This document shows, piece after piece, positions 1-64,000 of a DNA stretch of 64,000 nt; position 1 is the stretch's first letter, and each line of letters starts with the position of its first letter. The position numbers were made by a program, and so were the translations under genes. The notes below the pieces were generated by a model. That model searched no databases and was not told where the DNA came from. It was given only the letters and a program-made list of their open reading frames with translations. Origin of the DNA: Promethearchaeia archaeon (GTDB lineage: Archaea > Asgardarchaeota > Lokiarchaeia > Sigyniarchaeales > SOKP01). The stretch covers positions 1,005-65,004 of the forward strand of contig JAZGEW010000055.1 of the NCBI GenBank assembly GCA_036478875.1. The letters run 5' to 3'.

Positions 1-54
1 AAGTGAAGTTGAAGATAATTCAAAATAATCAATTTGAATGTAGAGTGAGTAATT

Positions 55-243
55 ATGAAAGAAAAAGCATGTAAAAATTGCCATTTAATTACTAAAAACG
101 AAACTCTTTGTCCAAAGTGCAAAACACATACTTTAAGCGAAGACTATACGGGAGAGGTTATTATAATTAATCCTCAAGAGTCTAAGTTCGCAGAATATCT
201 CAAGATCCATTTCCCTGGGAAGTACGCTTTAAGAGTGCGCTAA
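55..243 (+). CDS. spt4: Transcription elongation factor Spt4 (RpoE'' type zinc-ribbon protein)
   Basis: 62 aa with two CxxC pairs (CKNC...CPKC) followed by GEVIIINPQESKFAEYL. Sits in the conserved archaeal order spt4-DUF359-S24e-S27ae. Confidence 0.85.
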   Translation: MKEKACKNCHLITKNETLCPKCKTHTLSEDYTGEVIIINPQESKFAEYLKIHFPGKYALRVR

Positions 244-334
244 AACACGACGTTTAATAACTCGTTATATTTTTACTAATCATAATTCCTTAATAAACAT
301 TATATTAAACTCTTTCTTAATATTCTTGATTTAA

Positions 335-922
335 ATGGATTATAATTTACGAATTCCTTATGATAAAAGGCATTTATTTACAGAACCGCTTGATACCTTA
401 ATAGCAGGATCTCGAGAGGAAACTATTATTCAAGTAGAAAATATATTTAGGGATTATCTTAACTCTGGTATCAAATTAAATTTATATATTGTAGGGGATA
501 TTGTTACGAAAGATTTTCTTTCTAATCAATTTTTGAAGAAATTCGTTAAAGTGTGTATTATTGATGAAAAAACTCAAAGAAATCATATTAAATTAGAATT
601 TGAGGAATATTTTGAACAAACTATTGAATTTCAAAACCCAGAAGGAACGATAAATAAAGATTGCTGGAAACTCTTTAGAGAAGTCATCATATCTGAGAAA
701 AGAACATTAATAAAAATAACCAATGGAGAAGAGGATTTATTAATACTCCCCCTCGTACTTGAAATTCCTATTTTGAAAGGATCAAAAAATTTTGCATTTT
801 ATGGTCAACCTCCCATTACGGATTCTAATTTCATTATTCCTGAGGGAATTGTGATTGTTGATGTTGACAAGAACATTAAAGAAAAGGTCAAAAAGGTAAT
901 TTCTATAATGGATCAGTTCTAA
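335..922 (+). CDS. DUF359 family protein (archaeal GTP-dependent dephospho-CoA kinase family)
   Basis: 195 aa with IVGDIVT and GEEDLLILP motifs, which I associate with DUF359. Lies in the conserved position between spt4 and rps24e. Confidence 0.6.
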   Translation: MDYNLRIPYDKRHLFTEPLDTLIAGSREETIIQVENIFRDYLNSGIKLNLYIVGDIVTKDFLSNQFLKKFVKVCIIDEKTQRNHIKLEFEEYFEQTIEFQNPEGTINKDCWKLFREVIISEKRTLIKITNGEEDLLILPLVLEIPILKGSKNFAFYGQPPITDSNFIIPEGIVIVDVDKNIKEKVKKVISIMDQF

Positions 923-1073
923 GTATTTAATCCTATTTTAAAATTTATTATATAAGTCTAAATTACATTAAAAACCAAAATTTTATTTTTTATCTATTCT
1001 TTTGAATGTTATAAGTTAGTAAAAATCATTATTTTGTATAAATAATTTGTTTTAAGAAGGCAATGCGTTAAAA

Positions 1074-1427
1074 ATGTCGTTAAATATTGAAATAACGGAA
1101 GAGAAGAAGAACCCGTTAATTGAGCGAACAGAATTAACCTTTAGAATTGATCATTTTGGAAAAGGAACTCCAAACAGATTGGATGTGAAGAAAAAGGTTG
1201 CTGCATTACAAGGTAGCGATGAAAAATTAACAATAATAAAAAAACTCTATACACGTTTTGGAGCTTCTCATAGTATTGGAAAAGCATATATCTATAATGA
1301 TGCTAAAGAGCTTCAATATTTTGAACCTTTCCACATCCAAGTGCGGAATCTTGAAAAAGATAAAAGAGCTGAAATTTATCAATTGAAAAAAAGGCGGGAA
1401 TCTGTTAAACATCTATTTGATTATTAA
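1074..1427 (+). CDS. rps24e: 30S ribosomal protein S24e (eS24)
   Basis: 117 aa. ERTELTFRIDHFGKGTPNRLDVKKKVAALQG matches the eS24 core. rps27ae follows 15 nt downstream. Confidence 0.9.
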   Translation: MSLNIEITEEKKNPLIERTELTFRIDHFGKGTPNRLDVKKKVAALQGSDEKLTIIKKLYTRFGASHSIGKAYIYNDAKELQYFEPFHIQVRNLEKDKRAEIYQLKKRRESVKHLFDY

Positions 1428-1441
1428 TTATAAAGTATTAA

Positions 1442-1660
1442 GTGAAAATTAAAATGAATTCCTCAAATTATTATAAAATTGAAGCGGGAAAATTAATTAG
1501 AACTCACAGATCATGCCCAAAATGCGGACCAAGCTATTTTCTAGCTAATCATTATGATAGATGGTCATGCGGAAAATGTGGATATGCTGTATTCAAAAGA
1601 AAGGGACAAGTAAAGACTAAGGCTACAAAAAGAGCACCTCGAAAACGCTCAAAAGCGTAA
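1442..1660 (+). CDS. rps27ae: 30S ribosomal protein S27ae (eS31)
   Basis: CPKCGPSYFLANHYDRWSCGKCGY zinc ribbon plus a basic tail. The track start is GTG 1442; an in-frame ATG at 1454 is equally plausible. Confidence 0.9.
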   Translation: MKIKMNSSNYYKIEAGKLIRTHRSCPKCGPSYFLANHYDRWSCGKCGYAVFKRKGQVKTKATKRAPRKRSKA

Positions 1661-1985
1661 AGTTAGATCGGCCTTTGTATAAAATTTGTGATTGAAAATT
1701 AAAACCCTCATATTTCTAAATATAAATTCTTTCTTTACCTTACAGTTTTTTTACTATTTATATCATTAAACTTTTTTAAACAAAAAGCCTTGAATGTCTT
1801 AAGGGTGAAAAGCAAAAATAATCATATAAGTGATTTTGGATTGTTTAAACACTAATCTTATTTCATTTAATTTTTACTTAAGCTCATAGAAGGGATTATC
1901 TATTAGAAAATGTTTATTTAAAGAATAAATAACTTAAATCATTATATTTATTCAATTGGATTATTTTTATCAAAATTGATGTGTA

Positions 1986-3014
1986 ATGAGATATTTAGAT
2001 AGTAGCTATTATGGAATTGATAATAACTTCTCTAGCAAGACATATAGACACTTCTCTGATTTTGATATTGAAATGATGTTACAACCCACTAATATTAAAA
2101 GATACATAGAATTAGTGATAGAGGTCCAAAAATTAGAAGAATGTAAATATTTTCCATTATCCAATGGATTCATGGACTCATTTTTTTCTAAGATATCTCC
2201 AAACTTTAAATACAAGAATTTAAAATATACTAGTGAAGATAACTTAGATGTTATAAGTGAAATAATCTCATATATAGGTAAATCAGGGTATAATTATATA
2301 AAAAATGTAGGAAACGTAACATATTTAAATCAACCTGTATTGTTATTCTACGGAATCGAACAATTATCAACGTTTTTCTCTTATATACATTTCAATTTTA
2401 CGGAAGAAAATGTAAATACTGAACCTATCAGAGAAAAATTTAGGAGACATGGCATTGGACGTGGAGATTTTAATATCATTAAAAGTGAGTTATCTATTGA
2501 TGAGATCTTGAGTTTGAAAATTATTCTTACAACACAAGGGGCTGCTCAACGATTCTTCTTTGTACTTGGATTCCCATTCCAAGAATTCTTTTATGAAAAT
2601 AAACGATACTCTCTAAAAGACCTGATGCAGATTTTCTTCTTAAATTTAAATATAGGTTTATCAAATGATACTCAACAAAAATTCATAGAAGATTTCGATT
2701 TAAATCAAATTGAATTAGCTGATCATCCTGATTTTGACATGCTTATTTTTTACATCTTGAGCTTTCTTTTTAGTCATTTAAGCAGGTATAAAATTTATAC
2801 TTGGCAAATAATAACTCAAACCGAAGAGAGAAATTTAGGATTATATATCAAATATATAATGGAGAGAATAAAAGATTTGTATCTTAGAAAGATGATTACA
2901 ATCCTATACTATGAAAAAGAACGGATGGGAATGTTTATAAAACAACCTAAGAGAAGAAAGCTCTTTAAGGAAAGATGGGATAATTTTTTAAAACAAAATA
3001 ATATACAACGATAG
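1986..3014 (+). CDS. Hypothetical protein, YaaC-like (tentative)
   Basis: 342 aa. NQPVLLFYGIEQLSTFF followed by REKFRRHGIG and LKIILTTQGAAQRFFFVLG resembles my recollection of Bacillus YaaC-like proteins (PF14175). Not verified by search. Confidence 0.4.
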   Translation: MRYLDSSYYGIDNNFSSKTYRHFSDFDIEMMLQPTNIKRYIELVIEVQKLEECKYFPLSNGFMDSFFSKISPNFKYKNLKYTSEDNLDVISEIISYIGKSGYNYIKNVGNVTYLNQPVLLFYGIEQLSTFFSYIHFNFTEENVNTEPIREKFRRHGIGRGDFNIIKSELSIDEILSLKIILTTQGAAQRFFFVLGFPFQEFFYENKRYSLKDLMQIFFLNLNIGLSNDTQQKFIEDFDLNQIELADHPDFDMLIFYILSFLFSHLSRYKIYTWQIITQTEERNLGLYIKYIMERIKDLYLRKMITILYYEKERMGMFIKQPKRRKLFKERWDNFLKQNNIQR

Positions 3015-3068
3015 TCATCTTAAATATTTAATTTAATTATTAATTAAGAATTTTAATAGTATAAAGAT

Positions 3069-3629
3069 ATGGGGACATGGTCATATACCATTATGGGCAA
3101 TACGGAAGCGTGGATTTTTTGGTCACATCTTTATGAGTTAGTTTTATCTTCATTATCTTCTATAGAAAAGGATAGACATGTTTCTGATGACAGAATAAAG
3201 CAATCAATCGAAGATCTGTATGAAGATTTAGTAAAGACTGTAATTGAAAGTAAATCCCGATTAGCGTATCAAGTTTTTGGAGTTTTTTTGATGGAATTTG
3301 GGGCTACGATGACGGCTGCTGTAAGAGAACTTATCTTAATACATTCACGTTGGGAAAATGAAGAAGAACAGTTATTTGATGAGAAGGATAAAGCAGAAAG
3401 ATTCTATCACTTGTCTAATTTCCGTGAGATAATAAGTAATTATAGAAATAATGTGAAGACCTCTGTTTTTTATGAATCACCAGCTAGTATTGTAGTAGAG
3501 TTACGAAAGAGAAATGTTATCACTTCTGATTATCCATTTATCGCACCTCCCCAGAGGACTCCAATTAGTTATAGTTTTAAATCAAATATAATGAGTAATA
3601 AAGATCATTTTCTTTTTTTCGAAAAGTAG
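3069..3629 (+). CDS. Hypothetical protein (N-terminus faintly DUF4259-like)
   Basis: 186 aa. The MGTWSYTIMGNTEAWIFW start resembles the MGAWG..FDND.A.DW start of DUF4259 proteins, but only weakly. Same strand as the preceding ORF, 54 nt downstream of it. Confidence 0.3.
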   Translation: MGTWSYTIMGNTEAWIFWSHLYELVLSSLSSIEKDRHVSDDRIKQSIEDLYEDLVKTVIESKSRLAYQVFGVFLMEFGATMTAAVRELILIHSRWENEEEQLFDEKDKAERFYHLSNFREIISNYRNNVKTSVFYESPASIVVELRKRNVITSDYPFIAPPQRTPISYSFKSNIMSNKDHFLFFEK

Positions 3630-3695
3630 ATAAATCAATAAGTTATAATATTATAATATCTAAATTGAAAACTTGATGTCCTATTAAATTACTTA

Positions 3696-4706
3696 GTGAA
3701 TTCATTGAATCTATGTCTTGGGATTGAATCAACAGCTCATACTTTTGGTGTAGGGATTGTTAATTTTAAAGGCAATATTCTTAGTAGTGAGAATGCAATA
3801 TATGTTCCTGAAGAAGGTGGGTTGCACCCTACTATGGTTAAAGAATTTCACCTAAATAGTTTTTTAGATACAATTAAAAGAGCACTCAATAGAGCTAAAG
3901 TTTCAATAAATGAAATCGACTTGATTGCTTTTAGCCAAAGTCCAGGTCTTGGGACTATTTTGATAATAGGAGCACAAGTCGCTCGAATGCTAAGTCAGCT
4001 ATTAGATATCCCAATTATTGGCGTTAATCATTGTGTTGCTCATATTGAGATAGGAAGATTATTATGCAAAATTGATGATCCGCTCGTCTTGTATATATCA
4101 GGCGGAAATACCATAGTTAGTGCATTTGAATCAGAAAGATATCAAATTTTTGGTGAGACTCTAGATTTAGCTATTGGTAATATGATTGACTCCTTCGCAC
4201 GAGATGCGGGATTACAACATCCTGGTGGACCCAAAATTGAAAATTTAGCTTTAAGTTCAAAAAAATACATCCCTTTACCATACGTTGTAAAAGGAATGGA
4301 TCTATCATTTTCGGGACTTTATACCGCAGCAAAATATCTACTTCAATCTGAAGATTATGGAAAAAAATATGATTTAAATGACATTGCCTATTCTTTACAG
4401 GAAACGGCTTTTGGGATGTTAACAGAAGTTACAGAAAGAGCTTTGGCCCATACAGAGAAGAAGGAAGTTCTTTTAACAGGGGGAGTAGCAGCAAATAAAC
4501 GATTACAATCGATGATAAAATATATCAGTAAGGAGCATGGTGCAAGATTTGAAGTCGTACCTATAAGATATGCCGGGGATAATGGAGCAATGATAGCTAT
4601 CGCAGGAATCCTGCGATATAAAGCAGAGGGAGGTCACAGTATAGAAGATACAATTATCAAACCTAAAGAAAGAATGGATCAAATTACAATCCCTTGGAGG
4701 TCCTAA
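3696..4706 (+). CDS. kae1: tRNA N6-adenosine threonylcarbamoyltransferase Kae1 (KEOPS)
   Basis: 336 aa with LGIESTAHTFGVGIV, VNHCVAHIEIG, YISGGNT and LTGGVAANKRL, all typical of Kae1/TsaD. bud32 follows immediately. Confidence 0.9.
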   Translation: MNSLNLCLGIESTAHTFGVGIVNFKGNILSSENAIYVPEEGGLHPTMVKEFHLNSFLDTIKRALNRAKVSINEIDLIAFSQSPGLGTILIIGAQVARMLSQLLDIPIIGVNHCVAHIEIGRLLCKIDDPLVLYISGGNTIVSAFESERYQIFGETLDLAIGNMIDSFARDAGLQHPGGPKIENLALSSKKYIPLPYVVKGMDLSFSGLYTAAKYLLQSEDYGKKYDLNDIAYSLQETAFGMLTEVTERALAHTEKKEVLLTGGVAANKRLQSMIKYISKEHGARFEVVPIRYAGDNGAMIAIAGILRYKAEGGHSIEDTIIKPKERMDQITIPWRS

Positions 4707-4712
4707 AATATA

Positions 4713-5390
4713 TTGAGTTCCGATGTAAAGAAAGAAAAAATTATTAGAAAAGGTGCCGAGGCAAGTCTCTATTATGGGTATTGGTTTGGAAAGGAAGTGA
4801 TATTTAAACATAGAATTCCAAAGAAGTATCGTATAGGAGAATTGGATGAAAAAATTAGAACGGAAAGAACATTAAACGAAGCAAGAGCATTAATAAAAGT
4901 CAAAAAGTATGGAATAAATGTTCCACAAGTATTTGAAATTGACTCAACTAATTCCACAATAGTTATGAAATATATACAAGGTAATAAACTAAAAGATATT
5001 TTATCTGATTTAGATGACAATCTGAAGAAAAAATATTTCTATGAAATTGGTAGAATAATAGCAACTTTACATAAAAATGGACATATCCATGGCGATATAA
5101 CAACGAGTAATATAATTATAACATCAGAGGAAAATATTTTTCTCATTGATTTTGGTTTACATGAATATTCTTATACCATCGAAGACAAAAGTGTTGATCT
5201 ACATCTCTTAAAAAGAGTTTTAATCTCATCTCACGGGAAATATTATGAAATTTGTTTTAACGCGTTTCTCGAAGGATATAAGTCAGAATATGATAAAGAG
5301 AATTTTAATGAATGTTATAAGATAATTAAGAATATTGATGTCATTGAAACACGCGGTAGATATGTAAAATCGGAAGAAAGATTATATTAG
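4713..5390 (+). CDS. bud32: KEOPS complex kinase/ATPase Bud32
   Basis: 225 aa with GAEASLYYG...KHRIPKKYR and HGDITTSNIII...LIDFGL, an RIO-like Bud32 kinase core. Separate ORF directly after kae1. Confidence 0.85.
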   Translation: MSSDVKKEKIIRKGAEASLYYGYWFGKEVIFKHRIPKKYRIGELDEKIRTERTLNEARALIKVKKYGINVPQVFEIDSTNSTIVMKYIQGNKLKDILSDLDDNLKKKYFYEIGRIIATLHKNGHIHGDITTSNIIITSEENIFLIDFGLHEYSYTIEDKSVDLHLLKRVLISSHGKYYEICFNAFLEGYKSEYDKENFNECYKIIKNIDVIETRGRYVKSEERLY

Positions 5391-5401
5391 GGTAAAACTT
5401 A

Positions 5402-5953
5402 TTATTCAAATTTTTCATAACAAACCAATCTATCTAATGGTTTTCTTTTAGCTGGAAGAATATGGGCTCGTTTAGGATCGTCAACTGGATAACCTAATGG
5501 TGTAAATGTGAGAATAATCCAATTATCGGGAATATTTAATTATTGCTTTACTTGTTCTACTATTGAAGAAAGCATTGTGGGGTACCATGATGAAAAACAT
5601 GTACCTAATCCTCGAACCCAAGCTTCTAGCATCAAGTTCTGAACACATATCGCTCCATCTAAAACAACCCATTTCGATCTTTTAGAATTTACTAAAATTG
5701 CGATTAGAACTGGTCCATTTCTAAGCATTGCATGAAATCTTTTAAGAGGTGATAATTCAGCGATTTTCATCATATTTTCCTTATTTTTTATCACTATGAA
5801 TTTCCATGGTTGTTTATTATCACCAGAAGGAGCCCATCTGGCAGCTTCAAGAACCGCATTAAGGTCTTCATCAGATACCATATCAGGTTTAAATCTACGA
5901 GTACTCCTTCTCGATTTTATTATATCTAAAATGCTAATTTTTTCCTTCTCCAT
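5402..5953 (-). pseudogene. Nitroreductase family gene interrupted by one in-frame TAA (5540-5542)
   Basis: The track ORF 5540-5953 (RRSTRRF, AARWAPSGDNKQPWKFIVI) ends at TAA. Translating on in the same frame gives LNIPDNWIILTFTPLGYPVDDPKRAHILPAKRKPLDRLVCYEKFE*, the expected nitroreductase C-terminus. It is colinear with the paralog at 35600-36130. Confidence 0.7.
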
Positions 5954-6364
5954 TGAATATCACAATAAATAAGAAACCTAAATTGTATTAAAATTCTTTG
6001 AAATGCCTTAAAGCTTAAAACTTTTTTAGCTAGTTAATAAACAGATTCTTCAACCTTAAATATGGTAAAACTTTTTTAGTTCTAATTATGTCCAAAAGTG
6101 ATTTTACAGGATTAATAAAATATTTTCATCTAGATTATTAATTTACAATGCAAAATGTTCATCTAAATAAATAAATAAACTAAATAGTTTATATCTGATT
6201 TGAAATGCTTTAAATACTCCAACAAATTTATATAGATGCTTAACTTATAATACTATATTGGAAAGAGTGAATAAATTAAGGGCAAAGAATATCTCTACAT
6301 ACTAATTCACTTTTATTATTAGAAATAAGAGAGTTTTAAAAATAGAATTCGTGGCGTTAATTAA

Positions 6365-6574
6365 ATGACAGATGCTGAGAAGAAGAAGAAGAAGAAAAAG
6401 ATGGTAAACATCACTATTAATTTGCCCGAAATTTATGATGAAAATATTCAGAAATTAATCGGTATGAAGATTTGTGCATCCCGTAGCGAAGCTATAAGAA
6501 CTGCCGTAAGAGATTTTCTTCATAATGAGTATAATAATCTTAAATTATTAGGATTTTTTGGAGAAGGGTCCTAA
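6365..6574 (+). CDS. Ribbon-helix-helix (CopG/Arc-like) DNA-binding protein
   Basis: VNITINLPEIYDENIQKLI...SRSEAIRTAVRDFL fits a beta-strand, helix, helix RHH pattern. The N-terminal K7 run suggests the real start may be ATG 6401. Confidence 0.6.
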   Translation: MTDAEKKKKKKKMVNITINLPEIYDENIQKLIGMKICASRSEAIRTAVRDFLHNEYNNLKLLGFFGEGS

Positions 6575-6668
6575 ACAGTCAGTCCTTCCTTATTTACTCT
6601 TAGTTAATATTTATAACACTAGCTTACTTACTATTTTATTATCCTTAAGAACTATTTAGAGAAATATA

Positions 6669-7250
6669 ATGCAATTGTATCTCATAACTGAATCTGGATC
6701 TTTAAGAAAAATCAATAAAATAGATTTTAATGAAAATAAAGTATTTCTAATTGACGATATTAAAACATTGTATTTATGGTTCGGATTAAAAGTTTCTAGG
6801 AAAAAGAAAGATTTAAGCATAACGAGAGTAGAAAAAGTAAAGAATCTGAGAGAGAAACCAGCTGAGATTAAAATTGTAAATCAAAATCAAGAATATGGCT
6901 CATTTTTAGCAATAATAGACATTTTAAAAAAAGGATTGAAAGCTAGCGGTGCTTTTGAAAAAAGACCCGAATTAAAAATTAGATTTAATGATACTCAAGA
7001 TCTTATCGAAGCGGGAATCGATCCGGATTTTGAAGCTGAAATTACTATTGCAGCACATAATTTTGCTCAAGAAAACCACTCTTATGAAGATTTGTGTAGA
7101 AAACTAGCAGAATTACAAATGAATTTTATTAAAGAGAAGGCTTCTGAAAAAGAAATAAAGAAAAAAACAGAGGAAATATATAAATCATCATCGACTTATG
7201 AAGAACTATGTTGGTTGATTGCTGAGCTAAGTAAATTACTGGAAAAATAA
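6669..7250 (+). CDS. Gelsolin-like domain protein with a duplicated C-terminal helical motif
   Basis: NENKVFLIDDIKTLYLWFGLKVSRKKKDLS...EIKIVNQNQEYGSFLAI fits the gelsolin/villin repeat pattern (d.fiLD...iy.W.G..s). The C-terminus carries two copies of S-x-YE-[DE]-LC-x3-AEL. Confidence 0.5.
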   Translation: MQLYLITESGSLRKINKIDFNENKVFLIDDIKTLYLWFGLKVSRKKKDLSITRVEKVKNLREKPAEIKIVNQNQEYGSFLAIIDILKKGLKASGAFEKRPELKIRFNDTQDLIEAGIDPDFEAEITIAAHNFAQENHSYEDLCRKLAELQMNFIKEKASEKEIKKKTEEIYKSSSTYEELCWLIAELSKLLEK

Positions 7251-7258
7251 CTCAGAAT

Positions 7259-7771
7259 TTAATCAACTGCTTTACATTTGATTGTTAATGGAATATCTTC
7301 TTTATATAAATTTATATGTTTATCAAATAATTCATTAATAGCTTTTATGTAAATTCCATTTCTCCCTACTGCAATATGATATGTATTCAAATCTTTTAAG
7401 AAACAAATTGAGATCTCATATTCCCCTTTTTTATTATTTATTTCAATTCTTACATCATGTATACATAAATCAGGAAATAGGTTGAAAAGCAAATTTAATA
7501 GAATGTTATCAAACCTAATTATTGAGACTTTTTTTATAATTCGATGTCTTAAGGAGTTCAAATAGGTTCTTGCTTCAAAATATTTATCCTGATTAACAAA
7601 AAAAAATATGAATTCATCATCTTCGATCTTAATGATGATAATGTAAGACGGGTCTATTTGTGTCTTATCAAAAAAGTATCTATGAAGTTTAAGCTCATAA
7701 TTAGAATACTTCGAAGGCTTGATGGTAAAGAGTTGATAAAGAATTAAATCATCGAGAATCGTATAAAACAT
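7259..7771 (-). CDS. Hypothetical protein with NusA-like KH signature (tentative)
   Basis: 170 aa. VSIIRFDNILLNLLFNLFPDLCIHDVRIEIN...YHIAVGRNGIYIKAINELF resembles the NusA KH region (..nal.Pa.v..V.i...aIGk.G.ni). Divergent and unverified. Confidence 0.3.
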   Translation of the reverse strand: MFYTILDDLILYQLFTIKPSKYSNYELKLHRYFFDKTQIDPSYIIIIKIEDDEFIFFFVNQDKYFEARTYLNSLRHRIIKKVSIIRFDNILLNLLFNLFPDLCIHDVRIEINNKKGEYEISICFLKDLNTYHIAVGRNGIYIKAINELFDKHINLYKEDIPLTIKCKAVD

Positions 7772-7875
7772 ATAAATGTATTTTAGGATGTATTTTTAAA
7801 GTACGAGAAAATCCATAACTATAAGCATTTGAAATAAAAGCTTTAATTCTAGTTTTAATATTATAATAAGTTCGT

Positions 7876-8421
7876 CTATTTAATCAAATTATTGAACTTA
7901 GCAAGGAAAAAAGCATTCATAGTTGAACTATGTAAAATATCACCATTATTGATCATTTTATGCACTTCCTCAATGAAGAATTCATTTACTGAAATTATCT
8001 CATTTGAATCAATTGGTTTCGAATTATTTTTTTTCACAATAGCAAAATAAAGGTAATTCCAGACAATATTAAGAAATGAAATTTTCGTTTTTCCTAAAAA
8101 AGTAATATTTTCTACCTTATAACCTGTTTCCTCTTCTGTTTCTCTTATTGCAGCTTCCTCAGGTGTCTCACCTTTATCGATTATACCACCAGCCGCGGTT
8201 TTTGTTTTTATTTGCCATGGATAGGGGTATGCATCCACAAGTATAATTTTACTCTCAGTTGTCTGGCAAATAACTGTAACAAAATCTCTCCCTTCAATAA
8301 CAACATATTCTATTTGTTGACCATCTGGTCTTAATACTAAATCATTTCTCAAACCAATAAAACGATTTCGAAATATTACTCTTTCTTCTAATTGTTTCCA
8401 AATATAATTTTTTTGGTTCAT
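7876..8421 (-). CDS. NUDIX hydrolase (ADP-ribose pyrophosphatase-like)
   Basis: Contains the Nudix box GGIIDKGETPEEAAIRETEEETGY. Confidence 0.85.
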   Translation of the reverse strand: MNQKNYIWKQLEERVIFRNRFIGLRNDLVLRPDGQQIEYVVIEGRDFVTVICQTTESKIILVDAYPYPWQIKTKTAAGGIIDKGETPEEAAIRETEEETGYKVENITFLGKTKISFLNIVWNYLYFAIVKKNNSKPIDSNEIISVNEFFIEEVHKMINNGDILHSSTMNAFFLAKFNNLIK

Positions 8422-8556
8422 GTAATATTCAATGATTTAAATCAATTTAATTCTATTTATCATAAAAAACTCAAATCTCTCTATTATATCGATAAAAATT
8501 TATATCAATTTTTGTAAATTGTCTTTCCCATAGTTCTCTATAAAATTAAATATTTA

Positions 8557-10278
8557 TTATATTACAGAGCTAACTCCAATTGCATTTGAAATGACAGCAG
8601 CAAAGAATATTTGAACTATAGTAAATGATATTAAAATGACAGGATAGAAAGATTTTACATTTTGAAAAATCTTGGTATTTTGAATAATTACCAATAGAAG
8701 GACTATATACATAAAAAGAACAGAAGGAAAATAAGAGAGTTGTCGCGTTAATGCCATCAAGGTTATCATAGTTATAATCGCAGTAATTATTAATACACTA
8801 TTCTTGGAACCTTCCGATTTTAAGAATTTTAATCTAGGATAAATCACTTTTCTTAGAAGTATTTCTATTGAAAAAAATACTGGAAGTGCTAAATAGCTTA
8901 ACATAAAATCTACAACAAAATTTGATGGCCAGATGAAACCAAAGGGGTAATAGAATGAGAACAGCATATAAATAGCTATGAAATAAGTTGCACATATTAA
9001 TGTAAAAATTAAATATTTCAATTTAAACTGCTCCTTTATCATTTCTTTTGTATATTTCATCCTTTTGTCTTTAGGTTTCTTAAAATGTATGATTATTCTA
9101 ATAATAGTGTAAATAAGAATCATATTTATAGAAGCATAAAGAATTCCTGTCATACCAAAAATTCTCTCAAATAATACCCAATTAAGTAAGAAAGAACCAA
9201 TATAAAGAACTATATTGAAAATTTGTTTTCGCTTTCTTATCTTGCTAATCATTATCTCATATCTAAATGAATCAAACTCTTCATAATTGTTATTATTTCT
9301 AAAAAATATTCTACTTGATACGGATATCAGAGATATAACAGTAACAAATATTAAAGTGATGTTTATGAAAATTAATACATAATTTACGTAAAATGTAATT
9401 ACTATTGGTCCATTTAGAGTGGTAGAGCCGAAAAATTTGTATTCAAACCAATTAATTGATTTTGTAAGAACTTTATCTGAAAATAATTGGTGTCCTCCAC
9501 CTATTAAAAAGCCTGTTATTGGAATAACTGTACAATTTGTTAATTCTTGTGCTTTAATTGCATTATCCGAAAAATCCAATGCTTCATCCTCAACATGCAT
9601 TATAACTAATAGATTTTGAGTATTTTCTTCATTCAATAAATTAACTGGGATATAATTGATAAATTCCTCGTTATAAACAAATCCATATCTTGGAGGTGTA
9701 AAATTGACAAGTGGTGCTAAAGCAACTATTACCTGAAACCGTGGATCTAAAGCTTGATTCATAAGCACGACCATTCCACCAAGTGAATGACCAATCAATC
9801 CAATTTGAGATGTATTTACATCTGTATAAAACTGTAGAGTTTCCAATTCATCTAATAAGTTAGAACAATCCTGAGCTAATGCTGGAATACCTGTAAGGGG
9901 GGCTATATTATTAATATTACCACCACTCTCACCATGTCCTTGATAATCAAGAGCAACAACATAAAAACCTCTCTTCGTAAACTCAATAGGTATCCTAAGA
10001 TCAAAATCTCTTTTCGATCCGATACCATGACAATAAATAACTAAAGGTTGTTGTTCCTGAAATTCTAAAGTTTTAGTTGGATAATAAAGATTTGCATAGA
10101 GAGTCGCCCCAGACGATTCAAATTGAACACGTTCGTATCTATTATAACTCTGGGCTTTATTTAATTGTAGAGTGGTTAAGGTTATAATTAGAATTATGAT
10201 AAAAATTAATAGTTTCTTAAGTTGACGATGATCTTTATGGGTCATCTCACCAACAATAATAAATTCAGACTCTTCCAA
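8557..10278 (-). CDS. Alpha/beta hydrolase domain fused to a multi-pass membrane domain
   Basis: The N-terminal half has HGIGS..., LDYQGHGESGG and the nucleophile elbow GHSLGG. The C-terminal ~280 aa are strongly hydrophobic with several predicted TM helices. The track start is TTG; ATG at Met12 is possible. Confidence 0.7.
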   Translation of the reverse strand: MEESEFIIVGEMTHKDHRQLKKLLIFIIILIITLTTLQLNKAQSYNRYERVQFESSGATLYANLYYPTKTLEFQEQQPLVIYCHGIGSKRDFDLRIPIEFTKRGFYVVALDYQGHGESGGNINNIAPLTGIPALAQDCSNLLDELETLQFYTDVNTSQIGLIGHSLGGMVVLMNQALDPRFQVIVALAPLVNFTPPRYGFVYNEEFINYIPVNLLNEENTQNLLVIMHVEDEALDFSDNAIKAQELTNCTVIPITGFLIGGGHQLFSDKVLTKSINWFEYKFFGSTTLNGPIVITFYVNYVLIFINITLIFVTVISLISVSSRIFFRNNNNYEEFDSFRYEIMISKIRKRKQIFNIVLYIGSFLLNWVLFERIFGMTGILYASINMILIYTIIRIIIHFKKPKDKRMKYTKEMIKEQFKLKYLIFTLICATYFIAIYMLFSFYYPFGFIWPSNFVVDFMLSYLALPVFFSIEILLRKVIYPRLKFLKSEGSKNSVLIITAIITMITLMALTRQLSYFPSVLFMYIVLLLVIIQNTKIFQNVKSFYPVILISFTIVQIFFAAVISNAIGVSSVI

Positions 10279-10510
10279 AACAGTTGTTTGTTTTTTTGAG
10301 ATAATTTTTCATCACCAAATTTATTTTTCTTATTTTTCAAACTTTATGAAACCACAATAATAAAATAAAAAACAAAATATTTAAATGTTTTCATACTTTT
10401 TGAAACTTAAAAAGCATCGTTTTTGCTCTTACTTTTTATGGGTAAAATTTGAGTTAAACCACTGTTCAAAATCAAGAAAATTTATAAATAAATTGAGATA
10501 AATCTCTAAT

Positions 10511-11410
10511 ATGGAAGAAATCCATCATGAAATAACAAATAAAAAGTTCTCCCTTCTACTTTCTGATGGTTTTAAGTTATTTCGTAAGAATTATAAAAAA
10601 CTATTATTAACTTGGTTTATTTTCACATTACTCTATAATTTATTAAATGTCTTTTTATTAACTGATATCACATATCTATACTCTAACAATGCAATTAATA
10701 AAATAGTCTATTTAATTATTTATTATATAATTACTGGATTATTAGGCCTAATAGGTGTTATACGGGTATGTTCAATAAGCACTTATTTATTTAAAGATTA
10801 TTCTATTATCAATGTTAATTTTAAAGAGGAATTTAAAAAAGCTATAAATTATAGGCTAAAATACCCCATTTTCATTGATATCATCTTTTTCATTTTATTT
10901 GGTGTTATTTTTGATTTAATTCAAGATTTTATCTATGAAACTTTATTTCTATCAGGGATCTCGGTGTTTTCTTTAGTATTTTTATCTTATTTTATTTTCA
11001 TACCATTAACTTTTATTTCTTTGATTTTAAGTACTATTTATATATTTGTTAGGTATACTTACAATATCAAAGATATTGAAAGACCAATTTATGAAGCAAG
11101 ATCATTTACTAAAGGTTTTTTTTGGAAAATAGTTGGTGCCTTAGTTATAAATTTCCTTATACTAATGATTGCTTTTTATCTCTTTATGCTTATTTCTCAA
11201 TTTATAATGATAATATTTTTTCCAGATATATTTTGGTCAATATCAGGAAATTATGTACAACCACGTAATTATGGTTTAATTTTACTAAATAATTTAATTT
11301 TTGACATACCTACAATATTATTAGGACCCTTAGGAGCATGTCTAATAACCCCACTTTTTGCACATCAATATTTAAAAAGAGAAAACAAAAATCTCAAAGA
11401 AATAATATAA
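10511..11410 (+). CDS. Multi-pass membrane protein, function unknown
   Basis: 299 aa with a long run of hydrophobic segments. No catalytic motif recognised. Confidence 0.5.
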   Translation: MEEIHHEITNKKFSLLLSDGFKLFRKNYKKLLLTWFIFTLLYNLLNVFLLTDITYLYSNNAINKIVYLIIYYIITGLLGLIGVIRVCSISTYLFKDYSIINVNFKEEFKKAINYRLKYPIFIDIIFFILFGVIFDLIQDFIYETLFLSGISVFSLVFLSYFIFIPLTFISLILSTIYIFVRYTYNIKDIERPIYEARSFTKGFFWKIVGALVINFLILMIAFYLFMLISQFIMIIFFPDIFWSISGNYVQPRNYGLILLNNLIFDIPTILLGPLGACLITPLFAHQYLKRENKNLKEII

Positions 11411-11441
11411 TTAATTGAACATCAAAAGTCAGATTTTAAAT

Positions 11442-11492
11442 TTAACGACGTCCCCTAATTTTACGAGTTTCCCTTTCAACTTCTTTTAGTAA
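11442..11492 (-). pseudogene. Decayed fragment of a second rps28e 3-prime end
   Basis: My minus-strand translation gives LLKEVERETRKIRGRR*. The true S28e C-terminus 57 nt away (stop at 11549) reads [16 protein letters not shown]. Similarity stops upstream of this stretch. Confidence 0.5.
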
Positions 11493-11548
11493 CTTTTTGA
11501 AACTTGAAAAAATATTTATAAAAATGAGCAAAAAAAGTTGAATAAGAA

Positions 11549-11791
11549 TTAGCGGCGTCTTCGTATCTTACGTGCTTCTCTTTCAACTTCACGTAAAATG
11601 ACAACGTCGTTCAGTTGAATAGGTCCTTTTACATTTCGGGTTAATATTCGATTTCTATCAGGTCCATCAAGAATGCGAACTTTGATCTGTGTAATTTCTC
11701 CAGTGAGCCCCGTTCGACCAATAATTTGAATTACTTGTGCGGGAATCGATTGATCTCTAACAGAAGTTTTAGATTTGTCTAATTTAACCAA
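11549..11791 (-). CDS. rps28e: 30S ribosomal protein S28e (eS28)
   Basis: 80 aa. [58 protein letters not shown] is canonical eS28. Confidence 0.9.
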
Positions 11792-11809
11792 ATATAATCA
11801 CCAAAATAA

Positions 11810-12181
11810 TTACTTTTTAATTTCTTCTATTTTCTTTATTACATCATCCAATACGCTTTCGTTCCCGGTACCAACTTTTTCAATAGCAATTGCGCTTGAA
11901 GATACGTTAATTCTTACAACATTACCAAGCTCTTTTTTAGTGGGAAGATACCCATACGCAATGCCCTTTTCTTCGCATAAGAGCGGGATGTGGAACAAAA
12001 TCTCTGGTGGACTGACATCTTCAGCCATAACTACAAATTTTGCTTGGACTCTTTCGATAGATTTAGTTACTTCATTCATACCTTTTCTAAGCTTGGAATC
12101 CCTAGTTTCAGCAATAGTAGTTAAAGCATTCTTTAGCTGATTTTTTAATTTTTCTGGAATTTTAAATTTAACATAAGAAAT
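11810..12181 (-). CDS. rpl7ae: 50S ribosomal protein L7Ae (eL8/kink-turn binding); 5-prime end lacks a canonical start
   Basis: The track ORF 11810-12079 begins at an internal Met (MNEVTKSIERVQAKFVVMAEDVSPPEILFHIPLLCEEKGIAYGY). The same frame upstream reads ISYVKFKIPEKLKNQLKNALTTIAETRDSKLRKG, the expected L7Ae N-terminus, back to a TGA at 12188-12190. It contains no ATG, GTG or TTG. Confidence 0.8.
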   Translation of the reverse strand: MSYVKFKIPEKLKNQLKNALTTIAETRDSKLRKGMNEVTKSIERVQAKFVVMAEDVSPPEILFHIPLLCEEKGIAYGYLPTKKELGNVVRINVSSSAIAIEKVGTGNESVLDDVIKKIEEIKK

Positions 12182-12271
12182 GTTTAATCATCTCCTTCAA
12201 ATATATTTTATTTAAGATATATTTTCATAAATCATCGATTTATTATAAGAAAAGTAATTACAGAAATTAAA

Positions 12272-12338
12272 TAAAATTTTTCATTTAGGTAAAAAGCCGA
12301 TAAATTTTGTTAAAATGCTTCTTTTAATAGAGTATGAT
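12272..12338 (+). repeat. Copy A of a 67-nt direct repeat (duplicate of the rpoN promoter and start region)
   Basis: 61 of 67 nt identical by hand alignment, with no gaps, to 13406-13472. Includes TTAAAATG...TTTTAATA and an ATG at 12334. Confidence 0.85.
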
Positions 12339-12543
12339 AAACAGAGTTTTATCTTCATTGGGCAATTTTCTGATTTTCATAGCTTTTTCTGGCCATAGAT
12401 TTCTCTCATCTATGGGAAAGGATTCTTTAAACCCTTTCAATTGTTTTTTCAAATTCTCTTCATTCCAATAGATTTTACCATATGATTTTTTTTAACCTTA
12501 AAAAAAAATCTTATTTTTTATAGATTGGTGAAAAATTAAATTT

Positions 12544-13386
12544 ATGTCGCTTCAAAAAAATAAGGTAATCTATTTGTTTTTATTATTATTTGGAGTAATA
12601 ATAGGAGTAATTATAGTTGTTTTATTATATGTTTTTAATTGGTCTACTATAATTGAACCCTACCAAACACATGAAGGGACTTTAGAAGTTGTCCTAACTA
12701 TAGGCATTCGAATATCTATTGTTTTTTTAATGTCTGTATATACTTTTTATAGTTGGTTTAAGCAGGAAAAACAGTATTTCTCAGATATACCTTTCCTTTT
12801 TGGTATCTTTTTCTTACTGCTCATTTTTGGGAAGTTATTAGATTTATTCATCAATTTTAGTTATTTCCAATTAGATAGCAGATTACTACTCCTTATAATG
12901 AAAGCTCGATATTTTATAGCGATTTTTGATCTCCTTCCAATGATTTTTCTTAGTATTTATATGATATTAATTTCACTTTCAGTAAAAGAACGATTCAATA
13001 AATTAACCAATGAGAAATATCTAAATAAAATTAGACTACGAATTTTGGTAATAGTCATCGCTATTGAAATTGTTGTTGATATTTTTATCCTAAGCGTAGA
13101 AAATGCCCCTATCATATACCCAATAACGATTCTTCCATCCTTGATTACTATTGTGTGGTTATTTAATTTTGCATGGAGAAATCAACGTCTTTCACAAGTT
13201 AATACCTTTATCCTTATGATCGGATTTGGATTATATTTAATTACATCAATTTTAAGACCATTAATACAATTTATTCTTGGTGAATCACCTTTATTCGTTA
13301 TTATGGCAGAGACAATAGACATAATCATTTTCTTAATAATCTTTATTGGCCTTTATAAAAAATCAAATTATTCTGCAAGGAAATAA
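12544..13386 (+). CDS. Multi-pass membrane protein, function unknown
   Basis: 280 aa with about 7-8 hydrophobic segments. Lies between the two 67-nt repeat copies. Confidence 0.5.
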   Translation: MSLQKNKVIYLFLLLFGVIIGVIIVVLLYVFNWSTIIEPYQTHEGTLEVVLTIGIRISIVFLMSVYTFYSWFKQEKQYFSDIPFLFGIFFLLLIFGKLLDLFINFSYFQLDSRLLLLIMKARYFIAIFDLLPMIFLSIYMILISLSVKERFNKLTNEKYLNKIRLRILVIVIAIEIVVDIFILSVENAPIIYPITILPSLITIVWLFNFAWRNQRLSQVNTFILMIGFGLYLITSILRPLIQFILGESPLFVIMAETIDIIIFLIIFIGLYKKSNYSARK

Positions 13387-13405
13387 ATTGAATATTGAGT
13401 GTATC

Positions 13406-13472
13406 TAAAATTTTTCATTTAGTTAAAAAACCTAAAAATTTTTTTAAAATGCTTCTTTTAATAAAGTATGAT
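13406..13472 (+). promoter_or_regulatory. Copy B of the 67-nt repeat; candidate rpoN promoter (leaderless)
   Basis: An A/T box TTTAAAAT lies about 25 nt upstream of the rpoN ATG (13468). The repeat ends 2 nt after the ATG. Confidence 0.5.
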
Positions 13473-13668
13473 TATACCTATTCGATGTTTTTCGTGTGGT
13501 CGCCTCATAGCCCATGTATACAAACCTTATCTTGAAATGCTGGAAAAAGGAGAACCAGCAGAAAAAGCTTTTAAGGATCTAGGAATTGAACGCTTCTGTT
13601 GCAAAAGAATGATAGTTTCGCACGTTGACCTGATAGATGAGCTACTTAAATTTCCACGATTACAATAA
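13468..13668 (+). CDS. rpoN: DNA-directed RNA polymerase subunit N (Rpo10/RpoN)
   Basis: MIIPIRCFSCGRLIA...FKDLGIERFCCKRMIVSHVDLIDELLKF is canonical Rpb10/RpoN. Confidence 0.9.
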   Translation: MIIPIRCFSCGRLIAHVYKPYLEMLEKGEPAEKAFKDLGIERFCCKRMIVSHVDLIDELLKFPRLQ

Positions 13669-13716
13669 TTGTATTTTTTTTTAAATATTAGAAAGAGTAA
13701 GTAAGAATAAATTTGA

Positions 13717-13908
13717 TCATTGTTTCCCGTAATGGGCAGTCCATCTTGTTTTTCTTGCTTTTCTTTTAAAATCAAGCATTGATCTTCGGCATTTATTACT
13801 ACAGAAGTTCAGGACAGTACCATCTCTCTTCACAAACATGAGACCTCGACCGATAGGAATGTCGTAACCGCAAAAGCTACACTTTTTTACCTTTACCATT
13901 ATTTCCAC
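13717..13908 (-). CDS. rpl24e: 50S ribosomal protein L24e (eL24)
   Basis: KKCSFCGYDIPIGRGLMFVKRDGTVLNFCSNKCRRSM is canonical eL24. The start may be the second ATG at 13899. Confidence 0.9.
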   Translation of the reverse strand: MEIMVKVKKCSFCGYDIPIGRGLMFVKRDGTVLNFCSNKCRRSMLDFKRKARKTRWTAHYGKQ

Positions 13909-13928
13909 TTTTAAGAATTGTTTAAATT

Positions 13929-14327
13929 TTATTCCTTCTTAAATATTTCAGCTTCTCCGTATTTTACAATCTTTAAGTTAATTAATGTCATATCATACGT
14001 TATTTCGTCTCCTCGAACCGTTTTTCTCCTTTTATCTCCTTTTCTTTGAGGTTTATACCCAATACCTTTTTTTGAAACCAATATTTTCTTTTTAACTGGT
14101 CCATGAACGCCTTTTCTCATCGGAAATCCACTGAAATCACTTCCACCCGTAATTATAAATTCATAATTTGCAAATCCTATTAGTCCACCCTTTATGATTT
14201 CTCCGATTTTCATCCCTTCAAATCGAAATTTCTTCTCATCAATCTCAATTAGTTTAGACAATCCTTTTCCAGGACCCTCGTTCCCACCACTAATATTTAG
14301 TTTGTATACAATTTTTTCAGAGGACAC
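13929..14327 (-). CDS. rps6e: 30S ribosomal protein S6e (eS6)
   Basis: KLNISGGNEG...ITGGSDFSGFPMRKGVHGPVKKKILVSKKGIGYKPQRKGDKRRKTVRGDEI is canonical eS6. GTG start. Confidence 0.9.
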   Translation of the reverse strand: MSSEKIVYKLNISGGNEGPGKGLSKLIEIDEKKFRFEGMKIGEIIKGGLIGFANYEFIITGGSDFSGFPMRKGVHGPVKKKILVSKKGIGYKPQRKGDKRRKTVRGDEITYDMTLINLKIVKYGEAEIFKKE

Positions 14328-14500
14328 GATACATCAATATCGAACTTAAAAAGCAAGATTAACTTCTAAAATGTATATTTTCATAAAAATTTTATGGAAA
14401 AGTAATACTTTGAATAAGTTTCTAAATAAATCAAGATAATGAAATTTATTTTCATGAATTACCTATTACAATTATATAAGAAATTTATTGATTTTCCTAT

Positions 14501-15313
14501 ATGCAAATATTTGAAGTTGTGGAATTATCAGAATTCCCTTACATGGAAACACGAGAAGTAACTCAAGGGCAGACAGTTAGTGATATCTTGAATGAAACTA
14601 GCATTGAAAGAGTGTATTTACTCGTAGATCATGATACTAAAAGAATTTGGACATACAATGGTCCAAAGAGTTATTTTAAAGTACAAATTTATGGAGGAAT
14701 TTTAGCTAATAAGCTACGGCAACAATTAAAATTGTTTTATAGAGTTTACACATTGAATATATATACAAAAGAAGATAAACAATTTCAGGAAATATTAGAA
14801 AAACCGATTAGTGGAGGTAGAGCTAAGCCAATCGAAAAAAAAGATTTTCCAGAACCAACTCCAGATAAATTTGTTGCCGATATTTCAGTCTCAAATCCAA
14901 AAATAAATAAAGCTATAGAATATATAAACCAGTTTCCTCAACCCGATAGCCTTATCCGAAGATTTATGATAATCGGTGGAGCTATTTTTACAGATGAAGA
15001 AATTACAGAATCATTTGTTAAAGAAGAAAAAATCACTATTAAACCTGTAAAATTAGGACGTTTGAATACTGGTTTTACATTCTTTCAAGATCATAATTAT
15101 TCAACCCGAATAATCATAAAAGAACGAAATATTCAAGGAATTGAATTATTTGTAGACGAAAACGATAAATCTCCTTCTTTAAAAATTGAAATACCTCTAA
15201 TTTATGAGGAAAAATTCAATAAACCGGGTTCAATTAACTCCTTAGTTAAAGCATTTCAGATCCCTAAGAAATTACCGGGAGATATCGATAATCACGATGA
15301 TTCTGCTAATTAA
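14501..15313 (+). CDS. Hypothetical protein with gelsolin-like N-terminal segment (tentative)
   Basis: RVYLLVDHDTKRIWTYNGPKSYFKVQIYGGILANKLRQQLKLFYRVYTLN fits the gelsolin repeat pattern. Its 3-prime end overlaps the next gene by 17 nt. Confidence 0.35.
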   Translation: MQIFEVVELSEFPYMETREVTQGQTVSDILNETSIERVYLLVDHDTKRIWTYNGPKSYFKVQIYGGILANKLRQQLKLFYRVYTLNIYTKEDKQFQEILEKPISGGRAKPIEKKDFPEPTPDKFVADISVSNPKINKAIEYINQFPQPDSLIRRFMIIGGAIFTDEEITESFVKEEKITIKPVKLGRLNTGFTFFQDHNYSTRIIIKERNIQGIELFVDENDKSPSLKIEIPLIYEEKFNKPGSINSLVKAFQIPKKLPGDIDNHDDSAN

Positions 15314-16643
15314 CCCTAGGACTTCAAAGCCTTCAGAAGTTCGATCACAGTTTTTCAGAGAACCAAACTTAGGATTGTTATATTTAGCAGCAATTTTAGA
15401 TTTAAATGATATTCCTGTTGAAATTTTAGATCTTGAGCAATTTATAGATTTAAATGAAGATGAGTTAGAAAACGTAATTCATGAAAGAATAATCGATTAT
15501 AAGATTTTTGGCATAACTTCTCTTACTAACACTTTGTATCTTGCGTTAAATATTGCGAAAATAATTAAAAATTACGATAGAAATAACTATGTCATTTTAG
15601 GTGGGCCTCACGTTTCTTTTATGTATGAAGATATCTTACAAAATGATAAAAGAACGGAAGATCTAATCGATTATATTTGTATTGGAGAAGCAGAGAATAC
15701 TTTTTTACACTTAGTTAAGATTCTCATTCATAAAATATTAAACAAGGAAAATGAAAGTATCTATGAAACACAATTAGAAAATCTTAAAGGGCTTGCTTAT
15801 CTTAATGCAAAAGGAAGACTTTATGTTAATCACTCTAAAGAAGTTATAGATATTGAAAATTTACCCTTGCCCGCACGCTATAAATTATCTCAAGAAAATT
15901 ATTATTACACTGTAGCTAATGTTATTATCAATAGGGGCTGCCCTAATCAGTGTTCATTTTGCTCAAGACAGAATTTGTTTAAAAATACTAGAATTAGAAC
16001 TATAAAATCAATTTTGGAGGAAATTGTAGATATTAAATCTTTACGGACTTATAATCACATCAATTTCTACGATAATATTAATATCAATAGAAAATTCTTC
16101 AGAAGTTTTTGTAAAATGTTTGTTGAAAATGAATTAGATATACCATGGGGCTGTGAACTACGTGTAGATACTATAAATTCTGACGACGCACGCTTATTGA
16201 AAGAAGCAGGATGTCAATTAGTAGCAACTGGTATCGAATCTGCGAATGAAATGGTTCTTAAAACTAATTTTAAATATCAAGATCCGGAACGAGTTAGAGC
16301 TGGAATTGTAAACCTAAAAAAATTTAATATAGCTATTCAGGCATACTTTGTATTAGGCTTACCAGGTGAGACTGATCATAGTTTTTCTGAAACTCGAGAA
16401 TATATAAAATCTTTACCATTCGACGATAGTGATGAATTGAATTACTTTGTAGCAACACCGTACCCAGGCTCTCGTTTATGGGATGAAAAAGAATACTTCG
16501 GTATTAATATACTCGAAAATGACTTTACTAAATACGATTGTAATCATATTATATTCGAGACAAAGGAATTAAGTAAAGAAAATTTAGAAGGATTATATGT
16601 GGATGCAAAAAAGATTGAAAAAGCCTACCAACGAAAATTATAA
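15297..16643 (+). CDS. B12-binding (class B) radical SAM protein
   Basis: MILLINPR... then GGPHVS (cobalamin-binding domain style) and RGCPNQCSFCS, a CxxxCxxC radical SAM cluster motif. Confidence 0.85.
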   Translation: MILLINPRTSKPSEVRSQFFREPNLGLLYLAAILDLNDIPVEILDLEQFIDLNEDELENVIHERIIDYKIFGITSLTNTLYLALNIAKIIKNYDRNNYVILGGPHVSFMYEDILQNDKRTEDLIDYICIGEAENTFLHLVKILIHKILNKENESIYETQLENLKGLAYLNAKGRLYVNHSKEVIDIENLPLPARYKLSQENYYYTVANVIINRGCPNQCSFCSRQNLFKNTRIRTIKSILEEIVDIKSLRTYNHINFYDNININRKFFRSFCKMFVENELDIPWGCELRVDTINSDDARLLKEAGCQLVATGIESANEMVLKTNFKYQDPERVRAGIVNLKKFNIAIQAYFVLGLPGETDHSFSETREYIKSLPFDDSDELNYFVATPYPGSRLWDEKEYFGINILENDFTKYDCNHIIFETKELSKENLEGLYVDAKKIEKAYQRKL

Positions 16644-16675
16644 TTCAAAACAAATTATCTAAAAGGTGTATATCA

Positions 16676-17008
16676 ATGCCTAGCGATTTTACTGAAAAAA
16701 TTATTCAAATAATTAAAAATATTCCAAAAGGTAAAGTTCTTACCTATGGATTTATTGCTAAACTAGCAGGGAATCCAAGAGCAGCTAGACAAGTTTCATG
16801 GACTTTACACTCATCAAGTAAAAAATATAATCTTCCGTGGCATCGCGTAATCAATTCAAAAGGAATAATAGCTTTAAAATCAATTGAAGATCGAAAATAT
16901 CAAAGGAACCTATTAGAACAAGAAGGAATTATGTTTTCAGATGACTTTAGAGTCGATCTTAAAAAATGCCTTTGGAAAATCGATTCTATTGAAAAAGTGG
17001 GAAAATAG
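16676..17008 (+). CDS. Alkyltransferase-like (ATL) protein, MGMT DNA-binding domain without the active-site Cys
   Basis: PKGKVLTYGFIAKLAGNPRAARQVSWTL...LPWHRVINSKG. The PCHRV active-site motif of O6-alkylguanine transferases reads PWHRV here. Confidence 0.75.
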   Translation: MPSDFTEKIIQIIKNIPKGKVLTYGFIAKLAGNPRAARQVSWTLHSSSKKYNLPWHRVINSKGIIALKSIEDRKYQRNLLEQEGIMFSDDFRVDLKKCLWKIDSIEKVGK

Positions 17009-17018
17009 GGTTTTTAAG

Positions 17019-17321
17019 CTAAATATTCCTTGCTCTATGTGGTAAGCAACTCGGAAATGTTCGAAAAAATACTGAAAATGCAATATCTTCCTTACCCTCA
17101 TGAAGCAATTTTCTAACACTTTCTAAATTCTCTTTCTGATTAAGTAATATATTATTAGGAGTACTAAGTTGAGCAGTGTTTTTAATTTGGAAGTTAAAAT
17201 TTTCGATTACTCTGTTTCCATTATCGTTTTTGAAATTTCTAAAATCTTTTCGACATACTTTTAAAACATTACCATATTCCGGTTTCTTAGGAAATTTTCC
17301 TTTTGCAATCGTATATACCAT
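17019..17321 (-). CDS. Hypothetical protein
   Basis: 100-aa ORF with no recognisable motif. Coding status is uncertain. Confidence 0.3.
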   Translation of the reverse strand: MVYTIAKGKFPKKPEYGNVLKVCRKDFRNFKNDNGNRVIENFNFQIKNTAQLSTPNNILLNQKENLESVRKLLHEGKEDIAFSVFFRTFPSCLPHRARNI

Positions 17322-17699
17322 TTATTTTTCACACTTCAATGCTTAAGATGTAATTTTTATTATTTTGATATAAATGTCAAGTTTGATATAAATAGTTTGC
17401 TAGGTATCAATGATTTGTATATATTCTTAAAATCTTATTTTTATCTCTTATATTATCATTGGAGACCAAATCGAGCAGAAGTTGCTTTTATAATTTCAGA
17501 AATAATTTCAATATCTTTCTGGGTAAAATTTGGAGTATAATAAGTAGGTTTATGTAAATGTTTGGTATAATACTTTTTATAAATTTTTTTTTGTAATATT
17601 TATTTAAATTGGCAAATAATATTTAAACATCACAAGATTTGGTTTAATAATCCAGTGATAAACATAATTTTAAATACAGAAATAAATACATGAAATAAA

Positions 17700-18557
17700 A
17701 TGTCTGAAAATAATTATAATTCTTGGATAAAAAAATTAGTTCCTCTAGGAATATTTATTGGTGTTATTTTATTAACAGCAGAAGTAGATTGGGCTGCAGA
17801 ACATTCAGAAGTAGGATTAGCTATACGACTTGTATGGCTAATTAGCTTATTAAGTTTAGGACTAATATTACCTATCGGATTTATGTATCTTGCAGGTAAT
17901 ATGAAAAGTGAAAGAGGAGAATCTGATAAAAAATGGTTCATAGTCGCAATAATTCTATTCTTGTTCGCCAATGGGATACCAATTGTCTTTTACGTCATTC
18001 TTGGAATTTCGCAAGGATTTTTCTTATATCTTCAATTAGTATTATTTGGATTAATTCCAGCCTTTTTTCTTCAACCAAAAAAATTTAATTATCGAATTCT
18101 GATATTACTTATTCTTTTTGCTGCAATCATAGCCCCTATAGGGTTTCTTGTTAATTCCACTATTGATGATCTGTGGTATGCGGGTGTGACTGATAAAACA
18201 ATGTATTATTTATCCTTCTGGGGTCTTTTAATGACATTTTTTTATCTCATTATTGCTATTGGTTGGAAATTAGGTGGTGGCTCTAAAAGACAAAGTTGGA
18301 ATATCTTTGTTGCTGGAACGCTTTTACAATATAGCACTCTTGAAGATTTCTTTTACTTCTTCTTAAATGGACAACCTCTACCCGGGACTTGGCCTTGGAT
18401 GAGCAACTTTGTAATTAATCTAGAAGTTTTATTTGGTCATATTCCTACAGATTTAGATCTATTAATTTTCTGCTTAATAATATCATCTATAGCCATCTTT
18501 ATTTTATTCGATGGACATGGTTATATCTGGAATAAACTTAAGCATAAATCCCTATAA
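17700..18557 (+). CDS. Multi-pass membrane protein, function unknown
   Basis: 285 aa with many hydrophobic segments. Confidence 0.5.
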   Translation: MSENNYNSWIKKLVPLGIFIGVILLTAEVDWAAEHSEVGLAIRLVWLISLLSLGLILPIGFMYLAGNMKSERGESDKKWFIVAIILFLFANGIPIVFYVILGISQGFFLYLQLVLFGLIPAFFLQPKKFNYRILILLILFAAIIAPIGFLVNSTIDDLWYAGVTDKTMYYLSFWGLLMTFFYLIIAIGWKLGGGSKRQSWNIFVAGTLLQYSTLEDFFYFFLNGQPLPGTWPWMSNFVINLEVLFGHIPTDLDLLIFCLIISSIAIFILFDGHGYIWNKLKHKSL

Positions 18558-18621
18558 ATTCCCCTATTTTTATTTTCTATTAATATCTTTAAGTAAAAAT
18601 TTTCAATTTCTATAAAAAAAT

Positions 18622-18671
18622 TCCGATCAATAATTTTATTAATAGAAGATTAACTCTAGAATATTGTAGAT
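18622..18671. repeat. Left copy of a perfect 50-bp direct repeat
   Basis: tccgatcaataattttattaatagaagattaactctagaatattgtagat is identical to 23433-23482. Identity breaks on both flanks. Confidence 0.95.
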
Positions 18672-19354
18672 AAACCGTATTTGAATACCATTTTAAGCGG
18701 TTTTCGCATATTTATTTTTATCTGATGACTAGAAAATAAATCAATAATAAAAACAGACAATATAACAACTGACAGAATTAAGATTGGAATTATAACTTCA
18801 AGTACAAATATCATCTTAAATATGGTCTGAGAAACGTTTGTAAATGTCTGAAAGAATTGAACAAACCCACTCCAATCAAAAATATTCTTTTGTGTCTCTG
18901 GACCTTTCTGAACATCTAATATCTTAAATTTGATCATTAAACAAGTATTATAATACTGATCTGTACCATTTCCATAAGTTAATGCTGTAGTGTTTGTGAT
19001 ATCGTCTATTCCATCGCGGTTCTCATCTATACACTTATCCAACCAGATCAGGTCGCTTTCATAATATACCTTTCTCCCTAACAGATTTTTATAAAGGCCT
19101 AAAATAAGACCTGTGGTATCATTTTCTGTTATAGGTACCATGGTAACCCATATGATAGTATCAAGGAGGGGATTTAATGTATCGTAATTTCTGGAGCGAT
19201 CTGATTCCCATACTGTATAATCAATCTTAACTGTGTCATACTTCTCTACAGTTTTCGGTTTACTATAAGTAAAAATTGTAGCACCAACAATAAATAAAAT
19301 TAGAACAACACATATCAAAACAATGATTTTTGTACGAGATCGATATTTTTTCAT
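18656..19354 (-). CDS. Membrane-anchored hypothetical protein (N- and C-terminal TM segments)
   Basis: 232 aa with N-terminal IIVLICVVLILFIVGATIF and C-terminal VLEVIIPILILSVVILSVFIIDLF. The last 5 codons and the stop lie inside the left 50-bp repeat. Confidence 0.5.
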   Translation of the reverse strand: MKKYRSRTKIIVLICVVLILFIVGATIFTYSKPKTVEKYDTVKIDYTVWESDRSRNYDTLNPLLDTIIWVTMVPITENDTTGLILGLYKNLLGRKVYYESDLIWLDKCIDENRDGIDDITNTTALTYGNGTDQYYNTCLMIKFKILDVQKGPETQKNIFDWSGFVQFFQTFTNVSQTIFKMIFVLEVIIPILILSVVILSVFIIDLFSSHQIKINMRKPLKMVFKYGLSTIF

Positions 19355-19419
19355 TTACCTTTTTTCAATCCTTAAGCATAAAATAAAATAAAATAAAATT
19401 AAAATAAAAAAATTGTTGA

Positions 19420-20595
19420 TTATTTTTTCATTATTTTTTTGAGTATAACAACCGATATTATGCTAATGAGTCCGAGTATGAGAAAAGTTTCATATCCTGG
19501 AATGGCTTGATCTCCATCTGGTGGTATAAGCATAATATTATGGGCAATATAATTATAGCGACAGGTCTCCAATGAGATCGGACTATTTAGGCTAGTCTGG
19601 GCAGTCCGAAGTTTAAAGGTATTAACGGAAAGTGCTCCAGACGTTTTAGGTCCAAATTCTAGGGTTTCATTCACAACAACCGTATTATTTAAAATGATGT
19701 TTCCTATGCAGTCTTCTTCTTTAATCCCAAAAACCTCAAACGAGCCGTAAGCGAGATCTCCCGCAAAAATGTTTCCCACAATCTGACAATAAGATATTTT
19801 GATACAATGCATTGGAGTCCCCCTATAATCTTTCCCCTTAAGTGTATTTTCCAAATAATTCCCTTTTATAATACTGTTCGTTACTGTAAATTGATATCCC
19901 CCGCCTACATATATTGCACTATAATGATTACGGATTTTATTGTTAATAATCGTTACATTCGACGCTTCACCTCCTACATGAATAGCTCGACTGAGTCCCG
20001 CTGTAGTATGGTCGCTTATCATAATATTATTCGATACTGTGTTGTTATATGATTGCGTTTCGATATTAACTCCCTTACGTGTATAGGTGAAAATATTATT
20101 ATCTATAGTTCCATTACCAGTCCAATGCAAGCACACCCCATTGTCATACCCATCCGCCCCAGAATAATTAAACCAGCAATTTCTTATGATGAAATACTTT
20201 TTCGAATGTCTGATGTAAATCATTCCACCTGAGCCCTGTCCGTTAATGTAGAGATTTTCAATGACATACGGATCAGAATATGTACCACTCCCGGTACACC
20301 ACTCATTTTCTGCTGCTGTTTTATCCCACGTATAGCTAGAGTTAGTCTCATCTATAAATATTCGAAATTCATAAATACCCCGCCCTTCGGATTGGTCAAA
20401 TGCAGGTTTTGTAAAATTAATATAATCGGATGTATTCCATGAGACAGCGCTACTTTCCAGATCGTATCCAAAATCCGAGTTTTTCTGTTCTTTATCAGGT
20501 GGAATCGGCGACCTCAAAATTGATGGTACTGAAAATATTGCTAATACCATTAAAACCACTAAAAAAAAGATAGTACCTTTATGCTTCACTTTCAC
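19420..20595 (-). CDS. Right-handed parallel beta-helix repeat surface protein with PGF-CTERM-like tail
   Basis: Has an N-terminal signal anchor. Repeated N-N-I/N-x-I rungs (DNNIFTYTRKGVNIE..SNNIMIS..IINNKIRN..IKGNYLEN) are typical of NosD/pectin-lyase-like PbH1 repeats. The C-terminus is IPGYETFLILGLISIISVVILKKIMKK. Confidence 0.7.
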   Translation of the reverse strand: MKVKHKGTIFFLVVLMVLAIFSVPSILRSPIPPDKEQKNSDFGYDLESSAVSWNTSDYINFTKPAFDQSEGRGIYEFRIFIDETNSSYTWDKTAAENEWCTGSGTYSDPYVIENLYINGQGSGGMIYIRHSKKYFIIRNCWFNYSGADGYDNGVCLHWTGNGTIDNNIFTYTRKGVNIETQSYNNTVSNNIMISDHTTAGLSRAIHVGGEASNVTIINNKIRNHYSAIYVGGGYQFTVTNSIIKGNYLENTLKGKDYRGTPMHCIKISYCQIVGNIFAGDLAYGSFEVFGIKEEDCIGNIILNNTVVVNETLEFGPKTSGALSVNTFKLRTAQTSLNSPISLETCRYNYIAHNIMLIPPDGDQAIPGYETFLILGLISIISVVILKKIMKK

Positions 20596-20817
20596 CTTCC
20601 AAACCCCTTCTTTTTGTTTTATGTTTATTGTTTATATTAATAATTTATTATGAGTGTTAAATATTTAAACATTGGTATGAATCGATATATTTTCATTAGT
20701 TTTCCCCCTCCTAAAATTTGATAGAGACCCAAAGTTTTATAGATTTTTTGTACATGAAAAAATCACATCCTGTGTTTTTTGGTCAAAATTGTAGAAATTT
20801 TTTTATCACAAATTGAC

Positions 20818-21153
20818 TTAAAGTTCAGATAAAAATTGTGAAAATTCTAAAATCGTCCTCTTGAATTTTTTTAAAAATGTCTCGAGAGCAGGTAGAGCAA
20901 CTACAGTGAATTGTGCCCCATTTTTATGTATTTCACTGTCAAAGTTTTTTATTACCAATCCCGCATCAACTGCTTTATCAATATAATTATATAATGTCGA
21001 TTTACAAATACCTGTCTCTTTTATGATTTCACTTACGATACACTCCCGATATTCATAAATTAATTTACATACATAACATATATTTCGATATCTTTTTAAT
21101 TCCTCAACTAAATTCCATTTATTTCCTTCTTTCTTATAATTTTCATTTTTCAT
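20818..21153 (-). CDS. Winged helix-turn-helix DNA-binding protein
   Basis: 111 aa. CIVSEIIKETGICKSTLYNYIDKAVDAGLVIKNF fits an HTH plus wing pattern. Confidence 0.6.
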   Translation of the reverse strand: MKNENYKKEGNKWNLVEELKRYRNICYVCKLIYEYRECIVSEIIKETGICKSTLYNYIDKAVDAGLVIKNFDSEIHKNGAQFTVVALPALETFLKKFKRTILEFSQFLSEL

Positions 21154-21276
21154 ATCATCACTTCTCGAGATCTGTTAAAAAATATATTTTATATGCAATT
21201 CATGCAAGTATATTTAAAGAAAAAAAATCTGGACTATATTTAAAGGAAAAATTTTGCCTTAATACTCAAACCAACC

Positions 21277-21315
21277 TTTTTTGTACAAAAAACTTGTCCA
21301 TACCTTTGGACAAGT
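21277..21315. promoter_or_regulatory. Two adjacent perfect palindromes in the divergent intergenic region
   Basis: T6-GTAC-A6 spans 21277-21292. A 9-bp inverted repeat ACTTGTCCA / TGGACAAGT (21292-21300 and 21307-21315) has a 6-nt spacer. Confidence 0.35.
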
Positions 21316-21571
21316 CTGAGAATCTATCAAAATTTTGAACACATAAAGTTTCTCTATTTTCTGCAATAGTGAAAAAATAAACATTTATAAATCCAATAAT
21401 AATATATATAACCAATCAAGAAAGATAACGTACCAGCGGTGTTTTTTATCAAATATCATCAGATGGTAGGAGTTGGTTTGTATTCCTTAAATTCAAGTTT
21501 TTTACTTTCATATCAGTGTTCTGGTATTTTTCTTTATAAGTATTGATCTAATATTAAAATAAAAATTAGGA

Positions 21572-21859
21572 ATGAGTTATAAAATGGCAATTGAAAATAA
21601 GTTTCCAAGTCATAACATCCCTCTCGTTTCAAATGATTTTAAGAATACCTATTTAGGAGCTATTCCTACAGATAGGATAATCGAATATAGCCTAGAGGAG
21701 TTTAAATCTGAAACGAAAGTATTCGCCGAAAGGCAAATCGCTTCTTATCAAAAGAAGATCGATAATTTACGTGCCCTTAATCATCCTGAAATGAAATCAG
21801 AGTATATTAAGCGAATCAATAGACTTATTTTAATAGAAAGAGGTGAGATTACCGAATGA
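21572..21859 (+). CDS. Hypothetical protein
   Basis: 95 aa with no recognised family. Its stop overlaps the next start (ATGA at 21856-21859), suggesting an operon. Confidence 0.4.
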   Translation: MSYKMAIENKFPSHNIPLVSNDFKNTYLGAIPTDRIIEYSLEEFKSETKVFAERQIASYQKKIDNLRALNHPEMKSEYIKRINRLILIERGEITE

Positions 21860-22416
21860 AGCGGTCATTAAAGTTGGGGCTTAGATTGGGTTTGTTTATC
21901 GTGCTTGTTTTGCTAGTGAATTTAAGTACATTTACTACAGGGGGATCTGTTTCAATATCGGATTTTGTAATATATAATCTATTTGCCATTTCTATATTTT
22001 GTTATATTTATATTATTGCGGTAATAGGCATCTTCTTAGTGTCTTCATTCAGATCATTATGGTTTCACTATAAGTTTAAAGGATCATCTAAATATCAGAG
22101 AGTACAAATTACAGCCACCCTTTCCGCTTCACTTGCAATATTTATAACTATTTTTATAGGTATTTTGATCTTTGTATATAATCTTTTACTCTTAGCTGTT
22201 AATGAATATGAACAATTTCTTGGTCTCACTCAAGACCAAGGTCTGTTGAGTGAATATAAGGAATTACATCAAGCTACTATTGATGCTTTTAATAGGGATA
22301 AGATCACATCTGACCTAGCTTTACAGGCTTTACGTAGTATAAGACGACAAGCTCTTCTCAATTTACAAGCTCATAAAGAGAGATATAGAATGTATTTTCT
22401 AGGAAATTATCCATAA
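21856..22416 (+). CDS. Hypothetical membrane protein
   Basis: 186 aa with about 4 hydrophobic segments followed by a polar helical tail. Confidence 0.5.
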   Translation: MKRSLKLGLRLGLFIVLVLLVNLSTFTTGGSVSISDFVIYNLFAISIFCYIYIIAVIGIFLVSSFRSLWFHYKFKGSSKYQRVQITATLSASLAIFITIFIGILIFVYNLLLLAVNEYEQFLGLTQDQGLLSEYKELHQATIDAFNRDKITSDLALQALRSIRRQALLNLQAHKERYRMYFLGNYP

Positions 22417-22452
22417 ATTTAAATATATATATATTCTTTTTTTTTAATAGAT

Positions 22453-23325
22453 ATGAAAGTCCTGCAGATTCTTAATCTTGTAACAGAAGCAGCAGAAGGA
22501 AAAGATAACATCAGAGAAGGTATTGTAGGTTCTAATTGTTACGGTTTTATTTTTAAGGATCTTGATACTAACTCTAAAGCACATTATATTATTTCTTTTT
22601 CTAGTCATAAATTTTGTGGTGCGGGGTCATGCCGTGAGACATTAAAGAATTTAAAGAGAGTTAGTAGTTTTGAGGAACTAAGAAGTCTAACTCGAGGTGA
22701 TGAATATGATGATTTGTTACTTGCTGGTTCTTTAAAAACTTTGGTCCCAACACTTCAATTTGGGGGTTATGAGCTTCTTTTTAAAACTTGGGTGTTTGTA
22801 AAGACTCCGAGAGGTCGAGTATTTCCTGCTACAATTTACTGGGGACAATCAGGGCTTTCTATAGGAGGATGGACCTCATATGATATAACTCCTCTTACAA
22901 AAGAAAGAGTTTTTCCAGAAGATCTTTTAGAAGTTATAAATTTTAGTCTTTTTGAGTTTAATGAAGACGAAAAAGGTTGTTTTCTCGATGCTCTTGAGTT
23001 TGCTCTTAAGAAAGTTCCCCCTTCAGATTTTTGGGGTGTATTGAATCACGATATAGGCAATTCTTATATGGGAATAAAGAAAGGAAAACCTTTTATTAAA
23101 GAGATAGGATATTGTGAAAGAGATTTGGAGACCGAGAAAGAAATTGAATCTTTATTAGGAAGAAAATTAAGAGATGCAGATGGAGAATTGTTTACCATTA
23201 GATTTCTGCCCGGTAGGAAAATCTACGTTATGGAATTTGAATATGATTATGAGACAGAAGATAAATTCTTCGGAAATGCTAAAGAAATATTAAGTTTATA
23301 CAAAGATTTAATAAAGTTACCATAA
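22453..23325 (+). CDS. Hypothetical protein
   Basis: 290 aa, soluble-looking, with no motif I recognise. Confidence 0.45.
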   Translation: MKVLQILNLVTEAAEGKDNIREGIVGSNCYGFIFKDLDTNSKAHYIISFSSHKFCGAGSCRETLKNLKRVSSFEELRSLTRGDEYDDLLLAGSLKTLVPTLQFGGYELLFKTWVFVKTPRGRVFPATIYWGQSGLSIGGWTSYDITPLTKERVFPEDLLEVINFSLFEFNEDEKGCFLDALEFALKKVPPSDFWGVLNHDIGNSYMGIKKGKPFIKEIGYCERDLETEKEIESLLGRKLRDADGELFTIRFLPGRKIYVMEFEYDYETEDKFFGNAKEILSLYKDLIKLP

Positions 23326-23432
23326 GACTCCTAACTGGAATTGAAAAGATTTCCGCAATAGATTATTGGTTATCATTTGAAATTTTTCTTATATATTTTT
23401 TTCTCGTTCTGCTATTTTTTTCAATTAAGGAC

Positions 23433-23482
23433 TCCGATCAATAATTTTATTAATAGAAGATTAACTCTAGAATATTGTAGAT
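23433..23482. repeat. Right copy of the perfect 50-bp direct repeat
   Basis: Identical to 18622-18671. Intergenic, 80 nt upstream of fae-hps. Confidence 0.95.
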
Positions 23483-23561
23483 GTTATCTCAAAAATACAT
23501 TATTATAAATAAAAAATATCTACAAATTAATCAATTAATCAAAAATTAGAATATTGTAATT

Positions 23562-24848
23562 ATGGCAAAAGCTGAATATTACATCGGAGAAGCCTTAATG
23601 GGAGAGTCTCCTAACCTAGCTCATATAGATTTAATAGTTGGTTCAAAAGATGGACCTGTAGGAATCTCTTTCGCAAATGCACTAAGCACGCCCTCAAAAG
23701 GCCACGGTGGATTGCTTGCGACTATTAGACCTAATCTTTTATCTAAACCCGTCTCTTTGATCGTTCCTAAAGTCACGATATCGGATATGGAAGATGCTAA
23801 CAAAATTTTTGGCCCTGCTCAGGCAGCAGTAGCAAAAGGTATTGCTGATGCCGTAGAAGAAGGTTTAATCCCTATGAATAAATTGGATGAATGGGTAATA
23901 ATTGCGAGTGTATTTATACATCCTGAAGCTACCGATTACCGAAAAATCTATCAATATAATTATGGTGCTACAAAATTAGCAATTCAGAGAGCTCTTAAGA
24001 GTTATCCTCCAATTGAAAAGATATTTTATGATAAAGACCGTGCTAAACACCCAGTTGCGGGTATACGAGTCCCCAGACTTTGGCGTCCCCCATATATACA
24101 AGTAGCATTAGATCACCCTGCCTTGGAAAAGCAAATTAAAGTAGTTAAGGAATTACCAAAGAGTGATCGTATCATACTAGAAGTTGGAACACCATTTCTC
24201 AAGAAATATGGTGTTGAATCAATTAAACAAATTCGCGAAGTTGCGAAAGAAAAATTTATTGTTGCTGATCTGAAGACTTTAGATGTTGGAAAATTAGAGG
24301 TTGATTTTGCTTTTGATGCAACTGCAGATGGAGTTGTAGCAAGTGGTTTAGCTGCTACTGCCTCACTCGATAAGTTTATTTTAGAAGCTCAACGACTCGG
24401 AATTCATGCATTTGTTGATACAATGGAAGTTCAAGATCCTATTGAGAAGCTAAGTTCCTTAAAACAAATACCAGATGTCGTGATAATTCATAGAGGAATT
24501 GATGTCGAACAATCTGCTGCAGGAGATAAATCCCCTGACGCTCAACAACGGCAGAGATGGGCATTAGCTCCAAAAATTAAAGAATTGTACGCAAGTAAAA
24601 AGAAAGCTTCAGGTAAGGATAGAGTACTGGTTGCTGTTGCTGGAGGTATTGAACCAAGTTCTGCAGCATATGCATTGGAGGCTGGAGCTGATATTTTAAT
24701 AGTAGGACGCTTTATCGCATCAGCTAAAGACGTTAGATTTGCTATGAGAAGAATACTAAGTGTTCTCCCAGGTTATCAAGACATCGATCTAAAGCGAATT
24801 CATACGGAAGACGATGATAACGAAGTAAAGAACGCTACATGGGATTGA
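23562..24848 (+). CDS. fae-hps: Bifunctional formaldehyde-activating enzyme / 3-hexulose-6-phosphate synthase (Fae-Hps)
   Basis: The N-terminus YIGEALMGESPNLAHIDLIVGSKDGPVG is Fae-like. The second half, YIQVALDH...ILEVGTPFLKKYG...VADLKTLD...GRFI, is Hps/OMPDC-like. This fusion is known in archaea for the reverse RuMP pentose route. Confidence 0.85.
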   Translation: MAKAEYYIGEALMGESPNLAHIDLIVGSKDGPVGISFANALSTPSKGHGGLLATIRPNLLSKPVSLIVPKVTISDMEDANKIFGPAQAAVAKGIADAVEEGLIPMNKLDEWVIIASVFIHPEATDYRKIYQYNYGATKLAIQRALKSYPPIEKIFYDKDRAKHPVAGIRVPRLWRPPYIQVALDHPALEKQIKVVKELPKSDRIILEVGTPFLKKYGVESIKQIREVAKEKFIVADLKTLDVGKLEVDFAFDATADGVVASGLAATASLDKFILEAQRLGIHAFVDTMEVQDPIEKLSSLKQIPDVVIIHRGIDVEQSAAGDKSPDAQQRQRWALAPKIKELYASKKKASGKDRVLVAVAGGIEPSSAAYALEAGADILIVGRFIASAKDVRFAMRRILSVLPGYQDIDLKRIHTEDDDNEVKNATWD

Positions 24849-24952
24849 GACATCCTAATTTACAAAAATATACTTAATTTTTTTTAGATCTCCATTTTAT
24901 CAAAAATAATCAATAAAATATTTTAAGAAAAAAAATAGGAAAAAAAAGGTAA

Positions 24953-25750
24953 TTATTTAATTTTTTTTGCTTCTTCAACCCAATCTTCAATTTCTTCTAA
25001 TCTAGGAGGTTTTCTAAATACATCAGGTTTCTTTTTATCTAATTCCATAATTCGATCTAACGTATTCTTAGGGTTTCGCTGGGCTAGCTCTTTAATACTA
25101 TCGACTCCGATTTGATTAAGAACATCTGCATATTCTGGTCCTACCCCCCCTATTCTCATCAAATCAGCATGTTCCGCCCATTTATCTATCAATTTCTCTG
25201 AAATCTTAGTAGTTGTTGATAAATTTTTAATCTTAACGGAATCAAATGATATGAAATCCTCAATGTTAGATAATCCTGCTTTTTCTAATGTTTTGGAGTA
25301 CTTGGGACCAATTCCCTCAATTTCTATAATAGGAGTTATTTTTGGACTTGTTTTAGCTTTCTTATCTTCGTATATTTCTTTTGCTTGCCCGATCCAACCA
25401 TCGATATCTTCTGCCTTAGGAATTTTACGAATTACATCGGGTTGCTTTTTGTCAAACTCAACTATTTTATCTAATGTCTTTTGCGGATTTCTGAAGGAGA
25501 GCTCTTTAATGGAATCAATTCCTACCTTATTTAAAACTTCAGAATATTCAGGACCAACACCCTTGAGTTCCATTATTTCTGCTTGATCTTGCCATTTTTC
25601 AAGTAATTTTACTGAAATCTTTGTTTTTCCTGCTAATTCTTTTATTTCTCGCCATGTAAGGGGTATTAAATTTTCTACTTCTGCAATCCCCTCTTTCTCT
25701 AAAATTTTGGCATATTTTTCGCCAATACCTTCAATTTCAATAATTTTCAT
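24953..25750 (-). CDS. Tandem-duplicated helix-hairpin-helix protein (DUF4332-like)
   Basis: Two ~130-aa halves share IEIEGIG.KY.K.LEK.G..., KGVGPEY..VLN..G..SIKEL and KK.PDV.RK.P. GIG/GVG HhH motifs recur. Confidence 0.5.
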   Translation of the reverse strand: MKIIEIEGIGEKYAKILEKEGIAEVENLIPLTWREIKELAGKTKISVKLLEKWQDQAEIMELKGVGPEYSEVLNKVGIDSIKELSFRNPQKTLDKIVEFDKKQPDVIRKIPKAEDIDGWIGQAKEIYEDKKAKTSPKITPIIEIEGIGPKYSKTLEKAGLSNIEDFISFDSVKIKNLSTTTKISEKLIDKWAEHADLMRIGGVGPEYADVLNQIGVDSIKELAQRNPKNTLDRIMELDKKKPDVFRKPPRLEEIEDWVEEAKKIK

Positions 25751-25921
25751 TTTATACGCCTTTTATTGTTTTAAATTTCGAATTTTAATGAGTATGTAAA
25801 AATATTATATGTTCTTTTTTAATATTTTAGTCAATGAAAAATAAATTTACACTTTGTATCTTTATTAACAAATGAATGATTTAGATAGACTGAGAAATGA
25901 TTGTTTCATTATTTTCAATTT

Positions 25922-27187
25922 CTATTGCCGTTGCAATTTGAATATTTTATCATTTTTTTTAACAGGGTTATCGACAATGATTCCAACCGCTATACGATTT
26001 TTTTTAGATGTAACTATTGGCGTTTCGGTTAAATTTTTCTTTTGCTTTATCTGAATAGAGCTAATTTCTTGTCTTAAATATGTATCTGTATGTGTACCAA
26101 TAATAAAAATCTCATCATTTAACTTTAGTTTCCCTGATGTTAAAAGAATTTTTGCTGCTTTTTTTTCAGGGAAGTAATTTAATACCTTTCCAATCTCAAT
26201 TTTTTTATGGTCTGAAATATTTCCATCAAATTCTCCTTGTATTTCACTGCCTTTTGGCAATCCAAAATAAAATCCCGTTGAGAACCCTCGATTGTATACT
26301 TTATTTAAACGATTTAACCAATTTTTAACCTTTTCTTGTGTGAAATTATTTTCATAATAAGCATCAATAGCTTCTTTGTAACATGAGGTTGTCTCCTCAA
26401 TATAGATTGGATCCCTCATTCGACCTTCAATTTTAAAAGCGTCTATATTTCCTTCAATTAATTTTGGGATATATTCAATCATACAGAGATCTTTTGCGTT
26501 TATAAAGAACACACCGTCGTATAGCAGCTCATTATTTTGGTCATCATAAACTCGCCATTTTCTTCTACATGGTTGAATACATTTCCCCCTATTTGCGGAG
26601 TAATCTTGAGATTGACAAATTTCAGCAGAGAAATAACATCGCCCAGAAATTGAAGTGCATTGCGCCCCATGAATGAAAGTTTCAATTTCAGCGATATTTA
26701 ATTTATTTTTAATTTCTTTAATTTGTTCTAATGATAATTCTCTCGCCAGTATTAATCTTTGTGCTCCTAATGATTCATAAAATAGTGCTGTTTGAGAATT
26801 AGAAATATTGGCTTGAGTAGAGATATGGAAATTTAATCCTTTTTCTTTTACAAAATGAATTGCACCAATATCATGAATGATTACAGCATCAATTTCTGCC
26901 TCTACAGCTTTATCTAATATTTGCTCTAAAAGGGGGACTTCATTTTCATAAATTACTACATTTGTGGTTAGATAAGTTTTAATATTATGATCATGGCACG
27001 TTTTTACAATATTATTTAGCTCTTCTAGTTTAAAATTATCGCTATACATTCTCATGTTAAAGGATTCAACACCAAAATATACAGCATCCGCCTTACCTAG
27101 TACAGCATTTAAGGATTTATAGTTTTTTAACGGAGCCATTAATTCTACTCTTTTTCTAAAGGTACCAGTCATTGTATTTATATTCAA
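25922..27187 (-). CDS. Peptidase U32 family protein
   Basis: ELMAPLKNYKSLNAVLGKADAVYFG and ETFIHGAQCTSISGRCYFS are U32 hallmarks. Confidence 0.85.
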   Translation of the reverse strand: MNINTMTGTFRKRVELMAPLKNYKSLNAVLGKADAVYFGVESFNMRMYSDNFKLEELNNIVKTCHDHNIKTYLTTNVVIYENEVPLLEQILDKAVEAEIDAVIIHDIGAIHFVKEKGLNFHISTQANISNSQTALFYESLGAQRLILARELSLEQIKEIKNKLNIAEIETFIHGAQCTSISGRCYFSAEICQSQDYSANRGKCIQPCRRKWRVYDDQNNELLYDGVFFINAKDLCMIEYIPKLIEGNIDAFKIEGRMRDPIYIEETTSCYKEAIDAYYENNFTQEKVKNWLNRLNKVYNRGFSTGFYFGLPKGSEIQGEFDGNISDHKKIEIGKVLNYFPEKKAAKILLTSGKLKLNDEIFIIGTHTDTYLRQEISSIQIKQKKNLTETPIVTSKKNRIAVGIIVDNPVKKNDKIFKLQRQ

Positions 27188-27451
27188 CTAAGTATTTGAT
27201 TCCAGATTTAACTAAATGTAAATAATTTCACATTATCTAAATATCTACCCTGAACATTTAGAGTTTCAGTAAAATTTTTCTTTCCTTTATTTTAAATACA
27301 GATATTTTCTTGTTCCAATAAATTCTTTTGTTATTCTAATATTTATTTACTTCATTTAGATTAATGGTTGATTTAATAATTACGTAGTATTAAATACTAA
27401 ATCGTACAAATAATAGTATAATCTATATGTAATTTCATTTTCTATACAAAA

Positions 27452-29326
27452 ATGGTAAAATCCATAAACGTACATAAAAAAGAAGCTAAATTAATATTAG
27501 CATTAATTATAGGTTTATTATTATTTCAAGCAATTTTACCTTATATAGAGGCAGATGATCTGGTTGACGGTCCATTAGATATATCTACTCCACAAAAATC
27601 TATCAATGTCAGTATTGGTAATAGTGCTACAATAGATTGGAGTTTTAGTGTCCCTTCTCATGAATATGCCGTATATTGGGAAATAATAGGACATGGTGTC
27701 AATAAAAGTGGTTGGGGAATAAATGCTAATTGCACAATTCCCGTTGTAACTACTAATGGTACTATATGGATTTATAATTGTAGTGGATATTATGCAAAAT
27801 ATCATGTATGGTGTACTGTATCAGTCATAGGTCAAGAAGAAGTAAGTGGCAGAGATAACGACGGAGTGGATGGTATTTACGCCCAGAAAGTTAATTCTAA
27901 CGGTGTAAACCGATGGGCTGTGAACGGTACCGCAATCTGTATAGCAAGTGGTGATCATAAATCCCCTCAAATTGTCAGTGATGGAGCAGGGGGTGCAATT
28001 ATTACTTGGGAGGAATCTAATATTTATACCCAAAAAGTAAATTCAGATAGTGAGATCCAATGGGATTTGAATGGTAACGCAATCTGCACTGAAGGTGGGA
28101 CTCAAAAAAGTCCTCAACTTGTCAGTGATGGAGCAAATGGCACTATTATTACTTGGCAGGATAGTAGAGATGGAGATTATGATATTTACGCTCAGAAAGT
28201 TAATTCTAGCGGTGATATCCAATGGATTGCAAATGGTACCGCAATTTGTACGGCAAATGGTAGTCAAGAATTCCCTCAACTTGTTAGTGATGGAGTAGGC
28301 GGCGCAATTATTACTTGGCAAGATAATAGAAACGGAGATTATGATATTTACGCTCAAAAAGTTAATTCTAGTGGCGATGTCCAATGGATTGTGAATGGTA
28401 CTACAATCTGCACGGCAAATGGTAGTCAAGAATTCCCTCAACTTGTTAGTGAAGGAGTAAATGGCACTATTATTACTTGGCAGGATAATAGAACCGGAGA
28501 TTTTGATATTTACGCTCAGAAATTTAATTCTAGTGGCGAAATACAATGGATTGCAAATGGTACCGCAATTTGTACGGCAAATGGTAGTCAAGAATTCCCT
28601 CAACTTGTTAGTGATGGAGTAAACGGTACTATTATTACTTGGCAAGATAGTAGAGACGGAGCTGATGATATTTTCATTCAGAAAGTTAATTTTAGCGGCG
28701 ATGTTCAATGGTTTGCGAACGGTACCGCAATCTGCACGGCAAATGGTGATCAAGTGGTACCTCAACTTATAAATGATGGAGCAAACGGCACCATTATTAC
28801 TTGGCAGGATAGTAGAGACGGAGATTATGATATATATGCTCAGAAAGTTAATTCTAGCGGCGATAACCAATGGACTGTAAATGGTACTGCAATCTGTACA
28901 GCAAATAGTGATCAATTGGTGCCTCAACTTATCAGTGATAGTGCAAACGGCACTATTATTACTTGGCAGGATAGTAGAGATGGAGCTGATGATATTTACG
29001 CTCAGAAAGTTAATTCCAACGGCGGAGTGCAGTGGACCACGTACGGTAAAGCAATCTGCATAGCAAATGGTGATCAATTAGTACCACAACTTGTTAGTGA
29101 TGGGGTAGGAGGTGCAATTATTACTTGGATTGATAACAGAGTTGAATTGAGTGGTGGAGATAATGGCGGAGATAATGGTGGAGATGATAATGGATACGTT
29201 GACGAATATGATACATATATTCCCGGATTTCCTCCATTTCTTTTTATCATTATATTTTCAATATGCGTGATTTTTAAAATTATTATATTCCAGATAAAGT
29301 CTAAAAAAGAAAAATTCAAAAAATAA
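27452..29326 (+). CDS. Secreted repeat (beta-propeller-like) surface protein with PGF-CTERM-like anchor
   Basis: Carries a signal anchor and an N-domain paralogous to the next ORF. Eight units of the type DIYAQKVNSSGDIQW..NGTAICTANG.Q..PQLVSDG..G.IITWQD.R.GD follow, then a GGDNGGDNGGDDNG linker and the tail YIPGFPPFLFIIIFSICVIF...KSKKEKFKK. Confidence 0.7.
   Translation: MVKSINVHKKEAKLILALIIGLLLFQAILPYIEADDLVDGPLDISTPQKSINVSIGNSATIDWSFSVPSHEYAVYWEIIGHGVNKSGWGINANCTIPVVTTNGTIWIYNCSGYYAKYHVWCTVSVIGQEEVSGRDNDGVDGIYAQKVNSNGVNRWAVNGTAICIASGDHKSPQIVSDGAGGAIITWEESNIYTQKVNSDSEIQWDLNGNAICTEGGTQKSPQLVSDGANGTIITWQDSRDGDYDIYAQKVNSSGDIQWIANGTAICTANGSQEFPQLVSDGVGGAIITWQDNRNGDYDIYAQKVNSSGDVQWIVNGTTICTANGSQEFPQLVSEGVNGTIITWQDNRTGDFDIYAQKFNSSGEIQWIANGTAICTANGSQEFPQLVSDGVNGTIITWQDSRDGADDIFIQKVNFSGDVQWFANGTAICTANGDQVVPQLINDGANGTIITWQDSRDGDYDIYAQKVNSSGDNQWTVNGTAICTANSDQLVPQLISDSANGTIITWQDSRDGADDIYAQKVNSNGGVQWTTYGKAICIANGDQLVPQLVSDGVGGAIITWIDNRVELSGGDNGGDNGGDDNGYVDEYDTYIPGFPPFLFIIIFSICVIFKIIIFQIKSKKEKFKK
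27875..29140 (+). repeat. Coding tandem repeat, 8 units, 162-bp period
   Basis: Unit starts at 28022, 28184, 28346, 28508, 28670, 28832 and 28994 are in exact 162-bp register. The first unit is 147 bp. A 78-nt stretch is identical between 28220-28297 and 28544-28621. Confidence 0.9.
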
Positions 29327-29332
29327 AATTCT

Positions 29333-29869
29333 ATGCTGATGAAGATGGGTAACTTGATAAAGCTTAAGGGAATACTAAGTAAAGTATTTCTCCTTTTTTT
29401 TATTACAATATTATTTAGCCAAGTATTTCTACATCAAGTTGTAGCCGATGAGATAAAAGACGGAGCCTTTGAGATTAATAGCGGAGATTGGATTAATATC
29501 CAATGTGGTACAAATACTACAATACTTTGGCAATTTCAAGTTGATACGAATGAACGTGCAATATACTGGGAAATAATGGGATATAATGATTTTTTTAAAA
29601 CCGGATGGGGTCCTAACGCAAGTTTTACTACACCCATTTTAAATGAAACAGATGCTAGATATGAGTATGTATGTCATGGTTATTATGCTAAATCTCATGT
29701 ATGGAGCACCATGATTGTTACATGCACAGAAACAGGACAAACAAACGGAAATAATGGTGTTGATCCCATGATTTTTATTTATATAGGAATTCCTATTATT
29801 CTAGTAAGTGGAATAGCTCTAGTCGTTGTAGTCTATTTAAGACGTAAAAAGAAACAAGATTTCTTTTAA
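29333..29869 (+). CDS. Membrane-anchored protein, paralog of the N-domain of the preceding repeat protein
   Basis: DGAFEINSG...ILWQFQV...AIYWEIMGY...GWGPNA...CHGYYAKSHVWSTMIV is colinear with DGPLDISTP...IDWSFSV...AVYWEIIGH...GWGINA...CSGYYAKYHVWCTVSV. C-terminal TM segment followed by RRKKK. Confidence 0.55.
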   Translation: MLMKMGNLIKLKGILSKVFLLFFITILFSQVFLHQVVADEIKDGAFEINSGDWINIQCGTNTTILWQFQVDTNERAIYWEIMGYNDFFKTGWGPNASFTTPILNETDARYEYVCHGYYAKSHVWSTMIVTCTETGQTNGNNGVDPMIFIYIGIPIILVSGIALVVVVYLRRKKKQDFF

Positions 29870-29976
29870 AGCAATAGAACAATGAAATGATATTATTTTA
29901 GATTCGGTGAAAAATACTAGACAAAAAGTTATTAGTTATAAACCAGGATCTAAGGTTAATGGTTTAACATAGTATT

Positions 29977-30258
29977 ATGGAGGGTAGGAGAGATTTGAAA
30001 AAAAAATGGGAATTTACTGAGAAAGAATATATGGAAATTTACCAGATATTCAAAAAAATATCAAGGCCTGAAAATATCCCAACCTTCGATAGGTTTAAGT
30101 TAAATATAGATAAATTTATTGAATTAACTTATGATGCTTATATTCCTAATATTGGATCTAAAGATGAAGCGTTTATAAAATGGGTTAATTTTTTTGGTAA
30201 TCGAGAAATTGCCAGTAGTTATTTTAGAGCTGTTGACAGCTGGCATGCTTACACATAA
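29977..30258 (+). CDS. Hypothetical protein
   Basis: 93-aa ORF with no recognised family. Confidence 0.35.
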   Translation: MEGRRDLKKKWEFTEKEYMEIYQIFKKISRPENIPTFDRFKLNIDKFIELTYDAYIPNIGSKDEAFIKWVNFFGNREIASSYFRAVDSWHAYT

Positions 30259-30431
30259 GTATTAATGTTTGAATTAACTATTAAGGAATTTTCGCTTTTC
30301 TATATTCCTAGAAATTAATAAAAAATAAGAATAAAAAACATACTATTTTATAAAATATTGGTTGATTTTTGCGTATTCATTATTTTCTTATTGCAGCTAT
30401 GTGCATTTGAGTATTTGGTTAATCTCCTTGC

Positions 30432-32687
30432 TTACTTTATTGGACGGCTGTTTGCTTGAAATATAGGGCCTATGAACTGGCTGTAGAGCCTAGAATAACC
30501 TTCTTGATTAGAAACTACTGCGATCATTTCTGCTTCTTTTTCTGTTGCAGGAGCAAGAATTACTTCTTCAGCATCCCGAGTTACTGCAAAAAACTCTCCT
30601 TTCGTCTGTAATTGACGGAACTGTATGTTTCCAAGTTGACGCATTTTCGCGATTATCCCGCTATATTTCTGCAGGTCCCAATGTGTCGTCAACATAAAGC
30701 GAACGGCCTTTTTCTGGAAAGCGTATTCAGAAACAACTTGTAAAATATCAGGAACGACATATGGAGTAACGATAATAATTGATGATTTTACACGATAAAT
30801 TGCATCTTTAATGGCAGCAACCATAGCATCTTTTCCAACTACAGGCCAGGTTGTAACCTTAGCAATTTCTGGAATCGAACTGGAGGCATTATAAATATCA
30901 TTTAATTTTTCTTCATTGTTTTCCGCTAATTCTGTGCCATCATCGATTGAATTCATAAACTGTAGAGTGAAATCTGCTATTGCGTCTTTCACATTTTGAA
31001 TAGTGTCTCTTGTAGTATTTGATAAACTATTTTGAAGCGTCTTTGCGTTTTGTTCGTATTTGGATTTGTGATCCACAAGCATATCGCTTAAGTTTGTATT
31101 CATATCTTTAGCTTCAGCATCCCATAATCTAATTTCACCATCAATTTTGTCAGAACAGTCTCTTTTACCATCAGCAAAATTCATATCCACATCTCTTGTC
31201 CAATCAGCACTTACTTTCTTAATTTCAATGTCAAAATCTGTGTAATGTTTTAATGAATTATCTTTATGAGTATTTATTGCATCATCATATTGTCTTTGAT
31301 GTGTTTTAAGCGAGTTTTCTAAGGAATCTTTTAGTTTTATATTAGTATCAGAACAATCTTTTACTCCATTTTGTAAAGTATCATCAACTTCTCCAGCTAG
31401 ATCAGTTGCTAAGGTTTCTAATTGTGCATCAACGGTTTCCTGAGCCCTGTAATCAAGATCGTTAGTTTCTGTAGCAAGTCCATCATTTTCTTTTACCATA
31501 ATATTTGTTACATCAGATTTAATTTGATCTGTAGTTCCTCGTGTATTTGCAATATAATTGTCGCATGTTTTCATAAAATCGGGTTTCATTGGTTCCGTAA
31601 ATTGTAATATGTTCTCAATGGTAGTTTTATGCCTCGCCTTGTATTTTGCTTTTTTTCCCATCCATAAGAATCCTTTTTTCGACATGTCTTCAGTAAAATC
31701 AGTAAATCTATTTGCATGTTCAAGTAAGTTATCGATTAAGGTTAATGTCATGCTTTTAAAATCATTTGTTTGATCTGTTAGTGTTCTATGCCTCTCATCA
31801 ACAGTTGCCTTTAAGTTTAACTGCAAAGTATCTGTAGTATTCTTCACATGATTAGAGTGTTCTTTTAGTAAATTTGAGATCTTAGCTTTTAAATCAGCAA
31901 TAACTTTATCCATACGTTCTAAATATTTCTCTAGAATTTGTTCTATTTTAGGTTTAAGTTGGTTTGCTGTATTTTTATGTCTTTCAACATGTTCATCCAA
32001 CTCCATCTTCAATTCTTTTTCCAGATTTTCAACTCTGGTTGAAAAATCAAGTAATAATTTTGAAATTAATGAAGTTAGATCATCCTTAGTTTTGGTAACT
32101 TCTGATTCATTTCTACTAACACTTGTTTCTGAAATATTTTTTAAATTTGAATTTAAATTGTCCATTATACTGTGGATATTACCTCCTAATGTTTTGGAGG
32201 TTTCAGTAAACCGATTAGTAGCACTATCAATTCGATTTTTTTTAGTGTTATTTTTTGAATCAGAATCTTCAAAAAATGCCGTGATTTGTGTATCAACAGC
32301 ATTTTCTACTTCCCCAATACTTTTATCCTGAATTGTTTCAAGCTTCTCAAAACGGTTTGATTGATCAGCTAAGATATTATCTTTAATTTTGGCAATTTCA
32401 TTTCTAAAAGTTTCTGATTCATTTGTAAATAGTTCAAAAAATGGCTGAAGCGGAATATATCGCTCAATAATTCCTTCAATTTTTTTAAGAAAACCTTTCT
32501 CAACTAACCAGTTGGTAATTTCTAATACAATTTCATAAGTTAAATCTTCATGTTTCTCAGTAAGAGTCATGTATACTTCAGAAGGAGTTGCTCTGGGAAC
32601 TCTTAAAAACACTAAATAGATATTGATATGATCTTCGGTAAATCCATACCGCGTGAATACTTCTTTAGTGAAATCCTTTAACGACAT
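30432..32687 (-). CDS. TrmB-like protein with ~480-aa helical insertion
   Basis: The N-terminus YGFTEDHINIYLVFLRVPRATPSEVY...LVEKGFLKKIEG is a TrmB-type wHTH. The C-terminus IKDAIYRVKSSIIIVTPYV...FFAVTRDAEEVILAP resembles the TrmB C-terminal (PLD-like) domain. The middle is D/T/N/K-rich predicted helix. Confidence 0.5.
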   Translation of the reverse strand: MSLKDFTKEVFTRYGFTEDHINIYLVFLRVPRATPSEVYMTLTEKHEDLTYEIVLEITNWLVEKGFLKKIEGIIERYIPLQPFFELFTNESETFRNEIAKIKDNILADQSNRFEKLETIQDKSIGEVENAVDTQITAFFEDSDSKNNTKKNRIDSATNRFTETSKTLGGNIHSIMDNLNSNLKNISETSVSRNESEVTKTKDDLTSLISKLLLDFSTRVENLEKELKMELDEHVERHKNTANQLKPKIEQILEKYLERMDKVIADLKAKISNLLKEHSNHVKNTTDTLQLNLKATVDERHRTLTDQTNDFKSMTLTLIDNLLEHANRFTDFTEDMSKKGFLWMGKKAKYKARHKTTIENILQFTEPMKPDFMKTCDNYIANTRGTTDQIKSDVTNIMVKENDGLATETNDLDYRAQETVDAQLETLATDLAGEVDDTLQNGVKDCSDTNIKLKDSLENSLKTHQRQYDDAINTHKDNSLKHYTDFDIEIKKVSADWTRDVDMNFADGKRDCSDKIDGEIRLWDAEAKDMNTNLSDMLVDHKSKYEQNAKTLQNSLSNTTRDTIQNVKDAIADFTLQFMNSIDDGTELAENNEEKLNDIYNASSSIPEIAKVTTWPVVGKDAMVAAIKDAIYRVKSSIIIVTPYVVPDILQVVSEYAFQKKAVRFMLTTHWDLQKYSGIIAKMRQLGNIQFRQLQTKGEFFAVTRDAEEVILAPATEKEAEMIAVVSNQEGYSRLYSQFIGPIFQANSRPIK

Positions 32688-32999
32688 AAATTTTTCTCCA
32701 TCGTAATAATAAATATTTTGTAAAATTCATATTAAAATAAATTTAAGATGAATTCCTTAATATAATATTTTAATCTGAAAATTCTTATTAATTTTTTCAA
32801 AATTCTAATATTAAAATTTAAGGTTCAAGGAAATTTGTATAATTAAGAGTATTCGAAATCTAGAGTAGTTTAAATTCACATAATATAATTATTAAGACAT
32901 TTAAGCGAGTTATGTTAAATCTTATTAATTTAATTGGGAAATATTATTCCTCAATACTTTTTATATTGCCCCCGTTTATTAACTTAAACCAATTTAGGT

Positions 33000-33719
33000 A
33001 TGAAAATAAGAATGAAAAAATTTAATAAAATTCTCATTGGAATTTTTACTTTCGCAATTTTATTTACATTATTCAACGTCAATACGGTATTAGCTGCTCA
33101 AAACACACCCACTCCTGTAAATCAATCCGGAATATATCCATATCGGATACAAGCACATAACAGATCAACATATCAATTCCAATCGCAAACAAGATTAACA
33201 ATTAACTCAACTGTAACAATTAGAGGATATATCAATTGTGATGAAGCTCCGATGATTGGAGATAAACATTTTGAAATTGAAATTGAAGCTGAGAGAGATC
33301 TTCAAATGAATATGACATGTACACGACAGGAGGAACAACTAGGATTACAATTAGGGAATAAATATCGAGTTAGAAACAGAAATCAAAATTTATTATATCA
33401 AGAAGGATTTTGTATTAGGATTCAAACTAATAAATCAGGAGAAGAACAAATTCAAGCAAAACTCAAGATTCAAGCAAATCACGATAATCAAGACGGAACA
33501 TGGGCTTTCTATAATGAAACTCAAGGAGAATGGGAATCAGTACAAACTACTGTACAGGGAGGCTATTTAGTTGGTGAAACTAACCACTTCTCTTATTGGA
33601 CAATACTTATACCTGAAACTGATGATGATTCAATTTCGGCTTTTGTAGGTGTTGAGGTAGTTATTGGAATAACGGTCATTGCTGCGGCTTTAGTTTTATA
33701 TCTTAAGAAAAGAAAGTAA
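33000..33719 (+). CDS. Secreted, C-terminally anchored protein
   Basis: Signal peptide ILIGIFTFAILFTLFNVNTVLAAQ and C-terminal TM segment plus KKRK. The ectodomain is colinear with that of the next ORF. Confidence 0.5.
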   Translation: MKIRMKKFNKILIGIFTFAILFTLFNVNTVLAAQNTPTPVNQSGIYPYRIQAHNRSTYQFQSQTRLTINSTVTIRGYINCDEAPMIGDKHFEIEIEAERDLQMNMTCTRQEEQLGLQLGNKYRVRNRNQNLLYQEGFCIRIQTNKSGEEQIQAKLKIQANHDNQDGTWAFYNETQGEWESVQTTVQGGYLVGETNHFSYWTILIPETDDDSISAFVGVEVVIGITVIAAALVLYLKKRK

Positions 33720-33784
33720 AAGTATTTAAAAATATTTTTTTTTTAGCATTTTTTATATTATTTAAAACAATTGAAAGGATTAAT

Positions 33785-35038
33785 TTGAGTATCACCAGAT
33801 CAGGAAAAAGTAAAAAATATACTTATGGTATTGTCCTAGTTTTATTACTATTTTTACTTGAATATAATTTATTGTTTGTTAATGGTAAAGAAAGAAAAGA
33901 AAAAATCTCCGGTAATGGGACTCAAGATTTTGTTAAACCAAAAGAAAGAGTTTCTTATAATTTCATGAATAATAACACATTCGAAATCTCAACAGACGTA
34001 TATATTGATCTTTATATTGAGTATGATAACAACATTTCCTACCGCCAAACCTATTTTATAATTAATAATAGTATCCCAATTTCTTTAAATATCTCAACAA
34101 AATCGAATTTACAGAATTTTGGTATTATTCAATCACCACAACAACCACAGAAAAGCAATACAAGATTTCATTTTGGATATAATTGTATTTTAATGATAAG
34201 ATCGAATGTCTCAATTGCTAACTTAACTATAAGATTTAGGAAAGTTCAAGAATTTGGTCTTAATTCAGATGCTTTATATTCACTAGCTATATTTGAAACT
34301 AACCAAGAGTCATGGGAATTAATAGAAACAGAAGAGAAAGTCAATGAATCTAACTCTGAAAAATTTATAGAGAGTTCAATTACGATTATTCAACAAGATA
34401 CTGAATATTACATTACTATACTTGAAGTGGAAGCCATCCAAAAAGATTGGACTTGGATGATAATTACGATTTCAATAATCGCATTTGGGATTATAACATT
34501 AGTAGTTCTAATCTCAAAAAAAGATTATTTTCAATATTTAAGAACAAGAACAGTACCAATTGAGAAAGGGGCTCATCGATTATCTCTGGATGATGTTTTG
34601 GAAAATGAAAATCGAAATAAAATTATAGATTTAATCTTAAATGAACCTGGAATTCATTTTAATGAACTCTTACGAAAAACTGGGTTAGCAGCAGGCAATC
34701 TGGTTTGGCATCTTGATATTTTAATTACTTATAAAGTTATTGGGAAAAAACGTATAGGAAATTTTATTGCTTATTTTCCATATTATCAAAAAAACCCAAT
34801 ATCTAATGTAGATTTAAAGTTACAAAAGAGTAAATTAACTTTAGAGGTATTGGAAATGATTGAGAAAAAACCGGGAATATGGAACAACATAATTACTAAA
34901 AAATTTAAGTTAGATCATAAAACTATTCGGTATCATTTAAATAAATTAAATGACTTGGGACTTATTATATTTATAAAAGAAGGAAGAAAAAAGAAAATAT
35001 ATCCAAATCTAGAGTCAGATTATTTCAAGCAAGAATGA
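33785..35038 (+). CDS. Membrane-tethered regulator: ectodomain, TM segment and two winged-helix (ArsR-like) domains
   Basis: TM segment WMIITISIIAFGIITLVVLI in the middle of the protein. Two wHTH units follow: NRNKIIDLILNEPGIHFNELLRKTGLAAGNLVWHLDIL and LEVLEMIEKKPGIWNNIITKKFKLDHKTIRYHLNKLNDLGLI. Confidence 0.6.
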   Translation: MSITRSGKSKKYTYGIVLVLLLFLLEYNLLFVNGKERKEKISGNGTQDFVKPKERVSYNFMNNNTFEISTDVYIDLYIEYDNNISYRQTYFIINNSIPISLNISTKSNLQNFGIIQSPQQPQKSNTRFHFGYNCILMIRSNVSIANLTIRFRKVQEFGLNSDALYSLAIFETNQESWELIETEEKVNESNSEKFIESSITIIQQDTEYYITILEVEAIQKDWTWMIITISIIAFGIITLVVLISKKDYFQYLRTRTVPIEKGAHRLSLDDVLENENRNKIIDLILNEPGIHFNELLRKTGLAAGNLVWHLDILITYKVIGKKRIGNFIAYFPYYQKNPISNVDLKLQKSKLTLEVLEMIEKKPGIWNNIITKKFKLDHKTIRYHLNKLNDLGLIIFIKEGRKKKIYPNLESDYFKQE

Positions 35039-35077
35039 TATTGTATTTGCCTTAATTTTTACTTTTCTTTCTTCGTT

Positions 35078-35497
35078 TTAATTGAGCATTACAGAAGTTT
35101 TAGAGAAAAATAATCTCAACCAATATGAGGTATGTAAGTTCCAGTAATAACTAAGTCGTACCAATTCTCTATGCGATTTAGTAAGTTCTATAGTTTTGTT
35201 TTCAGTAATCACAATTAACTCCTTTTGTTTAGCTTTTTGAATATATTCTTCAACATCAGTATCTTCAATTACAACTTGCTTTGTAGCAGATATGAAGAAA
35301 ATTTTCATTTTGGATTTCAAATCCTCAACATTCGTAATTCCATCGTAAACTAAGCACAAAAAGCCATAAAGAAAATCCTCATGGGGTTCTTATTGATGAC
35401 CATCATAATATTTAGAAACAAATTTAGAGCCCTTACCTCTTGGTCCAAATTTTAACTCTTTTTTCGAATACTTGGATTTCAAATCAGATATCGGCAT
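35078..35497 (-). pseudogene. Small wHTH-like ORF interrupted by an in-frame TAA (35390-35392)
   Basis: ATG at 35497 opens MPISDLKSKYSKKELKFGPRGKGSKFVSKYYDGHQ. TAA follows, then the same frame continues EPHEDFLYGF and joins the track ORF 35078-35359, which otherwise needs a TTG start. Confidence 0.35.
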
Positions 35498-35599
35498 TAT
35501 TTTAGAAATATTATTTTTCAAAATTATATATTTCGGAAATAAATTTTAGCATTATTGAATATTGTAAAACTATTTTTATTAGTAATATGACTAATATGT

Positions 35600-36130
35600 A
35601 TGAAAAACATCTATAATGATTCTAAAATGATGGATCCGACAACTTTTTTAAAATTTCTAAAAGGAAGAAGAAGTATTAGATCATTTCAAGATAAGCCAAT
35701 AGGAGAAAAAGAATTAGAGATGATTATAGAAGCGGGAAGATGGACTCCTAGTGCTTCACACCGCCAACCATGGGAGTTTATTATTATAAAAAATAAAGAG
35801 ACGTTGGAGAAAATCTCTAAAAATGCTTTTAATGGAAAGTTTATTAAAGAGGTATCAGTAGCTATAGCAATTGTTGGTAAAATGAAAACGAGTAGTAAAT
35901 GGTATATAGTTGATACATCTTTAGTATCTATGAATATGATGTTAATGGCATGGTCATTAGAGATTGGAACTTGTTGGATTGGAGCAATGAATCGAGAAAA
36001 AGTAAAAAAAATTCTAGGATTAGGCGAAAATGATTACCTTCTCACAGTTTTACCTTTCGGTTATATTAAAGGAGATATTCCAGATCCAAAACCTAGAAAG
36101 ACCTTAAATAAAATAGTAAAGTATATTTAG
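35600..36130 (+). CDS. Nitroreductase family protein
   Basis: RRSIRSF, AGRWTPSASHRQPWEFIIIKN and GTCWIG...LPFGY are nitroreductase motifs. Confidence 0.85.
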   Translation: MKNIYNDSKMMDPTTFLKFLKGRRSIRSFQDKPIGEKELEMIIEAGRWTPSASHRQPWEFIIIKNKETLEKISKNAFNGKFIKEVSVAIAIVGKMKTSSKWYIVDTSLVSMNMMLMAWSLEIGTCWIGAMNREKVKKILGLGENDYLLTVLPFGYIKGDIPDPKPRKTLNKIVKYI

Positions 36131-36145
36131 TTCTTTAAAGGGCTA

Positions 36146-37312
36146 TTAAAGTGGAATTGTAAGTTCTTCGAGCTTTTCTGGAGCTTTAGTTAATTTTTGA
36201 TATCCTTCTTCCGTGATTAACACTGTATCTGAATGACGAAAACCACCTAATCCTGGTATATAAATACCAGGCTCAACACTAATCACCATATTCTTTTCTA
36301 ATGGTCTATCATATCCTTCAGCTAAGAAAGGAGCTTCATGACCTGTAATTCCAAGACCATGTCCCGTACGGTGAATTATATTATCACCATATTGTTTTTC
36401 AGTTACAAAGTCCCTTACTGCTTTATCCACGTCACTCATGATTGTTCCTGGCTTTAACATACTATATGCCAGAGCTCTTGCTTCAGACATCACCTCAAAG
36501 GGTCTTATAGCCTTCTCAGGTACATGACCTAAAAAGAAAGAACGTTCAATCTCAACTCCATATCCATCTACCTGAGCAGAGACTATTGAAACATGTGGCC
36601 CCCCCTCTTCCATAGGGGTAAATACGTGAGGTATTAAGTGAGGATCATGAGAAATTGATGGAGGCCAAACAGCTCCTGTGGTCTCTGTGGCTCTAAAATT
36701 AGCATTTGGTATATCTTGGACTATTTTAGATGTCATAGCATCAGTGATCTCTTTATATAAAGCAAACTCAAGGATTTTTGGGCGACACTTTTTAAGCAAT
36801 ACCTTATGCCCCTTATTTACTACTCGACATGCATGATAAATTCGCCCTACTTCATAATCAGTTTTAATGATACGAACTTCATCAATTATATCTGAAACAA
36901 CTATTTCTCCAGGAGTTTTATTAGCAATGCCTATTGGTAACTCAGGTTCTATCCCTACTTTAGCATTTGAGCTAATTTGCTTTTGATAATAATCATACCA
37001 ATTATCGCCGGTTCGAGCGGGAAATTCATAGTATATGACAAATTCAAGTTCACATCGCGCTCTAGATTCGAAATGTCCCTTCTCTAATCTGGGAATCAAC
37101 ATTTTTGGTAATCCTTCTCTTTCTATTATAAGAATAAAAGGGCGTTCATGGACATAAAAAGCAAAATTAGTTAGATAGTAGATATTTACTGGATTAAATG
37201 AAATATAATAATCCAAATCCTGTTCTTTCATTAATTTTCTAACTTTCATTATACGATTCGATAATTCCTCACGATTTGGAGGTTTTGTAATAGCTTTTAT
37301 TTTTATACTCAT
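36146..37312 (-). CDS. M24 family Xaa-Pro peptidase / creatinase-like
   Basis: HRTGHGLGITGHEAPFL, VEPGIYIPGLGGFRHSD and an N-terminal creatinase-like domain. Confidence 0.85.
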   Translation of the reverse strand: MSIKIKAITKPPNREELSNRIMKVRKLMKEQDLDYYISFNPVNIYYLTNFAFYVHERPFILIIEREGLPKMLIPRLEKGHFESRARCELEFVIYYEFPARTGDNWYDYYQKQISSNAKVGIEPELPIGIANKTPGEIVVSDIIDEVRIIKTDYEVGRIYHACRVVNKGHKVLLKKCRPKILEFALYKEITDAMTSKIVQDIPNANFRATETTGAVWPPSISHDPHLIPHVFTPMEEGGPHVSIVSAQVDGYGVEIERSFFLGHVPEKAIRPFEVMSEARALAYSMLKPGTIMSDVDKAVRDFVTEKQYGDNIIHRTGHGLGITGHEAPFLAEGYDRPLEKNMVISVEPGIYIPGLGGFRHSDTVLITEEGYQKLTKAPEKLEELTIPL

Positions 37313-37383
37313 AATTCACATAAACAATTTATTAGAATATAATAATCATATAAGACTAAATTATAAATAAAACATTAATCTTC

Positions 37384-38982
37384 TTGAAAATGACTTTTGG
37401 ATATTTTGGTTTAGTTCTACACGGCCATATTCCATGGTGTAAAAAATCGGGAACTTGGCCTGCTGGGGAGGAATGGCTAATGGAGGCTATGAACGAGACA
37501 TATATTCCAATGTTAAATATTTTAAGAGAATTGAAAGAGAAAGGACTAAAAACAGCTATTACAATTAATATAACACCAATATTGGCTGAACAATTAGCAG
37601 ATGAATATATGAAGCAGAGATTTTCCGAATATATGGAAAGTCTTATATTAAGAGCTAAAAATGATATTAAGAGATTTGAAAACCATCAAGAAAGGAAGAG
37701 TATTGCTGAATTTCATTTAAGAAATTTTAAGCATGTATTAGATACGTTTTATCATAATTATTATAGAGACATTTTAGGAACCTTTAAATGGCTCCAAGAT
37801 GAGGGGATGATTGAATTGATAACGTGTGGGGCAACCCATGGTTTTTTACCTCTTTTTGAGAGCAATTCTGGAATTTTTTCTCAAATTCAGGTAGCTGTAG
37901 ATACTCATAAGAAATACTTCCAAAAAGAACCAAAAGGTATCTGGCTTCCCGAATGTGCTTACCGTCCTAAAGAATTCAAAGATGGTAAATTACGGGAGAG
38001 TATTGATTATTGGTTAAATAATTCTGAAATTGAATATTTTTTTGTTGACTCTCATGGAATTTTGAATGCTGAATTGTTAGAGGAGAAAAATGATATTGGA
38101 TTGAATACTAATTTTGGATATACTTTAGAAACCAACCTTTCTGTATTTGGTAGAAATAATAATACTAGTAGACAAGTATGGGATTCAAAAATAGGATATC
38201 CTGGAAATGAATATTATAGGGAATTTCATAGAAAAGATCATGAATCAGGCCTACATTATTGGAGAATTACTAGCAAAGAATTAGGAAAAGGTGAAAAACA
38301 ATTTTATGATATTGAAAAAGCAGATGAAATTGTTAATTCTCATGCAAATCACTTTATTTCATTAGTTGATGAGGAATTAAAACAATTTTCAGACAAATTT
38401 AAAACAAGTGGGATTATTATTTCTCCTTACGATTTTGAGCTTTATGGTCATTGGTGGATGGAAGGGATACCTTGGTTAAAGAAAATCTTAGAATTGATCC
38501 ATAATCATAAAAATATAGAAATGACCACGATTTCTGACTATATTTCTAAATTTAAAGAAAATTTTTCAGTAATTAGAATGGGTGAGAGTAGTTGGGGTGA
38601 GGGAGGTCATTTTCAAGTATGGAAAAATCCAGATCACGGTTGGATTTGGCCCTATATCAATGATTCAATAAGGGATTTTGAAAATATCTTAGAAATTAAC
38701 CTAAAACCAAATATTTGGGAAGAAAGAGTTCTTAAACAAACAGCTCGTGAGCTTATATTGATGGAAGGGAGTGATTGGCCCTTTCTTCTATACACTAAAC
38801 AAGCAAAAGAGTATGCAAACCAAAGATTTCACCATCATCACCAAAGATTTAATAAATTAATTTGGGCAGCAAAAGATTTTAATGATAAAAATAGATTACT
38901 TTTAGAGGCTTTAGAAGAAATTGAGTCCATTGACACTTGCTTTCAAAACATAAACATTAACTATTTTAAAAGAATTACTTGA
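37384..38982 (+). CDS. GH57 family 1,4-alpha-glucan branching enzyme
   Basis: FGLVLHGHIPW..., TCGATHGFLPL, WLPECAY and a helical C-terminal domain with SDW/FHHH. The track start is TTG 37384; ATG 37390 is likely. Confidence 0.75.
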   Translation: MKMTFGYFGLVLHGHIPWCKKSGTWPAGEEWLMEAMNETYIPMLNILRELKEKGLKTAITINITPILAEQLADEYMKQRFSEYMESLILRAKNDIKRFENHQERKSIAEFHLRNFKHVLDTFYHNYYRDILGTFKWLQDEGMIELITCGATHGFLPLFESNSGIFSQIQVAVDTHKKYFQKEPKGIWLPECAYRPKEFKDGKLRESIDYWLNNSEIEYFFVDSHGILNAELLEEKNDIGLNTNFGYTLETNLSVFGRNNNTSRQVWDSKIGYPGNEYYREFHRKDHESGLHYWRITSKELGKGEKQFYDIEKADEIVNSHANHFISLVDEELKQFSDKFKTSGIIISPYDFELYGHWWMEGIPWLKKILELIHNHKNIEMTTISDYISKFKENFSVIRMGESSWGEGGHFQVWKNPDHGWIWPYINDSIRDFENILEINLKPNIWEERVLKQTARELILMEGSDWPFLLYTKQAKEYANQRFHHHHQRFNKLIWAAKDFNDKNRLLLEALEEIESIDTCFQNININYFKRIT

Positions 38983-39062
38983 TAACCTTTTATGGAATTA
39001 GTAAAAAAATTTCCATTGGCTGCTGCAAATAAAAAGATAAGAATTTGGGTGCTTTAAAAAAG

Positions 39063-39611
39063 TCATAAAATGAATATTGCTGCTGCTAAGACAGTGGCCC
39101 ATTCTCCCTCATTTTTCACAGTGGTAAATTCTGTAATGTTTTTCGTTTCAATTATTTTTCCATTAATTTTAAATATTTGCTTCTCATCATAATCAGAATG
39201 AGAATTAAAAGGGATTCCGAGTGTTGTTGTTAACATTTCAGCAGCTAATCCTTCAGTAGTTTTTCCTATTCTTTCCGGTTTTATCCCAATAGCTTGATGT
39301 TCACTTAAATAACCATAAAACTCTTCGTTAGCAGGCTTGGCTACCCCTATTGAAGAGCAAATTAACTCTTTTTTATTATTAGAACTAATTCTACTTAATA
39401 TAGAATACACAACTTGACCTGTTTCAAGGTGTTTCAAACCCTCCGATTTCATCACTTCCTCGCAATGTGGAGGTATAATTGATGAAACCTTAACAAGGTT
39501 AAATTTTTCAATACCTGCATCTCTTAATGCTTCTTCAAATGAACGTAATTTTGAATTTGAGGAAAAACCTTTACCTTTTACGAAAAAGATTTTCTTAGGG
39601 ACTAAAGACAT
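39063..39611 (-). CDS. pdaD: Pyruvoyl-dependent arginine decarboxylase
   Basis: VPKKIFFVKGKG...SFEEALRDAGIEKFNLVKVSSIIPP matches PdaD, including the self-cleavage SS site. Confidence 0.85.
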   Translation of the reverse strand: MSLVPKKIFFVKGKGFSSNSKLRSFEEALRDAGIEKFNLVKVSSIIPPHCEEVMKSEGLKHLETGQVVYSILSRISSNNKKELICSSIGVAKPANEEFYGYLSEHQAIGIKPERIGKTTEGLAAEMLTTTLGIPFNSHSDYDEKQIFKINGKIIETKNITEFTTVKNEGEWATVLAAAIFIL

Positions 39612-39844
39612 TTTTAACTTAATAATTTGTAATGATTAAATATTATTTAAAATAACGCATTATTAATTACGTGTTCCAATCTCGAGAAGAGATCTTTTAA
39701 GAAAAAAAAGTAATCCCCTTCGATGCTAAAAACGTAAAAAATATTAATGGAGTATGACATATGTTAGTGTATGGTATGATGCTACAATTGCACTACCAAT
39801 TTAATAACTAGTTTACGCAACGGTTAAAAGTAATTTAATTAATC

Positions 39845-41140
39845 TTAAGCATCTTCTAAATTTATCATACTTTTTAATTCTTCCAAGGCTTTCCTTTGCT
39901 TTTGTTCATCAAGCAAACAATCTGTAATTTTCCAGAATCTATATTCATGGTTTAAATAAGCAGGACAACTTTTTTTTATATCTTCTGGGCAATTTGTAAT
40001 TTGCCAGCATTGAAATTTACTTTCCTCGTAGAATTTATGAAATTTTTTTGGTAGCTTTTTATATTGAAAATTAGTTTCCTTAAGATATTTATCCAAATCA
40101 TTAGAATTATAAGTATTCCAAAATAGGATGGTCTTATTTTTATTCTCTTCTTGTTTTAGGTAATCAAACATTGCTGCCATTGTTTTTCCTGTATATGAAG
40201 TTTCAAGTTTAAAATCATTTTTATGTCCTTCTAATTCAAATACTTTATCAACAGCATTTTGTCCTCTTAATGTTTTAACGCCATAACCAGATCCTAAATA
40301 ACCGGTAATAAAAACAAAATCATCTTTGTTCACTTTTATGTTAGGAATTGATTTATCTTTTTTTCTTAAAAATTTAATAACTTTATTAGCATTCTTCATA
40401 ACTGCCCATGGATTTGAGGTTAAACTAGTATATATCGCAACAACATGTACTTTTGATTTTAAGCCTAAAAGCTTACAACCTGCTATAAGTCCTGCTGCGG
40501 TGCCTAGTGATCCTCCCGCTATAAAAATAGTATCAGGTTCAGGAATAATATTCTGATCAATTTGTTTTTTTAACTCAAACACAGCATTTAAAAATCCAAT
40601 TGATCCAAGAGAAGATCCAATTCCAAATAAGGGAGACCCTCCCGGAAACATTAAAAAATATCTTGGATGTCTTATTTTAAAAAATAAAAATTTGATAAAC
40701 GTACCAATATCTCCTTTGCCAAGATGAAGTCTTGCCCCAAAATAATTAAATAATAATAATGAACGTTGAACATGCCAGGTTAATGGTTGATGGAAAAGAT
40801 AAAGTTGACATTTTAATGGGGGATTTAATTCATGACAAATGATTGCACATGCTAATCCATGATTTGTTCCTATACCTCCATTTGTTACAACTCCTTTTTT
40901 TTTCTTTTTTAACACTTTTCCAAATATAAATTCAAACTTTCTTAGTTTATTTCCTCCATAGATATAGTGGTTTTTATCATCTCGTTTAATGTAAATCTGC
41001 CCTTTATATGAATTGAAATAATTTTCTAATTTAGTTAATCTCTCTACAGGTGTAGGTATATTGTTTAGTAAAGGAATCCAAGGAATTTTTTCCTTTAATT
41101 GAGGATAATGTTTGAATAAGATAGGTTCACTTCTTACCAT
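39845..41140 (-). CDS. PLP-dependent enzyme (ACC deaminase / D-cysteine desulfhydrase family) with Cys-rich C-terminal extension
   Basis: IYIKRDDKNHYIYGGNKLRKFEF carries the Lys in the GGNKxRK motif. GGIGTNHG is also present. The extra tail is FQCWQITNCPEDIKKSCPAYLNHEYRFWKITDC. Confidence 0.7.
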   Translation of the reverse strand: MVRSEPILFKHYPQLKEKIPWIPLLNNIPTPVERLTKLENYFNSYKGQIYIKRDDKNHYIYGGNKLRKFEFIFGKVLKKKKKGVVTNGGIGTNHGLACAIICHELNPPLKCQLYLFHQPLTWHVQRSLLLFNYFGARLHLGKGDIGTFIKFLFFKIRHPRYFLMFPGGSPLFGIGSSLGSIGFLNAVFELKKQIDQNIIPEPDTIFIAGGSLGTAAGLIAGCKLLGLKSKVHVVAIYTSLTSNPWAVMKNANKVIKFLRKKDKSIPNIKVNKDDFVFITGYLGSGYGVKTLRGQNAVDKVFELEGHKNDFKLETSYTGKTMAAMFDYLKQEENKNKTILFWNTYNSNDLDKYLKETNFQYKKLPKKFHKFYEESKFQCWQITNCPEDIKKSCPAYLNHEYRFWKITDCLLDEQKQRKALEELKSMINLEDA

Positions 41141-41224
41141 ATATACAAGAATACTGAATTAGTAAAAAAATTTTATAAAAAGAACTATAACTTTTCTAAT
41201 AGTGAAGGCTTACAATCCAATTAT

Positions 41225-42001
41225 TTAATGCTTATCTTTCACAAATTTTCCAAGTCTTCTCTTAAGTTCAACAGATTGACCTGCAAAGATCATTACGCGT
41301 AATTCTTTTGCTAATACCGATTCAATTGTGTCATCTTGGTTTTCATTTATTAACTTCTTAGCCCATTTTAGAGCAAAGTGATCTTTTTGTACTATTGTAT
41401 TAGCTGTACGTTTAAGAACCCTTCTTAAACTCTCTGGTTTACATAATTTGTTAACTAAACCAATATTAAGGGCATCATCAGCATTGATTTCAGTACCTAA
41501 ATACATTAATTGTTTAGCTCTTCCCTCACCAATAATTCTTGGTAATAGTTTTGTAGAAGCATTAGAAAAAAAAAGCCCCACTCCTAGCTCGGGGAGCATT
41601 ATTCGAGTATTATGTGCCGCAATTCTTAAGTCACAATATAATAGTTGCTCAAAGCCTCCACCTATAACCCAACCATGAAGACCAGCAATTATAATACCAG
41701 GATGAGACATCATAGCTCTTGTTAGATCCTGAAAAGATTCTAAGAATTCTACGGCTTCTGCCATTCGATTTTCATTAGTAAGTAGATCGAATCCATATTT
41801 CAAATCAGCACCGACAGTAAAATCTTTCCCGTTCGCTGTATAGATAACGCAAATATCCCCATTTTCAGCACTTTTGTTAAAAGAATTGATTAATTCTTTA
41901 ATTGTATGTAGATCTAATGCATTTCTTTTTTCAGGTTTATTTAATATAATTTTACCAATATAACCCTCTTTTTCATATAGGACAATATCCTCCAAATTCA
42001 A
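41225..42001 (-). CDS. Enoyl-CoA hydratase/isomerase (crotonase) family protein
   Basis: ILNKPEKRNALD..., FTVGADL and GWVIGGGFEQLLYCDLRIA are crotonase fold motifs. Confidence 0.85.
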   Translation of the reverse strand: MNLEDIVLYEKEGYIGKIILNKPEKRNALDLHTIKELINSFNKSAENGDICVIYTANGKDFTVGADLKYGFDLLTNENRMAEAVEFLESFQDLTRAMMSHPGIIIAGLHGWVIGGGFEQLLYCDLRIAAHNTRIMLPELGVGLFFSNASTKLLPRIIGEGRAKQLMYLGTEINADDALNIGLVNKLCKPESLRRVLKRTANTIVQKDHFALKWAKKLINENQDDTIESVLAKELRVMIFAGQSVELKRRLGKFVKDKH

Positions 42002-42043
42002 ACCTCCATTTTTGAGTATAATGCGTGCCTTAAAATGTAATTT

Positions 42044-42946
42044 TTAAATTAAAACAAAACCATTTCCTTTTTGTTCTATCAACCTATTTTTAATGAATTT
42101 ATCAAAATGTTTTTGGATCATTATCAATTCAGCAATTATTTCATACATCTTAAATTGGCTATAATATTTATAAATAAGATTTTTATTCTTAAAATCAATT
42201 ATGTTTTTTGGATTAGATTCAGAAAAATAGGATAAAATCCGCTCATCTCGCTTATAAATTATTGATTTGTATTTACTTAATTCTTCTTTAATTGATTTTT
42301 TACCTTCAATTATACCTCGATGACCTGTAACTGCGGTTTTTATATCGAGTTGATTTAACTTATCAAGTGATGCTTCAAATTCTATTAAACTTGAGTCAAT
42401 ACCTGCGTAAAATACAAAACTAGTTAAATCAATATCTGCTAAAAATGCAATTTTTGAGTTTAATTCTAAAAATGCACAATGTCCCGCTGTATGCCCGGGT
42501 GTATGAATTATTCTTATATCAAAATCGTTTCCAACTTTAATAACTTCATTATCCTCTAATAGTTTATCAATCTTAGTGTTCTCAAGTTTTAAACTTTCCA
42601 TAAGCCATTCAGATTCTTCTTCTGCTGGAGAATTTGAAATTCCATAAAATTCATTAAATTTATTTATATTTTCTATCAAGAATTTATCTTTTGAATGGAT
42701 AAAAAATTTAGCATTAGGTAATAATCTATTACCTGAAGTATGATCTTCATGCCAATGAGAAAGCAATACGTTATTTATAGGATAAAGTCTCTTAAGCTTT
42801 CTTAAAAGTCTACTAGAAATCCCTGTGTCTATTAAAAAATCTTCGATAAGTAAAGAATGTGAATAAGGATATTTACCTTCTCTAGCTCCTTTTATGAAAT
42901 TAATTTTCTTAAACTCATCAGAAATTGGTTGTACAAAATCAATCAT
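42044..42946 (-). CDS. MBL-fold metallo-hydrolase
   Basis: LLSHWHEDHTSGN (HxHxDH), HTPGHTAGH and TGH. Confidence 0.8.
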   Translation of the reverse strand: MIDFVQPISDEFKKINFIKGAREGKYPYSHSLLIEDFLIDTGISSRLLRKLKRLYPINNVLLSHWHEDHTSGNRLLPNAKFFIHSKDKFLIENINKFNEFYGISNSPAEEESEWLMESLKLENTKIDKLLEDNEVIKVGNDFDIRIIHTPGHTAGHCAFLELNSKIAFLADIDLTSFVFYAGIDSSLIEFEASLDKLNQLDIKTAVTGHRGIIEGKKSIKEELSKYKSIIYKRDERILSYFSESNPKNIIDFKNKNLIYKYYSQFKMYEIIAELIMIQKHFDKFIKNRLIEQKGNGFVLI

Positions 42947-43036
42947 TACAATCTAAAATAAATTATAGTACTTTTTAATGATTTTTAAAAACAATGAGTT
43001 AAGATAATAATGATTTAAATTGAAAGGTTTTAGAAA

Positions 43037-43201
43037 ATGTATTATTATTGTCCTAATTGTGCTTCAATGAAAATACCCAAAGTCTTAAATTACTTTCCAC
43101 CTAAAACAGTGAAATGTATGAATTGCGGTTACATTAATACCGAGACTAAATTTATAAAAGAACAGGAAAAGAAATTTACACCACTTCACTATACTCATTG
43201 A
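43037..43201 (+). CDS. Small zinc-ribbon protein (54 aa, below the track cutoff)
   Basis: My translation is MYYYCPNCASMKIPKVLNYFPPKTVKCMNCGYINTETKFIKEQEKKFTPLHYTH*. It has two CxxC pairs and sits in an otherwise empty intergenic region. Confidence 0.45.
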   Translation: MYYYCPNCASMKIPKVLNYFPPKTVKCMNCGYINTETKFIKEQEKKFTPLHYTH

Positions 43202-43412
43202 AGTTCTAATTCTTCTTTTTTTTTATACGTATATATATTTCTAATCATATAGTCAAATTCTCGTTAAATTCATAGATTTAATTATTGTTTTTGCTTCTAT
43301 GAATATCACAAATCATGAAATCCCATATACTTCTTGCTATAAAAGTAATTGTTAAATACTAAGACGGTTTTATATTTGTGATATTTAAATCTCTTATAAC
43401 TATTCTAAGTAA

Positions 43413-44777
43413 ATGAGAAAAGATAAAATATCTTTAGTTATTAGTGGGCTCACATTTAGTTTAATTTTCTTGATTAGTGGGCTATACTATCCTTCTTGGT
43501 CTCAAAAACATAGCAAGAACGTTTTCCTTAATTTTAAATCATTAAAAAATTCATCTAATTCTTCTACTTGGAGTCGGATTTGGGAAGTAGATTCAACAAT
43601 TGGTGAAGAGATAGCCACAGATTTATCAAATAATGTTTATATTGTTGGTAGATTCTATAGGCACCCCGAAGATCCAATTTTTAATATAAAATTTGATGAA
43701 TATGGTCATGAACAATGGAATGCCACCTGGAAGTTAAATAACAATACTTCTATTGCAGGATTAGTGGTTGATTCTCAACAAAATATATATAATCTTGTAA
43801 ATCTCTACGCTCTAGAAGATAAAAGCATTATAATGAAAATTAATAATATAGGAAAATCAGTTTGGAATAAAACTATTGCTGGTAATACTGATTGTATTTA
43901 TCTAGATAAACATGATAATATCTACATTTCTGGTCGTATTTGGGATTGGAGGAAAGATGAATTGCATATTTATCTTAAAAAATTTAACAAAAATGGAATA
44001 TCTCAGTGGAATCACACTTTTCTTATGGATGATATCATCAATTTATTTGGATTTCCTTGTACAATAATGGTAGATCATTTGAATCAAACATATATGGCAG
44101 GAATCTTAAGTACAAGCGGTTTTGAGGATGGAGATTATCATTCTTTTGGATCTTATTATCCTGCTCCTCTTATTTTCACATGTATTTATAATTCTTCAGG
44201 AAATTTAGTTTCTTATAATATGTGGAGAATTCTTGATTATTATATATCAACTAGTATGATTTTTGATACATCCTGTAATCTCTATCTAATTGGAGCAGAT
44301 AGAAGTGTTTCTCGAAATATAATACTTAAATATGATTCCTCATGGCATTCACAATTATCAACACCTGATTGGCAGAAAAAAGAAATAGGTGATTCATCTG
44401 AATTTTGGGAACATATTACTTTAGATATTTATAATAACATATATTGTGGTGGAACAAATTATTATTTTACAGGAAAATCTAATTATGAATTATATCTAGT
44501 GAAATTTAATTCTTTAGGAAATTTAGAATTCGATGGAGCTTGGAATAATTTAAGTGATGCTCGGTGTATGGATATCTACGTAGATTCTAATTTGAGTATC
44601 TATCTAACGGGATCTAGTGATAAAAGAGCTTTGATATTAAAAAATCCTGTTTTTGGTGAATTTTCAAATCCATCTTATATTAATATTAATATAATTATTA
44701 CTTTAACAACTATCTTTTGTATTTGTGGTATTATTGGGATATATTTCTTTATTCGATTTAGAAGAAGATCTGATTAA
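43413..44777 (+). CDS. Secreted beta-propeller-repeat-like protein with C-terminal TM anchor
   Basis: Signal anchor at the N-terminus. Recurrent units of the type NNVYIVGR...FNIKFDEYGHEQWNATW, NIYISGR...YLKKFNKNGISQWNHTF and LYLVKFNSLGNLEFDGAW resemble SBBP-type repeats. The C-terminus is a TM segment plus RFRRR. Confidence 0.5.
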   Translation: MRKDKISLVISGLTFSLIFLISGLYYPSWSQKHSKNVFLNFKSLKNSSNSSTWSRIWEVDSTIGEEIATDLSNNVYIVGRFYRHPEDPIFNIKFDEYGHEQWNATWKLNNNTSIAGLVVDSQQNIYNLVNLYALEDKSIIMKINNIGKSVWNKTIAGNTDCIYLDKHDNIYISGRIWDWRKDELHIYLKKFNKNGISQWNHTFLMDDIINLFGFPCTIMVDHLNQTYMAGILSTSGFEDGDYHSFGSYYPAPLIFTCIYNSSGNLVSYNMWRILDYYISTSMIFDTSCNLYLIGADRSVSRNIILKYDSSWHSQLSTPDWQKKEIGDSSEFWEHITLDIYNNIYCGGTNYYFTGKSNYELYLVKFNSLGNLEFDGAWNNLSDARCMDIYVDSNLSIYLTGSSDKRALILKNPVFGEFSNPSYININIIITLTTIFCICGIIGIYFFIRFRRRSD

Positions 44778-44903
44778 TAAAATTTCAAGTACTGTTTAAA
44801 TACTAATTATTCTTTTTTCCAGAGATCTCTCATTCTTTAAGTTATAAAGTCTACTTCTTAAGAAAAGAATAAATTTAAAAGTAAAAATGATGCCTATTTA
44901 TGA

Positions 44904-45080
44904 TTATTTTAACGCGTAATAACAACGCTTAGGAGAATAGACTTTTCCCTCCTCACGTAATTCTTTTATGATTTTAGATACTTCCTTAGATTCAACACCT
45001 GTTTGTTCAGCAATTTCACCTGGACGTAAAGGTTTGGAAGTACTTTTAAAAACGTTTAAAACTTTATCTTTAGTAACCAT
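44904..45080 (-). CDS. Small winged-helix DNA-binding protein (58 aa, below the track cutoff)
   Basis: My translation is MVTKDKVLNVFKSTSKPLRPGEIAEQTGVESKEVSKIIKELREEGKVYSPKRCYYALK*. The pattern (K.L..GEIAE.TGV...EV.K.IKEL..EGK..SPKRCYY) matches a widespread small wHTH family. Confidence 0.6.
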   Translation of the reverse strand: MVTKDKVLNVFKSTSKPLRPGEIAEQTGVESKEVSKIIKELREEGKVYSPKRCYYALK

Positions 45081-45265
45081 ATTAATTTCTAGTCTTTGAT
45101 TGAATTTAATATTAGCTGTAATAATCTAAAAGGCTTAAATAATAAACAAATTTTTTTAGAATGATAAATATCTCATTTTTTACAAATCTTTTAATTTAGA
45201 ATTAAATTTCCAATAAAAATACAAGGATTATAGTTACAACATAATTCTATTCTATTGATGAAAAA

Positions 45266-46696
45266 ATGGCTTCACTGGAAAATAAATTTAAAATTAAACT
45301 TTCGACAAAGGCAAAATTTGCAATTGGTGGTATTGGATTTAACCTAAGTGCTGGGATGTTTGCGGCATGGTTAATGAACTTTTATATTAAAGTTATTAGG
45401 TTAAATCCAATGTTATGGGGATTAGCATGGATTTTATATATAGTATGGAATGCAATAAATGATCCTTTAATTGGGTATTTTGGAGACCGTACTAGAACTA
45501 AATTGGGAAGGAGAATACCATGGCTTATGGTTGCTACACCCGCGATTTCCATCGCATATTTACTCTTATTTTTCCCTCCAAATTTAGATCCCACATTAAT
45601 GAGCTCTCAATGGATCTACTTTTTTTGGTTATTATTTACGTTACTATTCTATGATACGTTTTATACTATAATCGGAATAATGCAACAAGCATTAGTGACA
45701 GAATTATCAATTCTTTCAGAGGAAAGAGCACATACAGGATTTTTCTGGGCAATTGGCACACTTTTAGGGCAAGTTATAACATTTATTCTTCCCTTCTTCC
45801 TAATTATAAATGAAGAACCATATTCTCAAAATCTTCAAATATTCCAATTTTTAGTTATCATATTTACAATTATTGGATTATTTACCTTAGCAGTCATGTC
45901 TTTTTGGATTAAAGAAAAAAAGGAGTTTATGTATTCAGAAACAGAAAAAATTAAATTTTTTGAATCAATAAAATACACTATTAAAAAGAGGGGTTTTATC
46001 ATATATACGATTTTCACGTTTATGGTCGTATACGTTAGCTCCGCAATTTATTCTCAAGTAAGTTTTTTTGTACAAGATGTATTAAATGTCTCAGGAGATA
46101 ATATTCTTTCATCATTACCTATATTTGTTTTCATACTTGCAAGTTTGATTGGATATCCAATCGGTATGTTATTTAATAAAAAATATGGTGGTAAAAAGGC
46201 AATAATATACCTCTCATTTGTACCAATAGGAGGACTAATATTACTCACATTCATTTCAGATTTTATTGCTTCGAATATACTTTTATTTTTAATAGGGATA
46301 GGGTATGCTGGTGTAATGCTTCTCGTTCCAATTTTAATAATGGATCTTATTGATGAAGATGAACTTGAAACGAATCTTCGAAGAGAAGGTGCCTATTTTG
46401 GTTCCACTAGTTTATTTACAAAACCTGCTCAATCAATAGCAGCAGCTTTTGCAGGGTTAATATTGGTTCTAACAGGATATAATCAAGAAGGGGTTATTCA
46501 AACAGAGTTCGCTAAATTTGGTATAAAGTTAAATATTGGGTTAATTCCTGCAATATTTTGGATTATAGGAATAATAGTTCTGTTAAAATTCCCAATAGAT
46601 GGGTCTACAAAAGAGTATAAAGAAATGAAAAAAAGACTTGAACTACTTCATGATAAAAAATTAGAATATTATTTAAACCAAAATAGTGAAAAATAA
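45266..46696 (+). CDS. MFS transporter, glycoside-pentoside-hexuronide (GPH) cation symporter-like
   Basis: DPLIGYFGDRTRTKLGRRIPW is the GPH/MelB signature. About 12 hydrophobic segments. Confidence 0.8.
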   Translation: MASLENKFKIKLSTKAKFAIGGIGFNLSAGMFAAWLMNFYIKVIRLNPMLWGLAWILYIVWNAINDPLIGYFGDRTRTKLGRRIPWLMVATPAISIAYLLLFFPPNLDPTLMSSQWIYFFWLLFTLLFYDTFYTIIGIMQQALVTELSILSEERAHTGFFWAIGTLLGQVITFILPFFLIINEEPYSQNLQIFQFLVIIFTIIGLFTLAVMSFWIKEKKEFMYSETEKIKFFESIKYTIKKRGFIIYTIFTFMVVYVSSAIYSQVSFFVQDVLNVSGDNILSSLPIFVFILASLIGYPIGMLFNKKYGGKKAIIYLSFVPIGGLILLTFISDFIASNILLFLIGIGYAGVMLLVPILIMDLIDEDELETNLRREGAYFGSTSLFTKPAQSIAAAFAGLILVLTGYNQEGVIQTEFAKFGIKLNIGLIPAIFWIIGIIVLLKFPIDGSTKEYKEMKKRLELLHDKKLEYYLNQNSEK

Positions 46697-46708
46697 AAGG
46701 AATCTTAT

Positions 46709-48184
46709 CTAATAACTTTTAGCAATATAAACAGTGCAATTTGCTGGTTTTCCACAGATTAAACAAGTTGCAAACTCATGTTTTTCCTCATCGACTCTTT
46801 TTCCCCGCACCAAACCTCCAATCTCCTTTTCAACTACCTCTGCACAGTGATAAGCATCCATATCAAGTGAACAGAAACCACAGCAGACTATTTTCCCCTG
46901 TTGAATTGCTTCTTTAGCAGAATCTATCTCATAGCACAACTCAATTTGAGATTCAAAGTCAATTAATGATTTTTTTTTAATTTCTTTTGTGTAGTTCTGA
47001 ACAATCTCATTAACTTTCTTTTCTAATTCTTTTTCTTTCACGATAAATTTCTTACCATCATGTCTCTTTATTATGACTAATTGTTCCTTTTCGATCTCTC
47101 TAGGACCTATTTCAATTCTGATTGGGACTCCACGTAATTCCCAATAATAAAATTTACTTCCAGCAGATTCATCTGCATCATCAATCTTAACAGTGTATTT
47201 CTTTTTTAATGTTTCAAAAATTTCTTTAGCTTTAGCTAAAATCGGTTCCTCTTTTCCTTTAAACAAAATAGGAATGATAACAATCTGAATTGGAGCTAAA
47301 TCAAAAGGTAAGACTAAACCTTTATCATCTCCCAAATACGCAATCATAGCTCCATAATTCCTACTTTGAGCAGGACCATAACAAGTCTGATAACCATATT
47401 TCTCTTTCCCATCTATGTCCACGAACTTTACATCAAAAGGTTTTGAAAATTTTTGACCTAAAAGATGTGTTGAAGGTAATTGCAGAACTTTTCCAGAACC
47501 CATTAGAGCATCAGCAGCGAAGGTTTTTTCTGCACCTGAAAACTTATCCCATTGAGGCCTCTCAAAAAAGATAATTGGAATACAACACTCATCTTGAAGC
47601 ATTTGATATGTTGTTTCCATATCCTCCTTGACTTGCTCCATTGCGCCCTCCATTGTAGCAAATACATTATGTGATTCAATCCAATGAAATTCTCTACCCC
47701 TGAAGAATGGTCTTGTCATTTTTCCCTCATATCTCCAAACTTGGTTTGAGAGATATCTCTTAAATGGTAGATCTTTATAACTCCTTATCCATAAGGCATA
47801 CATCTTGTATAATGCGGTCTCACTCGTAGGGCGTAGCGCTAAACGTTCTGGTAATTTTCCAGAACTGCCCGCTTCAGTTACCCAAAATACTTCTGGTGAA
47901 AAACCTTCAACATGGTCCGCTTCTAATTGAAAATTTGATTCAGGGATAAGAGAAGGCATTGTTAATGGTAAATGACCCTTTTTTTCAAGCAGATCTTCAT
48001 ATTTTTTATACATTTTCTTAATTGTAATTGTTGACCATTCCCTATATACAACAAAACCCTTGATATTATATCTAATATCAGCTAATTCTGCTTTATTAAT
48101 CAATTCAGTGTACCAAGCTGAAAAATCTTCTTCTTTTGATACTGTTATTCCCGTAATAGGTGCTTCCTTTTTCTTTTTTGCCAT
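46709..48184 (-). CDS. proS: Proline--tRNA ligase, archaeal/eukaryotic type
   Basis: FSAWYTELINKAELADIRYNIKGFVVYREW, class II motifs, and a Cys-rich C-terminal domain ending ...YIAKSY. Confidence 0.9.
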   Translation of the reverse strand: MAKKKKEAPITGITVSKEEDFSAWYTELINKAELADIRYNIKGFVVYREWSTITIKKMYKKYEDLLEKKGHLPLTMPSLIPESNFQLEADHVEGFSPEVFWVTEAGSSGKLPERLALRPTSETALYKMYALWIRSYKDLPFKRYLSNQVWRYEGKMTRPFFRGREFHWIESHNVFATMEGAMEQVKEDMETTYQMLQDECCIPIIFFERPQWDKFSGAEKTFAADALMGSGKVLQLPSTHLLGQKFSKPFDVKFVDIDGKEKYGYQTCYGPAQSRNYGAMIAYLGDDKGLVLPFDLAPIQIVIIPILFKGKEEPILAKAKEIFETLKKKYTVKIDDADESAGSKFYYWELRGVPIRIEIGPREIEKEQLVIIKRHDGKKFIVKEKELEKKVNEIVQNYTKEIKKKSLIDFESQIELCYEIDSAKEAIQQGKIVCCGFCSLDMDAYHCAEVVEKEIGGLVRGKRVDEEKHEFATCLICGKPANCTVYIAKSY

Positions 48185-48322
48185 AGTAAACCATCAAATA
48201 TAATAATTCAAAAATTATATACTTTACGAGATTAAAGGGATTAATAAAATTTATTTTATCCTTAATTGAAAACGTCATTATCGACAAGATATCTTAAATT
48301 AAAAAATAATCAAAACATTTTT

Positions 48323-49069
48323 TTAATTTTTGTCAGGAATTAGTTTTGCATTAGTAATCACTAAACCAGGTTTTACTATCACGTAATATTTTTTAGACTC
48401 TAAATATTGCTTTAGTTCTGTTCCAATTTTAAAAAGAATCCCTTCATCTTTATCATCTGAAACTGTATAAGCAATAATTGACTCCGCTGATTCTAACTCC
48501 TTTTTGTATAATTCTGGAACTGTCATTATTGATACTTGGTTCGCCCCTCTAATTTTCGCAATTTTCTTGATTTCTTCCTCCAAAGAACCAAATGTAAAAT
48601 ACTGCTTACTTTTCATCAAGAATTTTTCTGAAATTATTTTCTCTAAATTTGCGCGTGAGGTTGGATCATAAAAAACAGTTAATTCTTGAGCACATATAGC
48701 TTTATATTTTCCTTCAATTAACTCTGTTTTATTATTTATGAACTCAATTAACTTATCATAATATTCTGGATCAATTTTTTGAAAGTTATCTATGTTTCTA
48801 ACTAAATCTGTTAACTTATCAATCAAATCATAATAAAATTTTAAGATTGATTTAATTTCTAATTTATCTTTCATTTCTTTTATTTCAGGATAATATTTTT
48901 TAAGAATTTGGTTAATACTCTTGTTAAATTTAGCACAAACACTAGCTATATCATCAATAACTTTAACAGAATTTCTGTTTAATAGTTCAATTAAATGAGT
49001 TTCTAAACTTGGTAAATCTTCGAAAATTTCGGTGATCTTAAGCCTATATTTTTTTTCTATGTAGCTCAT
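48323..49069 (-). CDS. Hypothetical protein
   Basis: 248 aa, helical and K/E-rich, with no recognised family. Confidence 0.4.
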   Translation of the reverse strand: MSYIEKKYRLKITEIFEDLPSLETHLIELLNRNSVKVIDDIASVCAKFNKSINQILKKYYPEIKEMKDKLEIKSILKFYYDLIDKLTDLVRNIDNFQKIDPEYYDKLIEFINNKTELIEGKYKAICAQELTVFYDPTSRANLEKIISEKFLMKSKQYFTFGSLEEEIKKIAKIRGANQVSIMTVPELYKKELESAESIIAYTVSDDKDEGILFKIGTELKQYLESKKYYVIVKPGLVITNAKLIPDKN

Positions 49070-49406
49070 TCGTCTGTAAAAAAGATAAAAATCCTCCTAT
49101 ATAATGTTATTTTTATCATTAACAAGACAAAAATTTAAACCTTAGAATTTAATGGCATTTTACACAGCAATGAAAATTTGTACTGCTGTTATTACAACTC
49201 CAGTGACTATAGGTGAAGCAATGTGAATAAGAACTAATACAAAGAAGAAATTATAAGGACTAGTCGGATATATTTCAATTAAAAAATAAATGAAAATGGC
49301 AAATAAGTATATGAAAATTGAACTTTAAATAAAAATGTAAAAATAAAAAAAGAAAAAAAGGTTCTAATTGCCCAATTTGTGGAATAAATTCATTAGGTCT
49401 GCCAGA

Positions 49407-50336
49407 TTACTGAAGCTTGCTTTTTATCTGCTTAGAACGGCTTCGTAAAGTGACTTCCGTAACTTTCGCGACTTCAGAAACTTCTGCTTGAGTTTTTCTG
49501 CAATTTCCGGCTTTTGCAGCCATATAAATTACACTTGCGGCTAAACCTTTAGGATCTTTACCAGTTCGTAATAATCCATTTTTGGAAGCTTCAACAAGCA
49601 TATTAATAGCATGTTTCTGTGTTTCCATTGGTAAACCAAGGTCGTTCCCGAACCGAAATACCAATTGCTCCGCAGTTATGGGTTTATACTTCAAATTTAA
49701 CTCTTTAAGCACTTCCTTTACTATCATTCCTAAAGAACGGTGTACAGTTCTTCTTGGAGTCATAGATGCTTCACATACCTCTTCAAGTAATCTTGGAAAT
49801 TCATGTACTCTAATTGCCGCATATAAAGCAGCAGCAATGAAACCATCGATCGATCTTCCCATTGTTAATTTCTTTTTTGCTACAACGGAATAAATCTTCC
49901 ATGCTGTTTCTTTTATATATTCAGGGATATTCATTTTAGAAGTAAGCATCTTTAATTTTGGTTTTGCTTCCCAGAAATTTCTTTCGATGCTTGAAATTAA
50001 TGAATTTTGAATCTTGGATAACCTTGAAAACAAAGTCTTTCCTCGGGCGTTTATTAAGCGACCTTTTGAGTCGATCTTAGAGTTAGGGAGCATAGTACGA
50101 GGTCCAAATTCCCTCCATCGAGGTTCAGTACGTCTTCTCTTGTTTACTTCTTCCACTGTGTATGCTCTTCTCTCATTTCCGACTAAATTGCGACCAAAAC
50201 TCATGCCACAATTCAAACATACATTATCCCCATCACGAGATTCAATACTAGGGTTACCACAACATTGAGTATCCGAATTACAACTAAGGTCCTCCGAATC
50301 TGCTTTTGTTGAACGTAGTCTATCTTTATAACTCAT
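49407..50336 (-). CDS. tfb: Transcription initiation factor IIB (TFB)
   Basis: N-terminal zinc ribbon (CCGNPSIE...CLNCG), B-linker and two cyclin-like repeats (RSIDGFIAAALYAA..., GKDPKGLAASVIYMAA). Confidence 0.9.
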   Translation of the reverse strand: MSYKDRLRSTKADSEDLSCNSDTQCCGNPSIESRDGDNVCLNCGMSFGRNLVGNERRAYTVEEVNKRRRTEPRWREFGPRTMLPNSKIDSKGRLINARGKTLFSRLSKIQNSLISSIERNFWEAKPKLKMLTSKMNIPEYIKETAWKIYSVVAKKKLTMGRSIDGFIAAALYAAIRVHEFPRLLEEVCEASMTPRRTVHRSLGMIVKEVLKELNLKYKPITAEQLVFRFGNDLGLPMETQKHAINMLVEASKNGLLRTGKDPKGLAASVIYMAAKAGNCRKTQAEVSEVAKVTEVTLRSRSKQIKSKLQ

Positions 50337-50564
50337 ATCTGTTCACTTTTAATTATTTCTTTTCTCTGATACTAATCTTAATCAATATGGATATTGATCA
50401 ACGCATTTTTTTTCTATGATTATGATGCTTATGATTAGTTTGGTATAAATTACTATCTGTTTTAAATTATAATTTTTATAATTTTGTAAAACATTTTTTT
50501 ATTGACTATGTCTATTTAAGAAAAATCATTATTTAAATATTTAACTATATAAACTTGTTATCTG

Positions 50565-50599
50565 CCCGCGAACAGACGAAAAACGGGGATTTTCGTGGG
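50565..50599. other. Isolated GC-rich hairpin in an AT-rich intergenic region
   Basis: CCCGCGAA (50565-50572) pairs with TTCGTGGG (50592-50599) as 8 bp including one G-U. The loop is 19 nt. Lies between the larA stop and the tfb start. Function unknown. Confidence 0.25.
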
Positions 50600-50634
50600 A
50601 TCTTATATATTATAAGGTATTGAAATTTTGTATT

Positions 50635-51936
50635 TTAATCAATATTCTTCCTATCTTTCAATAAAGGGAGTATTTGAGGGCCATTAGGTAATATTAGTAT
50701 AGAGGCATCAGATCCATATTTTCCTAAACAATTCTTAATTGCATTCTCAACAGTCTTAGCATACTTCAAGCCAATATTACCAATCTCTTTTTCATTCAAT
50801 TTTGAAATAACATATATATCCGCTTTCATAAGGATTCTAGCTAAAATCTGAATTTCCCATTGATCAGGAACAACTATCTCCTTATTCAGAATTTTTTCAT
50901 AAATTTCCTTTGGAGTCATACCTGAAAAAATCAAATCTTTAAATTTATCTTGTCCAATCCCGACTCCCTCAGCACATTCATTCACAGAAATCAGCGTTCC
51001 TCCTTTTTTAGCGGCCATTTCTCCAATTGCCATACTTTTTACAGCTTGGTATAAATTTAGGTCTAATGGATAACCTCCATTTCCACATATTACTATATCG
51101 TAGGGTTTATTAATTTCTCTGAAGATATGTTTTAACTGGAAATCTACAAGTTTTTCATGGGCTTTCTCAAAATCCCCAGAAGCTACTTGAATAATTTTAT
51201 GTTCTTCATTAATACAAACATTAACAATAAAATCTGCTCTAACTTTTTTGGATGTTTCACTTGAGTGTTTATGTAATGGATTTTCTTTATAAATTCCAAA
51301 TCGGGCTGATGGTGAGGCAATATTTTCAGCAGAATGATTATATTGGATTGTTTCTGCCCCTGCAATTCCCGGAACTAACGATTTACGTCCACCAGCAAAC
51401 CCAAAAAAGAAATGAGGTTCGACATAACCAGTTAAAATCCTCAAATCTGCTATATAATAAAGTTCATTTATCAAAACGGGATGACTATTTCCAATTACTC
51501 CTATCTTGATCAATGAATTATCATTGGTTGCTATATGATCAACTACTTTAATTCTATTTTTTAGATTTTCTCCTAAAATTCGTTCTAATTCATCTTCATG
51601 GGAGGTACGATGTAACCCTGTGGCAATTAGAATCGTTATTTGCTTATCAGCAATCCCATAAATATTTAATTCCGCTATTAAGGCTTCAAGAATTAGATGT
51701 GAAGGAACTGGTCGCGTTGCATCACTTGCAATAATACATACGGATTTTATTTTACCTTTTTTTTTAATTATCTCTTTAAGGTTTAAACTTCCTATTGGTT
51801 TATTAAGTGAATCCTTGATTTTTTGAATAGGATTCTCGATAGGTTTCTGTTTTGAAGGTTTGAAGACAGTTACATTCCATTCTGGATCAAGTGTTATATC
51901 AATACCTTCTTTTCCATAATCTAATTTTATGATTTT
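50635..51936 (-). CDS. larA: Lactate racemase LarA family (nickel-pincer cofactor dependent); 5-prime end lacks a canonical start
   Basis: The track ORF begins at an internal TTG (51513). My upstream translation in the same frame gives KIIKLDYGKEGIDITLDPEWNVTVFKP...IIASDATRPVPS...IATGLHRTSHEDE...HIATND, continuous with HFFFGFAGGRKSLVPGI. The frame opens just after a TGA at 51937-51939. Confidence 0.8.
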   Translation of the reverse strand, partial: KIIKLDYGKEGIDITLDPEWNVTVFKPSKQKPIENPIQKIKDSLNKPIGSLNLKEIIKKKGKIKSVCIIASDATRPVPSHLILEALIAELNIYGIADKQITILIATGLHRTSHEDELERILGENLKNRIKVVDHIATNDNSLIKIGVIGNSHPVLINELYYIADLRILTGYVEPHFFFGFAGGRKSLVPGIAGAETIQYNHSAENIASPSARFGIYKENPLHKHSSETSKKVRADFIVNVCINEEHKIIQVASGDFEKAHEKLVDFQLKHIFREINKPYDIVICGNGGYPLDLNLYQAVKSMAIGEMAAKKGGTLISVNECAEGVGIGQDKFKDLIFSGMTPKEIYEKILNKEIVVPDQWEIQILARILMKADIYVISKLNEKEIGNIGLKYAKTVENAIKNCLGKYGSDASILILPNGPQILPLLKDRKNID

Positions 51937-53672
51937 TCACTTTTCTTATGAATGATTTCTCGTGCTTTTTCAAAAATTTCAATCGTATTAACTCCAGCAG
52001 GACATTTAATTTGACATAGACCACATAAAGTACAAGTATGTAAAACATCAATTACCAAATCATTTAGTTCCAGATCACCATAAACTAAACCATTTAAAAG
52101 GCTTAGACGTCCCCTTGGACTATATGTCTCTAAATGATATTCAATTCTTGAAGGACATGAAATACAAAATCCACATCTCATACATTTTAATTCCAATATC
52201 TTATCTGTATGTTTTCTTAAGGTGCGTTTTTTGGTTTTTGTAATTAAAACCCTAGTATCTCCTTTTCCAATTCCAGGATTTAAGATCATGTTGGGATCAA
52301 AAAGATTTTTAATTTGAGCCATTAAATCAATGACACTTGGCTCATGTTCAAGTTTTAGATATGGCGTTTTAATTTTACCAATTCCATGTTCACCTGTTAA
52401 AGTTCCCCCTGCAGGTATTATAATTTCTCGGTATAAATAATCTATTGCTTTTTCAAAATCTTTTACATCTTGTTCATCATTTTCATTAAATAAGAATGTA
52501 GGATGCAAATTTCCTTCCATATGACAAATAATTGCGACTAATAAGTTTTTAGCATTAATTTTTTTTGGAATATCCTCGATTTTTTTTATAACTTCAGAAA
52601 ATTTAGAAATCTGAATTGTACAGTCTTCAACACATGTATTTGGTCTAACTCTTGAAAGAGCTGGGAGATTAGCTTTCCTTGCTAGGATTAACCTTTCTCT
52701 TTCCTCTTCATTCATAGCTACTTTCTGGAATATAGGTTTTTTTTGGATGATGATATCAAACATAATAGCAAATTCTTCATCAACTTCTCTTATAGAATTT
52801 CCATCCATTTCTGCTAATAATACATATCCATTTGGAAAATCTGCAAATTCACCACCTAAATATTCAGTGACAGCTTTTAAAATTAGTTTATCCATGAATT
52901 CTAACAAGTTAGGTACAATCCCACTTCTTCTCAATTCTATAACAGCATCTTTTAAATCATCTACATTATCAAAAATGAATACCCCTAACTTCCGTGTTTT
53001 TGGTAAAGGCCTAATCCTTAAGCCAATTTTTGTGATAACTCCGAGTGTGCCTTCAGAACCGATAAATAAGTCTTTTATATTATAAGAAGATACTGATTTT
53101 AAAACTTTTGACCCTAAATTCATTATATTTCCGTTTGGTAATACAACTTCCAAATACATGACATAATTTTTAGTAACGCCATATTTAAATGCTTGAATGC
53201 CACCAGCATTGCTCGCGACCATTCCCCCTATAGTAGCAACGGAACTTGAACCAGGATCTGGAGGAAAGAAGTATCCATATGGTTTTAAAGTTTCATTCAA
53301 TTCATCACAGATTACTCCAGGCTCAACCTCTACAAAATTATTTTCAATATTTATTGTCAATATCTTATCCATTTGGCTTAAATCTAAAATTATGCCCCCA
53401 TAGGGACTTAATGAACCAGATGATAAACTCGTTCCACTCCCTCGAGGAGTTACTGGAATTTTATTTATATTTGATAATTTTAATATTTCAGAAACTTGTT
53501 TAACATTTTGTGGAATTAATATCAAATCTGGAACCCAATCTTTGTTAAAAATTGAACAACCGAAAGCGTAACTATACCTAATTTCATACTCATTAAAGAA
53601 AAATTTCTCTCCAACAATTTTTTTAAATTTTTTTGATAATTGTTCTGAAATTTTATTATAATATAGATTCAT
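51927..53672 (-). CDS. FAD-linked oxidase (GlcD / D-lactate dehydrogenase-like) fused to a 2x[4Fe-4S]-type Cys domain
   Basis: An FAD_binding_4-like N-terminus (PVTPRGSGTSLSSGS) and GTLTGEHGIG. The C-terminus has CMRCGFCISCP and CTLCGLCQIKCP. Its stop overlaps the larA 5-prime end. Confidence 0.85.
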   Translation of the reverse strand: MNLYYNKISEQLSKKFKKIVGEKFFFNEYEIRYSYAFGCSIFNKDWVPDLILIPQNVKQVSEILKLSNINKIPVTPRGSGTSLSSGSLSPYGGIILDLSQMDKILTINIENNFVEVEPGVICDELNETLKPYGYFFPPDPGSSSVATIGGMVASNAGGIQAFKYGVTKNYVMYLEVVLPNGNIMNLGSKVLKSVSSYNIKDLFIGSEGTLGVITKIGLRIRPLPKTRKLGVFIFDNVDDLKDAVIELRRSGIVPNLLEFMDKLILKAVTEYLGGEFADFPNGYVLLAEMDGNSIREVDEEFAIMFDIIIQKKPIFQKVAMNEEERERLILARKANLPALSRVRPNTCVEDCTIQISKFSEVIKKIEDIPKKINAKNLLVAIICHMEGNLHPTFLFNENDEQDVKDFEKAIDYLYREIIIPAGGTLTGEHGIGKIKTPYLKLEHEPSVIDLMAQIKNLFDPNMILNPGIGKGDTRVLITKTKKRTLRKHTDKILELKCMRCGFCISCPSRIEYHLETYSPRGRLSLLNGLVYGDLELNDLVIDVLHTCTLCGLCQIKCPAGVNTIEIFEKAREIIHKKSEKS

Positions 53673-53807
53673 ATTTCCAAAATTTAGGTTGAGGTCTTAT
53701 AATATTTAAGAAATCTTTGAAATAATATATTTTCTAAAATGATGTCAAATCTCATCATTTTATTTCTATAATCGAAAAAAATTTAAGACTGATTTGATTT
53801 TTTAATA

Positions 53808-54170
53808 ATGAAAAAGAAAATTAGTAAATTACAAAAGGAAAAATTAATGAACCCAACTGAGAAGAAGGAATCAACCAACAAGGATAATTTTGAAGAACTT
53901 CCACTTATTAATAAAAACCCATTACTTACTTCGAATAATTTAGATAATATAATTAAAAATTTATCAAAACCACGATTCATGGGATCAATTCATATGAAAA
54001 AGGAAACAAGAACTATTTCTAACTTGGTGGAAAACCTTGTAGAAAGTGAACTGAAATCTAAGATGACTAATTCCATAAAAAATACATTATTTAACCCAGT
54101 AACAAAGATTTTGATAATGTTAGCAATCATTTTTAATCTTGTCTGGCTACTCTTTATTTATGTATTATAG
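53808..54170 (+). CDS. Hypothetical tail-anchored membrane protein
   Basis: 120 aa with a polar N-terminus and a single C-terminal hydrophobic segment ILIMLAIIFNLVWLLFIYVL. Confidence 0.35.
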   Translation: MKKKISKLQKEKLMNPTEKKESTNKDNFEELPLINKNPLLTSNNLDNIIKNLSKPRFMGSIHMKKETRTISNLVENLVESELKSKMTNSIKNTLFNPVTKILIMLAIIFNLVWLLFIYVL

Positions 54171-54349
54171 AACAATTCCATTAAGTTAACAGAAAAACCA
54201 GAAAAATCAAAAAATGATAATATTACTTGTAAAGCATATTTAATTTCTCTTTATTAAATTTAAAAGGTATATATATTTTTCAAGATTAGATTTTAATATC
54301 CATTACTTATATTTTTATTTCAAATATTATATGAAAGGGTAATATATAA

Positions 54350-55822
54350 TTGATCTACGATGTTTTAATTATTGGAGGCGGCGTTACCGGTTGTTGCATT
54401 GCTCGTACGCTTTCAACATATGATTTAAATATTTGTTTATTAGAAAAAGAGGCGGAAGTCGCTTCTGGAACTACTAAGGCTAATTCTGGCGTAATACATG
54501 CAGGGTATGCATCTCCTAGAGATTACATTAAAAGACACTTATCTATTAGGGGAAATAAAATGTATACACAAGCAGCAGAGGAATTGAATTTCCCTTTCAA
54601 ACGAATTGGTTCGTTTGTTGTAGCGTTAGAGGATAATCAGATTAAACAGTTGGAAGAAGAAAGAAAAAAAGGGACTGAGGATGGTGTTCCTAGATTAGAC
54701 GTAATTTTAGATAAAAAAAAAATAATGCAAATGGAACCCAATTTAACTGATGAGGTTGTTGGTGTGTTGCATGCACCGTCCGCAGGTCTTGCTAGTCCTT
54801 ATGAGTTAACATTCGCATTAGCTGAAAATGCTGTTATGAATGGAGTAAAATTTTTCAGAAATCATGAAGTTATTAAAATTAAACATCAAGATTATATTTT
54901 TACTGTACGGACATATGCAGGTGAATTTCAGAGCAGAAATATTATTAATGCTGCTGGATTACACGCGGCGAAAATTTCTAGAATGTTAGGTTTGGATTAT
55001 TTTAGCATAATGCCAAGAAAGGGCGAATATATTCTTTTTGATCGTAACGCGATTCAATTAAATAAGATCCTATTCCCAATTCCCACTAAAGTATCAAAAG
55101 GAATTTTAGTCTGTCCTACATTGCATGGAAACACATTTGTAGGTCCTAATGCTCAAAATATAACTGATCGTGAAGATATAGCAACAACTACAGCAGGTTT
55201 AAAAGAAATTTTGGAAGGTGGGATGAAACTAATCCCTGGTATCCCCGCAAGAAGTTCTATTAGAAATTTTGCTGGTTTAAGAGCTGTTCCAGATACATAT
55301 GATTTTATTATTGATAATACTGATGTATACGGGTTTATTAATGTAGCAGGGATTTTATCACCAGGTCTTACAGCAACATTTGCAATTGCAGAAAAAGTGG
55401 TTGAATTTCTTGAATTATTAGGTGTAGATTTAAAAGTTAAGGAAGATTACAACCCCATTCGCCCTAAACCAGAAAGACTTCAAGATTTTACAAAAGAAGA
55501 ACTCGATAAAAAAATACAAGAAGATCCAGCATGGGGTAAAATCATATGTAGATGTGAAACAATTCCAGAAAAAGAAATAATAAATGCAATTCATGCTCCA
55601 GTTGGAGCTAATACCCTGGATGGAATTAAATTCCGCTGTCGACCAGGCATGGGCAGATGTCAAGGAGGATTCTGCCGGCCTCGAGTCATTGAAATCCTTT
55701 CAAGAGAACTGAACAAATCATATGAAGAAATTACAAAGATGGGAGAAGATACTAATATTTTAGTAGGAAAAACAAAAGATTTCGTATTAAAAAATAAAAG
55801 AGGAGGACCTCGGGGAGAATGA
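54350..55822 (+). CDS. FAD-dependent glycerol-3-phosphate dehydrogenase-like oxidoreductase with BFD-like [2Fe-2S] domain
   Basis: YDVLIIGGGVTGC dinucleotide fold. The C-terminus is ICRCETIPEKEIINAIH...CRPGMGRCQGGFC. Three-gene context as in the Thermococcales G3PDH-NOX-MOX complex. Confidence 0.75.
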   Translation: MIYDVLIIGGGVTGCCIARTLSTYDLNICLLEKEAEVASGTTKANSGVIHAGYASPRDYIKRHLSIRGNKMYTQAAEELNFPFKRIGSFVVALEDNQIKQLEEERKKGTEDGVPRLDVILDKKKIMQMEPNLTDEVVGVLHAPSAGLASPYELTFALAENAVMNGVKFFRNHEVIKIKHQDYIFTVRTYAGEFQSRNIINAAGLHAAKISRMLGLDYFSIMPRKGEYILFDRNAIQLNKILFPIPTKVSKGILVCPTLHGNTFVGPNAQNITDREDIATTTAGLKEILEGGMKLIPGIPARSSIRNFAGLRAVPDTYDFIIDNTDVYGFINVAGILSPGLTATFAIAEKVVEFLELLGVDLKVKEDYNPIRPKPERLQDFTKEELDKKIQEDPAWGKIICRCETIPEKEIINAIHAPVGANTLDGIKFRCRPGMGRCQGGFCRPRVIEILSRELNKSYEEITKMGEDTNILVGKTKDFVLKNKRGGPRGE

Positions 55823-57117
55823 AAAAATATGACGTAGATGTTGCTGTTATAGGTGGTGGATCTGCAGGGTTAGCTGCTGCTATAGTTGTTAAAAAAGCGG
55901 AATTAGATGTTTTAATTTTAGAAAGGGATAAAGAATTAGGAGGAATAACGCTTCAATGCATTCATAATGGTTTTGGACTATATGAATTTGAAGAAGAATT
56001 AACTGGTCCTGAATATGTTCAAAGATTTATAAACCAAGCTAAAGATTTAAACATTCCTTCTAAATTAGAAACTATGGTAATTGAATTTACTCCAGATAAA
56101 ACAATATACGCAGTAAATAATAAAGAAGGGCTTATTGAGATTAAAGCTAAAGCCATTATCCTTGCTATGGGATGCCGCGAAAGAACACGGGGAGCAATTA
56201 ATATACCTGGTTTTCGACCTGCTGGAATACTTACTGCCGGACAAGCTCAAAGATTTGTAAATATTGAAGGATATTTGCCTGGCAGAACTTTTGTTATTTT
56301 AGGAAGTGGGGATATCGGTATGATTATGGCGCGTCGTCTAACATGGGAAGGTTGTGAAGTTAAAGCTGTCGTGGAAATTCAACCTTACGTAAGTGGATTA
56401 ATAAGAAATGAAATTCAATGTTTAGAAGACTATGGAATTCCATTAATAACCAGTTATACAATAACAAAGATACATGGAAAGGAGAGAGTTCAAGGGGTGA
56501 CAATATCAAAAGTAGATAGAAATTTCGATAGAGTTATTGGATCTGACAAATTTATTGAGTGCGATACATTATTACTATCTGTTGGTTTAATTCCTGAAAA
56601 TGAGCTTTCAAGGGAAGCAGGAGCAGAAATTTCAAAGATGGGGGGTCCAGTTATAGATAATAATTTAGAAACTACCAATGAAGGAGTATTTGCATGTGGT
56701 AATGTTTTGCAAGTTCATGATTTAGTTGATTTGGTTACTGCAGAGGCGAAACGTGCAGGACTAAATGCCGTTGAATATGTAAAAGAAAGATATGATAAAA
56801 AAGTTGAAAAAAAAGACCAAATAATTTGTACTTCTGGTGAAAATGTTAGTTATATAAAACCTGATTTGATTAATCGAACTGATCTCTCCAAAGATATTAT
56901 TTTTACTTTTAGAGTTAAGCGACCAGATCGTAGACTTTTAATTCAATTTAAAGATGGTAAAAACAAAATTGTTTACAAAAGAAAGAAAATATATGTTATT
57001 CCGAGCGAAATGATTGAATTGAAATTAAATTTAAGCGAACATCAAATAGATCCTGATTGTAAAAATTTGGAGGTTGAAGTAATCCCTCGACCAGAAGTAC
57101 TAATCGAGGAAGATTAA
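55819..57117 (+). CDS. Pyridine nucleotide-disulfide (NOX-like) oxidoreductase subunit
   Basis: DVAVIGGGSAGLAAA, ILGSGDIGM and ACGNV motifs. The start overlaps the preceding stop (ATGA). Confidence 0.75.
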   Translation: MKKYDVDVAVIGGGSAGLAAAIVVKKAELDVLILERDKELGGITLQCIHNGFGLYEFEEELTGPEYVQRFINQAKDLNIPSKLETMVIEFTPDKTIYAVNNKEGLIEIKAKAIILAMGCRERTRGAINIPGFRPAGILTAGQAQRFVNIEGYLPGRTFVILGSGDIGMIMARRLTWEGCEVKAVVEIQPYVSGLIRNEIQCLEDYGIPLITSYTITKIHGKERVQGVTISKVDRNFDRVIGSDKFIECDTLLLSVGLIPENELSREAGAEISKMGGPVIDNNLETTNEGVFACGNVLQVHDLVDLVTAEAKRAGLNAVEYVKERYDKKVEKKDQIICTSGENVSYIKPDLINRTDLSKDIIFTFRVKRPDRRLLIQFKDGKNKIVYKRKKIYVIPSEMIELKLNLSEHQIDPDCKNLEVEVIPRPEVLIEED

Positions 57118-57139
57118 TTACGAACGGAGGTAATGAGAA

Positions 57140-57535
57140 ATGTCAGCTAAAATTAAAGAAAATGAACTTCCCGAAGGATTTAAGGATATAAGATGTATTA
57201 TTTGTCCAACTGGATGCCTTGTTCATGTTGAAAACATTAATGGAGAATTAATTATGGAGGGTCATTCTTGTAAAAGAGGGGAAGAATATGCAAGAGAGGA
57301 ATTCGTTGCCCCAAAAAGAATTCTTACTACAACAATGCAAGTAGAAAATGGATTCTTGCCCTTGATACCAGTCAGATCAGATAAACCAATTCCAAAAGAA
57401 AAATTAAGAGATACATTAAAAGAAATTGCTAAAACTGTTGTTAACGTACCTATCAAAATGGGGGATATTTTAATCGAGAATGTGTTAGGGTTGGAAATTA
57501 ATATTATTGCTAGTAGAGATTTAATTGAAATTTAA
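57140..57535 (+). CDS. DUF1667 domain protein (small Cys-containing subunit of the G3PDH-NOX complex)
   Basis: CIICPTGCLVHVE...GHSCKRGEEYAREEFVAPKRILTTT...VPIKMGDILIENVLG matches the DUF1667 pattern. Confidence 0.7.
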   Translation: MSAKIKENELPEGFKDIRCIICPTGCLVHVENINGELIMEGHSCKRGEEYAREEFVAPKRILTTTMQVENGFLPLIPVRSDKPIPKEKLRDTLKEIAKTVVNVPIKMGDILIENVLGLEINIIASRDLIEI

Positions 57536-57581
57536 AACTATTTTTACTCTTTAAATTTCAATACGTCAGACTTTTTAATTA

Positions 57582-59186
57582 TTACGATTTTTTAATTTTT
57601 TTTTTAAGATATTTATCGACTAAAGCGCTACATGTATCTCCACTATTTAAAACAGTAGAAACACCCCCTGCTGGCATTGTCCATGCTCCAGTTAGGAAAA
57701 GATTAGGTATTGGGGTCTTTTGAGATATTTGATTTAACATCATCTGATCTGGTGTCATTTCCCAACCAATAAAGGACCCATTTCTGTTGGATGTATATCT
57801 ATTTAACGTGATTGGGGTAGCAATTTCTAGAACTTCAATATATTTATCAAGATCGGGGATGTTTAACATGCCTTCAAGCTTTTTAATAAAATTTTCTCCT
57901 ATTTTGGATTTTAATTTTTTATAATTTTCACCCCTTTCTCCTCCATCTTTTTCAATCTCTTTTAAAAAAGAATAAGGAAGAGCATAATAGATTGATGATA
58001 AAACGGTTTTTCCTTTAGGACAACATGTTGAATCGATATTACTATATAAGGTTATTGCTGTAGAGGGGAATTTAGAAAAATCAAGCGTTTTAGCAATTTC
58101 TCGTAATTCATCAGTTGTTTGATCTTCAATAGTGTTTGAAATCCATAATTCGTAATCCTTGAATCCTCTTTCATTTAAATCTAAATTCAACCCGATGTAT
58201 ATACATACAGCAGAAAATCCAGGTATTCTATTAACAATTTTTTCGTAATATTTTTGTGGAAAAGCATTTTTTGGGCAAATTTCTGTTACTAAATTAGTAA
58301 CATCACAATTTGCTATTATTGTTTTAGAACTATAAGAATTAGTCTTTCCACCTTTGTCAATACAAGTAATTCCGGAACACAAATTTCCTGAAAAATTAAT
58401 CCTTATAACTTCATTAGATAATAATAATGTCCCACCATTTTTTATGTAAATATCTGCTAAAGCTTGTGAAAAGAAGCCAGATCCTCCTTTAGGATAGTAA
58501 GCTCCTTCTAAATAATATGAAAAAATCCCCGCGATAAAAATTGATGCGCTCATTTCATCAGGAGCTAAACCAAAAAATCCTCCTAACATGGTGATTAAAT
58601 TTTTGCATATGGGGTCTTTGATACAAGGATCTAAAATTTCAGAGACAGTTTTATTCAAAATTTTCATGAAACGGATAAATGAGAAGAAATACCTAAACCA
58701 TGTAAAAACCTTTCCAAAAAAACCTTTATTTAACCAGGAAATCATAAAATTATAGACTTTATGATATTTCTTGTAGAATTTTCTAATATTTCTAGTCTCA
58801 TGAGGGAATAATTTAATTAACTGCTCAATAAAATCCTCAATATCGGGGGCTACAATGAGATCCATATCTTTTTGTGGACATTTCCAATGAAATAATTCTT
58901 TTAATTTTATGAATTCCACACAATTTTCAGCTTCAAATTTCTTTAAAATATTATATATCATACCTCCTTTTTCACAACCATTTAACATATGGAGAGAGCA
59001 ATCAAAAATGTAGTCTTTTCTTTTAAAATTTGTACAATACCCTCCTGGTTTAAAATGTTTTTCAATAATTAAAACACTATATCCACTTTTTATTAAAATA
59101 TTACCTGCGCCTAATCCTCCCATTCCAGCTCCAATAATTATAATATCATAATCATATGAGTTTATATTTTCTTCCACATATTTCAA
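57582..59186 (-). CDS. NAD(P)/FAD-dependent oxidoreductase, phytoene desaturase (CrtI)-like family
   Basis: YDIIIIGAGMGGLGAGNILIKSGYSVLIIEKHFKPGGYC is the dinucleotide-binding start. The C-terminus LFLTGAWTMPAGGV is typical of the amine oxidase/CrtI family. Confidence 0.7.
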   Translation of the reverse strand: MKYVEENINSYDYDIIIIGAGMGGLGAGNILIKSGYSVLIIEKHFKPGGYCTNFKRKDYIFDCSLHMLNGCEKGGMIYNILKKFEAENCVEFIKLKELFHWKCPQKDMDLIVAPDIEDFIEQLIKLFPHETRNIRKFYKKYHKVYNFMISWLNKGFFGKVFTWFRYFFSFIRFMKILNKTVSEILDPCIKDPICKNLITMLGGFFGLAPDEMSASIFIAGIFSYYLEGAYYPKGGSGFFSQALADIYIKNGGTLLLSNEVIRINFSGNLCSGITCIDKGGKTNSYSSKTIIANCDVTNLVTEICPKNAFPQKYYEKIVNRIPGFSAVCIYIGLNLDLNERGFKDYELWISNTIEDQTTDELREIAKTLDFSKFPSTAITLYSNIDSTCCPKGKTVLSSIYYALPYSFLKEIEKDGGERGENYKKLKSKIGENFIKKLEGMLNIPDLDKYIEVLEIATPITLNRYTSNRNGSFIGWEMTPDQMMLNQISQKTPIPNLFLTGAWTMPAGGVSTVLNSGDTCSALVDKYLKKKIKKS

Positions 59187-59463
59187 GTTGCGTCAACCTA
59201 GTTTTATTTTAATGTTAATTGACTATAATATCCCTTTAAGTCACTTTTTACAAAGATCAATTAAGAAAATTTGATTCTTCAAGCATACTATAAAAAGAAT
59301 TAAAAATTTAATAGTTTAACATTTGAAGGTTTACCTAAATTTATTATAAATCGTTCTTATTGATATTTTCATTTTGATAAAATATATAAAATCAGATTAA
59401 GATTAAATTGTTAAAAATAATTTCATAAAATTTTAAAAAAAACATAATTTTGGAGAGATTTTT

Positions 59464-59808
59464 TTGTCTGAATTTGAACAAAAAGTATTGAAACTACTTG
59501 AAAATATTAATGGTAAATTAGATAAATTATTAAAAACTGAACCTACTCCTGTAATTTCTGCTCCAACGACTTCAGTTACACCTTCTCCGGCAGTTACTTC
59601 AGTTAAACCTTCAGCAATTCTTAATAAACAAGAGGAAGAAGCACGAATGGAAGAAAAACCTCCTGTTGAAGGTAGAAGAGTCTGTCCTGAGTGTGGGGGG
59701 ACTTCTTTTGCCACACATGAAGACAAGAATCAAGTATTACACCAAATGGGCGGTGTAAAGATATACGCGAAACGATATGTATGTAAAAAGTGTGGTTGGG
59801 AAGCGTAA
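59464..59808 (+). CDS. Hypothetical protein with C-terminal zinc ribbon
   Basis: TTG start and an N-terminal helix. A P/T/S-rich linker is followed by CPECGG...CKKCGW. The overlapping antisense ORF (59433-59726) is low-complexity and was rejected. Confidence 0.45.
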   Translation: MSEFEQKVLKLLENINGKLDKLLKTEPTPVISAPTTSVTPSPAVTSVKPSAILNKQEEEARMEEKPPVEGRRVCPECGGTSFATHEDKNQVLHQMGGVKIYAKRYVCKKCGWEA

Positions 59809-60007
59809 TAGACATTTTGGAAAGGTTCTTAAACAAGGAGCTTTAGATCTTCAACATCTTTTTTTTTAACTTTTTTTTATATTTTCTTAAAAATAGGACA
59901 TTTTTATTTGAACCCAATTTATAATTCTTCTGAGTTAGATTTTTAATTTCACTTTGCTTTAAGTTCTTAATTAGAAACGTAATAAGGTACTTGTGGTGTA
60001 AAATTAA

Positions 60008-61090
60008 ATTCCCCAAAGAAGAATTAAAAAATATATCCAATATATTAGAAACTTCATTTTAAACAATTTTACAGCTCAAAAGATTCCATATTCCGCACAG
60101 ATAGAATTAACTTTACGTTGTAATGGTAAGTGTTCATTCTGCTCAATTCATTCTTTGCCCGAATCTATTTTAGGTACGGATATGACTACAGAACAAATAA
60201 AATATCTTATTGACGAGATTGCGAACTTAGGAGTACTTGCTCTTTCTTTTACAGGGGGAGAACCAACTTTAAGAAAAGATCTTCCAGAATTAATATATTA
60301 TACTGGAATAGAACATGGTTTTGTGAATGCAATGGCAACTAATGGATACTTATTACCAAAATTATTTAAAGAACATAAAATTGAAGGATTAGACTTTATA
60401 CTAATCTCACTAGATTACCCCACTGCGGAACTTCATGATAAAATGCGAGGACTTAAGACATTTGATAGAATTATTGAATCCATTTACTTAGCAAATAAAC
60501 GCGATATCAAAGTCATTATCAGTACGGTAGTTATGAAAGATAATATTCATCTTATGGATGATATATGCCAATTAGCTGAAAAACTAGGTTGTTCACTTGA
60601 AATATACCCCTGTGAAGATATCATCAGAGATTATCCTAATAAAAGTTATTATATCCAAGAAATTCAAGATATGATACCTGATATATCTATTTGGGCGAAT
60701 CAAATTCGAATTTTAAAAAAAAAATATCGTAATATTTTAACAGACTCAGTCAGCATTGAAGTAGTTGAGAAAGGTTTTGGAGGGTATCCGCTATATAGTC
60801 AAAAAACATTGCGTTGTCATGTAGCTGAAGCTTATTTATTCATAAGTCATGATGGGTTTATTAGTTATCCTTGTAAACTTCACCCTATAAAAAGATTTAA
60901 TGCTCTAAAATATCCTATATCAGCAATTTATAATTCTCATGAAGTAAAAGAAATAATGAAAATGCATGATAATTATCGTTTCTGTGATAATTGTCGCTTA
61001 GGATGTGCTATAGCATCGTCAATACCGACTCGTTGGAAAACTCTTTATGCTAAATATATTAAAGGATTTATAGATGGGGGCTTAAGATAA
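60008..61090 (+). CDS. Radical SAM protein with SPASM/twitch-like C-terminal domain; 5-prime end lacks a canonical start
   Basis: The CxxxCxxC cluster motif (LTLRCNGKCSFCS, about 60110-60150) lies upstream of the track start (TTG 60155) in the same frame. That frame is open back to a TAA at 60005-60007 with no ATG, GTG or TTG. GGEPTL is present. The C-terminus is CHVAEAYLFISHDGFISYPC...FCDNCRLGC. Confidence 0.75.
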   Translation: MPQRRIKKYIQYIRNFILNNFTAQKIPYSAQIELTLRCNGKCSFCSIHSLPESILGTDMTTEQIKYLIDEIANLGVLALSFTGGEPTLRKDLPELIYYTGIEHGFVNAMATNGYLLPKLFKEHKIEGLDFILISLDYPTAELHDKMRGLKTFDRIIESIYLANKRDIKVIISTVVMKDNIHLMDDICQLAEKLGCSLEIYPCEDIIRDYPNKSYYIQEIQDMIPDISIWANQIRILKKKYRNILTDSVSIEVVEKGFGGYPLYSQKTLRCHVAEAYLFISHDGFISYPCKLHPIKRFNALKYPISAIYNSHEVKEIMKMHDNYRFCDNCRLGCAIASSIPTRWKTLYAKYIKGFIDGGLR

Positions 61091-61206
61091 AAAAGAGAAA
61101 TTATTCCATTTTATTTTTTCATCACTATATTAGCCTTGATTTAAAAGAAAAATCAATTCATAAAATTTAATTTCAAACACATTTTTCCTAATATAGTGAT
61201 AGGATA

Positions 61207-61845
61207 ATGTCAAATGTAGTCATTATTATTCAAATTCTGTTCGTAACTATTGGTATGATCATATTAGGGATGATTCTTAATTATTTTTTAGGATTAAGAA
61301 AAGAAGCTCAAAGAGAAATGAGGAAAAAGGCATTGAATCTACAAGAACGTATGAGAAATGCTCAACTTTTAGGTGATTATCAATTAATGGCACAAACACA
61401 ACAAGAATCAATTCAGTTTATGAAACAGATGATGAAAAAACAATTTATTCCCATATGTATTAGATGTGTATTTTTTCTTGGTATTTTTGCAGTTCTTGGA
61501 ATTATTTATTCAGATTATGACTCTGGAATATTACCCTTTCCACTTCTCATTTTTGGCAGTGGTTGGGTTGCTATTTACATTATCTTCTCAATTAGCATTT
61601 CTTTAATAATATACGGGGTAAAGAGATTATATAAGAAAATTACAGGGAAAGGAACAAAATCACAGAGTTATTTAAAAGAACTCATGGGAATAATTTCACC
61701 CACTCAACAAAATACAGAATCTCCGTTTCAAATTTCCTCCAGCCCACAATATCAAATGATTGATTCTGGTGATGTCACTGTTGAGCAAAGGAATGAGGAC
61801 TTATCACCTAGAAAAGATTCCTGGAAAGAACGTATAGAAGAATAG
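61207..61845 (+). CDS. DUF106 / EMC3-Oxa1 superfamily membrane protein (archaeal YidC-like), tentative
   Basis: A TM segment is followed by a basic coiled segment (REMRKKALNLQERMRNAQLLGDYQLMAQTQQESIQFMKQMMKKQF) and two more TM segments. This layout is typical of DUF106. Confidence 0.5.
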   Translation: MSNVVIIIQILFVTIGMIILGMILNYFLGLRKEAQREMRKKALNLQERMRNAQLLGDYQLMAQTQQESIQFMKQMMKKQFIPICIRCVFFLGIFAVLGIIYSDYDSGILPFPLLIFGSGWVAIYIIFSISISLIIYGVKRLYKKITGKGTKSQSYLKELMGIISPTQQNTESPFQISSSPQYQMIDSGDVTVEQRNEDLSPRKDSWKERIEE

Positions 61846-61893
61846 AATAATTCAATTATTTAATTTGTTAATTGTTTTTATCTTAAAATAACA

Positions 61894-62187
61894 ATGAAGC
61901 GAAATTTATTATTAAACCTAAGTTTTATAGCTATATTTATAATTTCTATAATTTTATCTTTTATATTTGATTTCTTTTTTTTTATCCCCTTTATTTGTTT
62001 TTTACCCTTTTCATTTAGAACAAGTTATCGAAACAAATTTAATTTTGAAAAAAGTGTTACTGATAATTCATCTGACCAGAATTTTAAACATTTAGAAAAA
62101 CAACATTGTCCTAAATGTGGAGGAGAAATAACGAAATCAATTGCGAAATTTTGCTATCATTGTGGAGAAAAATTAAATAATATATAA
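61894..62187 (+). CDS. Small membrane protein with C-terminal zinc ribbon
   Basis: Hydrophobic N-terminus, then CPKCGG...CYHCG. Confidence 0.45.
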   Translation: MKRNLLLNLSFIAIFIISIILSFIFDFFFFIPFICFLPFSFRTSYRNKFNFEKSVTDNSSDQNFKHLEKQHCPKCGGEITKSIAKFCYHCGEKLNNI

Positions 62188-62200
62188 TATGAAGTAAGTT

Positions 62201-62695
62201 ATGGTTGAAGAGAATGATATAAAAAGACAAATGACCCTCTATTTTGTCTTTGCTGCTGCTATGATTGGACTCAATTATTTAATACAAAAATTAAATCAAT
62301 TAGTAATTGCTCCCATCATTTGTCAAAATTATGGTACAATCGAATTTTTCCATGTATTTTATTGCTCAATTGAACCATTTAATATGCCAGAACTTATTGG
62401 CTCTATCTTCGCAGTGGGAATTACTTATATCATAAAATTCTTTTTAGATAAATTTATAGTCTTTCAGAAATCTAGAACTGAATTAAAAGAAACTTCAATA
62501 GAATTTATGAAATATTTTGGGTTTGCCATACTTACAACCATAGAAAATATTGGAATTCAATTTTTATTAACAAATTTTCTCAGTACACAACTCGAAATAA
62601 GTTTTATTATCGCATTATCTATTGGATATATAACAAAATTTTTCTTGGATAGGCGATATGTATTTAAAATTGAAGAAGAAAAAATTGAAAAATAA
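62201..62695 (+). CDS. GtrA-like membrane protein
   Basis: Four hydrophobic segments. IKFFLDKFIVFQKS and ITKFFLDRRYVFK are GtrA family signatures. Confidence 0.7.
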   Translation: MVEENDIKRQMTLYFVFAAAMIGLNYLIQKLNQLVIAPIICQNYGTIEFFHVFYCSIEPFNMPELIGSIFAVGITYIIKFFLDKFIVFQKSRTELKETSIEFMKYFGFAILTTIENIGIQFLLTNFLSTQLEISFIIALSIGYITKFFLDRRYVFKIEEEKIEK

Positions 62696-62730
62696 AAAAA
62701 TTTAATAGATCAAATGGTGATTTTAAACAT

Positions 62731-63822
62731 ATGTCAGAGAAAGATCGTGAGGAAGATAACGATCAATCTATCGTAGATGCCCTCTCAACTCTCGGCTGGG
62801 TCGAAGAAACTGAAGAAGAAAAACCTTTAGAACCTGAAGATAATTTCGAAGAGCAACTTAAATTCTTTATGGAAGAGAATAAAAGATTAATAGGAGAGAT
62901 GCATAAAAAAAATGAAAAAATTCAAAACTTAGAAGAACAAGCCCAGAAATTTTCTCAAAAAGTAGAAGATAAAGAAGTTCAGAACCAAGCAGTGCAAAAA
63001 TTATATGAAACCATTGAGAATAAAAATGATGAGATTGAAAATTTAAATTCCCGTCTAAATGAGGAAACTACAAGATTAAACAAAATAATACATGATCAAG
63101 TTGAGAAGATCAAAAGTATAACAACCCAAATTGAAAGTATCCAATCTGATCAAACTGAAAATCAAGAATTGGTTTCTAAACTAAATGGAAAAGAGGTAAT
63201 TATTAAAGAATTAAAAGAACAATTAAAATACCTCGAGAAGGATTCAATCCAAAAATCTAAGTTCGATAAAGTTGAAGTTCTTTTAGAAAAAAAAGACGAA
63301 ATTATTACCGAAAAAGAGAAAATCATTTTTAACATTGATAATGATTTAAAATCTGCTAATCAAAAAATTCATGATCTTCAGCAACAGTTTGAAACATTCA
63401 ATTTAGTAAAAAAAGATCTAGAAAAAAAAATTGAGCGAAATAAAGCTTTAGTTGTAGAAATTGAAGAATTAAAGCAAAAAAATATCACCAACAAAGAATT
63501 TATAGAACACCTCGAAGAAAAATTAGAAGAAGCACACAAAAAATCGGGGAACCTTACTGGTAAATTCGAATTAGAATTCGCGAATTTGCGAAGCATGCTT
63601 GATGGTAGAGGAGAGGAGATTAAGAGTTTAAATGAAAAGTTGAAAGAATTACAGAGTTTAAAAGATGAATTAGAACAAACAGGAGAGAAGATTTTAAGTG
63701 ATATGCAAAACATCAAAGATGAGAAACTAAAATCTGAATTAGATCTCGAAGAAAGAAATAAAGAAATAATCGAATTGAAGAAGAGAATCAAATTAATGCG
63801 TAGAGATATGCAGAAATCATAA
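62731..63822 (+). CDS. Long coiled-coil protein
   Basis: 363 aa, E/K/L/N-rich with heptad-like periodicity throughout and an acidic N-terminus. No enzymatic motif. Confidence 0.5.
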   Translation: MSEKDREEDNDQSIVDALSTLGWVEETEEEKPLEPEDNFEEQLKFFMEENKRLIGEMHKKNEKIQNLEEQAQKFSQKVEDKEVQNQAVQKLYETIENKNDEIENLNSRLNEETTRLNKIIHDQVEKIKSITTQIESIQSDQTENQELVSKLNGKEVIIKELKEQLKYLEKDSIQKSKFDKVEVLLEKKDEIITEKEKIIFNIDNDLKSANQKIHDLQQQFETFNLVKKDLEKKIERNKALVVEIEELKQKNITNKEFIEHLEEKLEEAHKKSGNLTGKFELEFANLRSMLDGRGEEIKSLNEKLKELQSLKDELEQTGEKILSDMQNIKDEKLKSELDLEERNKEIIELKKRIKLMRRDMQKS

Positions 63823-64000
63823 AAATATCGTTCATTACTAATTTTTTATTTGTAATTATTAAAAGAGTATGATCCTAAAAAGTTAGTATTTACTTTTATT
63901 TTTTATGTATTTCACGACATTATTTGTGATTTCTCCCGCTTTATCTTCATATCTCGTAAATGTCCTCATAAATTGAACTGATTATTATCTTAGTTCATCT

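Follow-up and report, generated by a model that had tools for sequence, protein, structure and literature searches.

Bacterial comparative genomics has the concept of chromosomal hotspots, sites between conserved core genes where gene turnover is concentrated. In archaea, integrase islands and proviruses, with SSV-type split integrases and tRNA targets, are bounded by direct repeats of the host target, and relatives carry empty sites. Homology-facilitated illegitimate recombination (HFIR) is documented in the bacteria Acinetobacter, Streptococcus pneumoniae, and Pseudomonas stutzeri, and proposals extend it to Rhs loci and to the way in which effector modules are displaced in Vibrio cholerae T6SS clusters (PMC5361080). 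In HFIR, a conserved gene anchors one end of the incoming DNA, the other end is joined at a few nucleotides of microhomology, where the donor gene is truncated, and resident sequence remains beside the new module. No description of HFIR in archaea was found in the literature searched.

Here, we analyzed 64,000 nucleotides from a Promethearchaeia archaeon (the window) and compared the locus of interest with 80 genome loci and 13 metagenome loci. Positions 18672-23432 form a lineage-specific accessory gene block of 4.8 kb, the island, directly upstream of fae-hps. On the sequence comparisons described below, the island most likely came from ordinary recombination and not from a self-contained mobile element.

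A perfect repeat with abrupt edges flanks the island

An exact 50-mer occurs on the + strand at 18622-18671 and 23433-23482, with 0 mismatches and no third occurrence in the whole window; no such repeat is expected by chance (100 shuffles of the window). The sequences around the two copies differ at once at all four edges, on the left (aaaaaaat/TCCG versus taaggac/TCCG) and on the right (AGAT/aaaccg versus AGAT/gttatc). Without the interior and one copy, memb285 (17700-18557, + strand), a membrane-protein gene, and fae-hps (23562-24848) would stand 114 + 79 = 193 nt apart. An earlier note on this DNA had described the repeat, the abrupt loss of identity at its flanks, and a spacer of about 190 bp after removal of the island, and all three descriptions hold. 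The empty site that it proposed to look for in relatives also exists: L022 and L096 carry one copy of the element and no insert, in natural spacers of 227 and 229 nt, respectively. The closest relative, L004, holds a different cassette at the site.

The left side of the island is continuous with the backbone of these relatives. memb285, for which no Pfam family match was found, shows ~94% nucleotide identity to L004 and L096. The left copy of the repeat is contiguous with backbone-type intergenic DNA, and the segment 18565-18673 is 97% identical to the L022 empty site and continuous with L096 and L004. The right copy lies on the + strand in the usual place, about 80-130 nt before the fae-hps ATG.

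The repeat as a host element upstream of fae-hps

We call the repeated element E. Its 42-nt core precedes fae-hps by 100-150 nt in about 75 Lokiarchaeal loci, and E lies there in nearly all of the 80 genome loci. In metagenomes, 12 of the 13 matches lie upstream of fae-hps, and the thirteenth retains the upstream context. The core has a mean pairwise identity of 0.757, compared with 0.504 at third codon positions of fae-hps, which are synonymous-rich, and 0.40-0.46 in adjacent DNA. E is under strong purifying selection; the L022 single copy is identical to the window 50-mer despite an overall identity of ~80-87% to the window (~81% over fae-hps). Within E lie an AT-rich stretch that resembles a TATA box and the palindrome TAGAGnATTAACTCTA, and E has a 5-bp inverted repeat whose arms stand 6 nt apart.

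These features suggest that E is a deeply conserved host control sequence upstream of fae-hps, with a probable cis-regulatory role for that gene, and that the repeat in the window is a second copy of it. The earlier idea that the repeat is an att sequence borne by an element is not borne out, as it is found before fae-hps in nearly every relative. Nor is it a multi-copy genomic repeat, a possibility that the note had also raised: among the loci compared, E is confined to the fae-hps locus.

The interior combines accessory genes, some of them broken

The interior holds six ORFs in two divergent arms, as previously described, including an ATGA overlap at 21856-21859. On the minus strand, I3 (20818-21153), a small winged-helix protein with weak HTH_5, MarR, and TrmB matches, heads an I3-I2-I1 operon. 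It shows 63% full-length identity to a 115-aa protein of L090, which itself heads the equivalent operon. I2 (19420-20595, - strand) is predicted to be a parallel beta-helix, NosD-like surface protein (Pfam NosD, 5.6e-08; TIGR03804), with 39% identity to a 372-aa protein of L090. Its tail had been read as PGF-CTERM-like; it instead matches the Loki-CTERM sorting signal (NF033507), scoring 19.4 bits, just under the cut-off of 19.9.

The left end of the island cuts through a gene. I1' (18656-19354, - strand) is a membrane protein of 232 aa that is truncated at its C-terminus in alignment with full-length relatives, which have 273-299 aa and two extra transmembrane helices and extend ~60 aa past the end-point in the window. 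Protein homology stops at VFKYGL, the junction reads KYGL/STIF followed by the stop codon, and nucleotide homology to L110 stops precisely at 18671, mid-gene. In L090, the I1 operon goes on with genes for 368-aa and 763-aa proteins. The note was right that the left repeat supplies the end of ORF 18656-19354, namely the codons STIF and the stop, but this is not simple borrowing, as the gene is truncated at the junction. Three nucleotides, TTA, are common to I1-type and backbone-type sequences at this point.

Between the arms lies a divergent intergenic spacer of 418 nt (21154-21571), without an Rfam match. The spacer was correctly noted, but its reported palindromes amount to weak, AT-rich inverted repeats. 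On the plus strand, I4 (21572-21859, 95 aa) has no significant family match in Pfam, PHROGs, NCBIfam, or PADLOC. I5 (21856-22416, + strand) is a near-orphan, chimeric ORF in tblastn and protein searches, with a single homologue among 5.8 billion proteins, located on a 530-nt contig. With L083_441 and L085_402 as queries, tblastn aligns solely to 22180-22413, and 22180-22416 appears to be the remnant of the C-terminus of a family of 402-441-aa proteins. Elsewhere, this family is convergent to I6-like genes. I6 (22453-23325, + strand) has 69 homologues, and those with a source name come from Promethearchaeota only. Its AF2 model (pLDDT 90) has no PDB or BFVD match and no match to a recombinase-like fold. 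I6 retains its own promoter-like upstream motif, TCCATAAATTTAAAT, and is co-directional with fae-hps in the window; elsewhere, members of its family are usually neighbors of fae-hps already and divergent from it.

The closest homologues of I6, I1, and I5 show 71%, 82%, and 75% identity, respectively, all in other contexts. The proposed comparison of codon usage between the interior and the window found I1, I2, and I5 to be atypical. The interior is a mosaic of partly broken accessory genes. The picture of a discrete element does not hold, since the left end cuts a gene and its operon, I5 is a chimera, and the I6 family usually already lies beside fae-hps.

Sequence identity breaks within fae-hps

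On the right, the foreign sequence does not end at the repeat. Relative to the backbone relatives L004 and L096, similarity is gone from the left junction into fae-hps, to about 24327. Compared with L004, fae-hps has 90 mismatches in the 765 nt before 24327 and 9 in the 522 nt after it. A maximum chi-square test places the break at 24327 (Fisher p = 7e-13), with 0 of 500 permutations as extreme. The diverged 5' part of the gene (23562-24327, + strand) forms the right end of the non-backbone tract. The fae-hps leader (23483-23561, + strand), with a second conserved block, TTATAAATA, that is likely a TATA box, also differs in sequence type from the backbone relatives: the AAGCATTTTTTTAT sequence that follows E in L004, L022, L096, and L003 is absent, and the top matches are L026 and L029, at 90%.

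The window 5' part is 88-90% identical to the L003 group and that of L004 is 85-87% identical to the same group, and at this break L004 rather than the window lineage could be the recombinant. Neither the 80 genome and 13 metagenome loci nor the protein databases yielded a near-identical island or fae-hps 5' part; the best match to the 5' part reaches 90%.

E is duplicated at other loci with varied cargo

The site lies between two conserved, syntenic gene blocks, radSAM-MGMT-orf100 and fae-hps-U32. Ancestrally, 220-310 bp separated orf100 from fae-hps; in about 25 loci or lineages, this gap holds ordinary cargo of unrelated kinds: sulfotransferase, B12-radical SAM, aminotransferase, and luciferase-like genes, a 1275-aa CN-hydrolase protein, and I6-like genes. 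No integrase or other mobility gene was found among the cargo proteins scanned. Conserved flanks, highly variable cargo, and the lack of mobility genes in that scan recall the gene-turnover hotspots of bacteria, as does a mosaic of identity that points to homologous recombination through the flanks. The site differs from them in being limited to one intergenic region of ~250 bp, with one promoter-proximal element repeatedly duplicated.

Besides the window, E is duplicated in three loci, L015, L017, and L034, and the duplicated segment varies in length by locus (30, about 42, 50 in the window, and about 165 nt). In L015, one gene on the opposite strand sits between perfect 30-nt repeats that end inside the E palindrome. 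In L017, compared with the empty site of L037, the left copy is native on its left and foreign on its right and the right copy is foreign on its left and native on its right, with ~165 nt of homology. In both L017 and L034, each copy of E precedes a + strand gene, radSAM2 and then fae-hps. The point at which the two copies lose identity nearly coincides in the window, L034, and L017.

Alternative explanations

The island is unlikely to be a decayed site-specific integrative element that used E as attB, with a tyrosine or serine recombinase near attL or acting in trans. A later deletion from attL into I1 would have taken away the recombinase together with the remaining operon genes, and the break in fae-hps would stem from unrelated recombination. 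Such an element would explain the perfect direct repeats of the target, the sharp edges, and the empty sites, which the locus shares with archaeal integrase islands and proviruses. The inverted repeat of E also resembles the geometry of a recombinase core site, and copies of E bracket cargo at four loci, in L015 a single gene, with the shared point of identity loss noted above.

However, none of the six ORFs matches an integrase or transposase family in Pfam, PHROGs, NCBIfam, or PADLOC, in line with the note, which saw no integrase or transposase, and the genes called in the 10 kb on each side show no recombinase Pfam family. No recombinase gene, whole or split, was recovered there or in the scanned hotspot cargo. 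The target is not a tRNA gene, and the window has none. The 50-mer and the E core are absent from the viral contigs searched, I1, I2, and I6 have no viral relatives, and no related element, attP, viral or plasmid copy, free form, or further copy of the island was found. The ends are not intact, as the left one lies within a gene and the sequence right of the putative attR is non-native. Moreover, the duplicated length ranges from 30 to about 165 nt, cargo does not keep one orientation with respect to the repeats (I6 lies on the + strand in the window and on the - strand in L015), and the cargo at other loci consists of ordinary metabolic genes. Of the att-type duplication first proposed, what stands is a real, non-random, recombinase-free duplication with single-copy relatives that lack the insert; what does not is the nature of the repeat, which is a host element duplicated over varying lengths, and that of the island, which is not a discrete element.

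Transposons and insertion sequences fare no better, with no transposase, no inverted-repeat pair at the island ends in a whole-window scan, and no fixed length of target-site duplication. An integron-like cassette array is also improbable: no integrase was found in the family searches, the repeats are direct copies of a promoter region and not attC-like, and orientation is inconsistent across the window, L015, and L017.

It is quite improbable that the assembler threaded through E and the identical parts of fae-hps from co-occurring strains or from an extrachromosomal circle. The contig (JAZHCG010424298.1) comes from a large metagenome assembly, GCA_044240345.1, the repeat is exact and short (50 nt), other lineages, L022 among them, have it unchanged, and the shift relative to L004 falls where the sequences reach about 99% identity. 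Yet the junction of E with I1' must be present in real reads under any assembly path, and the duplications of L017 and L034, in independent assemblies from other studies, have diverged copies that are unable to confuse an assembler; the L015 repeat is perfect over 30 nt. A second contig, known from an index listing alone, has the same proteins and the same neighboring genes, and a 4.8-kb circle is implausible, as it would hold a truncated gene and no recognizable replication gene.

We give a similarly slim chance to a selected regulatory duplication, in which an extra E was kept as a promoter or operator that puts new genes under fae-hps-type control: purifying selection on E, the still perfect left copy, and the + strand genes behind each copy in L017 and L034 would fit, but in the window the left copy points into the 3' end of the truncated opposite-strand I1', so that it could drive antisense transcription only, the flanked gene of L015 is likewise on the opposite strand, and the idea accounts for the retention of a copy of E, not for its origin.

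A probable recombination origin for the island

Our preferred reading, held with moderate confidence, is the acquisition of one foreign tract through a homologous crossover in fae-hps and an illegitimate join at 3-nt microhomology, or else a Campbell-type homologous insertion at E. The order of events and the donor that we infer are as follows. The donor would be a diverged relative with its own fae-hps upstream region, arranged as I1-I2-I3 / I4-I5-I6 - E - leader - fae-hps, and the recipient an L004/L096-like chromosome with the site memb285 - E - fae-hps. The right-hand crossover would be homologous, within fae-hps near 24327, while the left-hand join would be illegitimate, linking the interior of donor I1 to the recipient just past its E at TTA. 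Such a single event would follow the HFIR pattern. E would be duplicated because the recipient copy was retained and the donor copy brought in, and the two would be identical because of strong purifying selection on E.

The locus resembles the bacterial cases in each of the traits listed at the outset: an anchor in a conserved gene with an abrupt change of identity (fae-hps, ~24327), a non-homologous junction at TTA, a donor gene cut mid-gene at 18671 (I1'), and a resident E beside the new module. It differs in its host, an Asgard archaeon, and in its remnant, a 50-nt regulatory element instead of an orphan gene; moreover, no donor with the contiguous tract was identified. Since the closest I6, I1, and I5 reach only 71%, 82%, and 75% identity and no donor was found, we infer the contiguity of the imported tract.

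In the Campbell-type variant, an ends-in homologous insertion at E would be followed by spread of the allele by homologous recombination through the conserved flanks. L017 is an exact B-O-P' / P-O-B' mosaic of this kind, with ~165 nt of homology, and the window is formally compatible with a 50-nt O. In the window, however, non-native sequence follows the right copy, and the circle itself would need an illegitimate joint of E with I1'. A simple Campbell integration into the native site does not predict a leader and first 765 nt of fae-hps that are foreign to the backbone relatives.

Beside the lack of a donor and the ambiguous polarity of the break in fae-hps, two further points weigh against the preferred reading. 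The illegitimate join lies 0-2 nt from the end of E, a coincidence if joins are random; the drop in inter-copy identity at a similar point in L034 and L017 hints at some site preference. In addition, the whole analysis depends on a single metagenome contig, and an assembly that switched between strains could produce an apparent break in identity.

The varied lengths of the duplications and the mosaic of L017 mean that the other loci also fit the mechanisms proposed for the window. On the comparisons made here, the gap between orf100 and fae-hps is a recombination hotspot in Lokiarchaeal (Promethearchaeota) genomes.

The duplicated 50-mer is a conserved element upstream of fae-hps

The 50-mer TCCGATCAATAATTTTATTAATAGAAGATTAACTCTAGAATATTGTAGAT is present in two exact copies, at 18622-18671 and 23433-23482, both on the plus strand, with a chance expectation of none, and identity between the copies is lost sharply at all four edges. 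These features had been read in the earlier note as att-type duplication. To establish what the sequence is, we fetched 80 loci around fae-hps from Asgard genomes (designated by L-numbers) and compared them with the window. In nearly all 80 loci, the 50-mer, chiefly its last 42 nt (ATAATTTTATTAATAGAGnATTAACTCTAGAATAATGTAGAT), precedes the start of fae-hps by 100-150 nt, a position that is kept even at 77% Fae-Hps identity. Across 76 loci this core has a mean pairwise identity of 0.757; third codon positions of fae-hps reach 0.504, and the DNA immediately upstream 0.40-0.46. When JGI metagenomes were scanned for the exact core pattern, it occurred in 13 places, 12 of them directly upstream of fae-hps. 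Neither the exact 50-mer nor the degenerate core matched IMG/VR viral contigs, the core matched no Rfam family, and 17300-24000 contained no meaningful Rfam match. Based on this position, conservation, metagenome distribution and the viral and Rfam negatives, the repeat is best identified not as the att sequence of a mobile island but as a conserved host element, here called E, found at a single locus before fae-hps.

The core of E is followed by a second conserved block, which contains the TATA-like TTATAAATA (identity 0.705). Together the 42-nt core, with the palindrome TAGAGnATTAACTCTA, and this block occupy 23433-23520 in the window and homologous positions in L003-L106, and both non-coding blocks are far more conserved than synonymous sites across Lokiarchaeia. 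Because an AT-rich TATA-like stretch is combined with the palindrome in E, we infer that this element is a candidate promoter or operator. A literature search found no description of either block.

Other identities for E were considered and rejected. A structured RNA is disfavored by the Rfam result for 17300-24000 and by the palindrome variants in the alignment, which in our reading are not compensatory. A dispersed repeat family does not fit the confinement of E to the fae-hps locus, both in the metagenome scan and in the fetched loci, which total approximately 1.4 Mb.

At the thirteenth metagenome place, L094 (2250-2650), E and the next conserved block are intact and the upstream aminotransferase neighbor is retained, while a thiolase-like gene fragment on the other strand stands in place of fae-hps. 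Either a further rearrangement broke the locus immediately downstream of the promoter region, or the sequence is an assembly chimera.

Accessory genes turn over between orf100 and fae-hps

The surroundings of E are syntenic: radSAM-MGMT-orf100 precedes it and fae-hps-(DUF4332)-U32 follows, and orf100 and fae-hps are 220-310 bp apart in most loci. In approximately 25 loci the gap holds unrelated cargo, including a sulfotransferase with the membrane-protein gene memb285 (17700-18557 in the window), a B12-radical SAM paralogue (radSAM2), an aminotransferase, a luciferase-like oxidoreductase, a 1275-aa CN-hydrolase protein and I6-like genes. No integrase was found among the cargo proteins scanned.

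The close relatives of the window among the fetched loci are Promethearchaeota (Lokiarchaeal) genomes. The empty site that the earlier note had envisaged exists in L022 and L096, which carry memb285, a single E and fae-hps, with spacers of 227 and 229 nt. The 50-mer of L022 is identical to that of the window, and over 109 nt spanning the left junction the two sequences share 97% identity. The closest relative, L004, shows approximately 94% nucleotide identity across memb285 and approximately 95% downstream of fae-hps; at this position it has radSAM2 and no island.

The downstream side of fae-hps is also variable (window 24849-25921; L004:5473-6837). Only some relatives have the DUF4332 gene, and in L004 an additional segment of approximately 1.4 kb separates it from fae-hps.

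A second direct copy of E brackets cargo beside fae-hps in three further loci. L015 has a perfect 30 nt repeat around a single I6-like gene on the minus strand, with empty-site relatives L016 and L044. L034 has a 42 nt repeat, 90% identical, around radSAM2, with no empty-site relative identified. L017 has a repeat of approximately 165 nt (62 nt at 97%), also around radSAM2, with L037 as its empty-site relative. The duplicated length thus ranges from 30 to approximately 165 nt, and the orientation of the cargo relative to the repeats is not constant. The L017 duplication (3505-3670 and 5150-5315; compare L037:9730-9895) covers the whole orf100/fae-hps intergenic region. Compared with L037, its left copy is native on the left and foreign on the right, and its right copy is foreign on the left and native on the right. 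This swap of native and foreign segments between the copies argues for a clean Campbell-type (ends-in) homologous insertion.

The island is a mosaic

The six ORFs between the repeats (18672-23432) are present as first described, with I3-I2-I1 on the minus arm and I4-I5-I6 on the plus arm, and none matches an integrase or transposase family in Pfam, PHROGs, NCBIfam or PADLOC. They do not make up a discrete mobile island; the block is instead a mosaic with a cut operon and a chimeric I5.

I1 (18656-19354) has 34 homologues, the full-length ones of 273-299 aa. Its own sequence ends at ...VFKYGL and is followed by STIF* read from the repeat, while its relatives run on as ...KYGLMIG plus approximately 60 residues. 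Nucleotide homology to the closest relative, L110 (84.6%), stops exactly at 18671. In L090 and L092, a wHTH gene (63% to I3), a beta-helix gene (39% to I2) and an I1-like gene (52%) occur in the same order and continue with genes for 368-aa and 763-aa proteins; the minus arm is therefore best read as the leading portion of an operon that the left junction truncates. A 244-aa gene downstream of an I3/I2-like pair in L031, considered as a counterpart of I1, is not I1-like. I2 has a Loki-CTERM sorting tail and is therefore a typical Lokiarchaeal surface protein.

I5 has one homologue in 5.8 billion proteins. Beyond that, homology is limited to the C-terminal 78 residues of I5, which match the C-terminus of 402-441-aa proteins encoded convergently to I6-like genes in L083, L085, L099 and L108. 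Such a convergent partner often accompanies genes of the I6 family. This family (L083:1396-2721, 441 aa; L085:10952-12160, 402 aa) has no Pfam match; by eye, its ...VDYTISP...EKC... stretch resembles a PD-(D/E)xK nuclease motif.

The I6 family comprises 69 proteins, and all source-named members come from Promethearchaeota or marine sediment metagenome. An I6-like gene adjoins fae-hps in eight of the 11 contexts examined (the window, L009, L015, L083, L085, L087, L097 and L099) and lies elsewhere in the genome in the remaining three (L107-L109). It is divergent from fae-hps in every adjoining context except the window, where I6 (22453-23325) is flipped, yet keeps the TCCATAAATTTAAAT upstream motif. 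The AF2 model of I6 (pLDDT 90, pTM 0.85) has no PDB or BFVD structure match, and the protein has no PDB sequence match. In larger proteins, fusions join its N-terminal domain (approximately 220 aa) to LRR or WD40 repeats, suggesting that the domain acts in signalling or in a conflict system. We rejected I6 as a hidden recombinase, given the confident yet unmatched model and these fusions. In L083 (1396-9901), which holds the closest I6 homologue, two TIR-domain proteins, an Nmad3 protein and a Type_ISP_C-domain protein lie beside fae-hps, the I6-like gene and the 441-aa gene, a neighborhood that is defence-island-like.

Several other origins for the block were set aside. For membership in a defence system, PADLOC gave no significant match and weak HTH-type matches only. 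For a viral or plasmid origin, neither the 50-mer nor the E core matched IMG/VR contigs, and I1, I2 and the I6 family have no viral relatives. A tRNA target finds no support, as the window contains no tRNA gene. The palindromes described in the spacer between the arms proved to be weak, AT-rich inverted repeats (21154-21571). A compositional contrast with the flanks was borne out in part: codon usage deviates from the rest of the window in I1 (z = -2.1), I2 (z = -3.8) and I5 (z = -3.0) and not in I6, but bulk GC (0.314 vs 0.299) and tetranucleotides do not mark the island, which ranks seventh of 50 windows in composition.

Elsewhere in the window, 162-nt tandem repeats (27860-29133; 6-8 copies, 70-84% identical) lie inside a large plus-strand ORF downstream of the U32 peptidase gene and encode 54-aa protein repeats. 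An 88-nt direct repeat (12251-12338 and 13385-13472; 82% identical, 1134 nt apart) may represent duplicated upstream regions of adjacent genes.

The right flank and a break within fae-hps

To the left of the island, the window tracks L004, L096 and L022 through E and two bases beyond it. To the right, the leader (23483-23561) has no AAGCATTTTTTTAT segment, which L004, L096, L022 and L003 all have. Within fae-hps (23562-24848), the window and L004 differ at 90 positions in the first 765 nt and at nine in the other 522 nt, with a maximum chi-square break at 24327 (Fisher p = 7e-13; reached in 0 of 500 permutations). The genes downstream return to approximately 95% identity to L004. These comparisons indicate that the right flank of the island is also foreign. 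L003 and L004 are uniformly approximately 90% identical across memb285-radSAM2-E-fae-hps, and their arrangement therefore looks ancestral for the clade and that of the window derived; at the fae-hps break, either the window or L004 may be the recombinant. L016 fae-hps shows an identity shift against the L003 group (approximately 90% in the 5' 769 nt and 78% in the 3' 518 nt), so breakpoints inside fae-hps seem common among these lineages.

Origin of the island

On balance, we consider it probable that a single imported tract produced this structure, through a homologous right end and an illegitimate left join, or through a Campbell-type variant at E. One tract, from approximately 18672 to 24327, would have passed from a diverged relative into an L004/L096-like chromosome. 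Its right end would have been resolved by homologous recombination inside fae-hps, and its left end, inside the donor gene I1, by an illegitimate join immediately past the resident E. Read on the coding strand, the left junction is GGT TTA TCT, between the I1 type GGT TTA ATG and the backbone GC TTA TCT, a microhomology of 3 nt. The donor's own E would have been carried along, which would duplicate the element; the perfect identity of the copies needs no recent duplication, because the diverged L022 has the identical 50-mer. In the variant, a Campbell-type homologous insertion at E, as in L017, would have been followed by spread of the allele through conserved flanks. No donor was found among the 80 genome loci, 13 metagenome loci and protein databases. 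The left join falls 0-2 nt from the end of E, and copy identity in L034 and L017 falls off near the same place, which may hint at a preferred break site there; the base of the TAGATA...TATCTA inverted repeat is a speculative candidate.

Homology-facilitated illegitimate recombination (HFIR) is known from bacteria, and it has been put forward as the cause of module displacement in T6SS and Rhs loci (PMC5361080). The island structure is a signature of this process: it resembles what HFIR or homologous recombination would yield in a chromosomal hotspot, and by their defining tests it does not qualify as an integrase island, a transposon or an integron.

A decayed integrase-type element is an unlikely source. 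It would explain why the repeats are sharp and why E has a palindromic core, but recombinases are absent, repeat length varies, orientation is inconsistent, the cargo is ordinary, an operon is cut and the right flank is non-native. We give still less weight to E as a dedicated site of a recombinase-poor, cassette-style gene-capture system in Lokiarchaeia. Unrelated genes could have been inserted repeatedly beside the fae-hps promoter with duplication of E, as the I6-like gene in L015, radSAM2 in L017 and L034, and the 4.8-kb block could exemplify; the catalyst would be a trans-acting or unrecognised enzyme whose cuts fall in or close to the palindrome TAGAGnATTAACTCTA or the ...TGTAGAT edge. 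Selected duplication of a promoter is similarly improbable: it may account for retention of the extra E copy in L017 and L034, but leaves the origin of the copy unexplained and misfits the gene orientation in the window. An assembly chimera through the conserved 50-mer is doubtful to the same degree; the sequence is part of a 77.7-kb contig of metagenome assembly GCA_044240345.1, but duplications with diverged copies in independent assemblies (L017, L034) establish that E duplication does occur.

Implications for Asgard genome plasticity

The recombinase-less mobile island was a tempting false lead, and its removal leaves testable observations in its place. The island structure exemplifies a familiar form of genome plasticity, seen here in an Asgard archaeon. 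The by-products are of more interest: the conserved E, the hotspot, and the I6 family, which is often linked to fae-hps and has an unmatched predicted fold. To our knowledge, almost nothing is known about the transcription signals of Lokiarchaeia, and a 42-50-nt non-coding element conserved across the class is a candidate promoter or operator.

Gene acquisition by Asgard archaea is discussed in the context of eukaryogenesis. Here, one short intergenic region is a hotspot of gene turnover, and its mosaic identity and Campbell-type duplication indicate that accessory genes pass between Asgard lineages by homologous recombination, and now and then by illegitimate recombination, without the help of dedicated mobile-element machinery. 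The island itself is ordinary genome plasticity; the hotspot bears on how Asgard genomes gain and shuffle genes.
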